The notes under the pieces were generated by a model. The model worked only from the letters and a program-made list of their open reading frames with translations, searched no databases and was not told the DNA's origin. A program made the position numbers and the translations under genes. A stretch of 64,000 nucleotides of DNA from Candidatus Dormiibacterota bacterium (GTDB lineage: Bacteria > Chloroflexota > Dormibacteria > Aeolococcales > Aeolococcaceae), in NCBI GenBank assembly GCA_036732145.1, contig DAINCY010000005.1:443-64442 (forward strand), in the 5' to 3' direction. Of this stretch, positions 1 to 64,000 are shown piece after piece; the first letter of the stretch is position 1, and each line of letters begins with the position of its first letter.

Positions 1-63
1 AGCGCGCCTCCTGCTTCCGTAGCGGCCTCTCCGGAGAGGACGGCGTCCGGATTCCCCACCACC

Positions 64-2094
64 ATGCAGCTGATGGCTGTGCTGGTGGCGGCCGTTGTGC
101 TGGTCGCTGGTGTCGGGTTCTACCTCTTCCGGACCCATGGCAACACGACGGCGCCGCCGGTGGCAGTGCCGTCAGGTGGTGCCGTCGCCGTCGTCCACCA
201 GGGCCCGGCCGTCCTGACCTCCGAGTCGCTCAGCGGTGGGACGGCGGGGAAGAGCCTGCGTCTTCCCGGCTCACCGAACAGCATCGTCAGCACGCCCGAC
301 GGAACCAAGGCGTTCCTGCTCGACACGACCCACGGCCAGGTGATCCCGCTCGACCTCGTGCACGGCACAGCCGGCTCCCCCATCCAGGCCGGCAAGCTGC
401 CCACCGACGAAGAGATGTCGCCGGACGGTGCCACCCTGTACGTCACCGACAATCTCAGCGGTACGGTGATCCCGATCGACACGGCGTCGGGCGCACCCGG
501 CCCAGCACAGCAGCTCGCCCAGGGGGTGAGTGCCTACGTCCCGGCACCGACCGGGTCAACCGCGGTGGTCAGCCTCGTCAACGCGCCTGGTCAACCCGGG
601 ATCATCGCCTTCTACAACCCCACCTCCGGCCTCGGTTCCGGGGTCCTGGTGGGCCTGAACAGCCCGATCGAGGTCTTCTACAGTCCCGACGGTGCCACCG
701 TCTGGGTGACAGAGGACGGCGTCGGCAACCTGCCCGGCGTCGTCATTCCGGTCGACGTTCGCTCACACGCGATCGGCAAGGCCATCCCCGTGGGGCACGG
801 TCTCGCCGGGTCTGCCCTCAGCCCTGACGGCCACCTGCTTCTCGTCACCAACAGCCTTGACCGGAGCGTGAGCGTCGTCGATCTTCTGACCAGGGCCGTG
901 GTCGCCACCATCCCTGTCGGCGCCGGGCCGATACGCGCGGACATCTCCGCCGACGGAGCATCGGCGTGGGTCGTCTGTTCGCTGGACCGAACCCTGGTGC
1001 CGATCGACCTGCACAACGACCGCGCCGGAACACCGATCCGGCTGTCCAACGCTCCCGCGGACATGGCGATCCCGAAGGGCGCGACCGCCGCCTGGGTGCT
1101 CTTCTCCAGCTCGGCGGGCAACGTCAGCTTCCTCGCCGGGCACAAGCTTGGCCACCCGACACAGGTCGGCAACGACCCAGGTCTGCTGATCGCGCATGAC
1201 TCCAGAAGTGCCTGGGCCCTCAATGCACTCTCCGACACGGTTCAGCGGGTTGACATGTCCGGCGGGGCAAGCGGGGCACCGATTCACGTCTCGCGTCTCC
1301 CCACCGACCTCGCCCTCACCCGTGACCAGAAGACCCTGCTGGTGCTCAGCTTCGGTGACGGAAGCCACGCGGGCTTCCTGACCGCGATCGACACCGCGTC
1401 ATCCAAGGCCGGCACGGCTCTTGATGTTGGGGTGGGCCCGTCCTCATTGACCCTCGCTCCAGATGGGACAACCGCCTACGTCGCCAATCATCGGACCAAC
1501 TCGATCACCACAGTTGACCTCAAGAGGTGGCTGGTGAGCGCCCGGATCGCTGTGCCATGCAGTCCGACCCAACTGGTCATCACGCCGGACGGCACCGCCC
1601 TCTACGTCGACTGCGCCGCCTCATCTGAGGTGCTGCCCGTGACCGCGAACGGACACGCCGTCGGTGCGCCGATCAACGTCGGCGCCAGCTCGGAACTGGT
1701 CATGGGCAACCAGGGTAAGACGATCTTCGTGAATGCCGACCATGTTCTCCAGGAGATCGATGTCGCCACCAACAAGGTGGTGCTCAATCACGACGAGTCC
1801 GGAAACATCGTCGGTATCGTCCCCACGCCCGATGACCTCACGCTGGTCGCCGTGGAAAACACTGGAGGGGCCGTGCTCCTCCTGCACGCGGCCACTCTTG
1901 CGACGACGACGTCGGTGTCCGTCGGGTCGCGGCCGGGCGGGCTTGAGCTGAGCTCCGACGGCTCCCGCGCCTATGTCCTCGACAGCAGCCAGCAGAAGCT
2001 GTACGTGATCGATGTGACCGCGGCCAAAGTGGCGGCCACGATCGACGTCTCTCCCAACGCGAACGCCGTCGTCGTGCCGTCGCGCCAACCATGA
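64..2094 (+). CDS. membrane-anchored beta-propeller repeat protein (YVTN-type ~40-residue repeats, enough for two propellers)
   Basis: 676-aa ORF. It has an N-terminal hydrophobic anchor (AVLVAAVVLVAGVGFYLF). More than a dozen recurrences of SPDG-x3-(Y/W/L)V-x-(N/D/C)...V-x-(P/V)-(I/V)D follow. There is an ATGA overlap with the next gene. Confidence 0.75.
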   Translation: MQLMAVLVAAVVLVAGVGFYLFRTHGNTTAPPVAVPSGGAVAVVHQGPAVLTSESLSGGTAGKSLRLPGSPNSIVSTPDGTKAFLLDTTHGQVIPLDLVHGTAGSPIQAGKLPTDEEMSPDGATLYVTDNLSGTVIPIDTASGAPGPAQQLAQGVSAYVPAPTGSTAVVSLVNAPGQPGIIAFYNPTSGLGSGVLVGLNSPIEVFYSPDGATVWVTEDGVGNLPGVVIPVDVRSHAIGKAIPVGHGLAGSALSPDGHLLLVTNSLDRSVSVVDLLTRAVVATIPVGAGPIRADISADGASAWVVCSLDRTLVPIDLHNDRAGTPIRLSNAPADMAIPKGATAAWVLFSSSAGNVSFLAGHKLGHPTQVGNDPGLLIAHDSRSAWALNALSDTVQRVDMSGGASGAPIHVSRLPTDLALTRDQKTLLVLSFGDGSHAGFLTAIDTASSKAGTALDVGVGPSSLTLAPDGTTAYVANHRTNSITTVDLKRWLVSARIAVPCSPTQLVITPDGTALYVDCAASSEVLPVTANGHAVGAPINVGASSELVMGNQGKTIFVNADHVLQEIDVATNKVVLNHDESGNIVGIVPTPDDLTLVAVENTGGAVLLLHAATLATTTSVSVGSRPGGLELSSDGSRAYVLDSSQQKLYVIDVTAAKVAATIDVSPNANAVVVPSRQP

Positions 2095-3146
2095 GCCGGC
2101 GCGCCGGCGTGGTGGCCGGCGCCACTGCCATCGCGCTCGCCGTGTCCTTCGCCGCCGTGCTGACGCTGGGGCGGGTCAACCGCCCCGGACCCAGCTCCGC
2201 TCCTGCGGTTTCTGCATCCGTCAGCGCGTCGTCGGGTCCCAACGACGTCGCAGCCGCGGTGGTGAACATCAACGGCACAGTGCCCGGGGGACGGATTGCG
2301 GGGACGGGGATGATCATTGCGGGCGACGGGATCGTCTTGACCAACAATCACGTCGTCGCCGGCACGATGGGGCTGACCGCGCAGGTCGCCGGCAGCGGCC
2401 CGGTGTATCAGGCCACAGTCGTCGGCGTCGATCCCACCCATGACGTCGCGGTCATTCGGCTCCAGGGAGCATCGCGATTGTCGACCGTGCCGGTCGACAC
2501 CTCCGGTGTCATCACCGCCGGCGACGACGTGACCGGAATGGGAAACGCTCTGGGCGTCAACGGCGCGCCCGTGTCGGCCATCGGCGTCGTCACAGCCCTC
2601 AATGAGACGCTGACGGTGAGCGGTGAAACCAGCGATGCGCAGACCACGCTCAATGGCCTGATCCAGTTCAGCGCGCCCATCCAGCCCGGCGATTCGGGCG
2701 GTCCCCTTCTCAACGCGGCGCGACAGGTGATCGGCATGGACACTGCGGGCTCGCCTGTCAAGGCCACATCCACCGGGAGCAGCTTCGGTGCTGCCATCCC
2801 GATCACCACCGCCCTGGCCATTGCCCACGAGATCCTGGCCGGTGTCTCATCCCCGTACATCCAGGGAGCCCACAGCGGCATTCTCGGTGTGATCGTCACC
2901 AACGCCAGTGGAGTTGACGGCGCGCGCGTCAGCACGGTCACGCCCGGCGATGCCGCGTCCGTCGCCGGGATTGTCAGCGGCGACGTCGTCACCGGCGTTG
3001 GCGCCATCCCTGTTCATTCACTGGCCGACCTGGGCGCTGCCATCAAAGGCAGACGTCCTGGCGATCGGCTCACCGTCATGTGGCTCGATCCGGCAGGTGG
3101 GAGTCACCGTGCGACCGTGGCCCTCTCGCCCGGACCGCCTGCCTAG
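2091..3146 (+). CDS. HtrA/DegP-like trypsin-fold serine protease (S1C) with C-terminal PDZ-like domain
   Basis: N-terminal TM anchor. Catalytic His (LTNNHVV), Asp (HDVAVIRL) and Ser (GDSGGPL) motifs occur in canonical order. The C-terminal segment (GDVVTGVGAIPVHSLADLGAAIKGRRPGDRLTV) is PDZ-like. Confidence 0.85.
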   Translation: MSRRAGVVAGATAIALAVSFAAVLTLGRVNRPGPSSAPAVSASVSASSGPNDVAAAVVNINGTVPGGRIAGTGMIIAGDGIVLTNNHVVAGTMGLTAQVAGSGPVYQATVVGVDPTHDVAVIRLQGASRLSTVPVDTSGVITAGDDVTGMGNALGVNGAPVSAIGVVTALNETLTVSGETSDAQTTLNGLIQFSAPIQPGDSGGPLLNAARQVIGMDTAGSPVKATSTGSSFGAAIPITTALAIAHEILAGVSSPYIQGAHSGILGVIVTNASGVDGARVSTVTPGDAASVAGIVSGDVVTGVGAIPVHSLADLGAAIKGRRPGDRLTVMWLDPAGGSHRATVALSPGPPA

Positions 3147-3925
3147 AGATCAGGTCGGCGCACGGCCACGATGTTGAGGCGGACGTAGTCGATCACCCGC
3201 GCGGGCATGCGCGCGACCACCTCGTCGAGGAAGTGCTGCCGCTGATCGGGGCTCATCGGCGCCACGCATTCCCGCAGGCACACCGCCTCGAGAAAGTCGC
3301 GCAGCTGGGTGGCGGTATCGAAGGGCGTCGGCTCCTCGTTGGTCCAGACGTCCATGTCTGTGAACCCGGCCCCGGCCAGGCGGCGGGTCGTGTCATTCAC
3401 GGATGCGTACAGCCAACGGCCGGGGCGTTCGACGCCGAGGCTCTGGACCACCGCCGTGAGCTCCTCGATGTTTCCCCGCCCGCCGCACTGCGCCACCAGC
3501 CGGCCGCCGTGGCGAAGCACAGAGGCGATGTTGGCGAAGAGCCGGTCGTGATCGAGCACCCAGTGGAAGGTCGCGGTGGAGAGCACGGCATCCGCTGGGG
3601 CCGTGGCGCCGATGTCCGCGGCCGCGAACGACAGCAGGTCGGCATGGACGAAGTGCACACGATCGTCACCCCCCAGCCGCCGCCGCGCCTGCTCGAGCAT
3701 GGCCGCGGACGCGTCGAGCGCCACCACGCGCCCGCGCGGCAGGCGATGGAGCAGCTGCTGAGTGACGCGGCCGGTCCCGCAGCCCGCGTCGATCACCGTC
3801 TCGTCGCCCTGCAGCGGTAGCCGGTCCAGCACAGCCGTCCCCCAACGCGTCTGGGGATCGGCGACGCGGTCGTAGGTGGTGGCGTCCCAGTCCGGAGAGC
3901 TGTCCGCCGCCTCGCGCATGCTCAT
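3143..3925 (-). CDS. class I SAM-dependent methyltransferase (trans-aconitate methyltransferase-like)
   Basis: SAM motif I is VIDAGCGTGRVT. The track ORF 3143..4015 was trimmed to the ATG at 3925 (M31, MSMREAADSS...). The upstream 30 codons look non-coding. Confidence 0.75.
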   Translation of the reverse strand: MSMREAADSSPDWDATTYDRVADPQTRWGTAVLDRLPLQGDETVIDAGCGTGRVTQQLLHRLPRGRVVALDASAAMLEQARRRLGGDDRVHFVHADLLSFAAADIGATAPADAVLSTATFHWVLDHDRLFANIASVLRHGGRLVAQCGGRGNIEELTAVVQSLGVERPGRWLYASVNDTTRRLAGAGFTDMDVWTNEEPTPFDTATQLRDFLEAVCLRECVAPMSPDQRQHFLDEVVARMPARVIDYVRLNIVAVRRPDL

Positions 3926-3995
3926 CGGTGGAGGGTAGCGTGAGCGGCCTGCCGGCACGTCGGGATGGACCGCTCGATCCCGTAGCATCGACGAC

Positions 3996-4658
3996 ATGTC
4001 CTCCCAGGCGCACACGCGCGTCTACCTGGCGCGTCATTGCGATGTCCGGAATCCGGACGGCGTGCTCTACGGGCACCTTCCCGATTTTCCGCTGAGCGAA
4101 AAGGGCGTCCGCCAGGCACATTCCCTGGGCCGCTATCTGTCCGGCACCGGCGCTCGCCAGATCCACACCAGTCCCCTGGAGCGTGCCCGACAAACCGCGG
4201 ACATCATCGCCGGCCACATCCCGGGATCGACCATCACCGTCACGGAGGACCTGGTCGAGGCGGCCTTCGGCCGCTACCTGCAGGGCGTTCGCCCGGCCAA
4301 CGTCCCGTGGCGGAGGCCGCTGTGGATGATCCACATGCTGTGGCCGGGGCTCCTGCCCAACGACGAGACTGTGGATGGGATGGCTGCTCGCGTCGAACGA
4401 CCGATCCGGCGCATTCTCGCCACCACCCCCGGCGAGGGCGGCATCTGCGTCAGCCACGGCGACCCCGTCCAGGCCTTCTGGGTGCGCAGCGAGGGACGCC
4501 GCGCGTGGGCGCTGCACCGCCTCCAGTGCGCCAAGGGAGGCATGCTCGAGCTGGACTACGTCGACGGCACGCTGGCAGCCACGACCTACCGTCCGCCGGG
4601 CGCCGACAACATCGACTCCGCGACGAGCAGTCAGTCAGAGGCCGGCGACGTCGCCTGA
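3996..4658 (+). CDS. histidine phosphatase family protein (phosphoglycerate-mutase-like)
   Basis: RHG-type motif near the N-terminus (YLARHCDV), SPLERARQTA, and a second catalytic His segment (CVSHGDP). Confidence 0.8.
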   Translation: MSSQAHTRVYLARHCDVRNPDGVLYGHLPDFPLSEKGVRQAHSLGRYLSGTGARQIHTSPLERARQTADIIAGHIPGSTITVTEDLVEAAFGRYLQGVRPANVPWRRPLWMIHMLWPGLLPNDETVDGMAARVERPIRRILATTPGEGGICVSHGDPVQAFWVRSEGRRAWALHRLQCAKGGMLELDYVDGTLAATTYRPPGADNIDSATSSQSEAGDVA

Positions 4659-5284
4659 CCGCGCCCTGCGCGTGTGGCAAAGGCGGCGGCGATGTCGAGT
4701 CCGGCGTCGCCCCGCCAGTGCCCGGGCCCACCCTCGGCGGGAGTGCGCGCCCCGGCAGGGTCGAGGCGCAACGTCACGGCCACGATCAGCCCGAGCCGCT
4801 CTCCGCTGCCCAGTGCCAGCCCTCCGAGGTCATAGCCGACGACATCCTTGAGCGTCCTGCCGCCGGCCGAGATCAACTCTCCGGCGGCGGTGACCAGCGA
4901 CAGCCCAGCGAGGGTGCGATGAGCAATCTCTCCCATTGCGACCGACTCCCCGACGCGGTCGCTGCGAATCCTGGGCAGCCCGCTGACGGCAAAGCGCCGC
5001 GCCGCCGCCGTCTCGCGAACTGCAGCCCAGGTGGCCGCCGCGCCGGCATGCAGGAGAAGCGAGGTTGGATCGAGCAGGACGGCGTCGAGGCGGTCGGCAC
5101 CCAGCACCACATCGGCACTGTCCGAGAGGGCCGAACCAACCGGGGCGACGGTGACGCCGGCCGCGGCACAACTGGCCAGCAACTCGCGGAGCTGGGTGAG
5201 GTCGGCGGGCTGGAGGAGGTTGCCGGGGCCGACCCCCGCGGTGCCGACGATGGCGGCGAGTTGACGATGCAGGACCTCCTCCAC
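4631..5284 (-). CDS. short FAD-binding PCMH-type domain protein (GlcE-like)
   Basis: 217 aa resembling the FAD_binding_4 part of glycolate oxidase subunit GlcE (VAPVGSALS..., GRTLKDVVGYDLGGLALGSGERLG). It lies 80 nt downstream of nuoN on the same strand. Confidence 0.55.
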   Translation of the reverse strand: MEEVLHRQLAAIVGTAGVGPGNLLQPADLTQLRELLASCAAAGVTVAPVGSALSDSADVVLGADRLDAVLLDPTSLLLHAGAAATWAAVRETAAARRFAVSGLPRIRSDRVGESVAMGEIAHRTLAGLSLVTAAGELISAGGRTLKDVVGYDLGGLALGSGERLGLIVAVTLRLDPAGARTPAEGGPGHWRGDAGLDIAAAFATRAGRGQATSPASD

Positions 5285-5364
5285 GCAGGCGACTCTAGGG
5301 CGGCGACCTAGACTCGCGCGATGGCCGGACTGAGCACTCGCCGGCGGTCCACCCGAGCGGGCTG

Positions 5365-6879
5365 TCAGATCAGGCTGGAGGGAAGGACGCCGTGCTGCGC
5401 CGCCACCGCGACGTCATACACCAGGCTCACCAGAATGCCGAGCACCAGCGTTCCGGCTCCGGTGAGCGCCAGCACCGATCCTCCGGCCAACGATGTGCGT
5501 GACCAGTTGTACGCGGGCTGATCCGGACCCGGCCGTGTGTACATCAAAAGCGCGACGCGCAGGTAGTAGTAGACGGAGACGGCACTGGTGGCGATGCCCC
5601 AGAGTGCCAGCGGCACCTGGTTGGCGTGGATGGCGGCTGCGAAGACGAAGAACTTGGCAAAGAAACCCGCCGTCGGCGGGAAGCCGCCCAACGAGAGCAG
5701 GGACAGACCCATCGCAGCAGCCACGTACGGCCGTCGGAAGGCCAGGCCGCGCAGGCTGTCATAGCTGTCCATGTCCTCGCCGCGCCCGGCCATGACGGTG
5801 ATCACCGCGAAGGCCCCGATGTTGGTCACCGCGTACGCGGCCAGGTAGTACAGCGAGGCGATGGTGCCCTGTGCATCGAGCACAAGCACGCCGATCAGGA
5901 TGTAGCCGGCCTGGGCGACACCGGAATACCCGAGGACGCGCTTGAGGCTGGTCTGCCGGAGGGCGGCGACGTTGCCGATCACCATCGAAGCAATGGCCAC
6001 GACGTACACCATGATCTTCCAGCGGTCGTACACGGCGGTCTCGCCCAGGGTGTACGTGAAGACGCGAATCAGCGCCGCGAAGGCCGCCACCTTAGTGGTG
6101 ACGCTCATGAAGGTGGTGACCGAGGTGGGGGCGCCCTGGTACACGTCGGGGGTCCAAGTGTGGAACGGCGCGGCACTGATCTTGAAGGCCAGCCCCACGA
6201 ACAGCAGGGCGATGCCGGCCATGAGGAGCGGGTCGACGGTGCTCCCCGCACTCTGCAGCGCTGAGGCGATCTGGGCGAGCTGAGTGTGACCGGTCTCGCC
6301 GTAGATGAGAGCCATGCCGAAGAGCAGGAACCCCGAGGCGAAACCACCAAGCAGCAGGTACTTCAGCGCCGCCTCCTGGGAGCGGGGCTCGGTGCGGCTG
6401 AACCCGCTGAGGATGTACAGAGCGATGGAGAGCAGTTCAATGGCGAGAAAGATGACCATCAGGCTGCTGGCCCCAGCGAGGATCATCATCCCTGTCGCCG
6501 CAGCGAGGATCAGCGAGTAGTACTCGCCGTAGTGGAGGCCGCGGCGATTGAGGTACTGCGGGCTGATCATCAGCACCAGCGCGGTGCTGACCAGGATGAT
6601 GGCGTTGATGAAGAGGCCGAAACGGTCGTAGGCGAAGGACCCGAAGTACACGGTGTGCGGTGTGGCGGCGTCGAACCAGCCCCACACCGTGGCGCCGAAT
6701 GACGCGGCGACGGCGAGCAGGCTGAATCCCGCCAACCATCCGCGATGCGCAGGGCTGGTCAGAAGGTCGAGCATCAGCAGGGCCACGAAGCCACCGGCGA
6801 GGATGACCTCGGGGAGGATGCCGAGGATGTCGACACCGTTGGGGGTGGTCAGCGCAGGAAGTGCGGCGAGCACGGTCAC
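5365..6879 (-). CDS. nuoN: NADH-quinone oxidoreductase subunit N
   Basis: 504-aa polytopic antiporter-like subunit. It is last in a collinear nuoA-N series and has a 4-nt overlap with nuoM. Confidence 0.95.
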   Translation of the reverse strand: MTVLAALPALTTPNGVDILGILPEVILAGGFVALLMLDLLTSPAHRGWLAGFSLLAVAASFGATVWGWFDAATPHTVYFGSFAYDRFGLFINAIILVSTALVLMISPQYLNRRGLHYGEYYSLILAAATGMMILAGASSLMVIFLAIELLSIALYILSGFSRTEPRSQEAALKYLLLGGFASGFLLFGMALIYGETGHTQLAQIASALQSAGSTVDPLLMAGIALLFVGLAFKISAAPFHTWTPDVYQGAPTSVTTFMSVTTKVAAFAALIRVFTYTLGETAVYDRWKIMVYVVAIASMVIGNVAALRQTSLKRVLGYSGVAQAGYILIGVLVLDAQGTIASLYYLAAYAVTNIGAFAVITVMAGRGEDMDSYDSLRGLAFRRPYVAAAMGLSLLSLGGFPPTAGFFAKFFVFAAAIHANQVPLALWGIATSAVSVYYYLRVALLMYTRPGPDQPAYNWSRTSLAGGSVLALTGAGTLVLGILVSLVYDVAVAAQHGVLPSSLI

Positions 6880-8456
6880 GGCGTCCCGCCGGGCGTGGTG
6901 AGTGAGGGGATCGTGGTGAGCGCAGTCGGAGCCTGCGAGGCGTTGGCGACGGCCACGGACTGCTGCACACTCGGTCGCGCGACATCCCCGACAGGACGCG
7001 GGAAGACGCCCAGCAGCACCATCAGGGCCGTCAGCGGGAGCAGGACCAGGCCCTGGCCGAAGCTGATGTCGCGGACGTTCTCGGTGCGCGGCTGGAGCGG
7101 ATCGTGCATCAGTCCCTGGTGCAGTCGCAGCATGTACCAGCAGGCGAGGACCACTCCCACGCCGGCCGCAACCGCGTAGACGGGATGGAGCTGGAAGGCG
7201 CCGAGCATGATCGAGAACTCACCCACAAAGGAGTTCATCCCCGGCATCCCCAGCCCCGCCAGCGTGGCCACGAGGAAGAGTGCGTAGAGCCAGGGCATTC
7301 GCCTCTCCAGGCCGGCAAGCTCACGGATGTCGCGGGTCCCGGTGCGCTGCTCCACGAGCCCGACGATGATGAAGAGGGCGGTGATGATGATGCCGTGGTT
7401 GACGATCTGGATCACCGCACCGTTGACGCCGTTGCTGGTCAGCGTGAAGATGCCGAGCGCGATGAAACCGAGGTGGCTGATGCTCGAGTACGCGACGATG
7501 CGCTTGAGGTCGGTCTCGCTCAGCGCCATCAGCGCCCCGTAGATGATGCTGAGCACGGCCAGCGCCGCAAAGAACCACTTGAAGGTGTTGATGGCGTCAG
7601 GGAACAGGGTCAGGCCGAATCGTATGAAGCCGTAGGCGCCGAGCTTGCTGACCAAGCCCGCGAAGAACATCAATACCGGCACCGGTGCTGATTCGTACAG
7701 GTCGGGCAGCCACGTGTGGAACGGGACCATGGGAATCTTGATGGCGAAGGCGGCGGCAAACGCCAGGAAGGCCCACTGCTCGGGACTGAAGGTGGTGATG
7801 TTCAGCCACGGGATGACGAGTGGGGCGCGCGACATCTGCCCACCGATCAGCTGGGTGATGTCGAAGGAACCGCGCTGGCTGGCGAACTCCAGGCCGATGA
7901 TCGCGAGGAGCATCAGCAGGCTGCCGGCGACCGTGTAGATGATGAACTTCAGCGTCGCCCGGCCCCGGTTCTCGTTACCGTAGTTGGCAAGCATGAAGTA
8001 GAGCGGGATCAGCATCCCCTCCCAGAACAGGTAGAAGAGCAGCAGGTCGAGGCTGAGCAGGACACCGGCGGTCATGGTCTCGGTCAGCAGCAGGAGCCCA
8101 CAGAACAGTTTGAGACGGTCGGTGCTGCGCCGTGAGACGAGCACGGCGCCGAGCAGGAACACGCCGGCGTTGAGCGCCAGGATCCATGCCGAGATGCCGT
8201 CGAGCCCGAGGTGGTAGCCGGCACCGATCGCGGGGATCCAGCTGTGGAACTCCTGGTAGTGGAAGCTCAGTGGTCCGGGCGACTGCGCCGTTCCACTCAT
8301 CCCAGCGACCAGCACCCCGACGATCACCGCGGTCGCTGCGGTGGCGGCCACCGTGAAGGCCTTGAGCAGGGTTGTCGCGCTGCGGGGGATCAACTGCAGC
8401 AGCAGCGAGGCGCCCAGCGGGACGGCGAGGACGACGGTGAGCCACGGGATGTTCAT
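6876..8456 (-). CDS. nuoM: NADH-quinone oxidoreductase subunit M
   Basis: Antiporter-like subunit. The track ORF 6876..8576 was trimmed to ATG 8456 ([11 protein letters not shown]...), which forms an ATGA overlap with the nuoL stop. Confidence 0.95.
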   Translation of the reverse strand: MNIPWLTVVLAVPLGASLLLQLIPRSATTLLKAFTVAATAATAVIVGVLVAGMSGTAQSPGPLSFHYQEFHSWIPAIGAGYHLGLDGISAWILALNAGVFLLGAVLVSRRSTDRLKLFCGLLLLTETMTAGVLLSLDLLLFYLFWEGMLIPLYFMLANYGNENRGRATLKFIIYTVAGSLLMLLAIIGLEFASQRGSFDITQLIGGQMSRAPLVIPWLNITTFSPEQWAFLAFAAAFAIKIPMVPFHTWLPDLYESAPVPVLMFFAGLVSKLGAYGFIRFGLTLFPDAINTFKWFFAALAVLSIIYGALMALSETDLKRIVAYSSISHLGFIALGIFTLTSNGVNGAVIQIVNHGIIITALFIIVGLVEQRTGTRDIRELAGLERRMPWLYALFLVATLAGLGMPGMNSFVGEFSIMLGAFQLHPVYAVAAGVGVVLACWYMLRLHQGLMHDPLQPRTENVRDISFGQGLVLLPLTALMVLLGVFPRPVGDVARPSVQQSVAVANASQAPTALTTIPSLTTPGGTP

Positions 8457-10420
8457 CGCGACACCAGCACGATGGTGGCGACCACGAACACACCTGCCGC
8501 CGCGATCATGTAGGAGGCGTAGTCGCGGATCAGCCCCGTCTGATAGTCGCGCGCCCACGCCCCAAGCTCTGAGCACGCATCGGCGATGAAGCGAACCCAG
8601 CCGTCCATGGCGCGTGGTTCCACCACCTTTCGCGTGGTCCGTGCCAGAGCGATGGTCGGGCGCACCAGCAGTGCGTCGTAGATCTCATCGAAGTAGAACT
8701 TGTTGTAGGACAACAGCGGCAGGGCGCGCGGCAGTCGCTCGACGACAGCCGCCGGGTCCGGGTTGTGCTGCAACCACATGCGCGCCGCAAGCCCTGCCCC
8801 GGCCAGAGAGGCGACCGTGCCTGCGGTGCCGGCGACCACCGCCTGCGAGGTGCTGAGATCAACAGCGATGGGACCGGACGTCGCGGTGGTGAACACCGGC
8901 GAGAGAAAGCGCGCGAACACCCCGATCAGGAAGTTGTCGTGGATGAACAGTGCCCACACTCCCAGCACCACCCCCAGGCCGGCGCTGAGGACGGCGAGGA
9001 TGGCGACTGGGCCGAGCATCACCGCAGGCGCCTCGTGCGCGGCATACACGCGCGCCGTCTGAGGCTCCCCTCGAAAGACGGTGGCCCACAACCGGAAGGC
9101 GTACAGGCCGGTGAGCACGTTGATGAGCAGTCCGACGATGTACAGCGCCCAAGGGACCGCGCCCGGACCGTTGGTCAGGCCGAAGCCGAGCAGACCCTCC
9201 TTGCTGAAGAAACCGGCGAAGAAGGGGATGCCGGCGAGCGCGAACGTGCCGCTGAGAAAGCACAGCTCGGTGCGTCGCATCTTGGCGGCGACGCCGCCCA
9301 TGAGACGGATGTCCTGCTCATCGTGGAGCGCGTGGATGACGTTGCCCGCCGCCATGAAGAGCAACGCCTTGAACACCGCGTGCGTGGCCAGGTGGAACAT
9401 GGCCGCGGAGTACGCTCCGATTCCGACGGCGAAGATCATCAACCCGATCTGCGACATCGTCGAATACGCGATCACTCGCTTGATGTCGACCTGGCTGAGG
9501 GCGATCACCCCGGCCATCAGCGCTGTGCCGATGCCCACGCACGCCACCATCCCCTGCGCCACCGGCGCCCGGTCGAACAGCGGATGAAAGCGCGCGATCA
9601 GGTACACGCCGGCGGTCACCATGGTGGCGGCGTGGATCAGCGCCGACACCGGCGTCGGGCCCTCCATCGCGTCCGGCAGCCACGTGTGCAGGGGGAACTG
9701 CGCGCTCTTGGCGAAGGCACCGATGGCCAGGAGCGAGCAGATGCCGGTGATCAGCAGGCCGCTGGAGGGAAACGAGCCGGCGCCGGCGAAGATGCCCGGA
9801 ATGCTGAGCGTGCCCACCCGCAAGACGATCAGGAAGGCGGCGATGACCAGGGCGACATCGCCGATGACCTGGGTGATGAAGGCCTTGCGCGCGGCGATCA
9901 CCGCGCTCGGCCGCTCGTACCAGAAGCCGATGAGAAGGTAGCTGCTCAGCGCCACCAGCGCCCAGCCGACGATGAGGATGAGCAGGTCGGCCGCCAGCAC
10001 CAGGAGGAGCATCGAGAAGATGAAGAGGTTCATGTAGCTGAAGAACCGCGCGATGCCGCGGTCCTCAGCCATGTACCCGACCGAGTACACGTGGATGAGG
10101 AAACCGACGCCGGTGATGACCATGAGCATGAGGGCGCTGAGCGGGTCGAGAGTGAGATCAACCCCCACACTCAGCCCACCACGGCCGAGGTCGATCCACT
10201 GCCAGAGGTGCACGGTGGCCGACTTGGCGCCGGCGGGCGCGCCGACGACCTGTCCCAGCATGAGGCAGGCCACCACGAAGGCCGCGAGGATGCTGAGGGT
10301 GCCCACGAGGTTCACCCCGCGGCGCGACAGTCGCGGCCCTGCCAGCGCGTTGATGAGCGCGCCGGCCATAGGGAACAGCAACACCAGCGATCCACACACC
10401 GCCACGGTGGACGTGTTCAT
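8453..10420 (-). CDS. nuoL: NADH-quinone oxidoreductase subunit L
   Basis: 655-aa antiporter-like subunit with a long C-terminal amphipathic extension typical of NuoL. It overlaps nuoK and nuoM. Confidence 0.95.
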
Positions 10421-10728
10421 TCGCTCATCTCGTCGAGGTCATCAACGTCCAGCTCGCGACCGAGCCGGAACACCTGGGTGATCAGGGCCAGCCCCACCAC
10501 CACCTCGGCCGCGGCGACCACGATGACCATGAACGCAAACACCTGGCCCTCCTCGCTGTTGAGGAACCGGCCGTAGCTGACAAACACGATGTTGACTGCG
10601 TTGAGCATCAGCTCGATGCACATGAACACCACGATGGGATTGCGCCGGATCAGCACCCCGAGAGCACCGACACTGAACAGAAACGTGGCCAGGCCGAGCA
10701 GGAACGGGAAGTCGCCGCCCGCGTTCAT
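10417..10728 (-). CDS. nuoK: NADH-quinone oxidoreductase subunit K
   Basis: 103-aa three-helix protein ([29 protein letters not shown]) in the expected operon position. Confidence 0.95.
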
Positions 10729-11375
10729 CCCACCTCGACCTCGATGCGCTCCTCCTCGAGAGCGCGCTCCGGCCGCCGAGCCAGGGCTCGTTCGCGACGG
10801 ATCGGCTCGACGTCGGACCGGTTGCGCCGCGTCAGGTACACAGCGCCCACCGCCGCCACGAGCAGGAGCAGTGAGGTGATCTCAAAGGGCACCAGGAACG
10901 TGGTGAAGAGCTGGCCTCCGACGGTCTGCACATTGCCGGCGGTGTTGACCAAGCCGAGGTCGCTCTGGTCAAAGGAGAACGCGTGATACGGGTCCGAGGC
11001 CTGCCCGATCTGCTGAGCGCGAAACACGTTGTTGCCGTTGAAGGTGATCCCGTTGCGCGCCGCCACCACCATCGCCACGGTGAGGCCGAGGGCCGCCACG
11101 GCTCCGATCACGAAGCGGCTGTCGAGGCGCACACGCTCGTCGGCGCCAGGCGACAGCAGCGCGATGATGAAGACGAAGAGCACCATCACCGCCCCGGCGT
11201 AGACGATGAGCTGGACCACGAAGAGGAACTGGGCGTTGAGCACCAGGAACACCACCGCCAGGGCGCCGATCGTCATCACCAGCGACAGCGCCGAATAGAG
11301 CGGTTGCGGCGAGAAGACGACCCCCAACGCGCTCAGCGCCGCCAGCGCGCCGGCGACCCAGATGACCACGCTCAT
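10725..11375 (-). CDS. nuoJ: NADH-quinone oxidoreductase subunit J
   Basis: 216-aa membrane subunit located between nuoI and nuoK, with start/stop overlaps on both sides. Confidence 0.9.
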
Positions 11376-11998
11376 CGCGGCTCGGCCTCGTCCGGCGTGA
11401 TCACGCGAGGCACATGCGCGGGAACGCCGTACTCGTCGGGTTGGGGGGTGTCGGTGCGCTGTTCCTCACCGACCTCCCAGGCGGCGCGCGGGCTGACTCC
11501 GATGGAGAGCTGCTCTCGGCCCTTCTGGTCCGAGCCCGCACCCACCTCCTTGGCCGGCCCTCGCGCCTGCGCGAACTGCGGCCAGGACTCCAGGAGCTCC
11601 GCCTTGGTGACCACCGTGCGCTCGCGACGGTAGTCGGCCATCTCGAAGCGGGGACCGAGCGTGATCGCCTCGGTGGGGCACGCCTCCGCACAGTATCCGC
11701 AGTAGATGCAGCGCATCAGGTTGATCTCGTACCTCTCGGCATACCGCTCGCCTGGCGAGACCGGGTGGGCGGGATCGTTCTCCGCCGAACCCACGTAGAT
11801 GCAGCCCACAGGACATGCTGCCGCGCACAGCTCACAGCCGATGCACTTCTCCAGTCCGTTGTCGTAGCGGTGGAGGATGTGGCGGCCACGGTGACGTGGA
11901 GCCGTCGGCTTCTGCTCCTCCGGCCATTGCACCGTGATGGGCTTGCGCAGCATCGTCTTGAGCGTGAAGGCGAGTCCCTTGGCGATCTCGACCAGCAT
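11372..11998 (-). CDS. nuoI: NADH-quinone oxidoreductase subunit I (2x[4Fe-4S] ferredoxin-like)
   Basis: Two CxxCxxCxxxCP motifs (CIGCELCAAACP, CIYCGYCAEACP). It carries a ~60-aa low-complexity C-terminal tail. Confidence 0.95.
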   Translation of the reverse strand: MLVEIAKGLAFTLKTMLRKPITVQWPEEQKPTAPRHRGRHILHRYDNGLEKCIGCELCAAACPVGCIYVGSAENDPAHPVSPGERYAERYEINLMRCIYCGYCAEACPTEAITLGPRFEMADYRRERTVVTKAELLESWPQFAQARGPAKEVGAGSDQKGREQLSIGVSPRAAWEVGEEQRTDTPQPDEYGVPAHVPRVITPDEAEPR

Positions 11999-12008
11999 CA
12001 GCGGCTCC

Positions 12009-13097
12009 TCACGATGCCCGCACGGCGACGATGGCGCCGGTGAGGACGATGTTGACCAGGCCCAGCGGCAGCAGCACCTTCCAGCCCAGGTTCATCAGCC
12101 GGTCGTAGCGGAAGCGCGGCAGCGTCCAGCGCAGCCACATCATCCCGAAGAGCAGCGCGCTCACCTTGGCGAGGAACCAGCCGACTCCCACCAGCCCCGC
12201 CAGCCAGTCGGAGTGGATCCATGGGATCAGCGGCAACCATCCACCAAGGAAGACGAGCGTGGCGATCGAACAGACGATGATCATGTTGATGTACTCGCCG
12301 AGAAAATAAAAACCGAAGCGCATTGACGAATACTCGGTGTGGTAGCCCGCCACCAGCTCGGTTTCGGCCTCGGGCAGATCGAACGGCAGTCGGTTGGTCT
12401 CTGCCAGAGCGCCCGTGAAGTACAGCAGGAAGGCGAGCGGCTGCAGCACCACGAACCACACGTCGTGCTGCGCAAGCACGATCTTTTCGAGGTCGAGCGA
12501 GCCGGCGAGGATCACAGCCCCGACCAGCGCGAAGGCGACGGCCATCTCGTAGGAGATCAGCTGCGCGGACGAGCGCAGGCCGCCAAGCAACGAGTACTTG
12601 CTGTTTGCCGACCAGCCGCCGAGGAACAGCGAATACACCCCCAGCGAGGTGACCGCCAGCACGAAGAGCAGGCTGACGTTGACGTGGATGAGGTCCCAGT
12701 GGAAGGGGTAGCCGCCATCGCAGCCCTGCCCGACCATCTGCCCGCCGATACATGTCAGGCCGCTGATGGGGATGGCGGCGAACGCAAAGATGGCCGCCCC
12801 CCCGGCGAGCGCCGGGCCCACCAGATAGAGGAGCTTGTCGCGACCGCCCGGCGCCGCGTTCTCCTTGAAGAGAAGCTTGACCGCGTCCGCCGCGGGCTGG
12901 AGCAGGCCGAGCGGACCCACCCGGTTGGGACCGATGCGCATCTGGATGCGCGCCGCCACCTTGCGCTCCGCGAAGGTCAGATAGGCGGCGGCCGTCGCCA
13001 GAGCGAGAAGCACGACGACGGCCTTGACCATGAGCACGACGATCCCGTCCCCGCCCACGCGCCCGACGCTGAAGACGTCGGAGAAATTGCCGATCAT
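12009..13097 (-). CDS. nuoH: NADH-quinone oxidoreductase subunit H
   Basis: Polytopic NuoH/ND1-like sequence. The track ORF 12009..13205 was trimmed to ATG 13097 (MIGNFSDV...), which forms an ATGA overlap with the nuoG stop. Confidence 0.95.
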
Positions 13098-15022
13098 GCG
13101 GTCACCAGTGCCAGGAAGTTGGCGCGTCCCCCGTTTCCGGCCAGCCCGTACGCCGGAATGGCCGCCGCCAGCTCGCGGTGGACGTGGAGGGGATCGCCGG
13201 GCCATCCCGCAGCCCCGAGCTCGGCGGCCAGGGCGCTGAGGATGCGCGTCTCGGTCGGGGTCTGGGTGGCCGGCGGCAGCGCCGGGCGGAGCCGCTGCAC
13301 CCGCCCCTCGACGTTGGTGACCGTGCCCGCCTTCTCGAAGTAGGCATGGCCGGGGATGAGGACGGTGGCGGCGCGGCTCAGAGGTCCAGGGCGGGTGTCG
13401 ATGACGACCAGGACGTCGACACTTGCCCCCACGCGCTCGAGCAGGCCGGCGACCCCGTCGGCCCAGAGGCTGCCGCCCATCACGACCAACGCCTTGATGT
13501 CACCCTCGGCCGCAGCCTCGAGAATCTCACGCCCCGACTTGCCACCTGCCACGACGCCGGTGTAGCCGGGCCCGCTGTTGGGGAGGGCTCCCACGTCCTT
13601 GGCGCCACGGCCGTTGACCTCGCGGGTGATGGTCAGCCGCCGAACCTGGTGGCTTTTGGCCAGTTTGGCGCACAACCGTGCAGCCCCCTCGCGGTGACTC
13701 TCGTCGCCGATGACGCCGATCACACCATCCGCCGGCAGCTCACCGATCGTGGCGGCGCTGGCGCTGTGGTCGACGCGCCGCACCGATACGCCACGCTTGG
13801 TCGCAGCCTTGTGGAGGCGCAGCGTCAGCACCGGAGCCTGCTGTTCCGGCTCGTCGCCGAGCACGATCACCGCCGCGCACTCCTCAATCTCGGCGATGGC
13901 GAGCGAATGCTCATGCGGGCCAATGTCTGTGAACGTCTCCAGCTGGTGGTCGATGTGCTGCGTTCCCAGAACGTCGCGTGCCAGGCGCTGCAAAAGCCAG
14001 AGCTCTTCGTTGGTGTTCTGCGCGGACCCGAGGACTGCGATCGACCCCGGACCGCTGCGGTCGCGGACCTCGCGCAGAGCGCGCGCCCCGGCGGCGATGG
14101 CCTCGCTGATGGAGACATCGCGGACGGTCCCGTCGTGCCGGACCGCAGGCCGGCGGATGCGGTCGACGTTGTTCCAGCTCTCGGCGCTGTAGCGGCCGCG
14201 ATCGCACAGCCACATGTCGTCCACCTTGGGGTTGTCCCGCGACGCGAAACGACGCACCTCGAAGTCGCGGGTGTCGACGTTGATGTTGCAGCCGTACGAA
14301 CACTCCGGACAGACGCTCTTGGTTCGCTGCAGGTCCCATGGCCGCGCCTTGAAGCGGTACTGGCGATGGGTCAGCGCTCCCACCGGGCAGATCTCGGGAA
14401 GGTTGCCCTGAAAGTCGGACGTCAGGGGTCCACCGTCGAAGGTGTTGACGATGGTGTGCGCGCCGCGTTCCTGCAGCACAAGCTCCTTTTCACCGGTGAT
14501 CTCGTCGTAATATCGGGTGCAGCGCCAGCACAGGATGCAGCGCTCCTGGTCGAGCTCGATCTTGTCGCTCAGCACCACCGCCTTGTTGAAGTGCACCTTC
14601 TCTGTGATGGGAAAACGCGAGCTCGGGGGCCCATAGCGGAAGGCAAAGTCCTGCAGATCGCACTCGCCACCGCGGTCACACACCGGGCAGTCGAGAGGAT
14701 GATTGATGAGCAGGAACTCGAGCATGCCCTCGCGCGTCTTGGTGACGTCCGCTCGTTGGGTGTCGACCACCATCCCCTCGGCGGCGTAGGTGGCACAGGC
14801 GGGCTGCAGCTTGGGCATCTTCTCGACGTGCACGAGGCACATCCGGCACACGGCGACGGGATCCATCTTGGGATGCGAGCAGTAGATGGGGATGTGAATG
14901 CCCAGCTCGGTGGCGGCATCCGTGACCAGCGTGCCCTTGGGAACGCGGATCGACCGGCCGTCGATGGAGATGCCGACGAGACCGTCGTCGGACCCATCGG
15001 GTGGCAACGCGTCGGCAGCCAT
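13094..15022 (-). CDS. nuoG: NADH-quinone oxidoreductase subunit G (75-kDa-type Fe-S subunit, short form)
   Basis: N-terminal 2Fe-2S and 4Fe-4S cysteine clusters (CSHPKMDPVAVCRMC..., HPLDCPVCDRGGECDLQ, CILCWRCTRY). It abuts nuoF with no gap. Confidence 0.9.
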   Translation of the reverse strand: MAADALPPDGSDDGLVGISIDGRSIRVPKGTLVTDAATELGIHIPIYCSHPKMDPVAVCRMCLVHVEKMPKLQPACATYAAEGMVVDTQRADVTKTREGMLEFLLINHPLDCPVCDRGGECDLQDFAFRYGPPSSRFPITEKVHFNKAVVLSDKIELDQERCILCWRCTRYYDEITGEKELVLQERGAHTIVNTFDGGPLTSDFQGNLPEICPVGALTHRQYRFKARPWDLQRTKSVCPECSYGCNINVDTRDFEVRRFASRDNPKVDDMWLCDRGRYSAESWNNVDRIRRPAVRHDGTVRDVSISEAIAAGARALREVRDRSGPGSIAVLGSAQNTNEELWLLQRLARDVLGTQHIDHQLETFTDIGPHEHSLAIAEIEECAAVIVLGDEPEQQAPVLTLRLHKAATKRGVSVRRVDHSASAATIGELPADGVIGVIGDESHREGAARLCAKLAKSHQVRRLTITREVNGRGAKDVGALPNSGPGYTGVVAGGKSGREILEAAAEGDIKALVVMGGSLWADGVAGLLERVGASVDVLVVIDTRPGPLSRAATVLIPGHAYFEKAGTVTNVEGRVQRLRPALPPATQTPTETRILSALAAELGAAGWPGDPLHVHRELAAAIPAYGLAGNGGRANFLALVTA

Positions 15023-16315
15023 CTACGCGCTCACCAGCTGGGCTGTGGTGCCGCGTACCGGGCACGACCCTGCCCCACAATGCGCCTCGAATTCGCCGCG
15101 GAATGCCTTGTACGCGGACATCACAAACCACGTGGCCGTGTCACCGAGCGGGCAGAAGCACTTGCCATTCATGTTGTCGCAGATGTCGGCCAGGGTGTTC
15201 AGTTCCTCAGGGGTACACTCGCCCGCCTCGAGGCGGTGCATGAGGTCGGACTCGAAATTCGTCCCCTCGCGGCAGGGCGCGCATTTGCCGCAGGACTCGT
15301 GGTGGTAGAAGTCGACCAGGCGCATCGACACGTTGACCAGGCAGGTGGTCTCGTCCATGAACACCATCGCACCGGCCCCCAGCGATGAGCCCGCCTGCAT
15401 CACGGCGTCCATGTCGAGCGCGAGATCGAGATGTTCGGGCAGGAGCACCTGCATGGAACCGCCCCCCGGTTGGAATGCCTTCAGGGAGCGGTCCTTCCAC
15501 ATCCCACCGCACTCCTCCTCGAGTAGTTCGCGGATCGGCGTGCCCATGGCCATCTCGTAGGTCCCGGGACGGTTGATGTGGCCGCTGCAACAGAACAGCC
15601 GCGTTCCCGCGCTCTTCTCGGTGCCGAGTGACTTGAACCACGCGCCACCACGCTGCACGATGTGCGGAAGATTGGACAGAGTCTCGACGTTGTTGACCAC
15701 TGTCGGCTTGCCATAGAGGCCCTTGATCGCCGGAAACGGCGGCTTCAGCCGCGGCTGGCCGCGATAGCCCTCGAGGGAGTCGATGAGCGCCGTCTCCTCG
15801 CCGCAGATGTAGGCACCGGCGCCGCCATGCACGATGACGTCGCAGCTGAACCCGCTGCCATGGATGTCACCGCCGATGTGCCCTGCGGCACGCGCCTCCT
15901 CCACGCACCGCTCGAGCATCAGTCTCTGGTCGAAATACTCGCCACGGATGTAGATGAACGCGACGTTGACCTGCAGCGCGTAGGCCGCGATGAGCAGGCC
16001 TTCGATGAGCTGGTGGGGGTTCTCGTCGATCAGCACACGGTCCTTGAAGCAGCCAGGCTCGGACTCATCGGCGTTGCAGCACAGGTAGCGAGGGAAGACG
16101 TCCTTGGGCAGGAACCCCCACTTCATGCCGGTGGGAAAGCCTGCTCCTCCCCGGCCACGGAGCCCGCTGGCCTTGACCTCGTCGATCAGCGCTTCGGGTG
16201 TGAACTTGCCAAACACCTCGCGCAGCCCCTGATAGCCACCCAGCCGCTCATAGACCGTGAGCGTCTGCACTCCCTCGGTCCCGAAGTCCTTGGTGAGCAG
16301 TTTGTGTTCGGCCAT
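15023..16315 (-). CDS. nuoF: NADH-quinone oxidoreductase subunit F (NADH/FMN-binding)
   Basis: GLRGRGGAGFPTGMKW FMN/NADH motif and a C-terminal 4Fe-4S motif (ESCGKCAPCREG). Confidence 0.95.
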   Translation of the reverse strand: MAEHKLLTKDFGTEGVQTLTVYERLGGYQGLREVFGKFTPEALIDEVKASGLRGRGGAGFPTGMKWGFLPKDVFPRYLCCNADESEPGCFKDRVLIDENPHQLIEGLLIAAYALQVNVAFIYIRGEYFDQRLMLERCVEEARAAGHIGGDIHGSGFSCDVIVHGGAGAYICGEETALIDSLEGYRGQPRLKPPFPAIKGLYGKPTVVNNVETLSNLPHIVQRGGAWFKSLGTEKSAGTRLFCCSGHINRPGTYEMAMGTPIRELLEEECGGMWKDRSLKAFQPGGGSMQVLLPEHLDLALDMDAVMQAGSSLGAGAMVFMDETTCLVNVSMRLVDFYHHESCGKCAPCREGTNFESDLMHRLEAGECTPEELNTLADICDNMNGKCFCPLGDTATWFVMSAYKAFRGEFEAHCGAGSCPVRGTTAQLVSA

Positions 16316-16327
16316 GACGGCGCGATC

Positions 16328-17062
16328 CTACAGATCGCCCGCGTCGGGACGCGGTCGGCGCCGCGGTCTGCTCCGGCTGCCCTTCGGATTGGCGGTGGGC
16401 TCGGTTCGCGACCCGGGCATCTCCGTGTGCTCGGCCATCGGGGCAGAGTCGGCGTTCGGATGGCTCGTCGCCAACCCGTCGTCGGCAGGCGGACCCTCCG
16501 CTGTGGCCACCGGTGGGGTCTCCGCGGTCGGCGGGTGCGGCCCGCTGGCGAGTGCCCCGGCAGCTCCGCCGGTGCGCCGGTGCGGGCTCGGCTGGGCGCG
16601 CATGCGCTCGAGAATTCCATCGACGCGCTCGGCGGTGAGGTTCTCATGGAAGTGATGGTCGATCTGCATCGCGGGGGCTCCGCCGCAGGCCCCCAGGCAT
16701 TCGACGGTGCTCTCCCAGGTGAACTTCCCGTCGGCCGTGGTGCCCCCGGAGGGGCAGGCCAGCCGTCGCTCGACGTGACTGACGATCTCGTCAGCGCCGC
16801 GCAGAGCGCAGCTCACGTTCACGCAGATGAGCAGGTGATGATCGCCGGCAGGCTTGTCGAAGTACATGGAATAGAAGGTGCTCACCGCCTGCACCTCGCT
16901 GGGAGCCAGATGGAGGATCTCGGCCACCTCGGTCATGCCCTCGACCGACAGGAACCCGTGCTCGTTCTGCACCGCCCACAGGCACGGCAGGATCGCACTC
17001 CGGGGGTGCGGATAGCGATCCCGAAGAGCTGTGATCTCCTTGCGCGTGGCAGCCGTTAGCAC
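16328..17062 (-). CDS. nuoE: NADH-quinone oxidoreductase subunit E (2Fe-2S thioredoxin-like) with Pro-rich C-terminal tail
   Basis: Core RYPHPRSAILPCLWAVQNEHGFL...CVNVSCALRGADE...CLGACGGAPAM. The track ORF 16328..17350 overlaps nuoD. It was trimmed to GTG 17062 (VLTAATRKEI), which is preceded by GGGGAG 7 nt upstream. GTG 17107 is an alternative start. Confidence 0.85.
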   Translation of the reverse strand: MLTAATRKEITALRDRYPHPRSAILPCLWAVQNEHGFLSVEGMTEVAEILHLAPSEVQAVSTFYSMYFDKPAGDHHLLICVNVSCALRGADEIVSHVERRLACPSGGTTADGKFTWESTVECLGACGGAPAMQIDHHFHENLTAERVDGILERMRAQPSPHRRTGGAAGALASGPHPPTAETPPVATAEGPPADDGLATSHPNADSAPMAEHTEMPGSRTEPTANPKGSRSRPRRRPRPDAGDL

Positions 17063-17135
17063 CGGCAGCTCCCCACCACGGCCAGGATCGGACGCGGGGG
17101 AAGGCACGTTTCCGCAGGGCAATGTCGAACCGCTG

Positions 17136-18431
17136 TCACCTGTCAACGTCCCCCAGCGTGATGTCGATCGACCCGATGACGGCCACCACGTCGGCGATGA
17201 GCTCGTTGCGGACCATGTGCGGCAGGGCGCTGAGGTTGCTGAAAGAGGGGGCGCGGACCTTGCAGCGGTAGGGGCGGTTGCCGCCCTCGCTGACGATGTA
17301 GAAGCCGAGCTCGCCGCGCGGTGATTCGATGGCTTGGTAGACCTGGCCATGGGGCACGTGGAACCCCTCCGTCACCAGCTTGAAGTGGTGGATGAGCGAC
17401 TCCATCGATGTGTTGATCTCATTGCGTGGAGGCAGGGCGATCTTGCGGTCGGTGGTGTTGACCGGCCCTCCCGGGAGGTTGTCCATGGCCTGGCCGATGA
17501 TTCGCAGCGACTCGCGCGCCTCACGCATGCGCACCAGGTATCTGTCGTAGACATCGCCACGGCTGCCGATAGGAATGTCGAAGTCGAAGTGGTCGTAGGA
17601 GCTGTAGGGCTGGGCCTTGCGGAGGTCGTAGGGGATTCCGCTGCCGCGCAGCGTGGGACCGGTGACGCCGTAGGCCAGCGCGTCGTCGGGGCTGAGCACG
17701 CCGAGCCCGCGAGTGCGGTCCATCCAGATGGGATTCTTGGTGATGAGCAGCTCGTACTGGTCGATGAATGCCGGGAAGGTCCGCACCACCTCGTTGACGA
17801 GGGCGTAGAACTCGTCGGGAACGTCGGCGAGGAGGCCGCCGACGCGGATGAACGAGGTATGCATGCGCACGCCGCTGACCAGCTCGTTGATGTCCAGCAA
17901 CTTCTCGCGCTCGCGCCACGCGTAGACGAACGGCGTGGTGGCGCCGAGGTCAAGCGCGCTGGTTCCGTACCAGAGGAAATGACTGGCCACGCGCGTGAGC
18001 TCGCACATGATCACGCGCAGATACTGGGCCCGCGGTGGCACCTCGACGCCGAGCAGTCGCTCAGCGGCGAGCGAGAAGCCAAGGTTGTTGAAAAGGGGGG
18101 CCAGGTAGTCCATGCGGTCGGTGAATGGGATGCACTGCTGCCAGGTGTGTGATTCGAACGACTTCTCGAAGCCGGTGTGCAGAAAGCCGATATCGGGACG
18201 GCACTCGCGCACCACCTCGCCATCGAGTTCCAGCACCAGACGGAGGACGCCGTGAGTGCTGGGGTGCTGCGGCCCCATGTTCAGCTCCATGGTCTGGTCG
18301 TCGAGCTGGACCATGTCGATGGCGTCGTTGGCGGGGTCTACACCGAGAAGCACGCGGCCGCGGTCGAAAGCGTCCGACTGCGGGTCGCGCGTCGGCAGGC
18401 TGGGCCCGCCGATCGGCGGCAGTACAGCCAT
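17136..18431 (-). CDS. nuoD: NADH-quinone oxidoreductase subunit D
   Basis: MELNMGPQHPSTHGVLRLVLELDGE signature. The track ORF 17136..18791 was trimmed to ATG 18431 (MAVLPPIGG), which shares 1 nt with the nuoC stop (TGATG). Confidence 0.95.
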   Translation of the reverse strand: MAVLPPIGGPSLPTRDPQSDAFDRGRVLLGVDPANDAIDMVQLDDQTMELNMGPQHPSTHGVLRLVLELDGEVVRECRPDIGFLHTGFEKSFESHTWQQCIPFTDRMDYLAPLFNNLGFSLAAERLLGVEVPPRAQYLRVIMCELTRVASHFLWYGTSALDLGATTPFVYAWREREKLLDINELVSGVRMHTSFIRVGGLLADVPDEFYALVNEVVRTFPAFIDQYELLITKNPIWMDRTRGLGVLSPDDALAYGVTGPTLRGSGIPYDLRKAQPYSSYDHFDFDIPIGSRGDVYDRYLVRMREARESLRIIGQAMDNLPGGPVNTTDRKIALPPRNEINTSMESLIHHFKLVTEGFHVPHGQVYQAIESPRGELGFYIVSEGGNRPYRCKVRAPSFSNLSALPHMVRNELIADVVAVIGSIDITLGDVDR

Positions 18432-19015
18432 CAGCGCGACTGCCCGGGCATGTCGCGGGGCCGCTCCGCTGCGGGCAGGGCCCACTCCAGGTTGTGGGTG
18501 AAGGCAACCGGCTCGCCGAAGCTGACGTAGTCCTTGCGCAGCGGATGCCCCACCCAATCCTCCGGAAGCAGGATGCGGTGGAGGTCGTGGTGGCCCACGA
18601 ACTCGATGCCGAAGAAATCGAAGGTCTCGCGCTCGTGCCAGTCCATGCCGGCGAAGACCCGTTCTGCGGTCGGGACCTGCGGCGCGTCCTCGGAAACCTG
18701 CACGACGAGCCGGCACTCGTCGTTGTGGTGCAGCGAACGCAGCTGGTAGACGACGTCGAAGCGCGGCGCCGCAGGCTCGCGATCGGGCCAATCGACGGCG
18801 GTGACGAAGAGAGGCAGGCGATAGAGCCCCTCGTCGTGGTCGCGGAGCAGGGTCAGGGCGCCGATCAGGTGCTGGACGTACACGAGGACGGTCACCTCGC
18901 CCACCTGTTCCTCCACGCGAACCACAGCATCGGGAAGTTCGCGCGCAAGCAGATCAGCGGCGCGGCGTCCGCGCGGCGGACGTGCCGAAGCTACAGGGGC
19001 GGCGGTCGTGGTCAC
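18431..19015 (-). CDS. nuoC: NADH-quinone oxidoreductase subunit C
   Basis: 194-aa 30-kDa-subunit-like sequence ([27 protein letters not shown]) in the expected position. Confidence 0.9.
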
Positions 19016-19019
19016 GGTT

Positions 19020-19579
<560 letters not shown>

Positions 19580-19589
<10 letters not shown>

Positions 19590-19936
19590 CGCAGCGCCCC
19601 CTTGCGCCAGATGTAGATGAGCCCGATGAGCAGGGTGGCGATGAAGATGCCCATCTCAACGATGCCGAAGATCTTCAGCTGGCGCACGATGGTCGCCCAG
19701 GGGAGGAGGAAGATGGACTCGACGTCGAAGATGATGAAGAGCATGGCGGTGACGTAGAAGCTCACCGAGAAGCGGCGCCGCGCCGTCTCCACCGGCACGA
19801 TGCCGCATTCGTACGGGAGGTCCTTGGCGGGATTGGACCGGCGGGGTCCGAGCCATGAGCTGAGCGCCTGCACGCCGGCCCCAAATGCGACGCAGACGGC
19901 AAGGAAGACGAGGATCGGCGCGAAGTCCGAGAGCAT
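19580..19936 (-). CDS. nuoA: NADH-quinone oxidoreductase subunit A
   Basis: 118-aa three-helix protein ([23 protein letters not shown]) and the first gene of the series. Confidence 0.9.
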
Positions 19937-19998
19937 CGTGTCGTGATCCTAGCAAAGCCGCCTCGCGACGAAACCCGGCACCGCCGACGTTGTCATGG

Positions 19999-20850
19999 CT
20001 ACGCTCGAAGGCGTACCTCGACAGTGCCCTCGCTGATCCGGACCTCGAATGACGGCTGCGGGGAAGTGGCCGGACCGCGCACCACGGAGCCGTCCGCGAG
20101 CCGAAAACGGCTGCCATGCCATGGGCAGGTGACGCAGAGCTCGTCGTCCACCTCGCCCTCCTGAAGTGGCCCGCCCGCGTGAGTGCATCGCGCCGCGACT
20201 GCTTGCATGCTGCCGGCGTGGCTGTAGATGAGGATGCCGTACCCGCTGGCCTGGACGAACAGCGGCGTATCGGGTTGGAGATCGCCCAAGCGGGCCACCC
20301 GGGTCCAGTCGGTGGGTGCCTCCTCGAAGACGGTGTGATCGACACCGATGCCGCTGGCAAACACGAGGTGGCCGCCGATGTAGCCGCCGGCGCCGAGCAT
20401 GCCAAGACCGGCAGCGCTGAAGAGACGGGCGGCCCCCCGATTGCCACGGCGGCGGATGAGCAGGGCCGCGAGGTACAGCGTCGATCCTCCGAGGTTGGCG
20501 AGCCCGTGGATCAGGCCAAGGCGGCGGTCGGGCCCGACCGTGTCAGCCCAGTCGGAGAGTCCGGACACGGCTGTGGGGGCGACCGACAGGAGCCCGAGGA
20601 CGGTCAGCGCGTCGCTGGCGTATGCGCCATCCTCACCGCCGAAGAGGTCGATGACAGTTGCTGCGGTCAGGGCGCCGACTGGCACATCGGTGAGCAGCGG
20701 ATGGAGTGGATGACCGAGCCAGGTGCCGCTGAGCAGGCCCTTGACCGAACCGGCGCCGACCAGCCCATTGATCTTGACGCCCAGCCATTCAGCGGCAGGA
20801 TCGAGCGCATCCCAACCCTGCAACGGTCGCATCAGGTCACGGATGCCCAT
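19999..20850 (-). CDS. DUF2231-type membrane domain fused to a C-terminal Rieske [2Fe-2S] domain
   Basis: The membrane part carries WLGHPLHPLLTDVPVG. The Rieske motifs are CTHAGGPL and CPWHGSRF. The track ORF 19999..21027 was trimmed to ATG 20850 (MGIRDLMRPL), which is preceded by GAGAGG. It ends 62 nt before nuoA on the same strand. Confidence 0.75.
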   Translation of the reverse strand: MGIRDLMRPLQGWDALDPAAEWLGVKINGLVGAGSVKGLLSGTWLGHPLHPLLTDVPVGALTAATVIDLFGGEDGAYASDALTVLGLLSVAPTAVSGLSDWADTVGPDRRLGLIHGLANLGGSTLYLAALLIRRRGNRGAARLFSAAGLGMLGAGGYIGGHLVFASGIGVDHTVFEEAPTDWTRVARLGDLQPDTPLFVQASGYGILIYSHAGSMQAVAARCTHAGGPLQEGEVDDELCVTCPWHGSRFRLADGSVVRGPATSPQPSFEVRISEGTVEVRLRA

Positions 20851-21169
20851 GTGTCTGCCTCTCTGCGCCCAGCTCGTGTCAGCTGTCGATGTGCCGGCCA
20901 CCGTCGTCGCGCCGGCGCGCAGCGAGGAGGATACGCAGCACACGGCGGAGGCGGTGTCTGGTCTCGACGTCGGCTCCGTCCGGATTCGGGCTGGCGCCAT
21001 TGGCCGCCACCTCGACCAGGTCCTCATCGACCTCGGGTGGGCTCGCGGGCGGCGGGCTGCCGCTGTCAGTCAGGCGGCTCGGAGTCATCGGCTGATTCTG
21101 GCTCGTTCGCACCCCGCCTGGGGGTGCGCACGACGCGACCCGCCAGGCCGACCACGGTGACCGCTGAGT

Positions 21170-21187
21170 TAGTTGCTGTGTCAACTA
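21170..21187. promoter_or_regulatory. perfect 6-6-6 inverted repeat TAGTTG-ctgtgt-CAACTA, candidate MarR operator
   Basis: Read directly. It lies 15 nt upstream of the marR-family ATG (21202) in the divergent region, and an A/T-rich TATTTT follows immediately. Confidence 0.35.
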
Positions 21188-21201
21188 TTTTTGCAGCTAT
21201 C

Positions 21202-21744
21202 ATGGCCCGCGGTGGCCGCCCGGCCGCCGCAGCGCAGGGACCAATCGTGAAGACAGAACCCGACGCGTGCCGGATGGCTGCGTGGATGGCCCTTCTCGAC
21301 GCGCACAGCCGCCTCACGGGCCGGCTCGAGGCGGAATTGGAGCGCGGTCACGGGCTCAGCCTTGCCCAGTACGAGGTGCTCTTCCGTCTCAATGCATCGC
21401 CCGAGCATCGCCTGCGCCTCAACGAGCTCACGTCGCACACCCGCATGACCAAGAGCGGCGTGAGCCGTCTGGTGGATCGTATGCACCGGAGCGGACTGGT
21501 CGGCACCGAGCGGTGCCCGTCCGACCGTCGCGGCGCCTACGCGGTGCTCACTCCAGAGGGACAAACGGTGTTTCGTCGCGCCGCCGCGCTGCACCTCCGC
21601 GGCGTGCAGGACCACTTCGGACGCCATCTCGATGACGGCGAGGCGGCGGCCGTGCGCGGCGCCCTTGAACGCGTCCGTGACGCTCTCGGCGTTCCGGAGT
21701 GCCGCTCGGCGGCCGTCCCCGAAGGAAGCCGGGTCAGCGGCTGA
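21202..21744 (+). CDS. MarR family transcriptional regulator
   Basis: Winged-HTH core (LSLAQYEVLFRLNASPEHRLRLNELTSHTRMTKSGVSRLVDRMHRSGLVGTERCPSDRRGAYAVLTPEG). This is only the last 180 codons of track ORF 20116..21744. GTG 21247 or ATG 21274 are alternative starts. Confidence 0.85.
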   Translation: MARGGRPAAAAQGPIVKTEPDACRMAAWMALLDAHSRLTGRLEAELERGHGLSLAQYEVLFRLNASPEHRLRLNELTSHTRMTKSGVSRLVDRMHRSGLVGTERCPSDRRGAYAVLTPEGQTVFRRAAALHLRGVQDHFGRHLDDGEAAAVRGALERVRDALGVPECRSAAVPEGSRVSG

Positions 21745-22792
21745 GGACCAGATCTGACGCGCCGGCTCCGGCGAGCAGGGTCCCGCAGCGCGGGCAGAAT
21801 CTCGCCGCCTCCAGCCGCCGTCCGCAGTGACGGCATTGGACCTCGCGCAACCCCAGCGCTGACCCTTCGTCGAGAACGGCGGCGTGGATCAGCAAGCGGA
21901 TCGCGATCAGGACACCACCCACCACGACAGCCTGCCAGAGCAGCACGAACAGGGGGCTGAGCCCGGCGTCGTCGAGCACCTCGCTCCCGGCCGCAAAGGC
22001 GATGTCCGCGATCACCGCGAGCGGCAGCCCCGCCGCCCGCAACGCCGCAGCGTGCCCCCCTCGTCGGCGCCACAGCGAAGCGGCAACCAGCCCGCTGCAC
22101 GATCCATGCAAGAGCGGAATGAGCAGCGCCGCGCTGAACAGCGTGAACACCCAGTTGGCCGGGTCCACACGGAGCGCCGCCCCGCCGAGCGCACCGGAGA
22201 TGTTGACCAGGGTCTGGGCGAGTGCGTACCCGGCTCCGGCAGCGACGCCGAAGACCAACCCGTCGAGAGTGTTCGGGAACCGCGTGCGCAGCAAAAGGAG
22301 GGCGATCGCGGGCTTGAGCAGCTCGGCGACCACCGCGATCCCCGCGGCGAGGAGGATCACACCCCCGGCCCCCAGGCCCTTGCCAAGGGCATCGCCGGCG
22401 GCGGTCACGGCCACCCCGACAACGGCGCCGGCGGCAACGGTTCCGAGCAGCACGAGCATGGGGGCGTCGGCGTAGACGTCCGCCTCACGCAGGTAGGAGA
22501 TGTAGAGCGCCGGCACAAGGAGGGCGGCCGCCAAGATCGCTGGGACGACGAGCCCTGTGACGGCGAGCAGGGCGACGAGCGCGACGCCCAGGATCAGGCC
22601 CCATCGGAAGAGGTGGGTGCGTTCGTGGGCGAGCCGCGGCATCAGGGTCGAGAGCACACTCGGCGTCGCCACGGGCTCGCCGGGGTGCAGCGCGTAGTGA
22701 TGAAGGCGCAGAGGTCCCTTCACGCGGTGGGCCCCGCAGCGGGTGCAGAACTCGCCGTCGGGCACCTCGGCACCGCAGTGCGAACAGGTCAC
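21734..22792 (-). CDS. PrsW-like polytopic membrane protein flanked by N- and C-terminal zinc ribbons
   Basis: The N-terminus has CSHCG-x10-CTRCG and the C-terminus has CRHCG-x9-CPRCG. About 8 hydrophobic helices lie between them, including an AELLKP segment reminiscent of PrsW proteases. The start was set to GTG 22792 to avoid overlap with the next gene. ATG 22915 is an alternative. Confidence 0.55.
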   Translation of the reverse strand: MTCSHCGAEVPDGEFCTRCGAHRVKGPLRLHHYALHPGEPVATPSVLSTLMPRLAHERTHLFRWGLILGVALVALLAVTGLVVPAILAAALLVPALYISYLREADVYADAPMLVLLGTVAAGAVVGVAVTAAGDALGKGLGAGGVILLAAGIAVVAELLKPAIALLLLRTRFPNTLDGLVFGVAAGAGYALAQTLVNISGALGGAALRVDPANWVFTLFSAALLIPLLHGSCSGLVAASLWRRRGGHAAALRAAGLPLAVIADIAFAAGSEVLDDAGLSPLFVLLWQAVVVGGVLIAIRLLIHAAVLDEGSALGLREVQCRHCGRRLEAARFCPRCGTLLAGAGASDLVLSR

Positions 22793-22872
22793 GGGCCGAA
22801 TACTACGTCGCCCCCTGGAGTGCGACGCGCCCGGCGGCGACCCCGGGCGGTCCGCAGCATCCCGCGCCGCCG

Positions 22873-24165
22873 TCAGCCGGCGATCGCCATCACCTCGTTG
22901 TCGCTGTAGCCGCACGGGGTGGCGGCGGTGCCATCAGGCCGCGTCAGCCGCGCGTAGATCGCCGCCATCCTGTCCACCGCTCGAGCCCAGGTGAACGTCG
23001 CGGCACGCGAACGCGCCGCCTCGCCCATCCGCTCTCTCAGCACAGCGTCATCGAGGAGTGACGCAATCGCCTCGGCGAATGCCTGTGGACGGCGGTCGGC
23101 GACCAGGATGCCCGTCTCGCCGTCGGCGATGATCTCGGTGAGGCCACCCACGGCACTGGCGACCACCGGGGTCCCGAGCGCCTGCGCCTCGAGGGCAACG
23201 AGGCCGAAGGTTTCCGTGCGCGACGGCACCACGCAGATGTCGGCGAGCGCGTAGTAGTCGGCCAGGTCCTCGTGCTCGATGGCGCCCAGGAAGCGCACGC
23301 GCGCTTGCAGCCCGTGGCCGCCCGCCACCGCCTCCAGGCGGCGGCGCTCGCCGCCCGCGGCGGACCCGTCACCGCTGTCCTCGCCGATGACCAGGGTGAT
23401 GACGTCGTCGAATCGTTCCTCCTCGCAGAGCTGGGCCACGGCCCCCAGAAGCGTCTCGGCCCCCTTGAGCGGTTCGAGCCGGCCCGCGAACAGCAGGACC
23501 CGGTGACCGTCGAGGGCGAGCTCGTCACGGAGGGCTCCACCGTCCCTGGGATGGAGGACCCGCAGGTCGACGCCCGGCTGCGCGACGCAGATTCGAGTGC
23601 GCGACGCGCCGTACAGCCGCATCAGGTCCTTGGCCTCCGCGACGCTCCCGCTCACCAGCCGGTCGGCGGCGGCCACCAGGCGAGCCTCGGCTGCCGAGCG
23701 CCGGGCGTCCATCGGCAGCCCGGCCCGCTCCTTGGCGCGCGCCAGCGTGTGGAAGGACTGCACCCACGGGATTCGCCACAGCTCGCGCAGCTGCTGGGCC
23801 ACCAAGCCCCCGAGCCAGTAGTGTCCGTGAACGATCACGTACTGGCGCCGCTCACTGGCGGCGTGGGCGGCGACGGCTCGGCTGAATGCATCGACGTAGC
23901 CGACCAGGTCTTGCTTGGGCAGCGCTCGGGGCGGCCCCACCGGCAGCCGGACCAGCCGGCTCATGGGCGCGATCATCTCTTCGGCGGGAGACCAAGGGTC
24001 ATCGCGGCGCACGAAGACATCGGTGGGGATACCCGACTCCGCCAATCCCTCGCACAGTCTGCGGACAGCGAGGTTGCCGCCCCCGTTCTCGCCACGGCCC
24101 AGCGCTGCCAGCGGCGAGGCGTGCATGCTGATGACCGCAACCGGACCGGAGACGGCGCGTGACAT
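22873..24165 (-). CDS. GT4 family glycosyltransferase, MshA-like (D-inositol-3-phosphate glycosyltransferase-like)
   Basis: 430 aa. It is collinear with my recollection of actinobacterial MshA (ISMHASPL..., HGHYWLGG, LWRIPWVQSFHTLA, PSRTETFGLVALEAQALGTPVVA, E-x7-E region). Confidence 0.7.
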   Translation of the reverse strand: MSRAVSGPVAVISMHASPLAALGRGENGGGNLAVRRLCEGLAESGIPTDVFVRRDDPWSPAEEMIAPMSRLVRLPVGPPRALPKQDLVGYVDAFSRAVAAHAASERRQYVIVHGHYWLGGLVAQQLRELWRIPWVQSFHTLARAKERAGLPMDARRSAAEARLVAAADRLVSGSVAEAKDLMRLYGASRTRICVAQPGVDLRVLHPRDGGALRDELALDGHRVLLFAGRLEPLKGAETLLGAVAQLCEEERFDDVITLVIGEDSGDGSAAGGERRRLEAVAGGHGLQARVRFLGAIEHEDLADYYALADICVVPSRTETFGLVALEAQALGTPVVASAVGGLTEIIADGETGILVADRRPQAFAEAIASLLDDAVLRERMGEAARSRAATFTWARAVDRMAAIYARLTRPDGTAATPCGYSDNEVMAIAG

Positions 24166-24237
24166 GCGACCAGTCTACCCGCAGTCCTCGAGTCCGAACC
24201 CGGCTGCTACCTTTGAGCGGCTACTGGAGGAACCTCA

Positions 24238-25017
24238 ATGGCCCAGGCCATCGCGCCACACACGGCGCGGGTCGAGACGATCACCTACGGCAACTTCCGC
24301 TCGATCATCACTGGAGAGGATCCGACGTGGCAGATCGGGGGTTTCAGCCTTCCTGACGGGACAAAGTGGAAGTACCGTGAGCCCAACGCGACGGTCATCG
24401 TCGAGCACACCAAGCTGCGCGTCCGGGCCAGTCCCCTGTCGCGCTCGCACGACCGCATCCAGGTGCTGGACAACGCCAAGCACATGTACTTCTCGACCAC
24501 CAGGTTCACGCCCCCAGACGACGGCACCATCAGTGTTGAGCTGAGCATTGCCGGCCGGCGCCACAACGGCCACCCCGGTGACCTCTACGACGGCATGGCC
24601 ACCGTCAACGTGCTGGACTTCAACACCGGCGCAGCGATCGACTTCTTCGCCAGCAACGACAAGCTGGCCACCGTTTACGGTCGGGTGCTCTTTCCCGGCG
24701 TCGTCGCCGATCCACCGGCTGATGTGAACCGGCCCACGTACTTCTGCATCTTCAACGAGCTGCCGGTGGCGACCAAGCCGGGACAGACACATCTGTACAG
24801 GATCACCTACGACAAGGCCAACGACGAGCTCTGGTGGTTCATCGACGGCGAGGAGGTGGACCACCACCGCGAGGTGCCGTTCAAGATGGAGTCGTTCCTG
24901 GTCGCGCTGGGACTCATGACCGAGAAGCCCATCGACGAGGACCGCAGCATCAGTCTGCACGGCCAGGGGCTCACGGGCGAATGGAGTCCATTGACGATCA
25001 CGATCGAGCATCGCTAG
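24238..25017 (+). CDS. conserved hypothetical protein (possibly DUF6081-like)
   Basis: 259-aa ORF with a strong SD (GGAGGA 6 nt before the ATG) and host-like codon bias. I recognise no catalytic motif. The family assignment is from memory only. Confidence 0.6.
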   Translation: MAQAIAPHTARVETITYGNFRSIITGEDPTWQIGGFSLPDGTKWKYREPNATVIVEHTKLRVRASPLSRSHDRIQVLDNAKHMYFSTTRFTPPDDGTISVELSIAGRRHNGHPGDLYDGMATVNVLDFNTGAAIDFFASNDKLATVYGRVLFPGVVADPPADVNRPTYFCIFNELPVATKPGQTHLYRITYDKANDELWWFIDGEEVDHHREVPFKMESFLVALGLMTEKPIDEDRSISLHGQGLTGEWSPLTITIEHR

Positions 25018-25414
25018 ACCGCATCTCGGGTCCACCGCCACCGCATGGGGGCGTGGTTTCGAAAGCGCCTCGACGAGGGACGCTTGGACTGTGCCGACCT
25101 GGCACTCATAGGAACTGGACCATGGAACCACTGACCCCCCTCGCCCGTCTCGCCGAGGCGCTGCCACCGGATTGGAAGTGGGTCGCCCTCTTCGCCCCGC
25201 CATCAGACCACCAGGTGGAGTGGCGGACCTGGCTGGCACAGGCACAGCAGGCCGAGCAGGCGGCGACACTCCGCTACTGGTCTTCGCGCGTCGACCGGGC
25301 GGCCTGACACCCCAGGTGGACACGCGGTGACCGAGTCCGCGGCAAGGTAGAGGTGACCATCACCGTCCTCTGACGGAATTAGCGCTCGGCGACGTGTCCT
25401 CCGCCTCACCGGCT

Positions 25415-25590
25415 CACCTGGAGGTGTGCGACACTCCTCGAACCGCGCTCCGGCGACAGGGAATCCGGTGGAAATCCGGAGCTGTCGCGCAACTGTCAAC
25501 GGGGAGCAGCCGGCCACCGGTCACTGGGACGAAGGTCCTGGGAAGACGGTCGAGCTGCACTGATCCGTGAGCCAGGAGACCTCCGTCGGA
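25415..25590 (+). promoter_or_regulatory. cobalamin (AdoCbl) riboswitch aptamer (boundaries approximate)
   Basis: Contains the conserved core AGGGAAtCCGGTGgAAaTCCGGaGCTGtCgCGCAACTGTcA. It also has the B12-box region GGTCACTGGGacgaaggtcCTGGGAAGAC and the 3' GAGCCAGGAGACCTCC, which can pair with 5' GGAGGT (P1). A downstream CCTCAC (25631-25636) can pair with GTGAGG in the SD (25673-25678). Confidence 0.85.
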
Positions 25591-25689
25591 GCGGAACCAC
25601 TGCAAGCCCGCGCGAAACGGGAGGTGGGTCCCTCACGCGGCGAGGGCCTCATCGTCGCGGGATTTCCGCGCCGTGAGGAGGAACCCTCG

Positions 25690-26907
25690 ATGCGACGCCA
25701 GATTGCAGCGGTCGGCGCGACTCTGACCGCCAGCGGCCTCATCCTCGGAACCGCCGGCCTCGTGGCCTTGGCGGCGACCCCCCAGACATCGCAGGCCAAT
25801 GCGGCCCTGCGGTACCTCTACTCGCAGACGCGCACCGACGGGAGCGTGGCGGGAACGCTGGGCGCCACCGAAGACACGGTGATCAGCGCGGCCGACAACG
25901 GCTACGACCCCGGCACTTTGCAGAGTTCCTCGTCGGGAACAACGGCGTACGACTACCTCAGCAGCCACGCATCCACGATCACCACCGCGGGTGGTGCGGC
26001 GAAGTACGTCCTCGCCTGGCTCGCCGCGGGGAAGCCGTCCGCCATCGACGGCACCGCGCTGCTGACCAAGCTGAACACCTCGACCAGCGCGGACGGGTAC
26101 CTGCGGCCCAACGGGGTCTTCCACAACGCGGATCCGACCGTTGAGACAGCCAACTCGTACTCGCAATCGCTGGCCGTGCTCGCTGATCTCGCGGCCGGAC
26201 ATGCCCTCCCATCGCATGCGACAAGATGGCTCAGCTGCGCGCAGCGACCCGACGGCGGCTTCGGTTACGCCATCAACGACGCCACCAGCGCTCCTCCCGC
26301 CTTCTGTGGCGACACCTCGAGCGATACCAACGACACGGCCATCATCCTGGAAGCGCTGGGTACGGCGGGGATCGCCTCGGCCAACAGCACCGCCGAGACC
26401 TACCTGCATTCCGCGCAGCAGCCAAACGGCGGCTTCGGTTTCAGCGCGGCCGGTCCGAGTGATCCTGACAGCGACGCCGGCGTCATCCAGGCGCTGGTCG
26501 CCAGCGGCCAGGACCCCACAGGCGCCCCATGGACGGTGGGCGGGGGCGGCAACCCGATGACCGATATGGAGTCATTCGCAGACCCACACGGCAGCGGAGG
26601 CTATGTGTTCCCCGGGAACACGAGCCCCGATGTCTTCACCACCAGTGGCGTTCCGCAGGCGTTGGCGCTCAAGCCCTACGCTGCAGCGACAACCATCGCC
26701 GCGGGTACCTCACCGCCCCCCGCCATCACGGCAACGCCGTCGCCGTCGCCGACGCCGACAGGCTCGGTTCTCGGCGTCACTGTCCCTGCGACAGGGGTGA
26801 ATGGCGAGGGGGTGGGAAGCTCAGCTCTGGGCGTCCTGTTGCTGGCGTTGGGCGGTCTCGCCCTGGGTGCCGCGTGCTTCCGAAGGCGAACTCCATCCGC
26901 TCCATGA
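25690..26907 (+). CDS. secreted, wall-anchored alpha/alpha-toroid (prenyltransferase / terpene-cyclase-like repeat) protein; candidate cobalamin-capture protein
   Basis: SD GAGGAGG sits 8 nt before ATG 25690 (track ORF 25567.. trimmed). It has a signal peptide (MRRQIAAVGATLTASGLILGTAG...). Recurrent xxDGGFG-type repeats are present (RPDGGFGYAIND, QPNGGFGFSAAG, SADGYLRPNG, PHGSGGYVFPG). The C-terminus has VPATG, a hydrophobic helix and an RRR tail. Confidence 0.7.
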   Translation: MRRQIAAVGATLTASGLILGTAGLVALAATPQTSQANAALRYLYSQTRTDGSVAGTLGATEDTVISAADNGYDPGTLQSSSSGTTAYDYLSSHASTITTAGGAAKYVLAWLAAGKPSAIDGTALLTKLNTSTSADGYLRPNGVFHNADPTVETANSYSQSLAVLADLAAGHALPSHATRWLSCAQRPDGGFGYAINDATSAPPAFCGDTSSDTNDTAIILEALGTAGIASANSTAETYLHSAQQPNGGFGFSAAGPSDPDSDAGVIQALVASGQDPTGAPWTVGGGGNPMTDMESFADPHGSGGYVFPGNTSPDVFTTSGVPQALALKPYAAATTIAAGTSPPPAITATPSPSPTPTGSVLGVTVPATGVNGEGVGSSALGVLLLALGGLALGAACFRRRTPSAP

Positions 26908-27761
26908 GGACCAACGGCCGTCCTTCCTCCCGACCATTCATTCGCCTCCTGGCAATCGCCCCAGTGCTGGCCTCATTCACCGTCATCGCCTCGGCGACCA
27001 AGCTCGGCCCGTCCCTTGGCGGATGCGCACAGGCCTCGTCGTTGCACCACGTCGCGCTCGTTGTTGAACATGGCACCGGAGCGGTCGTCACCAGGTGCGT
27101 CTCGTTCACTGAGGACTCGATCACCGGCGACCAACTGCTCGCTCGCAGCCAGCTTCAGTACGCGACCGCCGTCTACGGCGGGATCGGAAACGCGGTCTGC
27201 CAGATCGACGGCGAGCCGGCGCAATATCCGCCCGGCTGCTGGACGGCCAGCAGCCGCTATTGGGCGACGTTCGACAGCCGCGGTGGCGGGTCCTGGGCGT
27301 TCTCCAGCCTCGGCATCTCGTCGCAGACGCTCCGCGACGGCGACGCTGAGGGCTTCCGGTACGAAGGCCAGAGCGATTACTCCGTCCCACCATCCCCTCA
27401 GGGGGTGTGTCCGCTGGCGACGTCGCCCACCCCTGCGCCGGTGACGACGGCGAGGCCGGCCCCGAGCGGCGCGACCACCCACCCATCTCGACCGTCGTCC
27501 ACCCTCTCATCAGGCACGCCCACGGCGACCGCTGCCGCTCCGTCGGCCGACGCGGGTCAGCCCTCGTCCGCAAGCCCAAGCAGCAGCGCCACGGTCAGAG
27601 CGACGGTCGCGACACGCAGCACCACGCCGCCTTCGCAGCCTCCCCTGTTGAGCACCGGCGCCTGGGCGGCATCCGGTCTTGCGACTGTGCTGCTTGTGCT
27701 CGTCGCCGTTCAGCTCGTCCGACCCCGGCGTCGCCCGCCGCCACCGCGGTCGCAGCCGTGA
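26904..27761 (+). CDS. secreted, wall-anchored DUF4430-like (transcobalamin beta-domain-like) protein
   Basis: ATGA overlap with the previous gene (track ORF 26529.. trimmed to ATG 26904). It has a signal peptide and a globular segment (YGGIGNAVCQIDGEP...YWATFDSRGGGSWAFSSLGISSQTLRDGDAEGFRY). A P/S/T-rich linker follows, then LLSTG, a hydrophobic helix and an RPRRR tail. Confidence 0.6.
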   Translation: MRTNGRPSSRPFIRLLAIAPVLASFTVIASATKLGPSLGGCAQASSLHHVALVVEHGTGAVVTRCVSFTEDSITGDQLLARSQLQYATAVYGGIGNAVCQIDGEPAQYPPGCWTASSRYWATFDSRGGGSWAFSSLGISSQTLRDGDAEGFRYEGQSDYSVPPSPQGVCPLATSPTPAPVTTARPAPSGATTHPSRPSSTLSSGTPTATAAAPSADAGQPSSASPSSSATVRATVATRSTTPPSQPPLLSTGAWAASGLATVLLVLVAVQLVRPRRRPPPPRSQP

Positions 27762-27849
27762 ACCACAGGCCCTACACGCAATTGTCTCGGCGCCGCGCCA
27801 GGGACAGTCTGCGCCGAGCTCCGGCCAGGCTGAGGGGCCTCGGCGAGCG

Positions 27850-28677
27850 ATGACGTCGCCACCATTTGCCGCCTGGTCCGCTGCTGCACTGGTCGTGGTG
27901 CTCACCAGCACAAACCCTGTGTACCGCCTGCTCGCTCTGCTCGTCGCCCTCAACGTGCTTCTCGCGTTGCGCCGACCTGACGCGCGGTTGCGTCCGCTGT
28001 TCATCGCGGTCGGTGTCGCCGCCTTACTCGCCGCCCTGCTCAACACCGCGCTCAGCCACACCGGCATGCACGTCCTGTTCAGCGTGCCAGACCAGCTTCC
28101 CGGGATCGGCGGTCCAGTCACGGCCGAATCGGTGCTGTACGGGGCCGACGTCGCGCTCGGCATCGCTGCCGCGGTTCTGGCGATCGCGCCACTCAGCCGC
28201 GTCCTGCACCCGCACGACCTGATCGACGCCTTCCCCGGGCCGCTGCAGCGCACCGCAGCGCTCACCGGTGCGGCGCTCAACCTCGTTCCAGCGGTGGCGC
28301 GCAACGCCGTCGCCATCAACGAGGCACAGCGCATGCGCGGCTCCAGCGGCGCTCGCCTGCGGGATTGGCACGCCGTCGCCGCGCCGGTGGTGCTCTCCGC
28401 GCTCGACGACTCCCTGCAGCTTGCCGAGGCGATGGACGCACGCGGCTTCGGCAGCCGGACGCGCACCCACTACCTCACAACCCGGGTCGGGCCCTCGGGC
28501 GTGGCAGTGATCGCGTGCGCGATCGCCGCGCTGGCGCTCACGATCGTGGCCCGGGTCTCTGGCTCTCTGCCCGATTGGTATCCGTTCCCTGTCGCCACCA
28601 TCCCCACCGTCGCCGTGATGCCGGTGGTGGCATGCCTGCTCCTATGCGCTCCGCTGGTGGCATGGCACCGCTCGTAG
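27850..28677 (+). CDS. ecfT: ECF transporter transmembrane (T) component, CbiQ/EcfT family
   Basis: Polytopic protein with the two characteristic A-x3-RG coupling motifs (NEAQRMRGSSG, AEAMDARGFG). The track ORF 27679.. was trimmed to ATG 27850. Confidence 0.85.
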   Translation: MTSPPFAAWSAAALVVVLTSTNPVYRLLALLVALNVLLALRRPDARLRPLFIAVGVAALLAALLNTALSHTGMHVLFSVPDQLPGIGGPVTAESVLYGADVALGIAAAVLAIAPLSRVLHPHDLIDAFPGPLQRTAALTGAALNLVPAVARNAVAINEAQRMRGSSGARLRDWHAVAAPVVLSALDDSLQLAEAMDARGFGSRTRTHYLTTRVGPSGVAVIACAIAALALTIVARVSGSLPDWYPFPVATIPTVAVMPVVACLLLCAPLVAWHRS

Positions 28678-30257
28678 ACGTCGCGGCGATTCGCTACCGC
28701 TACCCGGAGATGTCCGGCGCGGCTCTCGACGCCGTCGACCTCGTCCTCGACAGCGGCATCTGCCTTGTTGCCGGTCCGTCAGGCGGTGGCAAGTCGACGC
28801 TGCTCCGCCTCTTCAACGGGCTCGTGCCGCACTTCTACGGTGGGCACATCAGCGGCCGCGCGTCGGTCGACGGCAACGACGTGTTGCGCACGCCCGCGCG
28901 GCGCCTGGCCACGTCAGTCGGATTCGTCTTCCAGGACGCCGAGCGGCAGGCGGTACATGCCACCGTCGAGCGCGACATCGCGTTCGGCCTCGAGAACGTC
29001 GGGACGTCGCAGCGGGCGATGCGGCAGCGCGTCGGCGAGGTCATGGAGCGGCTCGCCATCACCCACCTCCGCGAGCGCAGCATCGCCAGCCTCAGTGGCG
29101 GCGAGCGCCAGCGCGTCGCGGTTGCCGGTGCTCTGGTGTTGCGTCCACGCATGCTCGCGCTCGACGAACCGCTCTCCCAACTCGACGCGCACGGGGCCCG
29201 CGCCCTCCTCGAGCTCTGCATCGAGCTGCGTAACGCTGGGACGGCCCTGGCCATCTCCGAACACCGCCTGGACGACCTGTTGCCGGTCGTCGACTCCGTC
29301 GTCACCATCGCCGGCGGTCGTCTCGCCGGCCCCTTCGCCGCCCGCCCGATTGCCCTCTTCCTCGACAGCGCTCCGCAGGTGGTGCGCCTGTCACGAGCCA
29401 TGGGTTGGTCACCCCCGCTGCTCGACGGCGCCGCCGTGCAACCGCTGCTCCCACGCGACGCGCGGGCGGCCAACCGTCGCGCCGGCGTGCCGTTGTCGGT
29501 GCCGGCCTGGCGCCTCGATGGCGTCGTCGCAGGTCACGGCGACCTGCTCCGCGAGGTCAGCGCGACAGGGAACGCCGGCGAGGTTGTCGCCGTCATGGGG
29601 CGCAACGGCGCCGGCAAGAGCACGCTGCTGCGCGTCATCGCCGGCCTCGCCGCGCCGCGTTCTGGGACGGTGTGGCGCGAGCAGGGCCGGGTCGCCTACC
29701 TTCCCCAGAACCCCGCCGCCCTCCTCCACCGCGAGAGCGTCGCCGCAGAGATCGCCTGGACCCTGCGTACAGGACGCAAGCGCCACGGCGCCATCGACGA
29801 GGACGCAGTGCAGGCCCTGCTGCGCACCCTTGGAGTCGATGCCATCGCCGAGCGCGATCCCCGCGATCTCAGCAGCGGCCAGCGCCAGCGGGCCGCGATC
29901 GCCGCCATCCTCTGCGGGTCGCCTGCGCTGGCGCTGCTCGACGAGCCGACACGGGGGATGGACGGCGCGGCACGCGATGGCCTGGTGGCGGCGGTCCGGA
30001 TGCTGGCCGCCCGCGGCACGTCGGTGATCGTGGCCACCCACGACAGTGATCTCGCCGCCGCCATGGCCGACCGCGTGCTCGTCGTCGCCGAGGGGCTGGT
30101 TCATGACAGAGGCACGCCCGCGGCGGCGCTCAGCGGATACGGCAACGACCACGCCACGCAACTGGGCCGCCTCTTCACCTCGCCCGGTCCGGTCACCGTG
30201 GACGCGGTCGCCGCTCTGCTCCTGGAGGCGCGCACAGCGGCGGCGTTGGCGCCGTGA
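28662..30257 (+). CDS. fused ECF/ABC ATPase (EcfA-EcfA' tandem ATP-binding domains)
   Basis: Two Walker A motifs (GPSGGGKSTLL, GRNGAGKSTLL), two ABC signatures (LSGGERQRV, LSSGQRQRA) and two Walker B motifs (LALDEP, ALLDEP). The track ORF 28365.. was trimmed to ATG 28662, overlapping the ecfT end. Confidence 0.9.
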   Translation: MAPLVDVAAIRYRYPEMSGAALDAVDLVLDSGICLVAGPSGGGKSTLLRLFNGLVPHFYGGHISGRASVDGNDVLRTPARRLATSVGFVFQDAERQAVHATVERDIAFGLENVGTSQRAMRQRVGEVMERLAITHLRERSIASLSGGERQRVAVAGALVLRPRMLALDEPLSQLDAHGARALLELCIELRNAGTALAISEHRLDDLLPVVDSVVTIAGGRLAGPFAARPIALFLDSAPQVVRLSRAMGWSPPLLDGAAVQPLLPRDARAANRRAGVPLSVPAWRLDGVVAGHGDLLREVSATGNAGEVVAVMGRNGAGKSTLLRVIAGLAAPRSGTVWREQGRVAYLPQNPAALLHRESVAAEIAWTLRTGRKRHGAIDEDAVQALLRTLGVDAIAERDPRDLSSGQRQRAAIAAILCGSPALALLDEPTRGMDGAARDGLVAAVRMLAARGTSVIVATHDSDLAAAMADRVLVVAEGLVHDRGTPAAALSGYGNDHATQLGRLFTSPGPVTVDAVAALLLEARTAAALAP

Positions 30258-31009
30258 GGCTCGCAGCGATCACGGCCGTCGGAGCCGCGCTCTTCGTCTG
30301 GCCCTTCATTGGTCCCGGCGAGCCTGGGACGGCGGCAGCTGCCGCGGTGAGCATCGGCTGTGTCGTCGTCCTTCTCGCGATTGAGACGATGAGCCGCCGC
30401 CTGGACACTCGAGGTCTCGCGCTGATCGCCGCCATCGCAGCCGTCGACTCGGCGCTGCGGCTGGCTCTGGTGAGCGGCATCGGCGGTTTCTCGCCGATGT
30501 TCGTGCTCATCCTCTGCGCCGGCTACGCGATGGGGGCTGAGTTCGGCTTCCTCTGCGGTGCGACGGCGCTTCTGGTCTCGGCCCTCGTGACGGCGGGGGT
30601 GGGGCCGTGGTTGCCGTACGAGATGATCGCCGCCGGGTGGGTGGGTGCAGCCGCCGGCCTTGCCGGCGCCAGCCGGCGCGGACGGACGCCGCAGCGCCGC
30701 GACGTCGTCGCCCTCGCCATCGTCGGTATCGTCACGGGCTTCGCGTACGGTGCGGTCATGGATGTGTGGGACTGGACGTTCTTCCGGGGCGCGGCGGACT
30801 TTGGGTTCGTGCCGGGTCTGCACGCCGTGGACACGGCCTTGCGCTTCGGACGCTTCTACCTGGCGACATCGTTGGTCTACGACAGTTTCCGCGCGGCCGG
30901 CAATGCGGTGCTGGTCGCCCTGCTCGCTGCACCGGTCCTGGGTGCTCTGGTCCGTCTGCGACGCCGCCACACCGTGGTCATCGAGGACGCCCCGGCTCTG
31001 GCAGCGTGA
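30254..31009 (+). CDS. ECF transporter substrate-specific (S) component candidate (cobalamin-regulon)
   Basis: 251-aa protein with 6-7 helices. Its GTG start forms a GTGA overlap with the ATPase stop. It is the last gene of the riboswitch-controlled operon. The assignment rests on position and topology. Confidence 0.6.
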   Translation: MRLAAITAVGAALFVWPFIGPGEPGTAAAAAVSIGCVVVLLAIETMSRRLDTRGLALIAAIAAVDSALRLALVSGIGGFSPMFVLILCAGYAMGAEFGFLCGATALLVSALVTAGVGPWLPYEMIAAGWVGAAAGLAGASRRGRTPQRRDVVALAIVGIVTGFAYGAVMDVWDWTFFRGAADFGFVPGLHAVDTALRFGRFYLATSLVYDSFRAAGNAVLVALLAAPVLGALVRLRRRHTVVIEDAPALAA

Positions 31010-31015
31010 ACTGCC

Positions 31016-31372
31016 CTACGAGTTGCCGGTGGTCACAGCGCGGAGGCCGAACAGGGCGGTGGCGACGGCGCCGGCAAGCAGGTAGCGCATCTCCAACCGC
31101 GGATGGCGACGGCGCGCCAACGCCCCGGCGGCGGGAATCGAAATGACGGAAGCGGCGCCGTAGAAGTAGTGGATGGCCTCCGCGGGACGCTGTCCGGCGA
31201 AGACCATGCCCAGCCCGATGAGCGCCTCCACGGCAGCGGCGCCCGCACAGAGCCGGACAAAGAGGCGCACCGAGGGGATGGCCCCGGGGCGGCTGCGCGC
31301 CAGAAGCGTCAGCAGGGCTCCCACCACCGCTACCGCGATGACGACGGCGCCGAGGCGCGCGTGCACGCTCAC
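31016..31372 (-). CDS. small integral membrane protein, unknown function
   Basis: 118 aa with four hydrophobic segments. It lies 31 nt downstream of the fpr-like gene on the same strand. Confidence 0.5.
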   Translation of the reverse strand: MSVHARLGAVVIAVAVVGALLTLLARSRPGAIPSVRLFVRLCAGAAAVEALIGLGMVFAGQRPAEAIHYFYGAASVISIPAAGALARRRHPRLEMRYLLAGAVATALFGLRAVTTGNS

Positions 31373-31403
31373 CGGGTCAACGCCGGACCCGCGCGGGACG
31401 TTG

Positions 31404-32159
31404 TCAATCGGGCCAATACTGCTCCTCGCGGATCTCCTTGTCGCCGAAACCGCGCCGGCGCATGATGCCGCGGGTCTTGCCGATCATCTCGGGATTCCCG
31501 CAGAGGTAGATGGCGCCGTGGCCCGGCAGCAGCGAACCGGCGTCGGCGTGTTTGCGCAGAACATCCTCGACGCGCCCGGTCTCGCCGGACCACTCCGGCT
31601 CCTCCCAGGGGCGGCTGATGGTGGGCACGTAGGTGAACCAGTCAGAGGCGGCGTCAAGCGCGCGCAGCTCAACCTCATATCCCAGCTCGTCCGAGCGGCT
31701 GGCCCCCTGGAGCGCCACCACGGGGTGGTCCGCGGTCCACTCACCGCTGGCCTGGCGACGAACCAGGCTGCGCAGGATGCTGACGAAGGGGGCGATGCCG
31801 GTGACGGTGGCCACGAAGAGATGTGCCTGGTCGAGCACCGGCGCGTCCTTGAGGAAGAGACCCTTGGAGCGCCTGCGCACCAGCGTGCTGTCCCCGATGG
31901 GAACGTCATGGAGCGGCGCCGACAGCTCCCCGTCGGGAACGCGCTCGATGAACAGCTCGATCTCCGCCTCAGCAGGATCCGATGCGATCGAGTACGGCCT
32001 CTCGACGATGCGCCCGTCGAGCTCCAGCCCCAGGGTGACGTACTGGCCGGGGCGGAACGGGAGCTCGCAGTCCGGCCGGATCCGCACTACCCACAGGTCG
32101 GTGGCGAGGTCGCGGCGCGACACGACGGTCGCCGCCGCGTACTTGTCGGTGTCGATCAT
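31404..32159 (-). CDS. fpr: ferredoxin-NADP+ reductase (plant-type FNR fold, bacterial Fpr class)
   Basis: FAD motif RPYSIAS, NAD(P) motif LFVATVTGIAPFVSIL and C-terminal YLCGNPEMI...EQYW. Confidence 0.85.
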   Translation of the reverse strand: MIDTDKYAAATVVSRRDLATDLWVVRIRPDCELPFRPGQYVTLGLELDGRIVERPYSIASDPAEAEIELFIERVPDGELSAPLHDVPIGDSTLVRRRSKGLFLKDAPVLDQAHLFVATVTGIAPFVSILRSLVRRQASGEWTADHPVVALQGASRSDELGYEVELRALDAASDWFTYVPTISRPWEEPEWSGETGRVEDVLRKHADAGSLLPGHGAIYLCGNPEMIGKTRGIMRRRGFGDKEIREEQYWPD

Positions 32160-32336
32160 GCGCGCGACAGTGTAGGGAGCCAGGGCCGGCGGACCGTTCG
32201 AGCCGCATCCCGGCGACCATGACCGGTCCCCTCGCCCTGGTCGGTAGCGCCGAGGTGCAGATCAGCGTCGGTCACGACCGGACCTGCCTGCACCCATCGA
32301 CTCGACAGGGCAAACAGCAGCCGCGAGAGTCGCCCG

Positions 32337-33659
32337 ATGCCCGATTCCATTCCGCCGCGGACGCGCGCCACCCCGGATCCGCTGCAGGAACCCCCACGCG
32401 GGTTCGACCCGGCGCGCGCCCGCACATCTGCGCTGCGCCGTGCGGTCTCCAGAGTTGCGGTGGACGCGTCGCCGCTGCGGGAATCGCGCGACTTCCGGCT
32501 CCTGTTCATCGGCCAGGCGGTGTCCTTCACGGGCACCATGATCACCTACGTCGCGATCCCGTTTCAGGCCTACGCGTTGAGCCGTTCTTCGCTTGTGGTG
32601 GGGCTGGTCAGCTTGACGGAGCTGGCGCCGATCCTGCTGGTGTCGTTGGTGGGAGGCGCTCTGGCGGACGCGGTCGACCGCCGCCGCATGGTCCAGCTGA
32701 CCGAACTCGGTCTCTGCGCCATCGTCGGGATTCTCGCTGTCAACGCGTCGCTGCCGCATCCACAGTTGTGGGTGCTGTTCTCCTCCGTCGCGGCGGCGGC
32801 GGGTCTCGACTCGTTGCAGAGACCGTCGCTCGACGCATTGGTGCCGCGCATCGTCCCCCGCGAGAAGCTGTCTGCGGCTGCAGCGCTGGAGGCGCTGCGC
32901 GGCAACCTGGGCCAGCTGCTGGGACCACCCATCGCCGGCGTCCTCATCGCCACGGTCGGGTTGCCCATCACGTTCGGCGTCGACATGGTCACGTTCCTCA
33001 TCTGCGTGGTGACACTCAGCTTCATGAGCGCCGTCCCTCCCGCGCCGGACGCGGGCGGCGTGAACCTCCGGGCGGTGCTCAGCGGCCTGCGCTACGCATC
33101 GCGACGCCAGGACCTGCTGGGCTCGTATCTCGTCGACATGAACGCGATGTTCTTTGGCATGCCGATGGCACTCTTCCCGCAGATCGCGGGAACATTCGGC
33201 GGTCCAGCCGTGCTCGGACTGCTGTACACCGCGCCGTCCGCCGGTTCGCTGCTCGCCACCGTCACGAGCGGCTGGACATCCTCGGTGCGCCACCACGGGC
33301 GCGCGATTGCGATCGCTGCCGCAGCGTGGGGCATCGCGATCGTCGGCTTCGGACTGGCGCCCTCGTTGTGGGTGGCGCTGGTGGCGCTGGCGGCCGCCGG
33401 CGCAGCCGACATGATCAGCGGTCTGTTCCGCATGACGCTGTGGAACCAGACGATTCCAGATTCCATGCGGGGCCGGCTGGCGGGCATCGAGATGATCAGC
33501 TACACGTCAGGGCCGGCGCTTGGCAACCTCGAGGCCGGCGTGGTCGGCGCGTTCGCCGGTGTGCGCGCCTCAGTGGTCAGCGGTGGGGTGCTGTGCGTCG
33601 TCGGAACGGTGGCGCTCAGCGCGCTGCTGCCGCGATTCTGGAGCTACCGGGCGGACTAG
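32337..33659 (+). CDS. MFS transporter (EntS/MFS_3-like)
   Basis: 12-14 predicted helices with FRLLFIGQAVSFTG at TM1. The start is uncertain (ATG 32337 or GTG 32460). Confidence 0.85.
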   Translation: MPDSIPPRTRATPDPLQEPPRGFDPARARTSALRRAVSRVAVDASPLRESRDFRLLFIGQAVSFTGTMITYVAIPFQAYALSRSSLVVGLVSLTELAPILLVSLVGGALADAVDRRRMVQLTELGLCAIVGILAVNASLPHPQLWVLFSSVAAAAGLDSLQRPSLDALVPRIVPREKLSAAAALEALRGNLGQLLGPPIAGVLIATVGLPITFGVDMVTFLICVVTLSFMSAVPPAPDAGGVNLRAVLSGLRYASRRQDLLGSYLVDMNAMFFGMPMALFPQIAGTFGGPAVLGLLYTAPSAGSLLATVTSGWTSSVRHHGRAIAIAAAAWGIAIVGFGLAPSLWVALVALAAAGAADMISGLFRMTLWNQTIPDSMRGRLAGIEMISYTSGPALGNLEAGVVGAFAGVRASVVSGGVLCVVGTVALSALLPRFWSYRAD

Positions 33660-33711
33660 CGCCACCGGCGCCTGCGGAGCGGCCTCGGGCAATGTCTAGA
33701 CTCCGTCGCCC

Positions 33712-34848
33712 GTGACACTGCTCAGTCCTGCAGACCGCATGGCGCTCATCGAGCGCAACACCGCCGAGGTGATGGGTCGCAGCGACCTTGCCGAATTGCT
33801 TGGCACCCCGACGCCGATCCGTCACTACATCGGGTTTGAGATCTCCGGGAAAGTGCACCTGGGGACCGGCCTTGTGTCGATGGGCAAGGTGCGCGACTTC
33901 CTGGCTGCCGACATCGACTGCCACATCCTGCTGGCCGACTGGCACACCTGGATCAATGACAAGCTCGGCGGCGACCGCGACGTGATCCGGCGTATCGCCA
34001 CCGGTTACTTCACGGAGGCGATGCGGGCGTCGCTGCTCTCAGTCGGGGCCGATCCCGCCCGCGTGCACTTCGTACTCGGCACCGACCTCTACGACAGCAA
34101 CCCCGACTACTGGACCACCGTCATCGAGGTGAGCCGCAACACCACCCTGGCACGGATGCTGCGCAGCATCAGCATCCTTGGGCGCGAACAGAGCGACTCC
34201 GTGGATTTCGCCAAGCTGATCTATCCGGCGATGCAGGCGGCCGACATCTTCACCCAGGGCATCAACCTCGCCCACGCCGGCACCGAGCAGCGCAAGGCGC
34301 ACGTCATCGCCCGCGACGTCGCCACCAAGATCCGCACCAACCGACTGACCGACAGCGAGGGGCGCACCATCAAACCGGCGGCCGTGCACCATCCACTGCT
34401 GCTCGGTCTGCGCAAGCCACCGGTGTGGCCGCTGCCCGACGACATCGACCCCTCGACGTTGAAGATGAGCAAGTCAGATCCGTCATCGGCGGTGTTCATC
34501 CACGACGACCCTGACACCATCAGACGTCGTGTTGCCAAGGCGTTTTGCCCCCCTGAGGAGACGCGCTTCAACCCCGTGCTCAACTGGATGGAGCAGCTCG
34601 TGTTCGCGCTCGACGACGCTCCCGTGCGGATCGAGCGCGGCGAGGCTCACGGCGGCGCCATCACGTTCGACACGCACGCCGAGCTCGTCGACGCCTACGG
34701 GCAGGGCACCCTTCATCCCGGTGACGTCAAGAACGCGCTCGCCGTACGCCTGATCGATCGCCTGGAGCCGGCGCGCGCCCACTTTGCCAAGCCTGAGGTC
34801 GCGGCCATGCTCGAGGACGTGAACGCCGTCCTGGGAGCTCGCGGTTGA
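33712..34848 (+). CDS. tyrS: tyrosine--tRNA ligase, archaeal/eukaryotic-type
   Basis: Collinear with archaeal TyrRS as I recall it (ALIERNTAEV.., YIGFEISGKVHLGTG, ILLADWH, IYPAMQAADI, MSKS in LKMSKSDP, FCPP, NPVL). It lacks the bacterial C-terminal S4-like domain. ATG 33739 is an alternative start. Confidence 0.85.
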   Translation: MTLLSPADRMALIERNTAEVMGRSDLAELLGTPTPIRHYIGFEISGKVHLGTGLVSMGKVRDFLAADIDCHILLADWHTWINDKLGGDRDVIRRIATGYFTEAMRASLLSVGADPARVHFVLGTDLYDSNPDYWTTVIEVSRNTTLARMLRSISILGREQSDSVDFAKLIYPAMQAADIFTQGINLAHAGTEQRKAHVIARDVATKIRTNRLTDSEGRTIKPAAVHHPLLLGLRKPPVWPLPDDIDPSTLKMSKSDPSSAVFIHDDPDTIRRRVAKAFCPPEETRFNPVLNWMEQLVFALDDAPVRIERGEAHGGAITFDTHAELVDAYGQGTLHPGDVKNALAVRLIDRLEPARAHFAKPEVAAMLEDVNAVLGARG

Positions 34849-34860
34849 CCGCCGGCGCAG

Positions 34861-35397
34861 TCAGCGGGAGGTGGTTGCCGCGCTCTTGTCCACCGCCGCG
34901 AAGGCCATGGTGACGGCCTCCTCGGGGCTCTTCGCCCTCTGAATCCCAGGATCCGCGTTGCGGGCTCCGGGCGGGCGGATCTCCCAGGTGTCGAGCCCGA
35001 TCACGGGCCGCCGATTGCGCAGGGCCAACCCGATCTCGCTGATCGTCCCGTAGGCGCCTCCGATGGCGATGATCACGGGGCAGGCGCGCACGATCAGGGC
35101 GTTGCGCATCTCTCCCATCCCGGTGGGAATGGCCAGGGACACGTCGGCGGCGGCGTCCTCGGCGCTGCCACCGGGCAGCAGGCCGATGCTGAAACCGCCC
35201 CCGCGCGCCGCGCCGCGCGCCGCCGCCGCCATGACCCCGCCGAGCCCGCCGCAGACCACGATCCCACCACGGACCGCGATCAGCCGGCCGACACGCTCCG
35301 CCACCGCATCAGTGGCGGGATCGTCGCGCGAGGTCCCGCACACACCGATCAGCGGGGGGCGCTGGCGGCGTGTCGGCGTGGCAATGGTGAAGCTCAA
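34861..35397 (-). CDS. TIGR00725 / LOG-like (SLOG Rossmann) family protein
   Basis: IGVCG..., VVCGGLGGVMAAAARGA and IAIGGAYGTISEIGLAL motifs. 4-nt overlap with the trpS stop. Confidence 0.75.
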   Translation of the reverse strand: MSFTIATPTRRQRPPLIGVCGTSRDDPATDAVAERVGRLIAVRGGIVVCGGLGGVMAAAARGAARGGGFSIGLLPGGSAEDAAADVSLAIPTGMGEMRNALIVRACPVIIAIGGAYGTISEIGLALRNRRPVIGLDTWEIRPPGARNADPGIQRAKSPEEAVTMAFAAVDKSAATTSR

Positions 35398-36428
35398 CGG
35401 AGTCCGACCGCGTGCTGCACGCGCAGAAGGGTTGCGTCGGCGACAGCAGCCGCGCGCTCCGCGCCGCGCTGCAGGACGCTGCGCAGCGCCGTCTCATCGG
35501 CGCGCAGGGCGCCGTACCAAGTCTGCACCGGTTCAAGGACCTCGTTGATGGCGTCGGTCACTGCTGCCTTGAGCGCGCCGTACCCGGCACCCTCGAACTG
35601 CGCGATCGTCTCCGCACGGCTGTGGCCACGGACGGCGGCGTGGATGTCGAGCAGATTGGCAACGCCCGCACCGACCGGCTCGGTCACCGCGGGATTGGTA
35701 TCTGTCGTGGCGCGACCGATTTTACGGCGCACCACGTCCGGCGAGTCGAGCAGGAGGATGGCGTGGCCCGGCCTGGTGAGCGCAGTGCTCTTGCTCATCT
35801 TGGTGGTGGGATCGTCGAGGCCCATCACGCGCGCCCCGGTGCTGCGAATCAAGGGTGCCGGCAGGCGGAACACCTCGCCGCGCAGGCTGTTGACCCTCTG
35901 CGCGATGTCGCGGCAGAGCTCGACGTGCTGTCGCTGGTCGTCGCCGACCGGAACGAGGTCGGCGTCATAGAGCAGGATGTCTGCAGCCATTAGGTCAGGG
36001 TAGGTCAGCACCCCGGCACCGACCCGTTCACGCTCAGGGCCGGTTCCCGCGCGTGCCCTGAACTGCGTCATCCGCTCCAACCACCCCAGCGGGGTGTGGC
36101 ATTCGAGGATCCACCCCAGCTGAGCGTGGGCGGTGACCGCGGATTGGACGAAGATCACGCTCCGGTCCGGGTCCAGGCCACACGCGAGGTAGAGGGCGGC
36201 CAGCTCCAGCACGCTGTTGCGCAACAGCTCCGGGTCGGGCACCACGGTGAGGGCGTGGAGATCGACGATGCAGAAGAAGTTGTCGTAGCTGTCCTGTTCG
36301 CGCGCCCAGTGCCGCAGGGCGCCCAGGTAGTTGCCGAGATGGAGCTGGAAGGTGGGTTGGATCCCGCTGAGCACGCGGGGACGCTCGCCGCTCGGCGGTA
36401 GGGTGGCGGCGGCGCGCGACGTGGACAC
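35394..36428 (-). CDS. trpS: tryptophan--tRNA ligase
   Basis: SGIQPTFQLHLGNYLGAL (HIGH-type), VPVGDDQRQHVEL and KMSKS. The track ORF 35394..36761 runs through the dodecin gene, so it was trimmed to GTG 36428. Confidence 0.9.
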   Translation of the reverse strand: MSTSRAAATLPPSGERPRVLSGIQPTFQLHLGNYLGALRHWAREQDSYDNFFCIVDLHALTVVPDPELLRNSVLELAALYLACGLDPDRSVIFVQSAVTAHAQLGWILECHTPLGWLERMTQFRARAGTGPERERVGAGVLTYPDLMAADILLYDADLVPVGDDQRQHVELCRDIAQRVNSLRGEVFRLPAPLIRSTGARVMGLDDPTTKMSKSTALTRPGHAILLLDSPDVVRRKIGRATTDTNPAVTEPVGAGVANLLDIHAAVRGHSRAETIAQFEGAGYGALKAAVTDAINEVLEPVQTWYGALRADETALRSVLQRGAERAAAVADATLLRVQHAVGLR

Positions 36429-36484
36429 GACCGGCGAAGGATACCGGCCGGGTTGAGGCCGACCGCTGGTGGTCAGGTCCGAGC

Positions 36485-36700
36485 CTAGTTGCCGGGCTCG
36501 TACTTGAAGGAGAGAGCGACGCGCGTCCGAAAACGGCCAACCTTGCCGTCCTCGACGGTCATGTCGAGCTTCACCACTTCGGCGACGCGCAGGTCGCGCA
36601 GGCTCTGGGACGCGGTCTCGACGGCGCGGCGGGCAGCGTCTTCCCAGGACTCGGTGCTGACACCGACGAGCTCGGTGACGCGGTAGACGGAATCGGCCAT
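36485..36700 (-). CDS. dodecin family flavin-binding protein
   Basis: 71 aa (VYRVTELVGVSTESWEDAARRAVETASQSLRDLRVAEVVKLDMTVEDGKV..FRTRVALSFKYE). SD GGAGGA lies upstream. Confidence 0.8.
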   Translation of the reverse strand: MADSVYRVTELVGVSTESWEDAARRAVETASQSLRDLRVAEVVKLDMTVEDGKVGRFRTRVALSFKYEPGN

Positions 36701-36823
36701 GCGTCGGGTCCTCCACGGGTCTGATGAGGCTGTGCATTCTGGCGCAGCCGCACCGCATCAATGGAACGGACCGGCCGGCTGGCTACGATGGACTGGCGTC
36801 AAACTCACAGGAGGCGATACCGC

Positions 36824-37195
36824 ATGAGCTTTCTACGACTCGTCGCCCGCACGGCCTTTGCCTGGATCTTCATCGTCGCGGGGTACGGCACTCTGAAGAC
36901 ACCGGGCACGCGCCCCGAGATGGTGGCCAAGGCACTGCCAGTTCCCGAACCCGAACTCCTGGTGCGCCTGAACGCGGCCATGATGATCGCCGGGGGCACC
37001 GCGCTTGCGCTGGGCATCAAGCCACGTCTCGCCGCGCTGGAACTGGCGGCGACGCTGGTACCGACCACCTACATCGGCCACCAGTTCTGGAAGCAGTCGG
37101 AACCGGCCGCCAGGCGCAATCAGATCGTCCACTTCAACAAGAACGTGAGCCTGATCGGCGGCCTGCTGGCGTTTGCGCTGACCGAGGACGACTAA
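36824..37195 (+). CDS. DoxX family membrane protein
   Basis: The track ORF 36761.. was trimmed to ATG 36824, preceded by AGGAGG at an 8-nt spacing. It has four helices with DoxX-like AWIFIVAGYGTLK. Confidence 0.8.
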   Translation: MSFLRLVARTAFAWIFIVAGYGTLKTPGTRPEMVAKALPVPEPELLVRLNAAMMIAGGTALALGIKPRLAALELAATLVPTTYIGHQFWKQSEPAARRNQIVHFNKNVSLIGGLLAFALTEDD

Positions 37196-37218
37196 GGCTG
37201 GGACGACGCTCCACGTCC

Positions 37219-38526
37219 TCAGGGTTCCTTTTGTTCTGGAGGGATAGGACTGCTGCTGCCGCCCGAGATCCACACTGCTCCGACCAGCCCAAGCATGGCC
37301 GCGCAGGAGATTTCGATGGCCACGTCCCAGTGAAACACGCTGGCCGTCCCGAGAGCCCACAGGGCGCCCACCAGCATGCCCGAGTACATCGAAATGAAGA
37401 TGACCGAGTTGTAGCGCCCGATGAATCCTGGCGGGGCGCGGCGCTGAACTTCAGTGATGCCCCATGTGTCGAAGGAGCTTCCTGCAACGGTACTGACTGC
37501 GAGCATGAGCAGCGACACCTGCACAACCGTCGATGCGCTGAAGCCCGCCGTGGCAACGAGCGCAACGGTGATTGCTAGGAAGACGGCGAACCGGGTCCAT
37601 GCGCGCGAAGGTATCCACCGCAGAGCAATCAGGCCGCCGAGTGCTCCGCCCACACCGACGCTGGAATAGAGATAGCCGACGGCAGCGTCGCCACCAAAGC
37701 GTTCATGGGCCGCCACAACCAGCAAGGCTTGAGTGACGGTGACCGTTAGTCCGCTGGCAAAGTTCGCCGCCGCGACCATACGAATTTCGGGTTGCCGCAA
37801 CGCAGACTGAATTGCTCCCAACGCGCTTCCCCGTCGTGATGAGTCCAGCAGGGCGTTCCCGCCGTGGCGCCTCCTGCTCGGGAGGGTCGCGACCAAAAGC
37901 GCGGCGATGGCGAAGGTGGCGGCGTCGATGGCGAAGAGTGGATCTGGCCCAACCCGCGTCAGCAGGGCAGCACCGATTGCTGGAGCGACAAAGATGCTCG
38001 TGCTCAACAAGAGGCCGTAGGTCGCATTGGCACGCGGCAGCTCGCGCTCGCCTACCAGGCTACGAAGTAGCGCACCCTGGCTCGGTCGCCCGAGCGCCCC
38101 GGTGAACTGAGCCACTGCCACAGCGATGTAGATGGCCCAAATCAACCCCGCGCGATGCGAACCAACGAGCGAGACCGTGAGGATCGCCTGGAAGGCTGAT
38201 GTGCCGACCATGACTGCGCGCGGCGATCGTCGGTCGGTCAGATGGCCCCCCAACCAGGGGCCCAGAACGCGTGGAGCCACCCTGACGAGCATGTAGCCGG
38301 CCGGCGCGGCCGGATTGTGGGTCAACTCAAAGAGGACCACCAATAGGGCTACGGTGCTCAGCCAATCTCCGTACAACGACAAGAACATCGCCACAAAGAA
38401 GCGCGTGGCTGGACCGCGGGGACGAGAGACAGATGCCGACGCGGAACCGGAGGTCGCCGATCCGGCGAGGACCGGCAACCCCGAAATCCCCTCAAGGGGA
38501 GTGCCCGGCTCTACGTCAAGTGCCAC
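37219..38526 (-). CDS. MFS transporter
   Basis: 435 aa and about 12 helices with a GTG start. Its codon third positions are visibly more A/T-rich than in neighbouring blocks. Confidence 0.8.
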   Translation of the reverse strand: MALDVEPGTPLEGISGLPVLAGSATSGSASASVSRPRGPATRFFVAMFLSLYGDWLSTVALLVVLFELTHNPAAPAGYMLVRVAPRVLGPWLGGHLTDRRSPRAVMVGTSAFQAILTVSLVGSHRAGLIWAIYIAVAVAQFTGALGRPSQGALLRSLVGERELPRANATYGLLLSTSIFVAPAIGAALLTRVGPDPLFAIDAATFAIAALLVATLPSRRRHGGNALLDSSRRGSALGAIQSALRQPEIRMVAAANFASGLTVTVTQALLVVAAHERFGGDAAVGYLYSSVGVGGALGGLIALRWIPSRAWTRFAVFLAITVALVATAGFSASTVVQVSLLMLAVSTVAGSSFDTWGITEVQRRAPPGFIGRYNSVIFISMYSGMLVGALWALGTASVFHWDVAIEISCAAMLGLVGAVWISGGSSSPIPPEQKEP

Positions 38527-38559
38527 GTCGGCAAGATTCGCAGAGGGACGCCCCCTTGT

Positions 38560-38587
38560 GTGACGTCGACCGTCACCGGTCCGTCAC
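38560..38587. promoter_or_regulatory. GTGACG-tcgac-CGTCAC palindrome plus a third CGTCAC copy 5 nt later; candidate operator
   Basis: Read directly. It lies 34-61 nt upstream of the MFS GTG start (38526) in the 395-nt divergent region. Confidence 0.3.
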
Positions 38588-38921
38588 GACATTGTCCAAG
38601 GGTCCGTTACATCAACGGCCTACCTTGGTGGAACTGACTCCGTCAGGATTTAGCTCCAGGTGTTGCACTGGCACTGGGTATCCCAGGTGGCCATAGAAGT
38701 CCCTCCGTCCAACTGAGCCCGCGCTCAGTACCTGAGGGGACTGTGCGCTACATCGCCCAGCCGAATGGGTGCGGTTGAATCGATCACGGCATTCCACACA
38801 AGATCGTTACCGATTCTTTGCAGTTCTTTACTGTGCTGCGCACCCCAGACGTACACATGGGCGCTCCTCCCTTGTGGCGATCGTGTCGCAAGGCGGCCTT
38901 TGGGAGCCTTCGACCACGACG

Positions 38922-40340
38922 ATGGCCGCGATGGGAGATATCCGCGTCCTGACCTCCATTCGTCGCTTGCGACACCTTCTACCAGATGAAAGGCGACCGG
39001 CGCCGGTGGAGTTCACGCTTCCTCTGATCGTATTCGTCGGCTTGCTGAGCATTCTCAGTATGGCTTTTGCCATCGTCACGTTTGCGCCGGCAAATGATCC
39101 CACCACCGTCGCCCTCGGTGCCGCCGTTGTGTTCGGCGCCGCGTACTGCAGCGTTCGAATGACTGGTGGCGTCGACAGCATCTGGACCGCGAGCGTCTTC
39201 GTTCACCTTGCCCTAACGTTCACGTTCGGACCGCCAGGAGCGTTAGTGGCTTCAATCTCCCAGTCGCTGGGGTACGGCGCGAGGATGAAGACGGGGTGGT
39301 TCCGTGCCACCTTCAACACAGCCAACTACTTCTTGACCGATCTCAGCGCTTGGATCGTGTTCTCGAGCCTGACCCGGCTCAACCACGGGGTTTTGTGGGG
39401 TGCCAGCTCGGCCACGGTCGCCGCCGTTGTCCATTGCGTGGTCAACAACGCGCTCCTGGCCGGCGTCATCGCTCTAGCGTCGGGCCGTACGGTCAACGGC
39501 TGGATGGTCTTCCGGCGATCGATGTCCTCGCTCATCCTCTACAACATTGGCTACGGATGGGCGGCTTACGGCGCCGTTCTCCTATACGGTGTGGCGGGGA
39601 CTGTGGGCTTCACCACCACCCTGCTGCCGATCATCCTGCTCCAAGGGTTCCTAGTTCTCTTAGCGCGCCGCATCAAGGCGCAGGAGCTGGAGCGGGAACA
39701 GCACAGCAAGGAGCGCGAGGCACTGCTCCAGCAGGCGATCGATGCCAGTGACGCCGAGCGGAAGCGGATCGCAAGTGATCTCCACGACGGCGTCGTACAG
39801 ACCCTGGCGGGTCTTGCACTCTCGCTCGCCGCTCGCGGGTCCGGCAATATCGCCGATCCGCAGCTGCTCGAAGCGGCGGGCACCTTGCGCTCATCGGTGA
39901 CGGACCTTCGCACGTTGGTGATCGAGATCGCTCCGCCGGACCTTGCCGAGAGCGGCATTGACAACGCCCTGCGAAGGCTGCTGGAACCGCTGCCGGCGCG
40001 CGGTATCGAGGTCGAGTTCGAGGCGGCGACGGCCACCCACCTTCCGCCCGACAAGACCTCGCTAGTGTTCCGAGTTGCCCAGGAAGCGATCCGCAACGTC
40101 GTCAACCACAGTCAGGCGACCAAGGTGATCACCAGGTTGCGCTATGCCGACGGCGTTGTGACGTTGCGGGTCGAGGACAACGGCCGCGGTTTCTCGTCGG
40201 CGGACCGCTCACGCCGTCGCGAGGAAGGCCACGTGGGCCTGAGTTTGCTGAACAACGCGGTGGAGGCATCGAGCGGTAGGTTGTCGCTGGAAAGCGAGCC
40301 GGGCCGCGGGACCTCGCTTATGCTGACCTTGCCATGCTGA
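38922..40340 (+). CDS. sensor histidine kinase, HisKA_3 (NarX/DesK-type) with polytopic N-terminal sensor domain
   Basis: About 8 N-terminal helices, then a coiled-coil, H-box RIASDLHDGVVQTL, an N-box region (QEAIRNVVNHSQA) and a G-box (GRGTSL). The start is uncertain (ATG 38922 chosen, track start 38769). Confidence 0.85.
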   Translation: MAAMGDIRVLTSIRRLRHLLPDERRPAPVEFTLPLIVFVGLLSILSMAFAIVTFAPANDPTTVALGAAVVFGAAYCSVRMTGGVDSIWTASVFVHLALTFTFGPPGALVASISQSLGYGARMKTGWFRATFNTANYFLTDLSAWIVFSSLTRLNHGVLWGASSATVAAVVHCVVNNALLAGVIALASGRTVNGWMVFRRSMSSLILYNIGYGWAAYGAVLLYGVAGTVGFTTTLLPIILLQGFLVLLARRIKAQELEREQHSKEREALLQQAIDASDAERKRIASDLHDGVVQTLAGLALSLAARGSGNIADPQLLEAAGTLRSSVTDLRTLVIEIAPPDLAESGIDNALRRLLEPLPARGIEVEFEAATATHLPPDKTSLVFRVAQEAIRNVVNHSQATKVITRLRYADGVVTLRVEDNGRGFSSADRSRRREEGHVGLSLLNNAVEASSGRLSLESEPGRGTSLMLTLPC

Positions 40341-40741
40341 ACGCCGACGGAGCTCTGATCCGCGTCCTCATCGTCGACGACCATCCGCTGATGCGCAAGG
40401 GCCTCACCGACATCCTCAGCGGCGCCGAGGGGATCGAGGTCGTGGGGGCGGCGGAGGACGGTGCTGCAGCGGTCGCGCTCGCCTACGCGGTCAAGCCTGA
40501 CATCGTGCTAATGGACATCTCGATGCCCGGAATGGACGGCATCGAGGCAACCGAAAAGCTCGTGGAGATGGATTTACAAGCGCGCGTGGTGGTGCTCACC
40601 TCCTACTCAGAGCGCGAAAAGATCACCCAGGCGCTCGCCGCCGGAGCTGTCAGCTACCTCACCAAGGACGCCCCGCCGGACGCCGTGATCCGTGCCATCC
40701 GCGCGGCAGCGAGCGCGAGGGAGTCCCGGCCGGCCGACTGA
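40334..40741 (+). CDS. receiver-only response regulator (NarL-type REC domain without an HTH output domain)
   Basis: VLIVDDHPLMR, phospho-acceptor region DIVLMDISMPGMDG, VVVLTSYS and YLTKDAPP. The ORF stops after 135 aa, where NarL/LuxR regulators continue into the HTH. It overlaps the kinase stop. Confidence 0.85.
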   Translation: MLNADGALIRVLIVDDHPLMRKGLTDILSGAEGIEVVGAAEDGAAAVALAYAVKPDIVLMDISMPGMDGIEATEKLVEMDLQARVVVLTSYSEREKITQALAAGAVSYLTKDAPPDAVIRAIRAAASARESRPAD

Positions 40742-40868
40742 CCCCAGTGGCCGCTGGGCAATGCCGCGGTCGCCGTGCTGCGCGGCCGCTGACGCCACGC
40801 CTGTGGTGGTGTAGCGTTGGAGTTGCGTCCCCATCACCCATAACCGCCCTTCACGGAGGCTCACCACC

Positions 40869-41000
40869 ATGGCCAGCGAGAAGACTCGAGGCGCGCCAAA
40901 AAAGTCGCAGAAGAAACCGAAGGCTCCCTCGACCGCCAAGGCCGCACGCCGCGAGGCAGCTCGCAAAGCGCACCAGAGCGGGCAGAATCCCGCGGCCTGA
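40869..41000 (+). CDS. candidate 43-aa Lys/Arg/Ala-rich small protein
   Basis: ATG preceded by GGAGG (40855-40859, 9-nt spacing). Translation is MASEKTRGAPKKSQKKPKAPSTAKAARREAARKAHQSGQNPAA. It is below the ORF-track size cut-off. Third positions are mostly G/C. Confidence 0.35.
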   Translation: MASEKTRGAPKKSQKKPKAPSTAKAARREAARKAHQSGQNPAA

Positions 41001-41034
41001 GTGGGAGCAACCGCATCAGCGGCTGCTCGATGTC

Positions 41035-41511
41035 CTAGAGACGCCGGCGGAGGGAGGGAGGAAGGTACCGCGCTCCAGCTCCAACCCTGGCGGCGACGTC
41101 GCCGGGGTTGGACAGCGCGCACCGTCGCAGCGACAGGCAACCGCAGCCGATGCAGGTGGTCAGGCCGTCGCGCAGCGCCACCAACCCCGCGATCTGCTCG
41201 TCGAGCCGCTCTCTCCACAAGCTCGATAGCCGCGCCCAGTCCGCCCTGGTGGGCACCCTCGAATCAGGCAGAGTGGCGAGAGCTGTCCGCACCTCGTCCA
41301 GTGAGAGCCCCACATTCTGCGCGGCTCGCACGAAGGCCAGCCGCCGCAGCACGCTGCGCGGGTAGCGCCGCTGTCCCCCATCGGTGCGGCCTCCGCTGAT
41401 CAGCCCCTCTGTCTCGTAGAAGCGAAGAGCCGAGGCCGCGAAACCGGCACGGCGTGCCACCTCGCCGATGGACAGCAGGTCGGTCGTCCGCGCCGACGCC
41501 CCGCTTGACAT
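41035..41511 (-). CDS. soxR: redox-sensitive MerR-family activator SoxR
   Basis: MerR HTH (LSIGEVARRAGFAASALRFYETEGLI) and the diagnostic [2Fe-2S] motif CIGCGCLSLRRCALSNP. The track ORF was trimmed to ATG 41511. Confidence 0.9.
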   Translation of the reverse strand: MSSGASARTTDLLSIGEVARRAGFAASALRFYETEGLISGGRTDGGQRRYPRSVLRRLAFVRAAQNVGLSLDEVRTALATLPDSRVPTRADWARLSSLWRERLDEQIAGLVALRDGLTTCIGCGCLSLRRCALSNPGDVAARVGAGARYLPPSLRRRL

Positions 41512-41535
41512 GAAGTTCACTTTAACTTCTAGGAT
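41505..41535 (+). promoter_or_regulatory. MerR/SoxR-type promoter: -35 TTGACA, 19-nt spacer containing dyad GAAGTT-N6-AACTTC, -10 TAGGAT
   Basis: Read directly: TTGACA (41505-41510), spacer 41511-41529, TAGGAT (41530-41535). The next gene's GTG is at 41542. The soxR ATG (41511, minus strand) overlaps the -35 element. Confidence 0.6.
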
Positions 41536-41541
41536 GGCGAA

Positions 41542-42273
41542 GTGGCAAGGCAGCACGATTCCGCACCCCCGGCTCCCGTGGCGCTCGTGACAGGTGGCTC
41601 ACGCGGCCTCGGCAGCGCGCTCACCGCCGAGCTCGTCCGCCGGGGCTGGCACGTCGTCGTCGACGGCCGCGACGCCGCCACGCTCGAGGCTGCCACGGCA
41701 CGGCTCGGCCTCGCGGGCTCCGTGACCGCGATTCCCGGCGACGTCGCCGATCCCCTCCACCGACGTCGCCTCGCAGACGCGGTGGCATCGGTTGGCGGTC
41801 TCGACGTCGCCGTCAACAATGCCAGCCTGCTCGGCCCCAGCCCTCAACCGCGACTCGCCGACTATCCGCTGGATGTGCTCGAGGACGTGTACGCGGTCAA
41901 CACCTTCGCCCCTCTGGCTCTGCTCCAGCTTCTCCTCCCCCACCTGGTCCACCGCCAGGGGCGGATCATCAATATCTCCTCGGACGCAGCGGTGGAGGCA
42001 TACCAGCGGTGGGGCGGGTATGGCTCGTCCAAGGCCGCTCTCGATCACATCACGTCGGTGATCGCGGTCGAGCATCCCGAGCTGCTGGTGTACGCGTTCG
42101 ACCCCGGGGACATGCGCACGGACATGCAGCAGCAGGCGTTTCCCGGTGAGGACATCAGCGACCGTCCCGCCCCCGAGAGCGTGGTGCCGGCGCTGATGCA
42201 GTTGATCACCACACGACTTCCCAGCGGCCGGTATCGGGTCGGCGACCTGGCGAATGCGACGGCGTCAGCATGA
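41542..42273 (+). CDS. SDR family oxidoreductase
   Basis: VALVTGGSRGLG cofactor motif, NNAS, and catalytic Y-x3-K (YGSSKAAL). Confidence 0.85.
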   Translation: MARQHDSAPPAPVALVTGGSRGLGSALTAELVRRGWHVVVDGRDAATLEAATARLGLAGSVTAIPGDVADPLHRRRLADAVASVGGLDVAVNNASLLGPSPQPRLADYPLDVLEDVYAVNTFAPLALLQLLLPHLVHRQGRIINISSDAAVEAYQRWGGYGSSKAALDHITSVIAVEHPELLVYAFDPGDMRTDMQQQAFPGEDISDRPAPESVVPALMQLITTRLPSGRYRVGDLANATASA

Positions 42274-43319
42274 TTGCCAGGGTCGCGGCGCGGCGGCCGC
42301 AGACGCGCTTTGTCCTCCCTCACGGTCTGGGGGCGACGTTGCCGCCGGAACGGCGCGGCCTCGCACGCGATGGTGTGCGCCTCCTTGTGGCGGCCCCGAC
42401 CGGCGTGTCACATCGCCGTTTTGCTGATTTGCTTCAATTGCTCGAGGCCGGCGACCTCGTGGTCGTCAACACCTCTGCCACCCTGCCCGCCGCCCTGACG
42501 GCACGGGGCGGCGACGGTCGGGAGGTGCTCGTGCACGTCTCGGGCTGGCTCGACGACTCAGCATGGATCGTCGAGGTGCGGCGGCGCGACAACGACGGAC
42601 CCGATCTGCGCGTCACCACCCACGACATCCTGCACCTCTCGGGAGGGGTGACCCTGACCGTCGCCGGTGCCCATCCGGACCCGGCTGCGGCGGTCTCGCG
42701 CCTCTGGCGGGCCGCGGTTACGCCGCCGACCGAGCTGGCTGCCCACCTCGCGGAGCACGGCCGCCCCATCGTGTACAACCACCTGGCCGGAAGCGTCCCG
42801 CTCGCCGACTTCCAGACCGTCTATGCCGATCAGCCCGGCAGCGCGGAGATGGTCAGCGCAGGACGGCCCTTCACCACTGAACTGCTCGCGCGCCTCGAGG
42901 CCGCCGGCGTGACCGTCGCGCCTCTGACGCTGCACGCCGGCGTGTCCAGCCCTGAGGTTGGGGAACCGCCGGCCCCGGAACGCTACTGGGTCCCGGAGAC
43001 GACTGCCCGGCTCGTGTCCGGCACCCGTGACGCGGGGAGGCGCGTTGTTGCCATCGGCACGACCGTGGTTCGAGCGCTCGAAACCATCGCCGGCGATGTC
43101 CGCGGCGGGAGCGGCTGGACGGACCTGGTCCTCGGGCCCGAACGTCCGGCCCAGGTGGTGACCGGCCTGGTCACCGGCCTGCACCTGCCTGAATCGAGTC
43201 ACCTCCTGCTCCTCGAGGCGGTCGCCGGTCCCGGCCTGGTGCGCGCGGCCTACGCGTCCGCCGTCGAGATGCGCTACCTGTGGCACGAGTTCGGCGACTC
43301 GATGCTCTTCCTTCCCTGA
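42270..43319 (+). CDS. QueA-like S-adenosylmethionine:tRNA ribosyltransferase-isomerase family protein
   Basis: 349 aa. ATGA overlap with the SDR stop. It has LLVAAP..., GDLVVVNTSATLPA, YNHLAG, AIGTTVVRALE and LHLPESSHLLLL, matching the QueA family layout. Confidence 0.75.
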   Translation: MIARVAARRPQTRFVLPHGLGATLPPERRGLARDGVRLLVAAPTGVSHRRFADLLQLLEAGDLVVVNTSATLPAALTARGGDGREVLVHVSGWLDDSAWIVEVRRRDNDGPDLRVTTHDILHLSGGVTLTVAGAHPDPAAAVSRLWRAAVTPPTELAAHLAEHGRPIVYNHLAGSVPLADFQTVYADQPGSAEMVSAGRPFTTELLARLEAAGVTVAPLTLHAGVSSPEVGEPPAPERYWVPETTARLVSGTRDAGRRVVAIGTTVVRALETIAGDVRGGSGWTDLVLGPERPAQVVTGLVTGLHLPESSHLLLLEAVAGPGLVRAAYASAVEMRYLWHEFGDSMLFLP

Positions 43320-43391
43320 CAGCGGACGAGCGTCGTGCGCGCTGCACGTCGCGGTGCATGATTGCCGGTATTCGTCATCGGAGATTGGTTC

Positions 43392-43787
43392 ATGCCGGAC
43401 GGCCAGGGGCACAGCGAGGGAATCGGCGAGCGCGTCAGGGCTGCGCTCGATTCGGCGGACCTCGACGCCATCGCCGACCTCCTCGACCCCGCGGTGCGCT
43501 GGGGAGCACCCGATGACCACGCATTCGACTGCCAGAACCGCAGCGAGGTGCTCGCCTGGTATCAGCGCGGCCGAGACGCCGGCACCCGCGCGCGGGTGAC
43601 CGAGGTCATCGTTCGTGGCGACCGGATGCTCGTGGGCCTGCGGGTCTCTGGCAATGCGGCTGCCAAGCAGGCGGGCGGCGAGATGCAGCGCTGGCAGGTG
43701 ATGACCCTGGCCGGAGAACGCGTCATCGACATCCGCGGATTCGACGATCGCGAGCTGGCTGCCGCGCGGGCCGGCGTTCCCTCGTGA
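43392..43787 (+). CDS. NTF2-like / SnoaL-like fold protein
   Basis: 131 aa from ATG 43392 (GGAGA 8 nt upstream; the track start is TTG 43362). Pattern: LDAIADLLDPAVRWG...VLAWYQRG...V.EVIVRGDRMLVGLRV. Confidence 0.65.
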   Translation: MPDGQGHSEGIGERVRAALDSADLDAIADLLDPAVRWGAPDDHAFDCQNRSEVLAWYQRGRDAGTRARVTEVIVRGDRMLVGLRVSGNAAAKQAGGEMQRWQVMTLAGERVIDIRGFDDRELAAARAGVPS

Positions 43788-44656
43788 CCGCGCCGGCCAT
43801 GGCGATCCACGGCGTCGAGGTCCTGCGCTACACCGCCTTCTCCGACGACCCCTCGGGGGGCAACCCTGCGGGGATCGTGCTCGATGCCGGCGGCCTGGAC
43901 GATCCCACCATGCTCGACATCGCGCGCGTCGTGGGGTACAGCGAGACCGCGTTCCTGTGGCCGCTGGACCGTCCGGGTGAGTACCGGATTCGCTATTTCA
44001 GTCCCGCTGTCGAGGTGCCCTTCTGCGGGCACGCCACCATCGCCTCGGCGGTGGCGCTCGCCGACCAGGGGCGCGGGGGCGAGCTGCGGTTCCAGACGCA
44101 GAGCGGAGAGGTCGCCGTCAGCGTGGGCATCGACGGTGACGGTCGAGCGATGGCCACGCTCACCAGCGTCACCCCAACCGTGACGGGCGTATCCGGGCCC
44201 GTCGTCGCAGAGGCGCTGGCGGCGCTGGGGTGGACCGAGACGGACATCGACCCGCAGCTGCCACCGCGCGTGACCTTCGCGGGCGCGCATCACCTTGTCT
44301 TCGGGGTGCGTTCCCGAGAACTGCTCGCCGCACTCTCGTACGACTTCGAGCGGCTGCGGGCGCTCATGAGCCGCGAGGGCTGGACCACCGCTCAGCTGGT
44401 CTGGCGGGAAGGTCCAACGCAATTTCACGCGCGCGTGCCGTTCCCGGTCGGCGGAGTGGTCGAGGACCCGGCCACCGGCGCCGCCGCCGCTGCTCTTGGC
44501 GCCTACCTGCGCGAGCTCGATCTGGTCCAGCCGCCCGCAACGGTGACCATTCATCAAGGCGATGACATGGGTCGTCCCAGCCTGCTTTCGGTCGGGATCG
44601 ATCCCGGCCGAGGAGGGATTCGCGTCTCGGGGAGGGCGGTCCCACTCCCCGGCTGA
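43784..44656 (+). CDS. PhzF family isomerase-like protein
   Basis: 290 aa with FSDDPSGGNPAGIV, ETAF, FCGHATIA and two-domain DapF-like symmetry. GTGA overlap with the previous gene. Confidence 0.85.
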   Translation: MTAPAMAIHGVEVLRYTAFSDDPSGGNPAGIVLDAGGLDDPTMLDIARVVGYSETAFLWPLDRPGEYRIRYFSPAVEVPFCGHATIASAVALADQGRGGELRFQTQSGEVAVSVGIDGDGRAMATLTSVTPTVTGVSGPVVAEALAALGWTETDIDPQLPPRVTFAGAHHLVFGVRSRELLAALSYDFERLRALMSREGWTTAQLVWREGPTQFHARVPFPVGGVVEDPATGAAAAALGAYLRELDLVQPPATVTIHQGDDMGRPSLLSVGIDPGRGGIRVSGRAVPLPG

Positions 44657-44730
44657 CACCTATGTGAACGCCTGGGTGGTTGAGCCCCAAGGAGGCTGAC
44701 GCCGAGTGTGAACCCCTGGGAGATTGAGCG
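44652..44730 (+). repeat. two imperfect ~35-nt direct repeats (GCTGAC-NCC-NA-TGTGAAC-N-CCTGGG-NGN-TTGAGC), period 43 nt
   Basis: Copy A is 44652-44686 and copy B is 44695-44730. They are identical at 29 of 36 positions by hand alignment. AAGGAGG (44689-44695) lies between the copies. Each copy contains a start-stop pair (ATGTGA 44662-44667, GTGTGA 44706-44711). Confidence 0.6.
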
Positions 44731-44954
44731 TTAAGGATCGGTGTCGCCACCGCATTGGTGCCCAATCATCCTGCGCGGACGTTGGTGTATGGCGCACGAT
44801 GATTCGCGACTTGCATCCGCGCATGATGCAGTCACGGACTTGCGCAGCGGAGCCAACGACATGCAGTTGCTGACAAACCTGACACCGCTCTCTGCCGACC
44901 GGCCAGAGCAGGCCGTGGACTCTGGCGCTGCGTAGCAATCCTCAGCCACTCCTA

Positions 44955-45005
44955 CCAGGGGGAGGGGAGCACACACACCCGCTTCTCTCCCCCACCAAAC
45001 CCTGG
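44955..45005. terminator. long imperfect G/C-rich hairpin between convergent transcription units (candidate bidirectional terminator)
   Basis: CCAGGGGGAGGGGAG...CTCTCCCCCACCAAACCCTGG. The outer pairing is CCAGGG/CCCTGG and the inner pairing is a G-run against a C-run. It starts 6 nt after the stop of the minus-strand aminotransferase. No U-tract. Confidence 0.45.
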
Positions 45006-45011
45006 CCACGG

Positions 45012-46382
45012 TCAGGATTCGACAAGATCCCTGGCGAACTCTCGGAAGTTGTCGATGTAGCGGCGCACGTCGGCCTCGCTGTGCTGCACGGAGAGCGTCC
45101 AGTTCTCCTCCGCTCCAGGCGCCATGAGCACGCCGCGATTGCTCTGGTAGAGCCAGGAAAGATACGGAACCGCCTTGTCGATGTCGAGGTAGTCGCGGTA
45201 ATTGCGCACACGGTCCTTGCGGTACGTGACGCAGCCACGCGCCGCCAGCGTGAGCACGTGGAAGGGCAGCTCGTGCTCAGCGATGACTCCGTCCAGACCA
45301 CCCTGCAACTCCTCCGCCATGGCGTCGAAGTGCGAGTACGCGGCAGGCGTCAGCACCTCGAACAGCGTGGCGTGGGCCGCGGCGATCGTCAGCGGGTTGC
45401 CGTTGAAGGTGCCCATCTGCGCCACCCGGCCATCGGTGATCGCGGCCATGACGTCCTCGCGACCGCCGATGGCGCCGCACGGGAGGCCGCCGCCGATCGC
45501 CTTCGCCAAGCAGATGATGTCCGGGACCACCCCAAAGCGTTCGGTTGCCCCGCCGGCCGAGATCGTCACTCCCGTCTTGACCTCGTCGAAGATCAGCAGC
45601 GCGTTGTGGCGGTGCGCGATGTCGCGGACCCCGCCGAGGTAGCCCTCGTCGGGTAGCACGATGCCGATATTCATCATCACCGGCTCGACCACGACGGCGG
45701 CAATGTCGTCGTGGGCGGCGAACGCGCGCTCGACGGCTTCGAGATCGTTGAAGGGCACGACCGTCACCAGGTCGACATTGGCCTGGGGAATGCCCTCGCA
45801 GTAGCGAACCGAGTTGGGTTGATCGACGGGACCCATCAGATCACGGGCCGGCTCAACGCTGACGAGCAATGAATCATGGTGGCCGTGGTACGACGCCTCG
45901 ATCTTCACCAGACGGTCTTTTCCCGTGAAGCCGCGCGCCAGCCGCACCGCGTCGAGCGTTGACTCGGTGCCGCTGTTGGTGTATCTCCACTGCGGCTGGG
46001 AGAACCGCCGCGACAGTTCCTCCGCGACGGCGGCATCCTCGGCCACCGGCTGGGCAAAATGCGAGCCGCGCGACATGCGGTCGTTGACAGCGGCAACGAC
46101 CGCGGGATGCGCATGACCCACCACCATCACCCCGAAGCCATTGTGGAAGTCGGCGTACTCGTTGCCGTCGACGTCCCACACACGGCTGCCCTGGCCGCGG
46201 TCGATAAAGACAGGTTGCGGCGGCGTGTCCTGGAAGGACGACGGCACACCGCGCGGCATGGCCCTCGTCGCCTCCTGCCACAGCTGCCGTGACTTCTGGC
46301 GCTTGGCGAGGAACTCCTGCTCTTCGCGCTTGGTCAGCTCGGCGACACGGCTGCCGTCGATACGATGAAGGACCGTGCTCAC
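45012..46382 (-). CDS. class III (omega-type) PLP aminotransferase, glutamate-1-semialdehyde aminomutase-like
   Basis: 456 aa with DVDGNEYADFHNGFGVMVVGHAHP, LIFDEVKTG and the PLP-lysine region. 4-nt overlap with the upstream gene. Confidence 0.85.
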   Translation of the reverse strand: MSTVLHRIDGSRVAELTKREEQEFLAKRQKSRQLWQEATRAMPRGVPSSFQDTPPQPVFIDRGQGSRVWDVDGNEYADFHNGFGVMVVGHAHPAVVAAVNDRMSRGSHFAQPVAEDAAVAEELSRRFSQPQWRYTNSGTESTLDAVRLARGFTGKDRLVKIEASYHGHHDSLLVSVEPARDLMGPVDQPNSVRYCEGIPQANVDLVTVVPFNDLEAVERAFAAHDDIAAVVVEPVMMNIGIVLPDEGYLGGVRDIAHRHNALLIFDEVKTGVTISAGGATERFGVVPDIICLAKAIGGGLPCGAIGGREDVMAAITDGRVAQMGTFNGNPLTIAAAHATLFEVLTPAAYSHFDAMAEELQGGLDGVIAEHELPFHVLTLAARGCVTYRKDRVRNYRDYLDIDKAVPYLSWLYQSNRGVLMAPGAEENWTLSVQHSEADVRRYIDNFREFARDLVES

Positions 46383-47731
46383 GATGGGCCCGTGGCCATG
46401 CTATCCCCTACGGTGGCGGCCGCGATGGCGACCGTGTCTGTCGGCTCGGATGCCGCGTGAACGGCGGCATCGTCGAGTGCGTCGGCGAGAAGATCGAGGC
46501 CCCGGTCGAGGAGCTCTCGGTCGATGTTGAGCGCGCAGTGCAGTCGCAACACATTGTCGTCGACTCCGGCGCGCATTGTCAGGAGCCGTCGCTTCGCACA
46601 CGCGGCCTGCACGGCGGCAGCGACCGCCGTGGCCGGACCGCCCGCGTCGTCATGGAACTCGACGGCGACCATGGCGCCCAGCCCGCGGACCTCGGCGCGC
46701 AAACCGGCGGCCTCCACGGCGGCATCGAGGCGGGTCCGAGCGTGCGCGCCGACCGCTCTGGCCCCTTCCAGCAGCGTTTCATCCGCGAAGAGATCACAGA
46801 TGGCAAGGGCCGCGGCGCACGACACCGGGTTGCCTGCGTAGGTGCCGCCGAGCACACCGGGGCCGGGCGCATCCATCACCGCGGCGCGGCCGGCCACAGC
46901 GGCGAGCGGCATCCCGCCGGCGATGGACTTGCCAAGCACGACGATGTCGGGTCGCACCCCGGTGTGCTCGCAGGCAAACAAGCGCCCGGTGCGGCCGAAG
47001 CCGGTCTGGACCTCGTCGGCAATGAGCAACGCACCGGCGGCGCGGGTAAGTCGCGCCACGTCGGGCAGGAACGACTCCTCGGGGATGACGAAACCTCCCT
47101 CGCCGAGCACGGGTTCGACGATGACGGCCGCCACCTGCTCGCCCTCAGCCGCGAGCAGATCGCGCAACGGCCCGGTCGTTCCATAGGCGACGTGGCGCAC
47201 CTCGGCGATGAACGGCCCAATGCCGTCGCGGTAGGGTCGTTCCTTGCCCGTCAGAGAAAGCGCCATCCAGGTGCGTCCGTGGAAGGCTGCGTTGAAACCG
47301 ACGATGAGCGGACGGCCGGTGGCGGCGCGAGCGATCTTCACGGCGTTCTCGACCGCCTCGGCGCCGGTGCTGCAGAGCATCACCTTGACCGGGGCCTCCA
47401 CGGGCACCATCTCGCTGAGGCGGGCGGCGAGCCGCAGATACGGCTCGTGCCAGGCCACATGGCTGCAGGTGTGCAGAAGGCGCTCTGCCTGGGCGGTGAT
47501 GGCAGCCACCACAGCGGGGTGGCCGGCGCCCGCGTTGAGGGTGCCGATGCCACCGGTGAAGTCGATCCACTCCGTACCGTCGACGTCAGTCCAGGTGGAC
47601 CCAGTGGCCGACGCGATCACGGGGGGGTTGGCGGTCGAGATGCCACGCGGTACCACGCGCTCGCGCAACGACCGGAGTTGGGCGTTCGAGCTCGGCCCGC
47701 CGCCCTCGGTGTCCGCGCCTGCTGGCTCCAT
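46379..47731 (-). CDS. class III PLP aminotransferase, GabT / putrescine-aminotransferase-like
   Basis: DVDGTEWIDFTGGIGTLNAGAGHP, LIADEVQTGFGRTG and VLGKSIAGGMP. The track ORF 46379..48181 was trimmed to ATG 47731. Confidence 0.85.
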   Translation of the reverse strand: MEPAGADTEGGGPSSNAQLRSLRERVVPRGISTANPPVIASATGSTWTDVDGTEWIDFTGGIGTLNAGAGHPAVVAAITAQAERLLHTCSHVAWHEPYLRLAARLSEMVPVEAPVKVMLCSTGAEAVENAVKIARAATGRPLIVGFNAAFHGRTWMALSLTGKERPYRDGIGPFIAEVRHVAYGTTGPLRDLLAAEGEQVAAVIVEPVLGEGGFVIPEESFLPDVARLTRAAGALLIADEVQTGFGRTGRLFACEHTGVRPDIVVLGKSIAGGMPLAAVAGRAAVMDAPGPGVLGGTYAGNPVSCAAALAICDLFADETLLEGARAVGAHARTRLDAAVEAAGLRAEVRGLGAMVAVEFHDDAGGPATAVAAAVQAACAKRRLLTMRAGVDDNVLRLHCALNIDRELLDRGLDLLADALDDAAVHAASEPTDTVAIAAATVGDSMATGPS

Positions 47732-47760
47732 GCACCCGACCTCCGACGCGCCCACATGCC

Positions 47761-47777
47761 TTGCAGAACATCTGCAA
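47761..47777. promoter_or_regulatory. perfect inverted repeat TTGCAGA-aca-TCTGCAA; candidate operator
   Basis: Read directly. It lies in the 87-nt divergent region between the aminotransferase operon (start 47731) and the regulator (start 47819). Confidence 0.4.
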
Positions 47778-47818
47778 AGAACGCTGCACACCCTAGCGGC
47801 GGGTGGTAGGCTCGTCAA

Positions 47819-48670
47819 GTGGGTCCAGGTTTGGTGGGAGAGGGCGTGAGCGCCGAACCGGCGGGGCGCTACTCGGTGGGTGAGGTGGCCCGGATGGTGG
47901 GCATCAGCGCGTCGACGCTGCGCGCCTGGGAGCAGCACGGGCTGCTGGGGTCGTCGCGCACCTCGGCGGGCTGGCGGCGCTATGACGCCGTTGACGTGAC
48001 CCGCGCACGAGAGGTGCATCGTCTCCGCAAGGTGGAGGGGCTGGCCGTCCATGCGATTCGCCGCCGACTCCGCGACGCGCCGGCGCGGGCGCGCTCGCGG
48101 TCCCGCACCCCCACCCCGAAGACGTCCTCCCCCACCATCAACCTCGGCGCCCGGCTGCGCGAGAAGCGAATCGAACGCCACATGTCGCTGCGCGCCCTCG
48201 CCACCGCTGCGGGCGTGTCGCCGTCACTCGTCTCCGGCGTGGAACGTGGTGTCGTGCAGCCCTCGGTCGCGTCGCTACAGAAGCTCAATGCAGCGTTGGG
48301 CACGAGTGTTGCGGCGCTGCTGGGCGCAGCGGCACCGGCATGCCGGCCGCTCGGCGGCGAGGTGATACCGCTCGATCTCCCCATCCCGGGTGTGCGCATC
48401 GACGATCTCTCAGGCACAGCCCAGCTGCTCGAGCCGCAGCGATTCATCGTCGAGCCCGGATACGGCAGCGGCGGTGAATACGCGCACGACGGTGAGGAAT
48501 TCCTCTACGTCATCGACGGCACGCTGTCGATCACGCTGGACGGACACGAACAGTTCGACATACCGGCCGGCACGTCGCTGTGCTTCGAATCGACACGTCG
48601 ACATCGCTGGTGGAACCCGGGCCCGGTGGTGACCCGGGTGCTCTGGATCAACACGCCGCGTACCTTTTGA
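47819..48670 (+). CDS. three-domain regulator: MerR-type HTH + XRE (Cro/C1) HTH + C-terminal cupin (PuuR-like core)
   Basis: The MerR HTH is YSVGEVARMVGISASTLRAWEQHGLL..RRYDAVDV. The XRE HTH is LGARLREKRIERHMSLRALATAAGVSPSLVSGVERG. The cupin is HDGEEFLYVIDGTLSITLDGHEQFDIPAGTSLCF. Confidence 0.8.
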   Translation: MGPGLVGEGVSAEPAGRYSVGEVARMVGISASTLRAWEQHGLLGSSRTSAGWRRYDAVDVTRAREVHRLRKVEGLAVHAIRRRLRDAPARARSRSRTPTPKTSSPTINLGARLREKRIERHMSLRALATAAGVSPSLVSGVERGVVQPSVASLQKLNAALGTSVAALLGAAAPACRPLGGEVIPLDLPIPGVRIDDLSGTAQLLEPQRFIVEPGYGSGGEYAHDGEEFLYVIDGTLSITLDGHEQFDIPAGTSLCFESTRRHRWWNPGPVVTRVLWINTPRTF

Positions 48671-48701
48671 CGCGGTCACCTCACATATCGGGGGTCTTGA
48701 C

Positions 48702-50141
48702 ATGGCTGTGATCGTCGAACCGGTGCGCAATGTGGTTGGCGGTGAATCGGTGGCGGCGCGCGGCGAGCGCACCTTCCCGCTGGTGGATCCTTCGACTGGA
48801 GACGTGTTCGCTCACTCGCCGCTGTCCACGGCCGAGGACGTCGATGCCGCCTACCGGGCTGCGCTGGACGCCTTCCCGGGCTGGCGCGACGCCACACCGA
48901 AGGAGCGCAGCCTGGCGATGCTGCGCTTCGCGGACATCCTCGAGGCCCACGGCCGCGAGCTGGTGGAACTGGAGTGCCGCAACACCGGCAAGCCGATCGG
49001 TCTGACCGAAAGCGAAGAGCTGCCCCAGCTGTACGACACGCTCCGATTCATGGCGGGCGCCGCGCGGTGCCTCGAGGGCAGCGCCTCGACCGAATACATG
49101 GCCGGGCATACCAGCTGGATCCGTCGAGAGCCGGTCGGCGTGTGCGGTCAGGTGACTCCCTGGAACTACCCGATGCTGATGGCAGCCTGGAAGTTCGCGC
49201 CGGCGATCGCGGCAGGCAATACCGTCGTGCTGAAGCCATCAGAGACAACGCCCCTCACCACCGTCCGCATCGCCGAACTCGCCCGCGAGGTGCTCCCGCC
49301 CGGCGTCCTCAACGTGGTCTGCGGGGACCGCACCACCGGGGCGGCGGTCGTGTCCCACCGCATCCCCGCGATGGTGTCGATCACAGGCAGCGTCCGCGCC
49401 GGACGTGAGGTTGCACAGGCGGCGGCAGTCGATCTCAAGCGCGTGCATCTCGAACTCGGGGGCAAGGCGCCGGTCATCGTCTTCGATGACGCCGACGTCG
49501 AGGCAGCCGCCGAGGCCATCGCGGGCGCGGGCTACTTCAACGCCGGGCAGGATTGCACAGCGGCGACGCGAGTTCTCGCCGGTCCGCGGGTGCATGACGA
49601 CTTCGTGAGTGCGCTGGCGGCGCAAGCAAAGGTCACGCACACTGGTCCGCCCTCCGACGAGGACGCCGCATACGGACCGCTCAACAACCGAGACCAGCTC
49701 GCCCGGGTGCGAGGCTTCCTCGACAGGGTGCCCGGTCACGCGTCGATCGCCGCGGGCGGAGGTGCTGCGCAGGGTCCCGGGTTCTTCCAGGAGGCCACGG
49801 TGATCGCCGGGCTGCGCCAGGAGGACGACATGATCCAGGAGGAGATGTTCGGTCCCGTGATCACCGTGCAGCGGTTCACAGACGAGGATGAGGCATTGCG
49901 CTGGGCGAACGGAGTGGAGTTCGGGCTGGCGTCCAGCGTCTGGACGCGCGACCACGGGCGCGCCATGCGGATGTCGCGCCTGCTCGACTTCGGCTGTGTC
50001 TGGATCAACACCCACATCCCGCTGGTGTCAGAGATGCCGCACGGCGGCTTCAAGCACTCCGGATACGGCAAGGACCTGTCGATGTACGGCTTCGCGGACT
50101 ACACCCGAATCAAGCACGTCATGTCGAACATCGAGGGGTGA
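48702..50141 (+). CDS. NAD(P)-dependent aldehyde dehydrogenase (gamma-aminobutyraldehyde dehydrogenase-like)
   Basis: 479 aa with VTPWNYP, catalytic Glu (LELGGKAP), catalytic Cys (GQDCTAATR) and EEMFGPV. Confidence 0.9.
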   Translation: MAVIVEPVRNVVGGESVAARGERTFPLVDPSTGDVFAHSPLSTAEDVDAAYRAALDAFPGWRDATPKERSLAMLRFADILEAHGRELVELECRNTGKPIGLTESEELPQLYDTLRFMAGAARCLEGSASTEYMAGHTSWIRREPVGVCGQVTPWNYPMLMAAWKFAPAIAAGNTVVLKPSETTPLTTVRIAELAREVLPPGVLNVVCGDRTTGAAVVSHRIPAMVSITGSVRAGREVAQAAAVDLKRVHLELGGKAPVIVFDDADVEAAAEAIAGAGYFNAGQDCTAATRVLAGPRVHDDFVSALAAQAKVTHTGPPSDEDAAYGPLNNRDQLARVRGFLDRVPGHASIAAGGGAAQGPGFFQEATVIAGLRQEDDMIQEEMFGPVITVQRFTDEDEALRWANGVEFGLASSVWTRDHGRAMRMSRLLDFGCVWINTHIPLVSEMPHGGFKHSGYGKDLSMYGFADYTRIKHVMSNIEG

Positions 50142-51529
50142 TCGCCGCCGGCCCACGGCGGTATCGTCGGCTCAGCCTGTGGCTCGACACAGTGGACGAC
50201 GACCTCTCACCGCGACCAGCCCTCGACGGCGACTGCGAGGTCGATGTCGCCATCGTGGGCGCCGGGTACACGGGCCTGTGGACCGCGTATGCCCTGATGC
50301 AACGGGATCCGAGCCTGCGGGTCGTGCTGCTCGAGCGCGAGATTGCCGGGTTCGGGGCGAGCGGGCGCAACGGTGGCTGGTGCAGCGACCTCTTTCCCGT
50401 GTCGTGGGACCGCGTGGTCCGCGAGCACGGCCTGGACACCGCCCGAGGGATGCATGGCGCGCTCGTTGAGGGAATCGACGACGTCGCCGCCACCATGGCG
50501 CGCGAGCACATAGACGCCGACATGATCAAGGGTGGTTGCCTGACGCTGGCGATGACCGCTCTGCAGGAGTCGGAGCTGCGCGCTGAGACCGCCAAGACGC
50601 AAGCGCGCGATGGGGCCGACCTCGCGGCGCGCTGGCTCGACGCCGAGCAGGCATCTCAGCGCGTGCGCGTGCCGGGATGTCGAGGGGCTCGGTACACGCC
50701 GCATTGCGCGCGCCTTCATCCCGGCAAACTGGTGCGCGGACTGTCACGCGCGGTGGAGCGAGCCGGCGCGCGCATCCTCGAACGGACCGCAGTTATCGAG
50801 CTGCGGCCGCACGCCGCGGTGACGGCACGGGGCACCGTTCATGCGCGGACCGTCGTCCGCGCCACCGAGGCCTACACCCCGGACCTGCGCGGCCAGCATC
50901 GTGCGCTCCTCCCCCTGTACTCGTTGATGATCGCGACCGCGCCGCTCCCCGATGCGGCCTGGGCAGAGATCGGTTGGTCGCGCGGAGAGACGCTCAACGA
51001 CGGCCGGCACCTGATCATCTACGCACAGCGCACTGCCGACGGGCGGATCGCTTTCGGCGGTCGCGGCGCGCCGTATCACTTCGGTTCGCGCGTCTCCGAA
51101 GGCTTCGACCGTGATCCCGGCGTCTTCCGCGCGCTCGAAGAAGCGCTCCACGACTTGATACCTCAGACGCGCGATGTGGCGATCACGCACCGCTGGGGCG
51201 GCCCGATCGGGGTCGCCAGGGACTGGTATCCCTCGGTGACCATCGACCGCGAACGAGGCATCGCCGCAGCGGGCGGGTACGTCGGCGACGGCGTCACCGC
51301 CAGCAACGTCGCCGGACGGACGCTGGCCGACCTCATCCTCTCGCGCGACACGGAGTTGACGCGCCTGCCCTGGGTCCAGCATCGCTCCCGGCGGTGGGAG
51401 CCGGAGCCACTTCGATGGCTTGCCGTCAACCTCAGTGTGCGCGCGATGCGGGGCGCGGACGAGGTGGAACGTCACACCGGGCAGCGGTCATGGCGCGCGC
51501 GATCGGCCACCCGCCTCCAGGGCCGCTGA
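50138..51529 (+). CDS. FAD-dependent oxidoreductase, DAO family (gamma-glutamylputrescine oxidase PuuB/OrdL-like)
   Basis: The GTG start forms a GTGA overlap with the ALDH stop. Dinucleotide motif VAIVGAGYTGLWTA, then GASGRNGG. Confidence 0.85.
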   Translation: MIAAGPRRYRRLSLWLDTVDDDLSPRPALDGDCEVDVAIVGAGYTGLWTAYALMQRDPSLRVVLLEREIAGFGASGRNGGWCSDLFPVSWDRVVREHGLDTARGMHGALVEGIDDVAATMAREHIDADMIKGGCLTLAMTALQESELRAETAKTQARDGADLAARWLDAEQASQRVRVPGCRGARYTPHCARLHPGKLVRGLSRAVERAGARILERTAVIELRPHAAVTARGTVHARTVVRATEAYTPDLRGQHRALLPLYSLMIATAPLPDAAWAEIGWSRGETLNDGRHLIIYAQRTADGRIAFGGRGAPYHFGSRVSEGFDRDPGVFRALEEALHDLIPQTRDVAITHRWGGPIGVARDWYPSVTIDRERGIAAAGGYVGDGVTASNVAGRTLADLILSRDTELTRLPWVQHRSRRWEPEPLRWLAVNLSVRAMRGADEVERHTGQRSWRARSATRLQGR

Positions 51530-51548
51530 ACTCACGGTTGGGCCGGCG
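51530..51548 (+). repeat. left copy of perfect 19-bp direct repeat ACTCACGGTTGGGCCGGCG
   Basis: Read directly. It begins 1 nt after the oxidoreductase stop and ends 8 nt before the arsR stop codon. An identical copy sits at 52933-52951. Confidence 0.9.
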
Positions 51549-51556
51549 CTCGCCTA

Positions 51557-51898
51557 CTACAACGTGGCCAGGACGGCCTCGGCGAGAGCCGGAAGCCGCG
51601 GCGCCAGTGCGTAGAAGGCCCAAATGCCATGCTTGGAGCTGGTGACCAGGCCCGCCTCGCGCAACCTGGCGAGATGATGGCTGACGGTTGGTTGGCCCAC
51701 GTCGAACGCGGCGGTGAAGTCGCAGACGCAGATGGGGTCGTCGGTCTTGGTCAGCATGGCCAGCATCTGCAGGCGGGTGGGATCGGCGAGCGCTCGGAGA
51801 AGCGCCGCGGCGTCGTCGACCACATGGCCGGGCAGTGGGTCGGCGAGCTCTTGGCAGCAGCCCTTCACACGAGTGGCTGCCATCTGCAGCTCAGTCAT
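51557..51898 (-). CDS. arsR: ArsR/SmtB family metalloregulator
   Basis: LADPTRLQMLAML, the metal(loid) site ICVCDF, and the recognition helix QPTVSHHLARLREAGLV. Confidence 0.85.
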   Translation of the reverse strand: MTELQMAATRVKGCCQELADPLPGHVVDDAAALLRALADPTRLQMLAMLTKTDDPICVCDFTAAFDVGQPTVSHHLARLREAGLVTSSKHGIWAFYALAPRLPALAEAVLATL

Positions 51899-51916
51899 GG
51901 TCGTCCATGTCCTTCA

Positions 51917-51982
51917 TGATATCCATTGACAGCCATCGATGGGACTCGGTACCATCCCCTCATTCAATCGACATTCATCGAT
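51917..51982. promoter_or_regulatory. arsR / cadI divergent control region with candidate promoter and dyads
   Basis: -35 TTGACA (51926-51931), 18-nt spacer, -10 TACCAT (51950-51955). A 10-bp palindrome CCATCGATGG (51933-51942) sits inside the spacer. ATCGA-cattca-TCGAT (51967-51982) and the direct repeat CATTCA(A)TCGA are also present. Confidence 0.4.
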
Positions 51983-51996
51983 AGGAGGCACCCACG

Positions 51997-52044
51997 ATGA
52001 CCTGCGACTGCCCTTGTCCCTGCGTGGCCGGTTCGACGGTCTAG
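51997..52044 (+). CDS. candidate 15-aa Cys-rich mini-ORF (MTCDCPCPCVAGSTV) translationally coupled to cadI/arsI
   Basis: A perfect AGGAGG (51983-51988) lies 8 nt before the ATG. The TAG stop ends 2 nt before the cadI/arsI GTG (52047), which has no good SD of its own. Confidence 0.4.
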   Translation: MTCDCPCPCVAGSTV

Positions 52045-52046
52045 CT

Positions 52047-52505
52047 GTGTCCCGCGTCCAACTCGCCATCAACGTGACCGACATGGAAGCGGCCGTCACC
52101 TTCTATACGAAGCTCTTCCAGGCCGAGCCTGCCAAGCGGCGCCCCGGGTACGCCAACTTCGCCATCACCGAGCCCCCACTGAAACTGGTGCTGATCGAGA
52201 CCGAGGGGGCGGGTGCGACCCTCAATCATCTCGGAGTCGAGGTCTCCTCGACGGCGGAGGTGGTCGCAACCACGCGGCGGCTGGCAGATGCCGGCCTCGA
52301 GACTGAGGTCGAGGACGGTGTCGAATGCTGCTACGCGCTCCAGGACAAGGTCTGGGTCAGCGATCCCGACGGCGCACCATGGGAGGTGTACACCGTGCTC
52401 GGGGACACCGACGCGCCCCACGGATCGACGTTGCGGGGGGACACCAGCTGCGGGGCAGGCGCCTGCGCACCAGACACCGTGGCAGCCGCGGGTTCGTGCT
52501 GCTAA
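52047..52505 (+). CDS. ArsI/CadI family glyoxalase-fold metalloenzyme (C-As lyase / cadmium-induced protein family)
   Basis: VSRVQLAINVTDMEAAVTFYTKLFQAEPAKRRPGYANFAI...LNHLGVEV...CCYALQDKVWVSDPDGAPWEVYTV. This parallels mycobacterial CadI from its first residues. It has a vicinal CC pair and a Cys-rich tail. The track ORF 51939.. was trimmed to GTG 52047. Confidence 0.85.
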   Translation: MSRVQLAINVTDMEAAVTFYTKLFQAEPAKRRPGYANFAITEPPLKLVLIETEGAGATLNHLGVEVSSTAEVVATTRRLADAGLETEVEDGVECCYALQDKVWVSDPDGAPWEVYTVLGDTDAPHGSTLRGDTSCGAGACAPDTVAAAGSCC

Positions 52506-52513
52506 CACGCCTC

Positions 52514-52921
52514 ATGACTGTACGGCGACTTCCTCGAGCTCTCTTCGTCTGTGTTCGGAACGCGGGGCGTTCACAGATGGCACAGGCTTTCTGGGAGGAG
52601 CTCGGAGGCGAGGCCCGGTCGGCGGGATCGCAGCCGGCCGCTCACGTGCACCCGGAGGTGGTGGCCGCGATGCGCGAAGTGGGCGTCGACCTCTCCGACC
52701 GCACGCCGCGCGGCCTGACCGACGCCGATGCCACTTGGGCGGAGGTCGTCGTCACCATGGGCTGCGGCGACGCGTGTCCCTTCATCCCCGGCAGGCAATA
52801 CCTCGATTGGGACCTCGACGATCCCGCAGGTCACGATGTCGCCGCGGTGCGGGCGATTCGCGACGAGATACGGCGGCGAGTCGCCGCCCTTGGTGAGTCC
52901 GCCGTCACCGGTGGAACCTAG
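52514..52921 (+). CDS. arsC: arsenate reductase, low-molecular-weight phosphatase (LMW-PTP) family
   Basis: P-loop FVCVRNAGRSQMA (CxxNxxRS), plus downstream GCGDACP and DWDLDDP. The track ORF 52325.. was trimmed to ATG 52514. Confidence 0.85.
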   Translation: MTVRRLPRALFVCVRNAGRSQMAQAFWEELGGEARSAGSQPAAHVHPEVVAAMREVGVDLSDRTPRGLTDADATWAEVVVTMGCGDACPFIPGRQYLDWDLDDPAGHDVAAVRAIRDEIRRRVAALGESAVTGGT

Positions 52922-52932
52922 AACGCATCGGG

Positions 52933-52951
52933 ACTCACGGTTGGGCCGGCG
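52933..52951 (+). repeat. right copy of perfect 19-bp direct repeat ACTCACGGTTGGGCCGGCG
   Basis: Read directly. It starts 11 nt after the arsC stop and is identical to 51530-51548. Confidence 0.9.
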
Positions 52952-52980
52952 GACCATCCGCGCGGCGACCGTCGACCCGA

Positions 52981-53000
52981 GCCTGGTGCTGTCACCAGGC
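52981..53000. terminator. perfect hairpin GCCTGGTG-ctgt-CACCAGGC between convergent genes
   Basis: 8-bp stem and 4-nt loop. It lies 60 nt after the arsC stop and 13 nt after the stop of the minus-strand propeller gene. No U-tract. Confidence 0.5.
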
Positions 53001-53013
53001 CCGGGTCCCAACA

Positions 53014-54126
53014 TCAATGCAGGAGCTGAAGGGTGTTGAGGGCGTCGTCGACGAAGTACAGGCCCCTCCCCTGCGGAGTCACCACGAGGCCGAACAGGGC
53101 ACCAGCTCCGGGCGGCGAGCCGTTGGCGTCGAGTTGCATGACAGCAACCTGAGCGCCAGCGGGCGTGGTCTCGACGAGATTGCCGTCCGCCCCGTTGACG
53201 GTGAGGACGTTGCCGTTCGGCGCGATGGTGAGGCCCAACGGGTCGTTGAGAGCGCCGTTTGTGCTCACGTCGAGACCGGTCATCGCACTGTCATGTCGGG
53301 TGAGCGCGTCAGGGATCGCGGCGATTCTGTTGTTGAGACTGTCGGCCACGTAGAGAGTGCCGTGGCGGCCCATGCCAACCCCGGTGGGCCCGATAACGAG
53401 CGCGTTTGGATCAGTGATTTCGGCAAAGCCAGAGCCAATCACCGTGCTGGACATCTCCTCAGGCGCTTCGCCCCGCTCGATGCGAAGGTCGATTCGCACC
53501 ACCGTCCCCCTGTTGACGACCACTCCGTTGCCGGCCACCGTGCCGTTGAGAACGTTGGTCACGAACAGGGCGGCGCCCGCCTTGGTGGGAACCGCGGTCA
53601 TGTCCCAGGGACCGTTGATGCCATGCCCGGACATGGTTCCAACGACGTGACCCTCGCTGTCAAGCACGATGAGGCATCCCGCTCCGGCAGTCGCACTGCT
53701 GCCATCGGTCGTGGGAAGGCTGCCGACCACCACAAAGCCGTGCGGGAGCACGCTGAGCGCGGTGGTCAGGCCAACGCCACCGGGGCAGCGCCCCGAGAGG
53801 TGTGAGGCATCGATGTTGGCGAAAAGACGGAGCGATCCCTTCGGTGACATCTCGACAATGGTCGTTCCGGTGCCCTGCAGGTTGCTGACGGCGTTGAAGT
53901 TACTGACCAGCACATCACCGGCGGTCAGGTCGCCCATGGTGCGAGGTACCACGACCATTCCGTACGGATTGATGTCCCCATTTGCGGGAACCGTGCTGGC
54001 GATCTGGCTGATCGTCGACAGGCCGCCCACGAAGCTTCCGGCGGCAAACACCGGCGACACCTGGAGCGCGGCCGCCAGAGCTGCGGTGAGCAATCCGCCC
54101 ACGCGGTATCCACGTCGTCGCGTCAT
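53014..54126 (-). CDS. secreted beta-propeller protein (NHL/TolB-like repeats) with twin-arginine-type signal peptide
   Basis: MTRRRGYRVGGLLTAALAAALQVSPVFA|AGS. Repeated segments of the type 'G..YV.D..NN.I' and 'P.G.....G.L.V'. Strong SD (AGGAGG) upstream. Confidence 0.6.
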   Translation of the reverse strand: MTRRRGYRVGGLLTAALAAALQVSPVFAAGSFVGGLSTISQIASTVPANGDINPYGMVVVPRTMGDLTAGDVLVSNFNAVSNLQGTGTTIVEMSPKGSLRLFANIDASHLSGRCPGGVGLTTALSVLPHGFVVVGSLPTTDGSSATAGAGCLIVLDSEGHVVGTMSGHGINGPWDMTAVPTKAGAALFVTNVLNGTVAGNGVVVNRGTVVRIDLRIERGEAPEEMSSTVIGSGFAEITDPNALVIGPTGVGMGRHGTLYVADSLNNRIAAIPDALTRHDSAMTGLDVSTNGALNDPLGLTIAPNGNVLTVNGADGNLVETTPAGAQVAVMQLDANGSPPGAGALFGLVVTPQGRGLYFVDDALNTLQLLH

Positions 54127-54154
54127 GTCAGATCCTCCTCAGTGGCCGCAGCAG

Positions 54155-54175
54155 ATGCGCTGTTCGAGAGCGCAT
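54155..54175. other. perfect inverted repeat ATGCGCT-gttcgag-AGCGCAT (terminator after tatC or operator of the propeller gene)
   Basis: Read directly. It lies 83 nt downstream of the tatC stop and 29 nt upstream of the propeller-gene ATG. Confidence 0.3.
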
Positions 54176-54257
54176 GGCGGGATTGTCCGCGGGCTGTGGT
54201 CGGAACCGGAAGACGACGATGGTCTTAAGACACCTCGCCAACCCATGCCGGCGAAGG

Positions 54258-55004
54258 TCAGCGCTTGAGCACCTTGTCGAGAATGAGGACTGACGCCTCG
54301 AAGAAAAGGATGAGCGGGATGAAGAGAGCCGTCGGCGTGTAGGGATCCGCACCCGGGGTGACGACGAGCGCGGCGACGATGATTCCCACCCAGATCCCCT
54401 TGCGCTTTCTGCGCAGCAGCCGTGACGACACGATGCCGACCATGCCCAGCAGGATGATCACCACCGGCAGCTCGAAAGTGACCCCGAAAGCGACGATGAG
54501 CAGCAGGAGGAAGGACAGGTAGGAGTTGATGTCCGGCAGGTAGATGGCGCTGTTGCCCAGGAACGTCGCCAGGAAATTGAGGCCGATCGGCATCACGAAG
54601 TAGGCGAATCCGGCGCCGGCGACGAACAGCAGGAACGCCGAGCCGACGAACGGCCCGACGAACTTCCTCTCGACCGGACGCAACCCGGGAGCGACGAATC
54701 CCCAGACCTGCCAGAGGATGACGGGGAGCGCGCCGATCAGCCCCACGATCGCAGAGATCTTGATGGGGATGGTGAGCCCCTCCGTCGGGCTCGTGAAGAT
54801 CGCGGTCGAGGTGATGTGATTGGTCTTCGCCAGCACGGTCGTCAGCGGGCGCAGCAGGAACTCGAAGATCGCGCCATGGAAGACGAAGGCCACCACCGTC
54901 GCAACCATCCAGGCGACCGCCGAGATGAGCAGGACACGGCGAAGCTCCTGGAAGTGCTCGACGACGGTCATCCGGCCGGCGTCGCCGACCACTCCCTGCA
55001 TCAC
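54258..55004 (-). CDS. tatC: twin-arginine translocase subunit TatC
   Basis: 248 aa and six helices, with VEHFQELRRVLL near the N-terminus and typical TatC loops. Confidence 0.9.
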   Translation of the reverse strand: MMQGVVGDAGRMTVVEHFQELRRVLLISAVAWMVATVVAFVFHGAIFEFLLRPLTTVLAKTNHITSTAIFTSPTEGLTIPIKISAIVGLIGALPVILWQVWGFVAPGLRPVERKFVGPFVGSAFLLFVAGAGFAYFVMPIGLNFLATFLGNSAIYLPDINSYLSFLLLLIVAFGVTFELPVVIILLGMVGIVSSRLLRRKRKGIWVGIIVAALVVTPGADPYTPTALFIPLILFFEASVLILDKVLKR

Positions 55005-55033
55005 TCAGCGCCTCGGTGGGACTGCCGTCTACC

Positions 55034-55297
55034 TCACCCGTTGCCGGTGTGGTTCGAAGGCGCGGTGACCGGCTGACCGACCGCGTCGGTCGCGGCAGCC
55101 GCGACCGGTGGCAGGCTGTCCGCGCGAGTGACGGCCGAGAACTGCTCCTTGGTCTCGCTCGAGGCCTTGCGGAACTCGCGAATCGCGCGTCCCATGCCGG
55201 ATCCGACGTCGGGCAGCTTGCCCGGGCCCCAGATGATCAGGACGATGACGAGCACGACGCCAAGAAGCCAAATGTGACCGGTACCAACGAACGGCAT
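55034..55297 (-). CDS. tatA: twin-arginine translocase subunit TatA/E
   Basis: The track ORF was trimmed to ATG 55297 (GGAGG upstream). It has a single TM ([22 protein letters not shown]) followed by an amphipathic helix ([14 protein letters not shown]). Confidence 0.85.
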
Positions 55298-55475
55298 GTC
55301 GCACCTCCATTCAAACTGTTCACGGGCGCCGGATATGGACCTCGTGCCTGAAGCTGTGTACGGCATGCTGGTGCCTTCAGATCACTCCGTGCGGCACAGC
55401 GCGGCTGGGCCGAGTCGGCAGCCGATCTCTGACGCCGTCTGGGCCAGGGCTGCGACCCGACGCCGTGAGCTGGGG

Positions 55476-56288
55476 CTAGAGAACCCGGACGGCGTCGCCG
55501 AGGCGCACTCGCCCGGCCTGGAGGACCTCACCCCAGACGCCGAACGGCAAGGGTTCGGTCGATGTGACGCGGTCACGCAGCTCGCGCAACAGGTGCAGGG
55601 TGGGAAGATCGACGGCACCCTCAGTGGGATGCTGGGTCGTGACCGCGCATCGGCCGACGTTTCCGTTGACCCGCACAGACGCGTCCCCGATTCCCACGAT
55701 GCGGTCGACCCACGCATCCTCGTCGAACGGTGCCAGGCCCTCGACGCCGACGGTCATTCGAAAGCGGCGGCGGTCAACCCGCGGCAGCCTCGCGGCCCTG
55801 GCAAGCGCGTCGACCGATGCGCTGGACAGCAGGGTGACGCCGCCGCCCTGGCGCCGGTCAACGCCATCACCGGCATCGACCGGCTGCACGAGGCACAGTT
55901 CAGTGCCTGCCCATGTGGAGAGCGCGGCCGACCACGGGCCGACGACGGGACGTACGGCGCGTTCCTCCCCATATGCAAGCATGGCCGTGGGGGCGCCGAG
56001 GTCGACCTCGCCACTGACGACCTGGCCATCGGGAAAGCGCAGTGTCAAGGCGATGTACGGTGGTGCGCACTCGGCGACCACCTGCACCAGCACCCCGAGC
56101 CGCTTGCCGTTGACGAGGTGACCGTCGGGGTCGGTGACGACGAACCGGCGGTCGCCGCGGGCGCCGTGCCGGTCGAGCTGGATCTCGGCGACCTCCTGAA
56201 CCCGCAGCCCCTTCACAGGCGCGACCGACAGCCAGGCGACAGACGCCGCGACCGGGGCCGGGTTGGGGACACTGAGCACGATGCTCAA
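55476..56288 (-). CDS. MOSC domain-containing protein (with N-terminal beta-barrel domain)
   Basis: 270 aa with a conserved C-terminal cysteine context (VNGNVGRCAVTTQHP). Confidence 0.8.
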   Translation of the reverse strand: MSIVLSVPNPAPVAASVAWLSVAPVKGLRVQEVAEIQLDRHGARGDRRFVVTDPDGHLVNGKRLGVLVQVVAECAPPYIALTLRFPDGQVVSGEVDLGAPTAMLAYGEERAVRPVVGPWSAALSTWAGTELCLVQPVDAGDGVDRRQGGGVTLLSSASVDALARAARLPRVDRRRFRMTVGVEGLAPFDEDAWVDRIVGIGDASVRVNGNVGRCAVTTQHPTEGAVDLPTLHLLRELRDRVTSTEPLPFGVWGEVLQAGRVRLGDAVRVL

Positions 56289-56349
56289 GACAGTACCGGC
56301 TGCGAACGCGTCGTCACCGGTCCAACAAAGCCCTCGCGTCTGATGCGCG

Positions 56350-57156
56350 TCAGCCGGTGAGCGCCACCGTCGACGTGTCGAGGGTGACGCGATCGATGCG
56401 CAAGAGGGTCATGTTGGCCAGCCTCTGCCAGCCGTCATCGGCCGGCTGCGGGAACCCCGATGACGCCACCACCACGGAGGTCGCATCGGCGCGGTAGGAG
56501 ATTTCGTAGAAGGTGGTATCCGGTTCCGTCGACGAGCTTGCGCCACCCGACGACTCACCCATCATCGGTACCCGGGAGGGATCGTGGGCGCTGATCACCT
56601 GCAGGGTGTCGGGCGTCAACACCATCGCGTTCAGGCTGGTGGGGCTGAAGTCGTCGAAGATGCGGCGCACCACCTCGGCAACCGCCTGCGCCACGGTCTC
56701 ACCCTGGCTGAGGTGTGCCACGATCGACAGGAAGTAGCGCTCGCTGTCTGTCGTGCCCGCGAGCTGCGACTCCCAACCCGCCGGCACCAGCTCGGTGGTG
56801 CGGTTGATCGGATGGATGGCGCCGTTGTGGGCGAACGCCATCGACCCGTGCACGAAGGGATGTGTGTTGGCCGCGATGATGGGCAGCCCCGGAGTGGCCC
56901 ATCGCAGATGCACGAAGCCCGCGTCGGTCGCGGCGGAGGTGGTCAGCTCGGCGAAGCGTGGGTCGTCGGCGGCGCATGTCGTCGACCGCTCCACCGGTGG
57001 CGGGCCGATGCTCCGCACCTCCGGCGGCCACCAGGCCATGCCCCACCCGTCCGCGTGCTGGCGGGAGAGCGCTGTGAATCCGGCGAGCTCAGCCCTGCCC
57101 AGCGCGTCTGCGACCGTCATCGGCCGCCGGGCGGCCCACCCGAGCAGGCGGCACAT
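56350..57156 (-). CDS. class II (Ntn-type) glutamine amidotransferase-like protein (EgtC/YafJ-like)
   Basis: N-terminal MCRLLGW places the nucleophilic Cys2 correctly. It also has HLRWAT, NTHPF and AFAHNG. Confidence 0.8.
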   Translation of the reverse strand: MCRLLGWAARRPMTVADALGRAELAGFTALSRQHADGWGMAWWPPEVRSIGPPPVERSTTCAADDPRFAELTTSAATDAGFVHLRWATPGLPIIAANTHPFVHGSMAFAHNGAIHPINRTTELVPAGWESQLAGTTDSERYFLSIVAHLSQGETVAQAVAEVVRRIFDDFSPTSLNAMVLTPDTLQVISAHDPSRVPMMGESSGGASSSTEPDTTFYEISYRADATSVVVASSGFPQPADDGWQRLANMTLLRIDRVTLDTSTVALTG

Positions 57157-57938
57157 CAGACGTACTTGCCCATACCGCCGGCGACGTCGATCGAGGTGCC
57201 GGTGAGGTAGCTGGCGCGGTCGCTCGAGAGGAAGGCCACCAGGCCGCTCACCTCCCCGACGGTTCCAAAGCGACCGAGGGGCACCTCGTCCCTGGCGAGG
57301 CCGGCGAAGAACTCGTCGTCACTCGCGTCAGGCGCTCGGCGCGCCTTGATGTTCTGCCACTGCGGCGTGATCACGAAACCGATGTTGACACTGTTGACCA
57401 GAATGCCCTCGGGTCCAAGCTCGCGTGCCAGCGCCTTGGTGAAGTTGAGACAGGCTGCGCGGTTCACCGTGGTGGCGAAGAACGTGGGGTCGGGGTAGCG
57501 CGCATACACCGAGTTGATGTTGATGACCCGCGCTGCCCTGCTGCGACGCAGGTGTTCGAGCGCCGCCCGCGTGCAGCGGATCTGCGAGAAGAGCTTGACG
57601 TCAAGGTCCGCCCGCCAGTCATCGTCGGTCAGCGACTCGAAGTTCCCAGGATGAGCCGCGCCCGCGTTGTTGACGAGAATGTCAAGCGCACCGAGCGCCT
57701 CGACGGAGCGAGAGACGAGGTCGGTGATCTGCGCGGGGTCGGTGACGTCGGTGACCTGCGCGTAGACGGTGCATCCCGAGCCGCGCAGCTTTTCGGCCGC
57801 CGCATCAAGCTCGCGCGGGTGGCGCGCGCAGATGGCCACGTGGACACCCTCGGCGACGAGTTCCTCGGCGACGGCCAGACCGATTCCCTTCGATCCGCCG
57901 GTGACGAGCGCTCGCCGGCCACGGAGGTTGAGGTCCAA
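57156..57938 (-). CDS. SDR family oxidoreductase
   Basis: ALVTGGSKGIG, NNAG and Y-x3-K (the YARYPD... region). 1-nt overlap with the next gene. Confidence 0.85.
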   Translation of the reverse strand: MDLNLRGRRALVTGGSKGIGLAVAEELVAEGVHVAICARHPRELDAAAEKLRGSGCTVYAQVTDVTDPAQITDLVSRSVEALGALDILVNNAGAAHPGNFESLTDDDWRADLDVKLFSQIRCTRAALEHLRRSRAARVININSVYARYPDPTFFATTVNRAACLNFTKALARELGPEGILVNSVNIGFVITPQWQNIKARRAPDASDDEFFAGLARDEVPLGRFGTVGEVSGLVAFLSSDRASYLTGTSIDVAGGMGKYV

Positions 57939-58361
57939 CTACACAACTCCACCTGGAGGCGAGGCCTGACTGTGCGCATGCTCGAGGAGCGAGCGCCGTG
58001 GCGGGTTGAACACGTCGACCTCCCGGCACGACGCGCCGCGTGTGCGCGCCCCGTGGCGCACCCAGCTGGGGATGACCGCGACGTCGCCGGCGCGCATGGT
58101 GCGGACATCGCCATCGATGTCGAACTCGAACTCACCCTCGATCACGAGAACGATCTGCTCCTCCTCGTGCACGTGGATCGGAGCCTCCGTATGCGGCTCG
58201 AAGGACACGAAGTTGAGCATGGTGCGCTCGGTGAGCACCGGCCGGAAGCCCAGTCCTGGCACGAACTCGATGGAGGCGATGGCGTTGACGTCGACATAGC
58301 GGCCCGGGGCTGTGGGCGTGCCCCCTGCCTGTGTGCTGAAGTGTTGCGCGGCGTCGGTCAT
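57939..58361 (-). CDS. cupin domain protein
   Basis: 140 aa with cupin motifs HVHEEEQIVLVIEGEFEF and GDVAVIPSWVRHG. Confidence 0.75.
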   Translation of the reverse strand: MTDAAQHFSTQAGGTPTAPGRYVDVNAIASIEFVPGLGFRPVLTERTMLNFVSFEPHTEAPIHVHEEEQIVLVIEGEFEFDIDGDVRTMRAGDVAVIPSWVRHGARTRGASCREVDVFNPPRRSLLEHAHSQASPPGGVV

Positions 58362-59569
58362 CGATTCTCCAGTGCTGATCTGATCAGTTTCCCAAGGCGT
58401 GCGACACCCTCGTCGATGTCGTCGTCGCCGGCCAGGCTATAGGCGAGACGGAGCGTGTTGCCGCCGTCGGCGTGCGGATGGAAGGGTCGCCCGGGTACGA
58501 ACGCCACCCCGGCGTCGCGGGCCTGGCGGGCGATGTCGACGGTGTCGAGCCATCCGGGTCCGCTGAGCCAGGTGAAGAACCCGCCACGTGGACGGGTCCA
58601 GGTGATTTCGGAGGGCATGTGCTCGTCCAGCGCGGCCAGCATGCGCCTGCAACGTTCCGAGTACAACGCGTTCGAGAGGCGCAGCTGCGGGTCCATGTGG
58701 CCGCCGCGGAGGTACTCCTCGAGCAGTCGCTGACCCAGCGCCCCGGCGCACTGGTCTGAGTTCTGCTTGGCGACGACCATCTGTGCGATCGCCTCCGCCG
58801 GCCCCACAGCCCAGCCGAGCCGTACGCCCGGGAAGAAGGTCTTGGAGGTGGTGCCCACCTGGACGACGACGTCGGGACCCAGCGACCACAGCGTCGGCGG
58901 ACGGTACGGTGTGAAGGTGAGCTCGCGGTAGGCCACATCTTCGATGACGAGCACGCCGTGGTGGCGGCAGATCTCCACGAGGGCCGCCCGCCGCTCTGCT
59001 GACATGGTGATGCCGGTCGGGTTCTGGTGGTCGGGGATGCTGTAGACGAGCGTCGGCGGCGAACCGCTGCGACACAGGCGCTCGAGCGCTTCGGTGTCGA
59101 TGCCATCTTCGTCGACGGGGATCCCACGGACCTCGGCTTCCATGCCTCGGAACCCGCCGATGGCCCCGAGGTAGGTCGGCGACTCGACGGCGACGACGTC
59201 GCCAGGATTGAGCATCGCCCTGGCAACCAGGCCCAGGGCGTCGATGATGCCGCTGGTGACCATCAGCTCGTCCGAATCGGGGCGCCGTTCCTCGGCCTGG
59301 GCGAGACGGTCGGCGAGGGCGTCTCGAAGCCCGGGCAGGCCGGGCGTTGGCGAGTACTGGAGTGCGACTGCCGCGTCGCCGCGGAGAAGCTGCGCGGTCA
59401 AGTCGCCGAGCACCGCGACCGGGAACGTCTGCGGGTCCGGCAGGCCACCGGCGAAGGAGATGAGGTCGGTATCACTGGCGAGCGCCAGGATGGCCGCGAG
59501 CTCGCCACTGGCGCCGTGAGTGCGCCGCGCGAACGCCGGCGACCAGCGCCGTGTTGGAAGCGTCTTCAT
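58358..59569 (-). CDS. class I/II PLP-dependent aminotransferase (2-aminoadipate/aromatic aminotransferase-like)
   Basis: LISFAGGLPDPQTFP, YSIPDHQNPTG, and the SKTFFPGVRLGW PLP-lysine region. The start was set to ATG 59569 (GAGGAG 7 nt upstream). ATG 59590 is an alternative. Confidence 0.8.
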   Translation of the reverse strand: MKTLPTRRWSPAFARRTHGASGELAAILALASDTDLISFAGGLPDPQTFPVAVLGDLTAQLLRGDAAVALQYSPTPGLPGLRDALADRLAQAEERRPDSDELMVTSGIIDALGLVARAMLNPGDVVAVESPTYLGAIGGFRGMEAEVRGIPVDEDGIDTEALERLCRSGSPPTLVYSIPDHQNPTGITMSAERRAALVEICRHHGVLVIEDVAYRELTFTPYRPPTLWSLGPDVVVQVGTTSKTFFPGVRLGWAVGPAEAIAQMVVAKQNSDQCAGALGQRLLEEYLRGGHMDPQLRLSNALYSERCRRMLAALDEHMPSEITWTRPRGGFFTWLSGPGWLDTVDIARQARDAGVAFVPGRPFHPHADGGNTLRLAYSLAGDDDIDEGVARLGKLIRSALENR

Positions 59570-59705
59570 GAAGCGTCTCCTCGCGGCCATCTTGACACTG
59601 CCCAGCGCGACCGGCAGACTCTGCCGGCCGATACGGCTCGCCTGACAGGGGATGTTGCCGAATTGTCGCGCGAATGGCAAGCGCCCGGAGGGACGCAGCT
59701 AACAC

Positions 59706-60278
59706 ATGGCTGACGCGACGGCTCCACTTTCGGGTCTCGTCGATGTCGTCGCCCGGCCGGCCCGGCCGGCTGCGCTGGACGCCGTCGACCTCGATCTCTT
59801 GCGCCTCCTCGCGACGGATGCGCGGATGTCGCAGCGCCGTCTGGCCCGTGACCTGGGGATGTCGCCGCCCGCGGTCGGCGAGCGCATCGCCCGGCTGGAG
59901 CGGTCGGGAGTGATCCGCGCCTACACCATCGACATCGGCTGGGCCGAGGCCGGCTACCCGGTGACCGTCTACCTGGCCATCACCGCAGTGCAGGGCCACC
60001 CCCAGGCGCCGGTCATCGAGGCACTGCGGGCGCTCCCCGAGGTGGCCGACATCACCGTCGTCACCGGCACCATCGACCTGCTCGCGCGGCTGCTGGTGCG
60101 CGACCACAACCACCTCCGCGAACTGCTGCTCGAGCGGGTGTGGCAGATCCCGGGGGTGCAACGCACCGAGACGCTGCTGACTCTTGCCGAGATGCAGCCC
60201 AAGCGTTTCGCGACCCAGCTCATCGACTCGATGCGGGCAGCTCTCGACGGCCAGGCAAACCATGGAGGGGCAGCGTGA
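59706..60278 (+). CDS. Lrp/AsnC family transcriptional regulator
   Basis: HTH (LDLLRLLATDARMSQRRLARDLGMSPPAVGERIARLERSGVI) plus a C-terminal RAM-like domain. Confidence 0.85.
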   Translation: MADATAPLSGLVDVVARPARPAALDAVDLDLLRLLATDARMSQRRLARDLGMSPPAVGERIARLERSGVIRAYTIDIGWAEAGYPVTVYLAITAVQGHPQAPVIEALRALPEVADITVVTGTIDLLARLLVRDHNHLRELLLERVWQIPGVQRTETLLTLAEMQPKRFATQLIDSMRAALDGQANHGGAA

Positions 60279-61789
60279 GCAAGGAGAGCCACGGCAACAC
60301 GACCGACCACGGCATCGGCATCCCGGGGTTCGTCTCCAAGCACGGACTGCACACCGCGGAGCAGCTCGAGACGGCCAGGAGGGTGGCGGCCGAGATCCGC
60401 GACAAGGAACTGCGCACTGTGCGCGTCGTGCTTGTAGACCAACATGGGGTGCCACGCACCAAGTTCCTCTCGGCCGAGGCGGCGATCGCTGCGATGAGCA
60501 ACGGGGCAGACTTCTCGGGCGCCATCTACAGCCTCGACACCGGCAACGCCGTGTTCCCACCCGCATTCGGCGCCGGCGGCGGCTTCGGCATCGAGGAATT
60601 CACCGGCTTCCCCGACGTGATGATCGTGCCCGACCCATCGACCTTTCGGGTTCTGCCGTGGGCGGATCGCACCGGCTGGGTGCTGTGTGACGTGTACTTC
60701 AGCAACGGCAGGCCGGTGCCGCTGGATGGGCGAGCCATCCTGCGCCAGCAGCTGCAGCGACTCGAGGAGGCCGGGTACGCGTATACCGCGGGGCTCGAGG
60801 TGGAGTACTACATCGTCCGCCTGGCGAGCGACCGCATCGGTCTGGACCAGACGGGGGCGCCGGCACCACCGCCCGCGGTCGAGGTCTTCGAGCAGGGCTA
60901 CCAATTCCTCTCCGAAACTCGGCTCGACGGCGTCGAGAGCACGGTCAGCGCCCTGCGCGACGGCCTGCACGACATCGGACTTCCGCCCCGCTCCATGGAG
61001 GATGAGTGGGGTCCCGGGCAGATGGAGTTCACCTTCAGCCCGCTGACCGGTCTCTTCGCGGCCGACGCGATGATCATGTTCCGCACCGCGGTGAAGGCGA
61101 TCTGCCGCCGTCGCGGACTGCTGGCCACCTTCATGTGCTGGCCCGGATTGCCGAACTTCTTCCCCTCCGGATGGCATCTCCATGAGTCGCTCGTCGACGC
61201 TGCCAGCGGGGACAACGTCTTCGCGTCCGACACCGAGATGCTGTCACAGCTTGGACGCCACTTCGTGGGCGGTCTGCTCGAGCACGCCAAGCCGATGACC
61301 ATCTTCACCACCCCGACAGTCAACGGCTACGGACGGTTCCGTCCCTACTCCTTCGCTCCGGACCGCATCGGGTGGGCGCTGGAGAACCGCGGCGCCATGG
61401 TGCGCGTTCAGGGCGGCGCCGGCGACAAAGGCACGCACATCGAGAACCGTCTCGGCGAGCCGGCGGCCAACCCCTACCTCTACATGGCAGCGAACATCGC
61501 CGCGGGGCGGGACGGCATCAGCCGCGCGGTGGAGCCGCCGCCACCCGTCTCCGCGGACCCGTACGCGGAGGAGGCCGAGCTGCTGCCGACATCGCTGGGA
61601 GCGGCCATCGGCGCACTCGAGGGCGACACGCTCTTCCGCCGCGAATTCGGTGAGGCGTTCGTCGACTACTACCTGATGATGAAACGCGCTGAGAACGCGC
61701 GCTACGAGGCTGCTCTGGCCGAGAACCCAACGCCTGAAGGGCAGGTCGTGTCCGAGTGGGAGATGCGTGAGTACTTCGAGGTCTACTGA
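60275..61789 (+). CDS. glutamine synthetase family protein (gamma-glutamyl-amine ligase, PuuA/GlnA3-like)
   Basis: The GTG start forms a GTGA overlap with the Lrp stop (track ORF 60140.. trimmed). It has an N-terminal beta-grasp (VRVVLVDQHGVPRTKF) and the catalytic region EWGPGQMEFTF, GWHLHESL and NRGAMVR. Confidence 0.85.
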   Translation: MSKESHGNTTDHGIGIPGFVSKHGLHTAEQLETARRVAAEIRDKELRTVRVVLVDQHGVPRTKFLSAEAAIAAMSNGADFSGAIYSLDTGNAVFPPAFGAGGGFGIEEFTGFPDVMIVPDPSTFRVLPWADRTGWVLCDVYFSNGRPVPLDGRAILRQQLQRLEEAGYAYTAGLEVEYYIVRLASDRIGLDQTGAPAPPPAVEVFEQGYQFLSETRLDGVESTVSALRDGLHDIGLPPRSMEDEWGPGQMEFTFSPLTGLFAADAMIMFRTAVKAICRRRGLLATFMCWPGLPNFFPSGWHLHESLVDAASGDNVFASDTEMLSQLGRHFVGGLLEHAKPMTIFTTPTVNGYGRFRPYSFAPDRIGWALENRGAMVRVQGGAGDKGTHIENRLGEPAANPYLYMAANIAAGRDGISRAVEPPPPVSADPYAEEAELLPTSLGAAIGALEGDTLFRREFGEAFVDYYLMMKRAENARYEAALAENPTPEGQVVSEWEMREYFEVY

Positions 61790-61792
61790 GAC

Positions 61793-62146
61793 ATGATGCT
61801 CCAGCACATCGTGCTGTTCTCCTTTCCGGAGGAGCTCTCCGAGACGGACGCGTCCGACATGCGCAGCCAGGTGGCTGCGTGGCCGACCGCGATCGGCGGC
61901 ATGACACGGCTGCGCTTCGGTAGCGATCTGACCGGCGCGCGGACCAACGGATACTCGCGCCTGCTGTGCATGGAGTTCGCCGGTACCGACGAGTTGAAGG
62001 CGTACCAGCAGCACCCCGTGCACCAGGCGTTCCACCGCTGGCTCATGGAGCGGCAGTGCACCCCCCTGGGGTTCGACTACTTCCTCGACACCGACACGGT
62101 TCTCATGCCTGAGGATCGCAAACACGAGGCGGAGGAGAGGCGATGA
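61793..62146 (+). CDS. Dabb (stress-responsive alpha/beta-barrel) domain protein
   Basis: 117 aa with IVLFSFPEE...AYQQHPVHQAF. Confidence 0.7.
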   Translation: MMLQHIVLFSFPEELSETDASDMRSQVAAWPTAIGGMTRLRFGSDLTGARTNGYSRLLCMEFAGTDELKAYQQHPVHQAFHRWLMERQCTPLGFDYFLDTDTVLMPEDRKHEAEERR

Positions 62147-63639
62147 CTGTCACAAGAGGCCCTGAGCCGGCGCTGGCTGCCGGACCGGCCGTGGTCACCG
62201 GCGGGGAGAACATGCTGGCTCGCGGTGCGCTCAGCACCTGGGACGCGATCGCGATCTCGGTCTCGGTGCTCGCACCGGGCATGGCCATGCTCCTCAACGT
62301 GCCCGGTGTCGCCCTGGTGGCCGGGGGCTCCACGCCGCTCGCATTCCTCCTGGGCGGGGTCGGTGTGCTCGCGCTCGCGTTCGTGATCATCGGGTTCACG
62401 CGCCGCATGGCGTCGGCGGGATACGCGTACACGTACGCCTCGCGGAGCATCGGCAAGGAGGGCGGCTTCGTCGCCGGGTGGCTGTACGCATTCGGCCTGG
62501 CCTGCTTCGTCCCGATGACCATGGCGGGAGTCGCCGGCCTGGCCATCAACCTGCTCGGGCTTGACACCAAGCTCTGGTTCCCGTTCTTCCTCCTCGGCAT
62601 GGCTCTGCTCGTGGTGCTGTCGATCATCCGGATCAAGGTCACCACGACGGTCCAGATGATCGTCGGTGCGATCACGATCGCCGTTATCGTCCTCGTCGAC
62701 CTCTTCGTCGTGGGCAAGGGCGGGGCGAGCGGCAACAGCGTGGAGCCCTTCACCTTCGGTCACACCGTGTCGGGCGGCTTCAACGGCGTGTTCTACGGGA
62801 TCATCCTCGGGGTCACCTCGTATATCGGCTTCGAGACCGCGGCCGACTTCGGAGAGGAGACGGCCAATCCGCGTCGCTCCATCCCGATCGCGATCATCGC
62901 CGCCACCGCGTTCGCGATCGTCTTCTACCTGCTCACCACCTACGCGATCACCATCGGCTTCGGCGTGACCAACGGGGCCGCGTTTGGGGCCGATTCGTTC
63001 GCACTCAAGACCGTCGCCGGCAAATTCATCGGCGGCCCATTCCCGACGCTCATCGAGATCGGCGGCATGCTCTCGGCTTTCATTGTCTGCCTGGCCTGCG
63101 CGACGGCCGCGGCCCGGACGCTCTTCGCGATGGGTCGAGAGGGAGTGCTGCCGGGCTGGTTCTCGAAGACGAATCCACGGTTCAAGACTCCCGTCAACGC
63201 CACCGTGACCGTCGCACTGGTCGCCACAGCAGCGGCGGCCCTCATCGGCTTCGTGTACCCGCAGGACGCCTTTGGTGGCGCGACGACGACCATCTACTTC
63301 TTCTACGCGACGCTGGGCACACTGGCGGTGATCCTCGTGTACATCATGCTGTGCTTCGGTGGCATGGTCTTCTTCCGGCGCACCAAGGCGAGCTACAACG
63401 TGCTTGTGCATGCGCTGGTGCCGCTCATCGGCGCGGTGGTCTTCGGCGCCGCCCTCTACGGATCGGTGTATCCGCAGCCACCGTTCCCGCTCAACTTGAC
63501 GCCGTATATCACCGCAGCATGGCTGGTCATCGGAATCGTCGCCGTGGTCGTGCTGCGGTCGCAGAACCCGGCGGCCGTCGGGCGCATCGGCTCCATTCTC
63601 GGTGAGGAGGGGGGCGAGGACGCCAAGTTGCTCGGGTGA
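62143..63639 (+). CDS. APC superfamily amino acid/polyamine permease
   Basis: 498 aa and about 12 helices, with the typical GFETAADFGEETANPRRSIP segment. Confidence 0.85.
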   Translation: MTVTRGPEPALAAGPAVVTGGENMLARGALSTWDAIAISVSVLAPGMAMLLNVPGVALVAGGSTPLAFLLGGVGVLALAFVIIGFTRRMASAGYAYTYASRSIGKEGGFVAGWLYAFGLACFVPMTMAGVAGLAINLLGLDTKLWFPFFLLGMALLVVLSIIRIKVTTTVQMIVGAITIAVIVLVDLFVVGKGGASGNSVEPFTFGHTVSGGFNGVFYGIILGVTSYIGFETAADFGEETANPRRSIPIAIIAATAFAIVFYLLTTYAITIGFGVTNGAAFGADSFALKTVAGKFIGGPFPTLIEIGGMLSAFIVCLACATAAARTLFAMGREGVLPGWFSKTNPRFKTPVNATVTVALVATAAAALIGFVYPQDAFGGATTTIYFFYATLGTLAVILVYIMLCFGGMVFFRRTKASYNVLVHALVPLIGAVVFGAALYGSVYPQPPFPLNLTPYITAAWLVIGIVAVVVLRSQNPAAVGRIGSILGEEGGEDAKLLG

Positions 63640-64000
63640 TCGATGACCACGTTCATCCGTTTCCACTCGCCTTCGAGTCGCTTCAACTGGCGAGCTTCAC
63701 GCTCGATGCCGCGGAGGGGGTGGAGGCCGATGGCCGGCGGCTGAGGCTGGCGCCGACCCGGCTGGCGACGGAGATGTTGCGCGTCCGCTTGGCTCGTCAC
63801 CTGGGGTGCGAGCCGGCGGACGTCCTGGCAGCCCGCGAGGACGCGGCCGGGGCCGACTGGCCAGGGTATGTGCGCGCGCTGTTTGCCGACTCTGGAACCA
63901 CGGGGATGCTCATGGACGCCGGGTGGCAGGGCTCGCCGCCGGGCGGGGCTGCAGCGTACGCGGACCTGGCTGGTGTTCCGGTGTGGGAATTGGCACGCCT
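63636..64000 (+). CDS. metal-dependent amidohydrolase family protein, 5' part (runs off the window)
   Basis: The GTG start forms a GTGA overlap with the permease stop. The frame stays open to position 64000 and the N-terminus is VIDDHVHPFPL (HxH metal motif). It is absent from the ORF track because it has no stop in the window. Confidence 0.55.
   Translation, partial: MIDDHVHPFPLAFESLQLASFTLDAAEGVEADGRRLRLAPTRLATEMLRVRLARHLGCEPADVLAAREDAAGADWPGYVRALFADSGTTGMLMDAGWQGSPPGGAAAYADLAGVPVWELAR

Follow-up and report, generated by a model that had tools for sequence, protein, structure and literature searches.

A conserved family of cysteine-rich micro-genes in ars operons of soil Dormibacteria, encoding candidate arsenic-binding peptides

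Background

What is the role of a cysteine-rich open reading frame (ORF) of 15 codons that stands between the divergent genes arsR and arsI of a Candidatus Dormiibacterota bacterium, led by a perfect Shine-Dalgarno (SD) sequence? The ORF, here called the mini-gene, lies in contig DAINCY010000005.1, within a stretch of 64,000 nucleotides that was analysed as a whole and is referred to as the window. The original prediction, made from the letters of the DNA, offered two functions, either a thiol-rich metallopeptide binding As(III)/Cd(II) or a regulatory leader controlling the expression of arsI. The question bears on a gap in the ars literature, as a 2025 paper reports that no intracellular arsenic sequestration gene has been found within ars operons (PMC12093948). 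The mini-gene family described below is a direct candidate for this missing gene, and one that is cheap to test.

Results

Organization of the arsR-arsI locus

The layout of the locus agrees with the original prediction. The mini-gene (51997..52044, plus strand) follows an AGGAGG read from the sequence at 51983..51988 (plus strand), with an 8-nt spacer before its ATG at 51997. It encodes MTCDCPCPCVAGSTV, of 15 aa, in which 4 of the 15 residues are Cys arranged in CxC motifs, and its TAG (52042-52044) is separated by 2 nt from the GTG at 52047 of arsI/cadI (52047..52505, plus strand), a gene lacking an SD of its own, with zero SD-like words before that start. The ArsI/CadI product, of the VOC-fold C-As lyase family, passes NF041414 (194 bits against a cut-off of 116) and matches PDB 5d4f/5c4p, which we take to be ArsI entries, at E ~1e-44. 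It is followed by arsC (52514..52921, plus strand), without evident SD, coding for an LMWPc-fold arsenate reductase-like protein over the cut-off of PF01451 and below those of TIGR02689 and TIGR02691.

Upstream, on the minus strand, the divergent repressor gene arsR (51557..51898) scores 88 bits on NF033788 in a profile search, against a cut-off of 55. Its product carries an N-terminal Cys14-Cys15 pair and a C57-V-C59 motif, i.e. an As(III) site of the CgArsR type, and its best PDB match is the arsenic-responsive ArsR 6j0e, with the CC pair aligned. According to the excerpt available of PMC11672702, the As(III) site of the 6j0e protein is formed by two N-terminal Cys and one Cys of C-(V/A)-C. 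A sigma70-type promoter (TTGACA-18-TACCAT, plus strand; one found, 0.1 expected) occupies 51926..51955, and 62 of 70 homologous loci have an ATTGAC no more than 75 nt before the SD. Two copies of a 23-nt direct repeat, a putative ArsR operator, are spaced by 42 nt, the first (51922..51944) overlapping the -35 box and the second (51964..51986) abutting the SD; these two sites are the sole matches to the operator pattern genome-wide. Of 70 homologues, 68 have the TCGA core directly before the SD, a count that is partly circular because the loci were pre-filtered for operator-like words, and a divergent arsR with repeated operator-like sites is present in most homologous loci. The promoter and the operator-like repeats together point to the mini-gene as the first cistron of the operon, which ArsR probably represses. 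Of the 588 SD-led ORFs of 8-30 aa in the whole 1.85-Mb genome, two reach 4 Cys together with a Cys share of 20% or more, and the second of them sits within an apparent membrane-protein gene.

Two ways of joining the ORF region to ArsI were rejected. The in-frame ATG at 51939 falls between the two promoter boxes, before the point where the transcript is likely to start, and therefore cannot extend ArsI at its N-terminus. Fusion by programmed frameshift, readthrough or selenocysteine is at odds with stop-start offsets that fall in different frames, and the stop in the window is TAG.

Conservation and selection

Homologous loci were collected from arsI loci, a pattern search of the 161 genomes of the order, fetched loci and a metagenome scan, and they amount to at least 71 distinct intact homologues, the metagenome share being drawn from the matches listed (7 true among 120). 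Left out before counting were a false match within the C-terminus of ArsI (L050), 8 duplicate loci, and L156, L168 and L183; an outlier of 44 aa (L154) was kept among the 71 loci and omitted from the composition statistics only (n=70). By hand count, 59 or more of the order's 161 genomes carry the mini-gene, as do two genomes of another order. A tighter pattern search gave matches in 72 of the 161 genomes with few control hits, and a loose one over 301 genomes of the class performed no better than its control. The SD of the 71 homologues reads AGGAGG in 47, AGGAG in 18, GGAGG in 4 and GGAG in 2, GGAG having itself been a criterion of selection.

The 70 peptides measure 13-26 aa (median 18) with 3-10 Cys (median 7), and comprise 68 different sequences, natural variants that can all be synthesised. 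Their composition is 41.6% Cys, 20% Asp, 13% Gly and 9% Pro, without Trp or Lys and with almost no aromatic residues, and the median peptide has 5 CxC motifs, as illustrated by MDCDCPTCDCPCC (L142) and MNCDCGCGCDCDGTCDCDCC (L011). In composition the peptides resemble metallothioneins, being small, poor in aromatics and rich in Cys placed in CxC, CxxC or CC motifs. Cys is encoded by TGC 405 times and by TGT 90 times.

The original prediction had proposed conservation, with synonymous set against non-synonymous change, as a check, and the outcome is that of a conserved coding ORF under purifying selection. Over 20 disjoint same-length pairs, 51 synonymous nucleotide changes stand against at most 82 non-synonymous ones, giving a pN/pS of 0.34 (binomial p=1e-8), a value that the gapless alignments make an upper bound; at Cys codons there are 20 synonymous and 13 non-synonymous changes. 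Furthermore, the lengths of the mini-genes differ by whole codons. These patterns indicate that selection acts on the peptide, and not on a DNA or RNA motif, and that the mini-gene represents a real, conserved and unannotated micro-gene family of soil Dormibacteria.

The lowest Cys count in any member, 3, equals the coordination number reported for As(III) at ArsR sites (PMC11672702). With its 4 Cys the copy in the window is a reduced member; its closest relative, MPCDYPCPCPAGITV (L032), has 3 Cys following a change of Cys to Tyr, and L031 and L033, from the same ArsR clade as the window, have 7 Cys each. The sub-lineage of the window may be losing the function, or may have been reduced to a single AsS3 site.

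None of the nine members of at least 20 aa hit a Pfam or NCBIfam profile at E<=1, a search in which short low-complexity queries have little power. Similarly, none of 10 members was present as an exact entry in a collection of 15 billion proteins (for one of them the GTG codon of the query was translated as Val), so the mini-gene is probably overlooked by gene callers. The belief that no such upstream ORF had been described has so far held: literature searches, with most subscription journals and bioRxiv supplements outside their coverage, returned no account of the family, and the available text of PMC12608789 contains nothing on it.

Taxonomic distribution

A Cys-rich, SD-led ORF ending beside the arsI start was found in 27 of the 110 arsI loci examined, distributed as 23 of 30 loci from the class search and 4 of 5 Dormibacteria-like named records, one of which is titled Chloroflexi. 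It occurs in none of 75 arsI loci from non-Dormibacteria records (Actinomycetota, Cyanobacteria, unassigned) and in none of 6 loci from other Chloroflexota, and in a sample of 401 Actinomycetota genomes the two matches were both noise. The original prediction had staked its case on the ORF persisting in close homologous loci. The ORF is missing from 7 of 32 arsI loci of the class, which use a direct SD or none, and is kept in the rest, so the mini-gene is dispensable.

In the ArsR tree all mini-gene loci fall within one clade (support 0.975), which also holds three loci without the mini-gene, and the solo and arsM contexts described below are scattered at several places, kin among them not being independent. 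The tree comprises 95 partial sequences, with every third non-Dormibacteria locus, leaves out L211, L015 and the loci lacking arsR, and owes its deep support to FastTree only. Two loci, L211 and L258, appear by sequence to come from a lineage other than that of the Dormibacteria loci: their YchF fragment shares 49-53% identity with the window genome and with actinobacterial genomes alike, a search of 101 genomes for it returned nothing at E<=1e-40, and atlas placement hints at Actinomycetota for one and is mixed for the other.

Genomic context and solo copies

The supposed link to cadI/arsI proved too narrow. The gene following the mini-gene in the 71 loci is arsI in 50, arsM in 7, an arsC type in 3, a MIP aquaporin/channel gene in 2, a GNAT gene in 2, a CoA-disulfide-reductase-like gene in 1 and an unrelated gene in 1, and in the remaining 5 the neighbour is convergent. 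These labels rest on tblastn against reference proteins drawn from the same loci, and the names arsM, acr3 and arsN are presumptive. The unrelated gene (L211) is small and has its own predicted promoter; the convergent neighbours are xth (L142), an aldo-keto reductase gene (L155), hydrolase genes (L157 and L163) and ychF (L258). No ArsI match was found in any of five genomes, the four assembled ones with solo copies and that of L185, which are 72-91% complete.

The solo copies could be remnants of recent deletions, and are, to judge by their codons, not obviously decaying. L211 and L258 have diverged at 25 of 50 four-fold sites of arsR and can hardly be aligned beyond the stop, with the six Cys codons, the length and the stop of the mini-gene all kept; similarly, L157 and L163 keep 8 Cys each at a four-fold divergence of 0.48-0.59. 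The pattern of neighbours indicates that the mini-gene follows the ArsR operator, independently of the downstream gene, and not arsI.

One genome has both L155, a solo copy behind promoter and operator, and L156, a real-looking copy before arsM without an adjacent operator. At L168 and L183 the mini-ORF runs in frame into ArsI; both assemblies have other broken frames, so these fusions are probably assembly indels. A CoA-disulfide-reductase-like gene follows arsI in L011 (2005-3405), L014, L017 and L184, and stands directly after the mini-gene in L185. Its matches lie below the curated cut-off and come from one genus, and the encoded flavoprotein is a candidate thiol-recycling member of ars operons.

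Discussion

Function of the peptide

Our preferred reading, to which we assign a probability of roughly 0.6, is that the product acts as an ArsR-induced micro-metallothionein or phytochelatin-like As(III) binder. Binding of As(III), Sb(III) or MAs(III) would release the CgArsR-type repressor, and the mini-gene, having the strongest ribosome-binding site, would become the most translated cistron. Its Cys-x-Cys repeats would chelate trivalent arsenic as AsS3, with a predicted capacity of one ion in the 4-Cys peptide of the window and of two to three in relatives with 7-10 Cys. The peptide would then buffer or sequester arsenic while ArsI, ArsC, ArsM and exporters are made, and ribosomes ending on it would reinitiate at the next gene as a matter of ordinary operon coupling. 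ArsC and ArsI both yield As(III), and no Acr3/SBF exporter was found in the window genome (78% complete), which fits, weakly, the need for an arsenic sink. At 13-26 aa the peptide may not survive degradation long enough to act, and metallothionein reportedly does not sequester As(III) in acute toxicity. The stronger proposal, that we are dealing with a natural ribosome-made equivalent of phytochelatins, a 13-26-residue peptide of the ars operon that sequesters arsenic inside the cell, is more tentative, and we put it slightly short of an even chance. If true, this equivalent would at most equal the 26-residue fungal metallothioneins in length, and in some genomes the sequestration peptide would be the sole gene on that ArsR-controlled transcript.

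Alternatively, the peptide might be a thiol shuttle, handing As(III) or MAs(III) to ArsI, ArsM or an exporter in the manner of ArsD or AntC, or a small dithiol reductant for ArsC or ArsM whose oxidised form is recycled by a flavoprotein disulfide reductase. We regard this as unlikely, although it accounts for several observations: tight coupling would lead to co-production with Cys-dependent enzymes, the CoA-disulfide-reductase-like gene belongs to the operons of L011, L014, L017, L184 and L185, and AntC is described as a protein that sequesters Sb(III) and passes it on to AntA (PMC12641948). Yet the partner is interchangeable among five gene types or absent, the residues between the Cys vary freely so that no conserved docking surface is evident, and CxC outweighs the CxxC of redoxins.

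Somewhat less probable still is the second function of the original prediction, a leader acting in cis, in which ribosome speed at Cys codons (Cys-tRNA supply) or arsenic on the nascent chain would gate reinitiation. Its first-cistron position would suit such a leader, and translation of arsI is probably coupled to it, as had been proposed: the arsI SD is absent in 26 of 27 loci with the mini-ORF and present in 78 of 83 loci without it. Among 60 downstream ars genes, 59 have a candidate start at most 10 nt from, or overlapping, the mini-gene stop and one has its own SD; the gap is +1 nt in 35 of 60 loci, the first possible start having been taken, so that some negative gaps are over-called. 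A very tight gap is also what regulation would predict, but second junctions of the same operons are SD-less as well (27 of 31), so coupling is the local norm. We consider coupling of the mini-gene to arsI likely, but ordinary in these operons.

The leader RNA gives this second function little to work with. Folding of the window leader does not exceed that of shuffles (z 0.04), nor does that of the 71 loci (mean z +0.29, with 3 of 71 below -2); no terminator was found in the window leader, there is no downstream SD to unmask, and an Rfam search returned one chance-level match, an archaeal snoRNA (E 0.19), below the gathering score. The precedents fit only in outline. Mycobacterial polycysteine attenuators such as Ms5788A likewise begin an operon with a short Cys-rich ORF; in the excerpt of 10.1101/834739 they are leaderless, with consecutive Cys, and the case studied in depth forms a duplex over the downstream SD region. 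Unlike these, the mini-gene is SD-led, has mostly alternating Cys, forms no duplex over a downstream SD, is not tied to cysteine metabolism and sometimes has no downstream gene; a CC pair occurs in 28 of 70 peptides and CCC in 2, but 42, including that of the window, are without consecutive Cys. CruR, also a Cys-bearing first gene of a metal operon, combines a CXXC with a RAPP arrest motif and acts through Rho (PMC9426467, in the text available), whereas the C-termini of the mini-gene peptides vary freely, with no conserved arrest motif visible. Stalling under coupling would, moreover, presumably cut resistance output, the wrong sign for an arsenic sensor. Finally, the mini-gene is retained under selection in 5 of 71 loci without a downstream cistron. 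Since these five convergent-only copies keep their Cys and no attenuator RNA is seen, a thiol peptide acting in trans fits better than a leader; of the two functions first offered, the metallopeptide fits best and the regulatory leader is left unsupported.

Least probable is a group of readings in which the peptide is a ligand for some other soft metal (Cd, Zn, Cu, Hg) or buffers oxidative thiol stress, in either case simply co-induced by an ArsR without arsenic specificity, or in which it only loads ribosomes or serves as a precursor peptide, for although the ArsI/CadI family name covers cadmium-induced genes and fungal CxC-rich peptides of similar size are copper-thioneins (PMC4755600, excerpt), the ArsR is of the CgArsR type, the identified partners (arsI, arsM, arsC, acr3, MIP, arsN-like; labels partly presumptive) are each arsenic rather than cadmium genes, contrary to the Cd(II) side of the original prediction, 42% Cys is not needed to load ribosomes, and no modifying enzyme is constant among the neighbours.

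Likeness to known systems

The bacterial metallothioneins SmtA/BmtA, PmtA and MymT are, like the mini-gene product, small, gene-encoded and rich in Cys-x-Cys, and SmtB is a repressor of the ArsR family. They measure about 50-60 aa or more, and the mini-gene differs from them in its 13-26 aa, in having no His-containing zinc finger and in belonging to an arsenic instead of a Zn or Cu regulon. SmtA is repressed by SmtB, and a size of ca. 10 kDa is quoted for bacterial metallothioneins, in the part of PMC12193353 available. The Cu-thioneins of Neurospora and Agaricus have 26 aa and 7 Cys in the pattern X2-CXC-X5-CXC-X3-CXC-X2-C-X3 (excerpt of PMC4755600). They share the size class, the median Cys count and the dominance of CxC with the mini-gene peptides, which differ in being bacterial, rich in Asp, variable in spacing and as short as 13 aa.

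Phytochelatins and EC20 have, like the mini-gene peptides, alternating repeats of an acidic residue and Cys. Natural phytochelatins are made enzymatically, with gamma-Glu-Cys linkages, unlike the mini-gene product, which is natural, ribosomal and composed of alpha-linked Asp-Cys, Pro-Cys and Gly-Cys. EC20, a gene-encoded (Glu-Cys)n, has been added to an engineered ars construct, and a (Glu-Cys)n analogue displayed on the cell surface raised the arsenate resistance of E. coli (PMC4611968, in its available part). The mini-gene product would work like a metallothionein and resembles the synthetic phytochelatin EC20.

ArsD and AntC are likewise accessory genes of metalloid operons, and unlike the mini-gene they encode folded proteins serving a pump; AntC in its antimony operon is the nearest described case. 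The new points are size, the arsenic regulon and the solo copies, the last of which imply that an ArsR promoter seemingly driving nothing can drive a micro-gene. Should arsenic binding be confirmed, bacterial arsenic resistance would gain a module for sequestration, functional metallothioneins would be smaller than hitherto supposed, and a compact part would be at hand for arsenic bioremediation or biosensors.

Additional observations

Other Cys-rich ORFs came to light. In an Acidimicrobiaceae locus (L067:1348-1832, minus strand) and its paralogue (L313:1499-1977), a MerR-family gene is followed by an ORF of 22-23 aa with 9 Cys and its own SD. Stop and start overlap, the two regulators, ZntR/MerR/CadR-like below cut-offs, are 73% identical, and one copy adjoins arsR-arsI. 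Among 121 genomes of the order, a strong match to the MerR protein turned up in just one more, with no Cys-rich ORF evident there. Low-GC viral contigs (L316-L350) bear two size classes of SD-led ORF, one of 28-51 aa containing 9 Cys and the other of 12-13 aa containing 4. The 600 nt around them hold no ars gene, and these ORFs are possible phage metallothionein-like genes.

Within the window, a stretch of ~21 nt, noticed by eye, is repeated at both ends of the arsR-arsI-arsC cassette (51536-51556 and 52932-52952), just beyond the arsR and arsC stops, and could represent a short repeat element or mark where an insertion ends. The ars genes adjoin a polyamine-catabolism-like cluster (45012-51529), which contains a profile-scanned FAD oxidoreductase and, as we presume from translations, aminotransferases, a cupin/HTH regulator and an aldehyde dehydrogenase. 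The tail of ArsI (52430-52505), which extends past the part aligned with the solved structure, contributes four additional Cys, two of them as a Cys-Cys at the very end, and is a further possible arsenic-binding segment.
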